Of a stretch of 20,000 bases of DNA, positions 1-20,000 are shown piece after piece; position 1 is the stretch's first letter, and every line of letters starts with the position of its first letter. The position numbers and the translations under genes were made by a program. A model generated the notes under the pieces. It made no database searches, was not told the origin of the DNA, and was given only the letters and a program-made list of their open reading frames with translations. The DNA is taken from positions 239,689 to 259,688 of the forward strand of contig JBNGIO010006327.1 in NCBI GenBank assembly GCA_049999805.1, read 5' to 3'. The stretch is from Folioceros fuciformis (taxonomy: Eukaryota).

Positions 1-118
1 GAGCACAGACACTAAGGGCATCCAGCAGCTGAGCAGAGAGCAGAGCTGGATGGCACGCGCGTCGCGCCTGTACATTTTCACAACCTGTGTTGTTTATCTT
101 GCGGGGGTGCCGTGCTGC

Positions 119-1372
119 TCACAAGGAAGTTGCAGGGCCAGGGTAGCCGTGTCGAGCGGAGGATCCGCCGCTCTTGAACGGGCGCGCGCGGATCACCAGG
201 TCGTGGTAGGCTGTCGCCAAGGCAGCACCGATAAACGGCCCGACCCAAAACACCCACTGCACAGTGCACACAGGCGGATACCATCATGAGCCAACAGCAT
301 GGATCTCGTTGCTGCCCAGAAGCGAAGCCCACATGCAAACAGTTGTCAAAAACCAGCCAGCCGCATGCCAGCAGCGCCGTACTACCAATGCATTCACCGA
401 AAAAGCTCACTCACATGATCACGCCAGACTTGGTCGTGGTCCACGACGGCAGCGACTCCGAAGCTCCTGGCTGGATTGATTCCCGTCCCGGTGATCGGAA
501 GCGTGCCAAGGATCACCAGAAACACCGCGAATCCGATCGGCAAGGGCGCGAGGATCTACCGTGCAGCGCATTGGGAGCTGGTCAGAGCTGGATTCAGCGT
601 TACCCACCAATAATCAACACACCTCCATCCTGAACTCGATTCATACCGGAACGTGAGAATCACGGGCATTCCTCTTGGCGTCGGTAGCCGAGAGCACGGT
701 GTGGACGAGGACGAAGGTGCCAACGATCTCGGCTCCCAGCCCCGTCGCCTTGGTGTATCCGTGCTGCACGGTGTTGGCGGCCCCCGCGCCGTATCGGTCG
801 AAGAACGCGGACTGCCATCTCTTCACCAACCCCACCCCCGCCACGGCTCCAGAACACTGCGCCACTGCGTAAATGAAAAATCTGGGGAGCGACACCTTCC
901 TGGCCAGTAGGAAGGCGAAAGTCACTGCCGGATTGAGGTGCCCACCTGTAAGACCACAATCGCAGAACTGATGTGAGCAGTAGCAGACATATCATGCCAT
1001 CGTCACCACCCAGCACAAAGACCGACCCGAGATGCCAGCGGTGGCGTAGACGAGCACGAAGATGGCTCCCCCGAACGTCCAGGCGATGGCGCGGATCCCG
1101 GCTCCGGACCCGGGCTCGGCCTCCTCGTTGCGGAGGTGGCCGACGATGGTGTTCACGGCGAGGTAGAGGAAGATCAGTGTCGCCACGAACTCGGTGATGG
1201 CTGCCCGCCAGAGGCCCCAAGTCCCGAGCTCGGCGGTATCGAAGAGCGCCACAGGCGGCGTCTCTTTGTAGTCCTTCGGGAGTAGGAGCTGCGGGCCCGT
1301 ACCCAGAGGAACTCGCTCCTTGAATCTTGCGGCTCCTACGTTCACATCTTCGGTCGAGGCGGCGTCCGCCAT
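119..1372 (-). CDS. PIP: Plasma membrane intrinsic protein (PIP aquaporin, PIP1-like termini, divergent), 307 aa, 4 exons
   Basis: Exons 1372-1027, 945-647, 555-415 and 256-119 join in frame (924 nt) through GT-AG introns at the three canonical PIP positions ([42 protein letters not shown]). NPA boxes at 934-926 and 477-469. N-terminus [21 protein letters not shown] and C-terminus VIRARPFKS resemble PIP1. Stop TGA at 121-119. Confidence 0.96.
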
Positions 1373-2057
1373 CGTCCGAGAATGAACTCCCTTGCTGCCT
1401 GCGGAGCGGATGCAAAGCGCCGGCTACGAGACGAACAGAAAGTATGGCATTTGAGAAGCAGAGCGCTCAGCGCGGGGATGCTGCCGCTCTGTCTGCTGCC
1501 ACTTGCATATATTTGATAGGTGCACGAGGAAGGAAGCGCGGAGGCCGTACATAGTGGAGTCAGGCATCCGACGCATTATGTGGATTTCCCGCTTTCATGC
1601 TTATGAATGTAGACCAGCTTTGTGTCAGGATGCCACCACATTAACAGGGCATCGTATGGAGTTGTATGACAACAACCAAGTCAGGGCAGGTGCGGCTGGG
1701 CTAAGAAATGGAAACCAACAAGGCAGCTTGCAAACGTTCCACGAAATCATTCATGTGAATGTAGTAGTCTCTCGTGCAGGCGTATCCGTGTGCAACTGTC
1801 GGCAATACGGAATCCGAAGTCGAGCAAGGGAAGCCTGAAGGTGATAGTCCACAAATTAGACTTGAGAGCGAGGGCTCCAACCTGATGTGCTTGCAGCTAT
1901 GCCACTTACGTTAGCCCAGTCTAGATGATGCTGAGCATTTCAGACCAATGCAGAAGGCACCCGATTCTGTGACATTCGTTTGCCTCCTGCAGACATGTGC
2001 AAGTACGTGGGCACCCCAGCGTGAAGATGGGAAAGCAGCTTTATGCACGACGGAGCA

Positions 2058-3400
2058 AAGCTACGTTGTCTCCGTGGTCCACCTCGGCATATCCTCCTAT
2101 CACGCCATTTAACACCACGCTTGCGGAAACTGTTACATATCTGCTCGAGATCCTTCCTTCATGCTCTCGCACTTTGCACATGAACTAACCAGAGTGCTTC
2201 CAACAAACGTTCTGGATTCAAAATTCCCCCTTCCCGAACTCGAACATGGATTTGCTTCCCCTTTTGCAAGAACCGCCCTTTTTCATTACGCCTGCTAAGA
2301 GCTGCACTCCTCCTTTTCTGCAATGCCGCCACACGCCCGGATGGCAGTCAAAGAATATTCAAGCATTCGGACTAATGCCAGTCTCTGGCATCCGCCAATG
2401 CTGCTTGCCCTAGACAGGAAGGGCTCCCAGGCCTCCCAGGCCCTGCCTAGCTGGTGATGAACCTGGAGCCAATGCTCGTGGTCTTAACAGGCATTGCCTC
2501 GAGGTTCATCACCGCTCTCTGTCATCATCAACGCCTCAGGCACACGACGTCGCTGCTGAGTCACTTGGGTGTGCCGCTGGCCTAGAGAAGATGAGTCGAT
2601 TACAGGGCTCTTGGCCGGCAGATCCGAGTCTGACGAAGTCTTCACTCTAAGCAAGTTGTAGTTGTATTTCACGTTCTTCATGGTGGGCTTGTCAGTGCTT
2701 CCATAGTCCTCAGTGCTTCCGAAATGCGCGATGACACCGTCCAGTGACTAGTCCGATCAAGCAACCTGGTCCCACATTTTGCATGCATGTTGGCCGAAAA
2801 GTCGTCGACCAACAGCTCAGACCTGATGTCCTCCACATAATTTGCACATGGACCTGCTTCTCCGCCTCCAAAGCTTGGATGCACACATTTGTGCATGCGT
2901 GCAGGAGGCACACAAATGTCACACAGTTGGTTACGGAGAGGTCTTCTTCTTGTAGGGAGGGACACCTTAAAGATGAAGGGCCTCCCTCCCTTCGCCCTAC
3001 AGTGAATGCATGATGTAACTACATCTTTCTGACGAACACCATCAGACACCCTGAGCATCTTCCCAGTGCTAAGAGACATACAAGTGTACCAAACTGTTGG
3101 CTAAAATCCACATCATTCAACTATCTTTGACCTCTGATTTTTGCTTGAAGCTGCTTCCTCCATCTCCAAAACCCGCACACGCAGATGGCAGGAGGCACGC
3201 GATTGCCATTGAATTGGCTGTAGTGACACGCCCTCTCCTTGTGTGGCACTGTACAGGGCCAATGGCTTCCAGATTCACGCCCTGCCGGGAGTACCCTGCA
3301 CACTTGGCATTCCCCTCACCACATGTTCCCGATCAAGTCTATCAAGCAATATCTCTGAGCATGCTCCAGACTGAAATCCTTTGCACCTATTGTCTAGGGC
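2058..3400 (-). pseudogene. Decayed PLS-class pentatricopeptide repeat (PPR) gene
   Basis: Manual minus-strand translation across frames gives ordered PLS motif fragments: SLEHAQR..DRLDREHVV (~3372-3320), GYSRQG..EAI, ANSLVHLY (3101-3078), WEDAQ..DGVRQKDVVT, TFVCLLHAC..ALEAEKQVHVQI (~2920-2835), NMHAKCG, ETGISPNA*IF/LTAIRACGGIAEKEE (~2386-2307), LQKGKQIHVRV, FESRTFVGSTLVSSCAKCESM (~2225-2160), VVLNGVIGGYAEVDHG (~2118-2070). These match the consensus [38 protein letters not shown] / TFV-LL-AC--GALE-GKQ-H. Many stops and frameshifts; ends approximate. Confidence 0.85.
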
Positions 3401-4009
3401 CTATGCGAACAGAAGAAAAATACTATCCCCGCTGGCACCATATGACGGATACTGACATTGGGCTCTGCCGTTCCGCTACAGTGTTTCAGCCTTCACAATT
3501 GTCGCACTCGATACAGTAGGACTTCCAGAGGGATTGACATGTAGCCAATACTAAACCGCATAAATCAAGAAACTGGGTGAGGACGCCCTGAGCTGGAATG
3601 ACTCCTGTCAAGAGGCTCCGTCAGATAAAAACAGACTTCACACCAAGACCTGCCTGCCAAAGGCGAACGAAGCTTTATAGGTACCACCCTCCATTATGCG
3701 ATGCCAAGGACGGAGGCGTACTTGCTGACCCTAATTAAAGGCCTCCTCACCTCCCAACAATAAAAGCAAGTACATTCTTGGTTTGAGCAAGAGTTGTCTA
3801 ACCAATCCCTCTTAATAAAATTTCGGATTTGGAGGTGCCCTTGCCACCGGTTGTTACTAGGAGGTTAGACTTTATCCTCCACCCCAAAATCCTAACTTTA
3901 TACTAGAGAGGCATCTTATTGCTAGACTTATTTTGAGGGGTGGTGTGTACTAGCTACTTATATGTTGTGGGCTTACTCTACTTGTTTGAGGGATGGTATA
4001 CACTTACCA

Positions 4010-4089
4010 CCACATGTGTTGTGTGCCTACTCCACTACATTCCTTCAAGCCACATGTGTTGTGTGTCTACTCCACTACATTCCTTCAAG
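4010..4089. repeat. 40-bp tandem duplication (2 copies, 39/40 identical)
   Basis: ccacatgtgttgtgtg(c/t)ctactccactacattccttcaag at 4010-4049 and 4050-4089. Confidence 0.95.
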
Positions 4090-4242
4090 TGAACATTGTG
4101 ATGCTGACCTGCAAATGCCATGATTTTACATGAAGGGGATGGTGTCTCAAGCCACCACTACATTCCTACAGGTGAACATTGTGATGCAAACTTTGCAAAT
4201 GCCATGATTTTACACATAGGGGGTGGTGTCTTCAGCCACCAC
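4072..4242. repeat. ~83-bp imperfect tandem duplication (2 copies), overlapping the 40-bp repeat
   Basis: ccactacattcc..gtgaacattgtgatgc..tgcaaatgccatgattttaca..gggg.tggtgtct..agccac at ~4072-4154 and ~4155-4242. Confidence 0.9.
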
Positions 4243-4277
4243 ATGGTGCCTTCTCGCTCCTAGTTTTCGAGCTATAA

Positions 4278-4322
4278 ACTAGTAGGCCTTCAAGAGGAGA
4301 CTAGTTAGGCCTTCAAGAGGAG
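4278..4322. repeat. 22/23-bp tandem duplication
   Basis: actagt(t)aggccttcaagaggag at 4278-4299 and 4300-4322. Confidence 0.9.
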
Positions 4323-4574
4323 TAGAATTGTGTCACTTGGTCTTGGTTAGATGATGCTAGGACGGATAGGGTCTATCTAGACCTCACGAAGGCGTGTTGA
4401 TTGGTCGTGGTAAGGAGTAAGGTTAGGTTTTTCGTCTTAAGCTAGTGGCCTCAGCATATGAGGCAACAGTCACGACTCTCTGCACCCGTCATTCGACATC
4501 ACAATCCCCTAATTCACAAGAGGTCCTAAATTTTATGGCGAAGAAGCTTTTCTTATATGGATAGGGCGATATTT

Positions 4575-5175
4575 GGCCGAGCCCTCATTTATGCCCCACA
4601 TCTTTCTTTAGGTAGTTTTTTTGGAAAATCTATAGCCATCTCTAAGACTACTGTTCTCCTCAAGAATCTCTCCAATGGTTTTTGGTTTTGCAAGGAGGAA
4701 GGTGTCCCTTAAATTTCTCATGTTTCAATGGCTGCTAGCAAATTGCTAACCATAAAGAATGTCATTCTTAGGGTGTGTCCAATTGCTATAGGAGATAAGT
4801 TCTTATAGCTCATCAATAGGAGTATTGTTATTTAGCTCTAGAAAAACTTGCAATGTCATCTTAGTCCTCACATATTCAAGATTGCAACTTTAGGAGTCGA
4901 TGTTTCAGTGGTACTACAGTCTCACTTGGACTAGGTCACTATGCAAATGGACATAGAAAACACCTCAAACATAGTATCCCGGGCGGCTATTTTTTATGAG
5001 CTTTTGGGCTAGATGGGCAGCTAGCAAGCCTCATTCCTTTTGTTCGCTCCTTCTACAAGTCGCCTTCTCTTCTTTACTATAAGTCTAGGCTGATGCTAAA
5101 GGGGGTTTTAATGCTTGATTTAGCGAAAAGCACAAGGTTGGAAGATCCCTTGGCCAAGAGCTCTCTTTGTCATGG
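4575..5175 (+). mobile_element. Decayed non-LTR retrotransposon RT fragment (CRE-like/RLE-type), copy 1
   Basis: The frame starting at 4731 reads AASKLLTIK..VCPIAIGDKFL*LINRSIVI*L*KNLQCHLSPHIF..LD*VTMQMDIENTSNIVSRAAIFYEL, followed by LIPFVRSFY and STRLEDPLA (~5129-5155). These match the RT motifs RPIAVGE, SPHQFGV, D..NAFN and QGDPL. Multiple stops; ends approximate. Confidence 0.85.
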
Positions 5176-5182
5176 CTTACTC

Positions 5183-5510
5183 TTTTTTTTTTTCTTGCGA
5201 AACAGAATTAGATAAAACAAGAAGAATTTTGCTTGGAGAGTACATAGATTGAGTCGAGATCCTATTGATAGTCACAACATGCTGAAAGGAAAGGCCTAAC
5301 AAGAGGAGTAATGATCCTATATCCTGATTACCTTCCCCAAGGACACCTGTGGTTCCATGAAGTGTCCCGGCCCAACCGTAGAAAACCGGCCATAACCCAA
5401 TCCTTCTTCTTAAATTTTTGAGGAGATGAGGCTTTGAGACTTTCCCCCGCAATTAGTACCTGCTCCCAGATACGCCATGCTACCGCCTTGGTGGAAAGCG
5501 AGGTCCTCCC
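5183..5510 (-). mobile_element. Probable 5'-truncated LINE 3' end with poly(A) tail, antisense between the two CRE-like copies
   Basis: T11 tract at 5183-5193 is A11 on the minus strand. It is preceded by a T-rich UTR-like segment and a Trp-rich reading frame (AVAWRIWEQ..KFKKKDW..G..WNHRCP) reminiscent of L1-type ORF2 C-termini. The segment interrupts the CRE-like homology. No TSD recognised. Confidence 0.4.
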
Positions 5511-5511
5511 G

Positions 5512-7100
5512 TGACCATTTTCGAGATTATTTTTTCTCATGAGGATCCTTTAAGTGGTTTTTCGGAGCTTTGTACACTACAAACTGCTATAGCTAGAGAT
5601 GAAGTTCCCAATCGAATCTCTCAAGTTTAGGGGGCAAGCAGGTTGCCAACGTTGGAAAAACCTACATCAAGAGTGTGCCCTATTGCCATGGGGAAGGTGT
5701 TTCTACACCTCATCAGCTAAAGTATCGCAATTCAACTTTGGGAGCACTTCCAAGCACATCTTGCATCCCACCACTTTGGGATTGCTACTTCAAATGGGTG
5801 TGAATATGCTACCCTCGGCATCTAGGCGGCCCTCGAGTTACATCCTCACTGGGTAGCTTTGCATGTTAATATCGAGAATGTGTTCAACATCGTCTCTAGG
5901 GTCGTCATCTTCTCAGAGCTTAAGAGAGCACGAGATCAATTGGTTGGTCTTATTCCTTTTGTTTGCTCTTTCTATACGTTGGCCTTTTGGCCATAGAGGC
6001 CTCTGCCCTAGCTACCATTCTCAGTAGCTGGGCCTCTCCACTCCAATTTTGGCCTCTCGTTTTTTACTGCAAAATTCCTCTCTTCTCGAAGGTTTAATCT
6101 CATGTGTTGAGGAGGTGTTTTCTCTTTACAGATAACTCTTAGGTAAGTGAGGAACTCTTTACCTTTAGAGGTTTGTGAGGCTCTACCTTCTTTCACCTCC
6201 TTTTTTAACCCGAGGGTTGAAGGGTCTTCAAGCTTCGCTACTGGAAAAGCAATATAGCCTAGCACTAAGAGCCTTCTTTCGCACTCATCTATCCATAAGT
6301 CTTCTTAAGCTCAGATTCGCTCTTGTTCGGGTAAAAGAGCGAGCTCTAGAATTTTGGCTTGACCTTGCATCCAAGTGTTTTGAATCGCACCAATAACTTT
6401 CTCTGCTGCCATAAGATTTCACCTAGGTTTGGCCCACCCCTTGGCTTTTTCTCTCTCTACATGTAGTTATGAGATTGTCATTGTCGACACAAGGTCTCAT
6501 CTAGTACGTTGTTTAGTCAAGGGGCACCGCATTGCCATCCTTGATGCAGTTCGGGATGTCATGTTCTCAATGACTACAGAATGTGGGTTTCTTCGGTACA
6601 CTTATGTGCATGACATTTATATACTTTGCACAATGGGGTTTCACTTCAAGCTAGCCTTTTTTTTTTTTTACTAAGGGGGAACAGTTTTGTGTCGCTATGT
6701 GGTTGTTACGGATCCCACTAGAGTTTCAATTTGCGAGCATGTCATCATCAACCCCTCTGGATGGGTAGTAGAGCGTTGTGCAAGCTCCAAACTCCATAAG
6801 TATTCTTCCCAACAAGACAAACATATTTTTATCTCCTTTGCTCTTGAGACTCATGGGGCCATGGGTAAGAACTTTTCAAGGTTCACTAAAAAGTGCGCCA
6901 AGGTTTATTAAAGTATTAGGAATGGTGTTTATTAAAGTATTAGGAATGGTGTTCTTCCTCTTTCCTATTTAGTGGTGTTCTTTCGATAACGAGTATCCAT
7001 TGCTTTGCAAAGAGCATTGGCCAATGCAATTTTTAAAATAGTAACAAGCACAAGTCAAGCAACTTTTTCAGCATTGGTGCTAGGTAGGCTTTTGTTATTG
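5512..7100 (+). mobile_element. Decayed CRE-like non-LTR retrotransposon, copy 2 (partial RT, zinc-knuckle remnant, restriction-like endonuclease)
   Basis: DHFRDY..HEDPLSGF (~5514), LEKPTSRVCPIAMGKVFLHLIS*SIAIQL..HHFGIATSNGCE..LELHPHWVALHVNIENVFNIVSR..LIPFVCSFY (5652-5976). After an apparent internal deletion come IRSCSG..RFHLGLAHP..C..HLVRC..DAVRD (knuckle remnant, ~6315-6560), VVVTDPTR..K..KY..FISFALETHG (RLE, 6690-6860) and FR*RVSIALQRA (~6981-7016). The order RT, knuckle, RLE is typical of early-branching RLE-type non-LTR elements. Confidence 0.85.
6903..6950. repeat. 24-bp perfect tandem duplication
   Basis: gtttattaaagtattaggaatggt at 6903-6926 and 6927-6950. Confidence 0.95.
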
Positions 7101-7161
7101 TACATCATGATATTTTGGTAATAGTAGGTAGTTTTTGAAAATGATGCTCGAAGGGGTTAGT

Positions 7162-7289
7162 AGCCCTTTTGGGCTTTGGCTCTAGTCGGGTTGTTCCTCC
7201 AATCTTTGAAGTAGTGGAATTTTCCAGCCCTTTTGGGCTTTGGCTCTAGTCGGGTTATTCCTCCCATCTTTGAAGTAGTGGAATTTTCC
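7162..7289. repeat. 64-bp tandem duplication (62/64 identical)
   Basis: agcccttttgggctttggctctagtcgggtt(g/a)ttcctcc(a/c)atctttgaagtagtggaattttcc at 7162-7225 and 7226-7289. Confidence 0.95.
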
Positions 7290-7868
7290 ATCTCTTTTTT
7301 AATAATAGAAAATAATTATTTATTAGACAACATTGAAAAGATGAGCTCTTCGTATTCGTGATACTTGCATTGGAGTAAAGTTCGAAATGATGACCATTGG
7401 ATAGTTGTCATCAAAACAAAGTGCTAGAGGTAGATTGGATTGATCATCATTGGTATGAATCCCTAGATTATAATGTATAAATAGATAAACTTCATTTGAT
7501 TTATAATTACCTGTGAATAGATTTATCTTGAACATTTACATTTCCCTCCGCGTCTTTAGAGGTTAAATATGCCCTAGTATAATCGCCCATACAGATCTAT
7601 CTGTTGGAGCGACGGAGCTGGCGGGGGTGATGAGCGTCGAGGAGAGGAGGGAAGAAAGGGTCGAGGCGCGCAGAGAATAAGGTGGGTTACGTTATGTGTA
7701 CATATGCATGCATGCTGGTGGTACCACGCTCTTGCTCCCAAGAAGTGGAGAGGCCGGCCGGGGGTTTAATAAAGGGACATCGGCCGGGAAAGGGTTTGAG
7801 CCGGCTGTTTACGGTGTACTGCGCGCCTCAGTACCCACACTTACCGACCTAGCTGCTGATGAGCAGGA

Positions 7869-10863
7869 ATGAAAATTCGGCTCACCAGGAAAGGAGATGC
7901 GTTCGCCATATCGAAGCCAGACAGGGTGGAGGATGAGCAGGTGGAGGAGGCCGTGCACTCCTCCGCGGCAGCTGCTGGTGCGGGAACAGGGACAGGAATT
8001 GATCACGACATGGCCAACACGGAGCCTGCAGCGGCCGTGAAGGAGAGGACGCCCGAGGGCGATAACAAGAGGAGGCGCCTCTCTTCGCCGCTCCTCGACG
8101 ATGCCAACGGCAATGGGGACGCAGCCCCGGGGCTGGAACCGGAGGCCAGCAACAGAGGCAAGGACGTGCCGCACGCAATGCCCCCACCGGCGGAACCTGC
8201 CAAGGTTGCGCCCTCGCCGGACCGGGGGAAGGGAGTGCCTCATTCCGGCCCAGCTCCCATGGACCTTTCGCCTGCCAGGACCCCAGCGCCGCCCGGCCAA
8301 GCGCCCCATGAGCCCGTGGAGCCACCACCGGCGGCCACTCCTGCTGTGTTGCCCCCGCTCAAGGCTGCTGCCCCACAGGCGGAGCCGCTGAACCGAGAGT
8401 TGTATCGCATCCCCAGCTATGCAGGTGGGTTTCGCGTCCCCTATTTGGTGTAATTTGTAGCTTGGTGTGGAGCAGAGGGCGAGGGCTGAATTTCGTGGAG
8501 GGTTTCCTGTGCAGCGTGGTTTTCTTGGAACAAGATTCATAGCCTGGAGCGGAGAGCGCTGAGTATTTTCTTTGATGGCAAGTCGGCCTCCAGGACTCCT
8601 AAGATATACAAGGAGTACCGGGATTTTATTATCAACAAGTATAGGGAGAATACCCAGAGAAGGCTCACCTTCACGGAAATTAGGAGGATGCTGATTGGCG
8701 ATGTGAACACGCTGCAGAAGGTTTTTGACTTTCTGGAGCATTGGGGGCTGATCAATAACCAGGTTTCCGCTGACTCCAGAAAACCACCAGCTGTCCCCAT
8801 TGTCGTGGAACCTGGTCCAGCTAGTATGAGAATTGTACAGCCAGACGTTCGAGCGCAGGCGCTGCATCCTGGTGATGCTGGGATGGTTTCTGGGAGTCAC
8901 TCGTCCCCGAGCTTAGCCTCACACAAGGACATTCTTGGTTCTGCAGGAGCCGACAGAGCACCTCCAAAGCACTTCTGTACTGTCTGCAAAGTCGACTGCT
9001 CCAAGGATCGGTATCAACGGCAGGGGCAGGTAGCTTGAGCCTTTCGAAGTCATTCTGCACCATGGTGGTAGTTGCTTCTCCCTTGTCGGGCTGTGCGGTC
9101 TTCATGTCTGGCTGCCTGGACGGTAGATTTTTTGTTTGCCCTGCGGGCGTTGTTATTATGTGGTCTGAGGCTGGTCTCTTACTGGAGGTTGCTTGGGTGC
9201 AGGCCGGCTCTGTTATATGCCCAAGCTGCTTCAAAGCAGAAAAGTTTGGTGCTACCTTGTCAGCCAAGGAGTTCACACAGATAACAGCGGATGCAGATGG
9301 AGGGCCGGCTAAGGAAGAGTGGACTCAGCAAGAGACACTTCTCCTCCTGGAGGGTGTTATGCGCCATGGTGATAATTGGAACCGGGTTAGTGAATATGTT
9401 GGTACCAAGACGAAAGCAGAATGCGTGTCACATTTCATCCGGCTGCCCTTCGGCGATCGTATTCTGGGTGATATTGACACGTTTGGGGATGCCTTTCAAG
9501 TGAAAAGCGATAACCTTGTGAAACCTACAAGTCCAACATCAAATGCGAAGGCAAGAGAACAGAAATCTGCGAAATCAAGTGACGGCAAAGCACCCGTCCA
9601 AGAGGACCTCATTCCCACAGATAATATGTCCTCTCAACCAAAAGCAGATCTATCAGAAGATCTTGTGCATCCGCTTCTAGATGCCAGCAATCCCCTCATT
9701 GCACAGGTGAGGAATGGAGCTGCCTGCTCAGAATTCGTCATCTAAGCGTGATCGCATGTCTGCAGGATGATCTAATGGACCTGATGGGCTGTGTTTTTGC
9801 TAGGTAGCTTTCTTATGTTCTATGGTGGGACCGCGCGTAGGTGCAGCTGCAGCTCAGGCAGCAGTTGCAGCCATCACAGAAGAGGAGGCTGCAATGATAC
9901 CATTTCCTCTGCTAGCATCTCATTCATCTGATGCCCTCTCAGGCCAAGCCAATGGGAACAGGTATGGGCTGTGGTTCGCCGCATGTGCCATTTTTTGACG
10001 AGCGTGATCTCGCAGCGGCTCTCCGTCACATCTGATGGGGAACTGCCGGTATTCTTGCAGTTCCAAGGACGTAGGAGATTTGGATTTGAGACGGAAGGAG
10101 GATCTGGCAACTCAAGGTCGTAAATTCTGCCGTAAATGTCTGCTTCCGGTGTAGAAATCATGGACATGGGACTACGGAGTGAGGAGTGTCTGTGTCCCCA
10201 TATTAGATGTCAGAACACGATTTTTGTGCATTTCTTTGAAGGAGTTGCAGCTGCAGAATTCTGTGCTGAAATTAACGTCGAAGATGGATTGATTTGCAGG
10301 TTTACATGGCGACAAATCATCAGTAGATGGTCAAGACGTCACAGAAAATCCCGGGCTACCAGGCAGGTCACTTTCAGCTGTATCATATCGAGTTGGCATC
10401 ACAACTGCTCTTGCAGGAGCTGCTGCGAATGCACGACTGCTGGCAGATCAAGAAGAGAGGGAGATGGAATCCACTATATCAGACCTGATTGACACTCAGG
10501 TGCAAATTCCTATGCCTTTGTGGTGTTTTCCATCCTTTGGTTGCACAGGAGGAATTGTTGTGGGATTGAATACATCTTTGCATGCTCCAGCTGAAGAAAA
10601 TTCAGGCGAAGTTAGAACATTTCGACGAGCTGGAACTGTTGCTGGAAAAAGAGCGCACTGAGGTTGAAAGAGCCCGCACGCAAGTATACGCAGACCGAAT
10701 ACGGTTTGCTGAATTTCAGTTTGGGTCATCCCGGGTCCCCAACGGTGAGGTGAGGCCCAACGACGGTGTCCATTCCGCTAGGCCTTCACTAACTCCACCG
10801 GTGCCTCAGAGGGCTGGGATGTCCGGTTCCGCCGCCAAGTTAATTCCTACGAGGAAACTGTAG
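7869..10863 (+). CDS. SWI3: SWI/SNF complex subunit SWI3 (SWI3A/B-type; SWIRM, ZZ-like Zn finger, SANT, C-terminal coiled coil), ~753 aa, 7 exons
   Basis: Exons 7869-8424, 8515-9029, 9203-9706, 9804-9961, 10061-10116, 10300-10499 and 10591-10863 join in frame (2262 nt), all introns GT-AG. Motifs: IPSYAAWFSWNKIH..RTPKIYKEYRDFIINKYRE..RRLTFTEIR..GDV..FLEHWGLIN (SWIRM), WTQQETLLLLEG..DNWNRVSEYVGTKTKAECVSHFIRLPFGD (SANT), NPLIAQVAFL, ARLLADQEERE..QLKKIQAKLEHF. The start codon and the small exon 5 are less certain. Confidence 0.93.
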
Positions 10864-11259
10864 AGCAGCTGATGTACATCACGCAGCCTCTGCGTAAGAG
10901 ATGGAACTAGCAAGTGGTCGAGAATTCTCTCACCGGCTTGCGAGGACCCAGCACACCCTTTTCTTAGTGCTGCCCACCTCCTGTTCTTTGCTCGAGGTTT
11001 GTCAATGGTAGGTGTTTTTCAAGGTCATTCAATCTCAAAACTGAGCTGTCACTTCAACCGGAGCCCAAAAAGCCTTAGTGCCAACGAGGACTACCAAATA
11101 ACATGCAACAAAATGTCGATAACGGGATTACTCCGAATTTGAAATAGGTGGCAATATCGACAATCTTGAGTGGTGCTCCCAACCCCGAATAAGAGATTGG
11201 CGAACCAGAATTATCTCTACAACGGGTCGTCCGAATCTGGGGCAGCCGGGCAGTATGAC

Positions 11260-11398
11260 AAAATATCATCTGTCACACAAGCTGCTTCTCAAATGCTGAT
11301 ATATTGCAGATATTCAACCGAAATATCAAGGGTGAGTTCGGCCACAGTATCCCACAAACATCAATGGGGGCGCCCCACGTGGGATCCGATAGGATAGC
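11260..11398 (+). promoter_or_regulatory. Putative light/circadian-responsive promoter of CHLP (G-box, GATA motifs, evening-element-like sites)
   Basis: Palindromic CCCACGTGGG at 11374-11383 is followed by GATAGGATAG, with AAAATATCA at 11260-11268 and AAATATCA at ~11322. These lie 145-270 bp upstream of the ATG of a chlorophyll biosynthesis gene. Short motifs; function inferred. Confidence 0.5.
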
Positions 11399-11528
11399 GT
11401 CTGGAAGCCTGACCACCCCTCAACCCTCTACCTACTACACACCTACCATTCTCCCTATTTCCTGTCGCTCGCAGCTGTGTTTGCTCAGTCCCGAGCGTCT
11501 TTCGGGCTGAACCTCTCCGACCGCAGCC

Positions 11529-13094
11529 ATGGCCGCCGTCCTTCCGCTGCGTTCTGTTGGCATGGCACTCTCTGCTGGATTGGAGTCCTCCAGGAGTCTT
11601 AAATCCGGAGGGGAGGTGTGCCTGGCTGCGCCGGGGCTGGTGCATGTGCAAGCCGGGAAGGTGGCCAATGTCGGTTCTGCCAAGCAGAGGTTGAGGAGCT
11701 TTGACGGCCTCCGCGCTGGCTCCGTCGCGGCCTCAATGTTTGGGAGTGTGGAGAGTCTGCAGAGGAGGAGTGCCTGTGTGGAGGGGGATCGGGTGATTAC
11801 AACGTTCACCGTGTACGCTGGGAAGAGCAGTAAGAAGCTGGATGGGAGAAGACTGCGTGTGGCTGTTATCGGAGGCGGGCCGGGCGGGGGCTGCGCGGCT
11901 GAGACGCTGGCCAAGAACGGGATTGAGACGTTTCTCATCGAGCGGAAGTTGGACAATGCCAAGCCCTGTGGAGGTGCCATTCCGCTATGCATGGTGGGAG
12001 AATTCGATCTGCCGCCTGAAATCATCGACCGCAAGGTGACCAAGATGAAGATGATCTCGCCTTCAAATGTGGCTGTGGACATCGGAAAGACTCTGAATGA
12101 AAACGAGTATATCGGCATGGTGCGGCGAGAGGTGTTAGACTCCTATCTCAGAGACCGGGCGGCCAAACACGGTGCTAATGTGATCAACGGTTTGTTCCTG
12201 AGGATGGAGTTGCCGAAGGATGACATCAGCCCTTACAGGCTGTATTACTCCAAGTACGACGGAATAGCTGGAAAGCAGGGTGAGCCTTGTGTCCTCGAGG
12301 TCGATGCTGTCATCGGTGCTGATGGTGCGAACAGTCGTGTGGCCAAGGAAATTGATGCCGGTGAGTATGACTACGCTATTGCCTTTCAAGAGAGGATTAA
12401 GATTCCTGATGATAAGATGGAGTACTATGAGAACCTGGCTGAGATGTACGTGGGAGACGATGTGTCACCCGACTTTTACGGCTGGGTGTTCCCGAAGTGT
12501 GATCACGTTGCCGTTGGCACTGGCACTGTCGTCAACAAGCCTGCCATCAAGAAGTATCAGACGGCTACGCGTTACAGGGCGAGGGACAAGATCGCCGGGG
12601 GGAAGATCATCCGAGTCGAGGCACATCCTATTCCTGAGCACCCTAGGCCACGCCGTGTGAGAGGGCGGGTTGCTCTCATTGGAGATGCTGCTGGGTATGT
12701 GACTAAATGCTCTGGTGAGGGCATCTACTTTGCTGCCAAGTCTGGCCGCATGTGCGCTGAGGCAATAGTGGTAGGCTCTGGGAGCGGCGAAAGGTTGATC
12801 AATGAGGCGGACCTGCGAGTCTACCTTGACAAGTGGGACAGGACTTATTGGCCAACGTACAAGGTTTTGGATATTCTTCAGAAGGTGTTCTACAGGTCCA
12901 ACCCCGCGAGGGAGGCTTTCGTCGAAATGTGTGCAGATGACTATGTGCAGAAGATGACCTTCGACAGTTACCTGTACAAGACCGTCGTTCCCGGGAACCC
13001 CATCGATGACATCAAGCTGGCATTCAACACCATTGCCAGTCTCGTGAGAGCGAATGCACTGAGGAAAACGGCGAAGTTGCCAGTTATTAGGTGA
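11529..13094 (+). CDS. CHLP: Geranylgeranyl diphosphate reductase, chloroplastic (521 aa, no CDS intron)
   Basis: Single ORF with RLRVAVIGGGPGGGCAAETLA (FAD-binding), ERKLDNAKPCGGAIPLCMVGEFDLP, EMYVGDDVSPDFYGWVFPKCDH and GDAAGYVTKCSGEGIYFAAKSGR. A ~100-aa Ser/Ala/Arg-rich transit-peptide-like region precedes the domain. Confidence 0.98.
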   Translation: MAAVLPLRSVGMALSAGLESSRSLKSGGEVCLAAPGLVHVQAGKVANVGSAKQRLRSFDGLRAGSVAASMFGSVESLQRRSACVEGDRVITTFTVYAGKSSKKLDGRRLRVAVIGGGPGGGCAAETLAKNGIETFLIERKLDNAKPCGGAIPLCMVGEFDLPPEIIDRKVTKMKMISPSNVAVDIGKTLNENEYIGMVRREVLDSYLRDRAAKHGANVINGLFLRMELPKDDISPYRLYYSKYDGIAGKQGEPCVLEVDAVIGADGANSRVAKEIDAGEYDYAIAFQERIKIPDDKMEYYENLAEMYVGDDVSPDFYGWVFPKCDHVAVGTGTVVNKPAIKKYQTATRYRARDKIAGGKIIRVEAHPIPEHPRPRRVRGRVALIGDAAGYVTKCSGEGIYFAAKSGRMCAEAIVVGSGSGERLINEADLRVYLDKWDRTYWPTYKVLDILQKVFYRSNPAREAFVEMCADDYVQKMTFDSYLYKTVVPGNPIDDIKLAFNTIASLVRANALRKTAKLPVIR

Positions 13095-14310
13095 ATGGTC
13101 GGAGGGATGTGACGCCCTTAACACTGGTCGCATGTGGACAGGGGGCTTTTTTTGTGCGCTGTGATTCTCATCTTGAGGAGCAGGCAGGTTGTTCAGGTTT
13201 TACTATCTTTGTTGTTACGAGCCAACACCTAAGCTAGTGCAACCTGATCTTCCCGCAGGCTTGCTACACCTTCCAGATCTCCTTCTGGTTTAACCAGTCG
13301 TAGTCTGAGCTGCACGCTTTTGCTCTCATACCCGGCAGGTGGATCTCAACTAGGAATTACTTGTCAGCCCACTTGTAAACCTGAGGTCTAAAAAAATAAT
13401 CATCTGTTTTACTGACCAAGTGCATAGGTAACACTTGATCTTCCGGAGGTGTTTTCTATACGATTCGTAGTGCTCTTCGTGGACGCGAGAGTGTAAAAAA
13501 ACGCACTAGCATCATAGTAACTAAAGACAACCGCAGCGCACCATGATCTGAGCTACTTCTAGTTTGAACTCTCGCGGCGCAAGATGATGGGACTAACTAT
13601 CTTGGAAAGAGGAAACTCCTTACACATCTGCGAACTTGTCGTAACCGGAAGAAGAGGGCAATCAACACACGAAGCTACAACTATGTTGCAGATTGAAAGG
13701 AAAAATCCTGTACCTGTTACGAAACTCGTATCCTGGTAGTTGCCTTCGAGTACCACGCGGACCCGTGGCCTGGGGTTGTGAATTGCTACATGCAGTTCTC
13801 TTCGAGGGAAAACGCTAGATGTACTAAAAAATGGACAAAAGACTGTTCCGCGCGACAATTTTGGAAATGGGAGACCTTGAAAGTCCTTTACCGAGAGTGG
13901 AGAATTCGGATTGTAGAGCGTAGAACCCCCAAATCACTGGAAGAACAAGAACTTGAAAGGTGGTTGCCAACTTAAGGGCTACGATGTCCTACGACGGAGA
14001 CGAAGTAGCCCTCACTCAGGAACACTGGTCCCTGTCAGAGTTGAGAATGTGGAACTGCTGAACACTTGGCCTGCCATTCTCCTTCATCTCGAATTAAGAG
14101 TCCTACTTCCGAAACCCCGTCGACCTAAATGGTTCCACGAGAAGGAGAGCAAACATGACGTAATTATGGTCATATGACCCAGCAATGACAGCCTTGCATG
14201 ATCGACACTGCTAACAGCCTCTCCCATCCTCGTTGAGCGCAACAAGGCAGCAGACAAAATGGCGGAGCCACAAAGCCCTCGCTCCAGTCCGACTGAAGCA
14301 GAACTCGGGG

Positions 14311-15033
14311 TCAGTTCTCCCTGTGCAGAAAGCCACTCCACAAACTGGCAGCCTCCTCGCGTGTTCTAGCATTAGTGACAACTGTCACGTTAACCCCCCG
14401 AATCTGGTCAAACATCTCAATATGGTTAAGGATCTCCGGGAACAAGCGCAGCAATTGCGAGCCCACCCTCAGTTGGACACAGTGACTCTGTATGTTAGAA
14501 GAGTAGTCGTGAAAGGACGTGACCGACACAAGCTTCTCCAGAAAATTGTACATCAGATCCCCCCGCAAGGTGGTGCGAGCCACAGGGATAACCTTCCTCG
14601 GATTCCGCTTCGGCTCATACTTGCTCCGCCGAACTTTCAATGCAGGATCCTTGCTCTTGATAGGCAGGAACTTCTGGCCGCACACCACTTCCAAAGCCAC
14701 TCGGGCAGCCTTCTCCGAATCCAGAGGAGCCCTGGGCACCACCACCACTGCCGTCACCCGGGGCACCTCCATGACGTTATTGTAGTCGAATTTCGCCAGC
14801 AGGTCATTCCTCAGCACATTTTCATAGTGGAACCGCAATCTGTTCGGAGGAAAAAGGGCAACTTCTGGTGCAACAGTCCCGGCTGCAGGGACCGTCTCAG
14901 AGGCGCTAGCAAACCCCCTGATCGCCCAAGATTTCCGCCACGGCAGTCTGCCAGACACAAGTACCCTGCTCCCTAGATCCACCAGATACCGCCCCATCCT
15001 CGATGCAACCCAGCCGCATCGCGCAGACGACAT
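14311..15033 (-). CDS. RPL5: Nuclear-encoded mitochondrial ribosomal protein L5 (uL5m) with N-terminal presequence, 240 aa, no CDS intron
   Basis: RLRFHYENVLRNDLLAKFDYNNVMEVP..ALEVVCGQK..TLRGDLMYNFLEKL..LLRLFPEILNHIEMFDQIRGVNVTVVTNA..LWSGFL matches land-plant mitochondrial rpl5. First ATG at 15033 (the ORF-track start at 15042 is TTG; a second ATG is at 14997). The Arg/Ser-rich leader has an RGF|AS R-3-type cleavage motif. Confidence 0.93.
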   Translation of the reverse strand: MSSARCGWVASRMGRYLVDLGSRVLVSGRLPWRKSWAIRGFASASETVPAAGTVAPEVALFPPNRLRFHYENVLRNDLLAKFDYNNVMEVPRVTAVVVVPRAPLDSEKAARVALEVVCGQKFLPIKSKDPALKVRRSKYEPKRNPRKVIPVARTTLRGDLMYNFLEKLVSVTSFHDYSSNIQSHCVQLRVGSQLLRLFPEILNHIEMFDQIRGVNVTVVTNARTREEAASLWSGFLHREN

Positions 15034-15077
15034 TGCGGGCAACTAGTAAGCGTTCCAGCTGCTGGCTCTCAACCAGA

Positions 15078-15086
15078 TTAGGGTTT
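15078..15086 (-). promoter_or_regulatory. Telo-box (AAACCCTAA) upstream of RPL5
   Basis: Plus-strand ttagggttt at 15078-15086 is AAACCCTAA on the minus strand, 45 nt upstream of the RPL5 ATG. Telo-boxes are characteristic of plant nuclear ribosomal-protein genes. Confidence 0.6.
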
Positions 15087-15703
15087 AAAGAGTCAGATGG
15101 CTGGTTGCTCAAATCGGACACGAAGGAATTCGCTTCGAAGCTCCGATCGCAAGCTGTTCCAAGGCTGCTTGGTTTCAGAGAAAACATCTCAATGCGCAAC
15201 CGATCTTTTTGTTGCTGATGGCACGAAATGTATCTCTCCGTGCCGACTAACTAAAAGTCAGTATGAATAAGTCAGGAAGGCGGACATAATGTGGGAAACC
15301 TCGCAGCAGAGGTTCAATCGACTTCCCGCCCATTCCTCGCAAATATGATCTGGCCACTTCTCGGATCGAATTCGTCTAGGGTTAGAATCTGTGCAAATCC
15401 AGGACGTCGGACTGCAGCTGGACAGTGCCAGTCTCGGTTGGAAGAATGTGCGCAGTAAAGAGCAGTCCCTTGTCCTTGGGTCTTGGTTTGTTCCAGTCCC
15501 GCGACGAGAGCTTGAGAATAGGAGGGGTTGTCAACAAGGCACGGATTCCTGTTCTGGCTGGTGACTGCATCTGCCGTGAGTTTTAAGTTCGCTTCCCTTT
15601 GAGTTGTGCTCCAGCTCGTATGCTGAATTTGAAGGAGCTGGCCAGGTAAATGTTGAAATGCTACTGACTTTAATGTCGCTTGGTGGGCAGGGTGAGTGGC
15701 GGC

Positions 15704-18700
15704 ATGGCTCAGTTAGTGCGTGAGAAAGCTCTTAGGGAGATGCGTGCCGTGATAGGGCCTGATGCCTCGGAGAAGCATATGCTCCATTCCCTCTACTTAG
15801 CAAGGGACGATGTGTTGTCGGCTATTAACATATACTTCGATACTCCGCAAGGAGAAGCTATTGCTAGACCAGTCCCTGTGGTCAAGAGGCCTCCACTCGC
15901 ACCAGCACCGGTACCGGTACCGAGAGCACACGCAGCTAGCCAAAAACGGAACTTGCAAGTTCCGCCTGAAGTGAGTGTCATCAGGGGATCCCAGGTGGGG
16001 GCCCCTCCTGTAGTCAGGGCTGTGCAAGCTAGAGGGCAAGTTCCTTCGCGGCCTGTTCAGGTGGTGGCTCCAGTCAGCATGCCTGAGGTGGTGGGTGCTG
16101 AGGTTGTGGCTCCCGCCAGCAGGCCTGAGGTGGTGGATGCTGACATTGTGTATCCAGTCAGCAGGCCTGAGGTGGAGGGTGCTGAGGTTGTGGCTCCCGT
16201 CAGCAGGCCTGAGGTGGAGGGTGCTGAGGTTGTGGCTCCAGTCAGCAGTCCTGAGATGGAGGGTGCTGAGGTTGTGGCTCCAATCAGCCGGCCTGATGTT
16301 TCTTTGTCTCCTCGATTGTCAGAGGACAAAGTGCCTTCCTCACAACAGCAATCGGAGGATGTTCAGCTTATGGGGAAGCAGGTGATTACAGGTGTTACCG
16401 ATGTTCCCGCTCAAATCTCACGAAAGGTGATTCCCAATTTGGCTAAAAGCATACTGCGGATTGATCTGGAATCAAGACCCGTGGGATCCCAACCATTGGA
16501 AAAAGTGCCAAGTGCGTGGTTGTTGCTTGGCCAAACTGAGGTAGCTGGGATTTCAACATGTAGAGGAATAAGAGTAAAGAGAGGAGATCCTATAATCTTT
16601 ACGTACCCAAAGAAGCCGAATGCCTCCAGTGACGGAAAACGTCCTTTGGGCAGACCAAAGGAATCTGCAGGGGCTGGAATCGTACGTTTTGAATCCCCCA
16701 TTCATGGAGAGGTCAGTCTAAAATCTTGGACCAGATATGAACTTGTGAGAATGAGTGCTATGTAGACCTTGCTCACGTGATACTCTGTTGCAGGTTGGTC
16801 GTCTTCCTAGGGATTGGGCAGCCTGTGTCATTCCCTTGGTCCATCAGAATAGAGTCAAGCTCGTAGGAAGGTGCAGGAGTGCTCCTGTTTTACTGAACAT
16901 TATGTCCACTATCTATATTGATATCCGGTAAATTTTATGGCTGTAATCTTAACATTAGCCGCAAGTACATTTCGAACTGTCCTCTCTTTTCATTTGTTGT
17001 GCTTTTCCTGCAGAGTGTACATAAATCGCAACTTTTTTTCAAAGTTTGACAGTTTGTGGAGGAGTCTCACTTCTGTCAACACTGAAGCAACAACAAACCT
17101 CCCTCTGCCATCCCTTCTGTCATTTCTTGGGCGTAAACCGTCTCAGAAGGTGGGTGTTTAAGTTTGCTGGATTTGACTTGTGTTTTGTATCTGAGAGGCA
17201 TATGACAGTCTCAAAGCTCTTGTTCCTGTTTGGTAGGCAGAATTCACACCACAGGATTTGCTCTCTCGAAAGCGCTCCCTAGAGTCTGATAAGCAAATTC
17301 TTCAGGTATTTCTTTTGGCCTGTCTCAATGCACGTCATTATCTGCATATGGGCGTTTGGCGCTCCCACCACAACGACATGGATGTGTCATGAACAGGGAA
17401 GTAGCTCATTTACTGCAGAAAAACGGCGTAAGCTCGCAACAGGTGTTCCTACAAGTGAAGGTGGAGTCGAAGAGATTTCAGATAATGAAATCAGTGATCT
17501 TGTTGGTGCAACTGATAACTCGGAAATGCAGGTGCTGTTTCCAATGCAAGATAGTTTGTTATACGCACTGCTGCCAGGCAATGTAGCTCTTCAACACGTT
17601 AGGTCGTTGCCCATTAATAAGCTGCATACATATCTGATCGGGCTTGTTAGCAGGAGATGGAGCCCTCCAATGCCATGCTTTGCTCTCTATGGCCCTACCA
17701 GAAACAGGCACTCTGGTGGATGACCAGCAGAGAAACTGGAGCCGCTTCTGAGCAGGCTGCGGAGACATTACATCCTTGTTGGGAATCCTATTCTTTGGCT
17801 GAGACGTAGACTCCTTTTCCTTACTGTCTGAAACTAAGATCTTGATACTTCAGATATTGTCACATAGTGAGAACGGATATTCAAGGTTTAGTGGTTGTCT
17901 GCAGGGAAGTGTCTGTATTCTATCTCAATGTCTTCACAGGAGAGGCAACTCTGGACTTCCCCAGTGCAAAACAAACAGCCAAAGGAGGGGTAAATGCCAT
18001 TTTATTTGCTCAGCTCATCTGCAGCCTTCACACGGACACAGGAACCTGTTGTAGCACAGCCATCTTACATCATTCGTTGTTGTTCAACAGATTCTTGCAG
18101 ATGCTATGGGTTTGGGGAAAACTGTGATGACCATCTCTCTGATAGTTACCAATCCTGGACGAGGTGGCCTGAATGATGAAGGTTACTCGAAGGAGCTTGA
18201 TGATCCTGGAGAACGCGTTCAACCAAACACAGCAACGACCTCAGGACAGAGAACCGAGAAGGGTGGGGGTACTTTGATTGTATGTCCCATGTCCCTGCTT
18301 GCGCAGTGGAAGGCAAGTCCATAACGCCAAACTGGGTACATTTGCTGTCTGTTAGCAATTTAACACACTCGTTGACTAGTTTTGTGAATTTGATTTTGGG
18401 CAGCATGAGTTCGAAACACATGTCACTCCTGGTCATTTGAAAGTGTATACACATTATGGTGGTGAACGAAGAAGAGTGCTGAAGGACCTTCTGGAGTATG
18501 ACATTGTGTTAACCACATACAGCACCCTACAGTCAGAGCATTCGGTACATTCTTGGAACCTTGGATATGAAGTTCAGTGCCATTGTCCATCAGGTGTCGA
18601 GACCTCCCTGTAATCTTGATACCTTCGAGTTTTTGACAGAGATCTCCTGACGGAAGCCCTATCCAATCTGTGCACTGGTTCCGTGTGGTTCTAGATGAAG

Positions 18701-20000
18701 CGCATTCCATAAAGAATAGTAACTCTTCATGTGCACAAGCCATATTTTCTCTGACTGCAGATCGCTCTTGGTGCCTTACTGGGACACCTATTCAGGTTCG
18801 GTTTCTAGTTTGCGCAAGCTTTAGCGTTTCTGTTTTTTATGGTGATCAGTTACTCATTAGTCAGTATCCGTTGCCTCCTTTGAGCAGAACAAATTGGAGG
18901 ATGTTTTCAGTCTTTTGCATTTTCTCCGTGTTGAGCCTTGGACCAATTGGGCATGGTAAAGTAGACACGTATATCCTATTTTGTTTTCTGTCAAAGCTGC
19001 GCACGTAGATGTCTTCGGTTTTTTTTATGCTGATTCAATGTCCCACCTGAAACAGGTGGAACAGACTCATTCAAAAGCCATTCGAGGAGGGTGATGAGCG
19101 AGCTTTAGCTCTCCTGCAGCACGTCTTAAGGCCTCTTATGCTTCGGAGAACTAAGGACACCAAAGACAAAGACGGAAGGTTAGTGTTCTTCAGGATGGGC
19201 ACTGTTTGAAGTTTCCCGGCTCTTCATCTAACGGCAAGTCTTCTTGTATCCCAGGCCAATCCTCGAGTTACCTCCTGCTGACATGCAGCTCGTCTACTGT
19301 GACCTGTCAGAAGCAGAGAGGGATTTTTATGACGCTGTACATAATAAATCGAAGGTCAGCATGACTACGGATGTCTTCCCTCTGTGGTGTTGTGGCCAGG
19401 TGCCTAAGTTGGCAAGCTGTTCGTGCAGATAAAATTTGACCAATTCGTGGAGCAAGGAAAGGTGCTTCACAATTATGCTTCAATTCTGGAGCTTTTGCTC
19501 CGAATGCGACAATGTTGTGATCATCCATTTCTTGTCATGAGGTACTCGTCTGTGTGCTTTTACGGTGTTTGGCTGTGTCAATGCTTGACGTTGGACACCA
19601 TGGTTTCTATCGCGGATTTTAATGGTGTGAACTTGCCTCACAGTCGCAGTGACACTGACGAGTTCGCGGATCTGGACAAATTGGCCAAACGTTTCTTAGA
19701 TGGAGATGGTGACTTGGCATTCAAGACAGGAGCTTCACGGTCTACCAAGCCTACCAAGGCATTTGTGGAGGAGGTGGTCGCAGATCTTCGGAAGGGCGAG
19801 AAAAGCGAGTGCCCAATTTGTCTAGAGGCCATGGAAGACGCGGTGCTCACTCCATGTGCACATCGCATGTGTCGTGAGTGCTTGTTTGCGTCGTGGCGCA
19901 GCACTGGGTCTGGGAAATGTCCGATTTGCAGGTAGGATATTTGTTACCATTGGACATATTTGTTACCATTGTTCCGTGCTGGCAATATCTGGGCAGCGGC
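15704..20000 (+). CDS. RAD5: DNA repair protein RAD5 (UBA-like N-terminus, HIRAN, SNF2 ATPase, RING); partial, continues beyond the window
   Basis: Exons 15704-16711, 16794-16927, 17014-17149, 17237-17305, 17397-17531, 17654-17805, 17905-17989, 18091-18312, 18404-18544, 18640-18795, 18888-18955, 19056-19178, 19255-19354, 19429-19541 and 19644-19931 join in frame. Motifs: AINIYFDTP, HIRAN (GISTCRG..IVRF..GEVGRLP), PYQKQALWWM, GGILADAMGLGKT, TLIVCPMSLLAQW, RVVLDEAH, WCLTGTPIQN, LRMRQCCDHPFLV, C3HC4 RING CPICLE..PCAHRMCREC..CPICR. Confidence 0.96.
16061..16299 (+). repeat. Coding minisatellite in RAD5 exon 1: 42-bp unit, ~5.7 copies (VVAPVSRPEVEGAE)
   Basis: Units start at 16061, 16103, 16145, 16187, 16229 and 16271 (partial). 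Consensus gttgtggctccagtcagcaggcctgaggtggagggtgctgag, in frame. Confidence 0.95.

Follow-up and report, generated by a model that had tools for sequence, protein, structure and literature searches.

The selectivity filter of PIP aquaporins is given as Phe-His-Thr-Arg in the available text of studies on birch (PMC8304918), eelgrass (PMC5541012), grasses (PMC4915720) and moss (PMC2386804). According to the accessible part of PMC4814140, replacement of the helix-5 His of human AQP1 by Ile (H180I) lowered the background-corrected water rate from 33.2 to 0.32 (about 100-fold) and raised that of ammonia from 0 to 4.8. The ammonia rate of TIP2;1 was 32.4, of which H180I reached about 15%; the mutant did not rescue ammonium-uptake-deficient yeast and was classed as ammonia-specific. 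The same study describes the filter as five positions including one in loop C, and four substitutions were needed for TIP-like behaviour in AQP1, the His of helix 2, the His of loop C and the Gly of loop E of TIP2;1 all being required for the graft (PMC4814140). Water flow returned to AQP1 with Ile only once the loop-E residue was Gly, and AtTIP2;1 carries Ile185 at helix 5 yet conducts water (PMC4814140).

Other replacements at this site are reported in the available portions of three further papers. Exchange of the His for Ala or Gly left water flow unaltered in rat AQP1, where H180A also let ammonia pass (PMC3621907, second-hand), and in human AQP4 (PMC6937295); simulations of AtPIP2;1, also cited second-hand from PMC3621907, did not support a filter-driven ammonia conductance. 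Urea and glycerol were blocked in human AQP1 H180A and H180G and both passed AQP4 H201A and H201G (PMC6937295), so that the outcome of one filter change depends on the scaffold and proxies from other families are weak. A TIP-like filter gave AtPIP2;1 urea permeability only in combination with the correct residue at position 55, which lies outside the filter (second-hand, PMC3153687). Ser-to-Ile at the helix-5 site of OsLsi1 abolished silicon, boron and water transport (PMC3153687). Given the tightness of these AtPIP2;1 and human AQP1 variants, a gain of urea or glycerol passage from Ile alone is unlikely.

The locus described here lies in a stretch of 20,000 nt (the window) from a plant which the preliminary description had treated as a hornwort only conditionally, and which homologues, trees and an Anthoceros angustus ortholog place there. 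An aquaporin gene of four exons occupies 1372-119 of the minus strand, with an open frame of 307 aa, GT-AG introns (Table 1) and NPA boxes at residues 120 and 242. All 3 exon translations scanned matched PF00230 (MIP) above the cut-off. The position of intron 1 equals that of a read-through intron in homologue P0124 and that of intron 3 the end of an A. angustus gene model; PIP genes as a family typically have three introns at set positions. Relative to the two hornwort sister PIP1s that carry His, the C-tail in exon 4 is extended by about 16 aa. Ahead of the start codon, two upstream ORFs were seen on the minus strand, one at 1450-1424 (8 aa), within the coverage of the spliced contig, and one at 1508-1467 (13 aa), found by eye.

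A contig of 1384 nt from run X3, a separate sample and study, is joined precisely across all three introns, with 0 differing letters in its four pieces; this run is taken as RNA by guess and by the spliced contig itself, no matching run being recorded as RNA. A DNA contig from run X1, which may be the source of the window, covers 60-846, again with 0 differing letters. The intact frame, splice sites and NPA boxes claimed earlier were thus all recovered. The helix-5 codon ATC is two changes from CAC and three from CAT, with intermediates coding for Asn or Leu. As the same letters occur in contigs from two studies, the codon is not a base error, which agrees with the preliminary description; the spliced contig also reads ATC, and a second species has Ile. 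RNA editing that restores His was ruled out, the spliced contig being equal to the DNA.

Table 1. Coordinates of the aquaporin gene, its pore residues and the neighbouring genes in the window
Feature	Position	Strand	Basis
Exon 1 (Met1-Ser115): PIP1-type N-terminus, helix 1, loop A, helix 2	1027..1372	-	frame, Pfam MIP, spliced contig
Intron 1, 81 nt, GT-AG	946..1026	-	junction in spliced contig
Exon 2: first NPA, helix 3, loop C, helix 4, loop D	647..945	-	frame, Pfam MIP, spliced contig
Intron 2, 91 nt, GT-AG	556..646	-	junction in spliced contig
Exon 3: helix 5 with Ile230, loop E, second NPA, Arg245	415..555	-	frame, alignment, spliced contig
Intron 3, 158 nt, GT-AG	257..414	-	junction in spliced contig
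Exon 4: helix 6 and C-tail; stop at 121-119	119..256	-	frame, spliced contig
Ala72, probable equivalent of AtPIP2;1 position 55, possible second site	1157..1159	-	mapping inferred
Phe100 (TTC), helix-2 filter site, PIP state	1073..1075	-	translation, alignment
Asn173, loop-C site of extended filter, PIP/AQP1 state, not TIP2 His	773..775	-	Asn in 197/198 PIPs
Ile230 (ATC), helix-5 filter site, His in canonical PIPs	511..513	-	translation, alignment, 198-PIP count
Thr239 (ACG), loop-E filter site, PIP state	484..486	-	Thr in 198/198 PIPs
Arg245 (AGG), filter arginine	466..468	-	Arg in 198/198 PIPs
SWIRM/Myb (SWI3-like) gene	7863-10661	+	Pfam
Geranylgeranyl reductase, intronless	11529-13094	+	Pfam
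Mitochondrial uL5m, nuclear, intronless, N-terminal extension like a targeting peptide	14314-15030	-	sequence, Pfam
RAD5A-like SNF2/RING gene, short tandem repeat in N-terminal part	15704-19935	+	Pfam

For comparison, 198 full-length PIPs were chosen from 264 proteins by length and motif filters. Ile230 aligned without gaps to His210 of spinach SoPIP2;1 and to the helix-5 His of bat AQP1, and the five filter positions (Phe100-Asn173-Ile230-Thr239-Arg245) form the set of a water channel with one swap. The four-letter filter F-I-T-R and its codons are therefore as first described, and Ile at helix 5 is indeed the TIP state, as in Ile185 of AtTIP2;1 (available text of PMC4814140). Phe68, Ile104, Asn173, Ile222, Val226, Thr239 and Arg245 are all in the PIP state of the 198-protein alignment. 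Asp34, Glu37, Ser134, His213 and Leu217, that is the acidic pair, the loop-B Ser and the His/Leu gate of loop D, are present, and we take them to be gating sites with the roles that they have in SoPIP2;1.

Two deviations outside the four-letter filter concern possible second sites. The Ala72 site corresponds to residues 54 and 55 in two Brassicaceae PIP2s and is Thr in 166, Ser in 22 and Ala in 3 of the 198 PIPs, with Thr in both His sisters; three TIP-class proteins of A. angustus have Gly there (by eye), and Ala, Ser or Gly is found in some His-type PIPs too. In loop C, one residue is inserted directly before Asn173, also in the A. angustus ortholog. Residue 88 (window ~1110, minus strand) is Gly, versus the loop-A Cys in 195/198 PIPs; both hornwort sisters also have this Gly, which makes it a trait of hornwort PIP1s and not private to the gene.

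The gene fails the Phe-His-Thr-Arg hallmark of a canonical water-selective PIP through Ile230. It shares helix-5 Ile and the filter Arg with the aqua-ammoniaporin AtTIP2;1, which differs in its His of helix 2, His of loop C and Gly of loop E, where the gene has Phe, Asn and Thr; TIP2-type channels in general have His or an aromatic residue in loop C and Gly or Ala in loop E. With 1 of 4 TIP2;1-specific filter residues (the Ile), a TIP-type ammonia channel was ruled out by sequence. The HIP class, given as His-His-Ala-Arg in the available text of PMC2386804, was ruled out by Phe100 and Ile230 in place of His at helices 2 and 5. Three proteins of A. angustus labelled as TIPs (Table S2 of PMC12578469, rows 31, 35 and 40) are His-His-Ala-Arg and HIP-like by eye. 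If the protein acts like anything tested, its closest functional match would be engineered AQP1 H180I, which has the extended filter Phe-Asn-Ile-x-Arg, the same swap and a water-specific scaffold. AQP1 H180I differs in having Cys and not Thr at loop E, in an animal scaffold without PIP gating, and in being a laboratory mutant without co-evolved second sites.

At the helix-5 site, the 198 PIPs have His (188), Asn (8), Val (2) or Ile (0); the eight Asn belong to one pine cluster, which itself has 9 members. Beyond pine, Asn was found in Rubroshorea/Shorea, Val in Striga and Escallonia, and Ser in a PIP-like protein of Spirogloea. These proteins largely keep the rest of the filter and are unlike the hornwort gene in having Asn, Val or Ser and not Ile. 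In the tree the seed-plant PIP2s with Val or Asn have origins separate from that of the hornwort gene and no long branch, and they are otherwise normal, with 0-3 deviations at conserved columns. The literature search found no functional study of a PIP with Asn, Val or Ser at this site.

In the accessible part of the supplement to a 104-genome survey (PMC12578469), the His motif occurs at least 1,137 times and four Ile motifs at least 2 times, the latter being those of the Anthoceros ortholog and of a tea fragment of 121 aa whose NPA is damaged. Among its A. angustus PIP and TIP rows, the PIP1 ortholog is the one protein with helix-5 Ile (by eye). The available text of the survey gives helix 5 as conserved His in PIPs and passes over this Ile without remark. 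Homologue searches and 50%-cluster representatives returned, among the matches listed, neither an Ile PIP-like protein nor any relative of full length that exceeded about 70% identity. Two scans of metagenome contigs with degenerate patterns for Ile, Val or Met at the site gave 0 matches and, having had no His control, are uninformative; runs X5 and X6, from other organisms, gave no ortholog at 85% likeness, which is no proof of absence. The databases searched under-sample hornworts, since the ortholog was found only in the supplement of a paper. Judged from these alignments, the helix-5 His is almost invariant, with some exceptions, and intact PIPs with Ile are very rare; the near-invariance of F-H-T-R first asserted holds for His, while other residues are rare and not unique to this gene. 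In a search that reached few subscription journals, no paper on an Ile-filter or His-less PIP or on hornwort aquaporin function was found among those listed. The ortholog's sequence is already public, and the Ile-filter PIP is undescribed in the literature reached.

Trees of PIPs alone placed the gene, on a long branch, inside the starred hornwort clade on the PIP1 side (support 100/97 and 99/94), and by descent it is, on this phylogenetic evidence, a PIP1. Its end branch is 0.73 versus 0.15 for the Nothoceros sister, about five times longer. The tree test did not uphold the Nothoceros copy as its sister in preference to the canonical PIP1 of Anthoceros type (p-AU 0.18). The nearest named relative among the matches listed is a Nothoceros aenigmaticus PIP1 (P0125) with 69-70% identity. 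The canonical hornwort PIP1s (P0125 and AANG011304 of A. angustus) have about 70% identity to the gene, the same starred clade, both NPAs and the Phe, Asn, Thr and Arg of the filter; N-terminal and loop-A signatures shared with them occur in only 3 other compared proteins. They differ in having His at helix 5, Thr at the Ala72 site and short branches, and in lacking the loop-C insertion and the C-tail extension.

The visible part of Table S2 of PMC12578469 lists three PIPs of A. angustus: a His PIP2, a His PIP1 and an Ile PIP1, AANG011004 (labelled PIP1;2). AANG011004 is the ortholog, with 140 of 146 residues of exons 2-3 identical and 14 of 51 residues of the N-terminal tail different (both by eye); 65 visible core codons hold 9 synonymous and 3 non-synonymous differences (by eye). 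The source plant is therefore probably an Anthoceros-type hornwort different from A. angustus. The comparison that had been proposed to look for an Ile clade gave Ile in this ortholog; the Nothoceros copy and the other A. angustus PIP1 have His. AANG011004 has Ala in place of Gly232; the neighbouring change of LAT to LGT, which had been noted beside the Ile, does not accompany it there. In loop A the AANG011004 model loses the frame (26 nt versus 33 in the window, by eye), and it lacks helix 2 and exon 4; either the lesion is real or a GC-rich stretch was wrongly assembled or annotated, and the copy may be broken.

Contigs of a PIP2-type paralog in run X1 overlie 644-745 and 1025-1063 of the window; their listed differences give the PIP2 form of the loop-D motif and restore canonical Tyr and Phe. 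In run X3 the contig depth of this paralog is 3294 versus 243 for the gene (about 13 times), although depth reflects expression poorly.

With the two His sisters as reference, 47 private changes were counted in the gene versus 17 in the Nothoceros copy (p = 2e-4). Invariant columns were changed at 8 of 123 positions, compared with 25 +/- 3 expected in 600 neutral simulations, none of which gave 8 or fewer; this excludes full neutrality, not partial relaxation. The 8 changes score 0 to 2 in BLOSUM, and His-to-Ile, at -3, is the most radical at a conserved column. GC3 is 0.78 versus 0.51-0.54 in the introns. An intact frame alone is weak evidence, since 9% of neutral simulations were free of stops. 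By these counts the gene is under purifying selection. By eye, AANG011004 has 7 of the 8 invariant-column changes or their like, among them Thr60, Leu119, Ala126, Ala171, His197 and Leu234, and has Ala72 as well. Most of the changes are common to this ortholog, and the pattern is that of an old burst of change followed by conservation, as would be expected of a duplicate with a new role. By arithmetic, a change at one of five filter sites has about a 1-in-4 chance at 6.5% per invariant site.

By analogy with the tested channels, we consider it reasonably probable that the gene encodes a PIP1 which has taken on a new function, conducting water poorly and leaking neutral solutes to a modest degree, most likely ammonia. 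A hornwort PIP1 duplicate would have passed through the burst of change and then been conserved in the Anthoceros lineage. Loss of the polar His at the outer constriction, with Phe, Asn, Thr and Arg kept, would make the filter slightly wider and greasier; water would lose one hydrogen-bond partner and flow poorly, and small uncharged solutes would pass modestly. Ammonia comes first among the candidates, with about half of the weight of this explanation, followed by H2O2 or CO2, with urea and glycerol last. Ala72 and the loop-C insertion may be second sites which tune or rescue the pore. PIP1s operate in mixed tetramers with PIP2s, and by analogy with other PIP1s the protein would probably join the PIP2 found in the same runs, bulk water transport being left to the canonical His-PIP1 and PIP2. 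The retuning for NH3, urea, H2O2 or CO2 proposed earlier is plausible, since the gene is intact, spliced and under purifying selection and the Ile is common to the ortholog, with urea unlikely from this change alone. The analogy to AQP1 first drawn holds for some gain of ammonia; the matching swap is His-to-Ile, which chiefly abolishes water flow and gives weak ammonia transport. The low ammonia rate of H180I (about 15% of TIP2;1), its failure in yeast, the four substitutions required for TIP-like behaviour, the scaffold dependence seen between AQP1 and AQP4, the unsupportive AtPIP2;1 simulations, the possibly broken A. angustus copy, the 1-in-4 chance of a filter change, the Ile of the tea fragment and the small residues at the Ala72 site of some His-type PIPs all weaken the explanation.

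It is also possible, at a clearly lower probability, that the pore is closed or idle, the protein having been retained for a structural or regulatory part in PIP tetramers, or to let gas through by a path outside the monomer pore, with Ile tolerated or selected only to shut off water and no new substrate gained. Many PIP1s on their own are weak water channels, and the presumed gating sites Asp34, Glu37, Ser134, His213 and Leu217 are kept, both of which suit such a role. So do the loss of water flow as the main effect of H180I (PMC4814140) and the abolished transport of OsLsi1 with Ile at this site, each as given in the available text. An idle pore would not need the other checked filter and pore residues, which are all in the PIP state, and Ile is the residue that TIPs use for widening the filter (available text of PMC4814140).

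That the protein is still an ordinary water channel, in which second-site changes compensate and Ile matters little, is unlikely. It would agree with water conduction by AtTIP2;1 with Ile at the site (PMC4814140, in part), with the unchanged water flow of rat AQP1 and human AQP4 after His-to-Ala/Gly in the available reports, and with the persistence of Asn and Val variants in otherwise normal PIP2s. AQP1 with Ile, however, regained water only with Gly at loop E, where the hornwort gene has Thr, and His is kept in 188 of the 198 PIPs.

A decaying duplicate, whose Ile would have hitch-hiked as a lesion while the copy was losing its function, is very improbable. The long branch, the apparent frameshift of the A. 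angustus model, the degenerate tea fragment with the same Ile and the contig depth of 243 against 3294 for the paralog (poor as this measure is) point that way. Against it, the changes avoid invariant columns and are conservative, GC3 (0.78) stays above the introns (0.51-0.54), splicing is exact, and the core shares 96% of its residues with the ortholog, most of the codon differences being synonymous (by eye). That the codon is an artefact of sequencing or assembly, for which no supporting point was found, is effectively refuted by the identical contigs of two studies and by the Ile of another species.

The neighbours of the aquaporin in the 20,000-nt window (Table 1) are ordinary, no nitrogen or symbiosis gene was seen among them, and an exact look-up of two neighbouring proteins gave no identical match. 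Hornwort mitochondria have lost many ribosomal protein genes, and the nuclear uL5m gene fits a transfer from the mitochondrion. In the window and the literature reached, nothing was found that would connect the aquaporin with nitrogen transfer from cyanobacteria or with the concentration of carbon; the available main text of an Anthoceros-Nostoc RNA-seq preprint has 0 occurrences of 'aquaporin' and 0 of 'intrinsic' and points to AMT transporters. A bolder and improbable version of the favoured explanation is that in Anthoceros hornworts a PIP1 has been rebuilt as a gated plasma-membrane channel that prefers ammonia over water, with co-evolved second sites (Ala72 and the loop-C insertion) overcoming the low flux known from AQP1 H180I, serving nitrogen at the Nostoc cavity or ammonia in chloroplast-rich cells.

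The helix-5 His is treated as a hallmark of water-selective PIPs, and the gene is a natural, selected counterpart of a swap that was found tested only by engineering. A comparison of the protein with a His revertant and with the His paralogs of the same plant would test directly whether the filter alone sets selectivity. A knock-out would be readable, because the number of PIPs in hornworts is small (three in A. angustus) and transformation protocols are published. Ammonia passage at the symbiotic cavity, if true, would fill a gap in the route of fixed nitrogen to the host, which is speculation. A preference for ammonia over water, if true, would make this a natural aquaporin of that kind with an origin independent of TIPs, AQP8 and nodulin 26.
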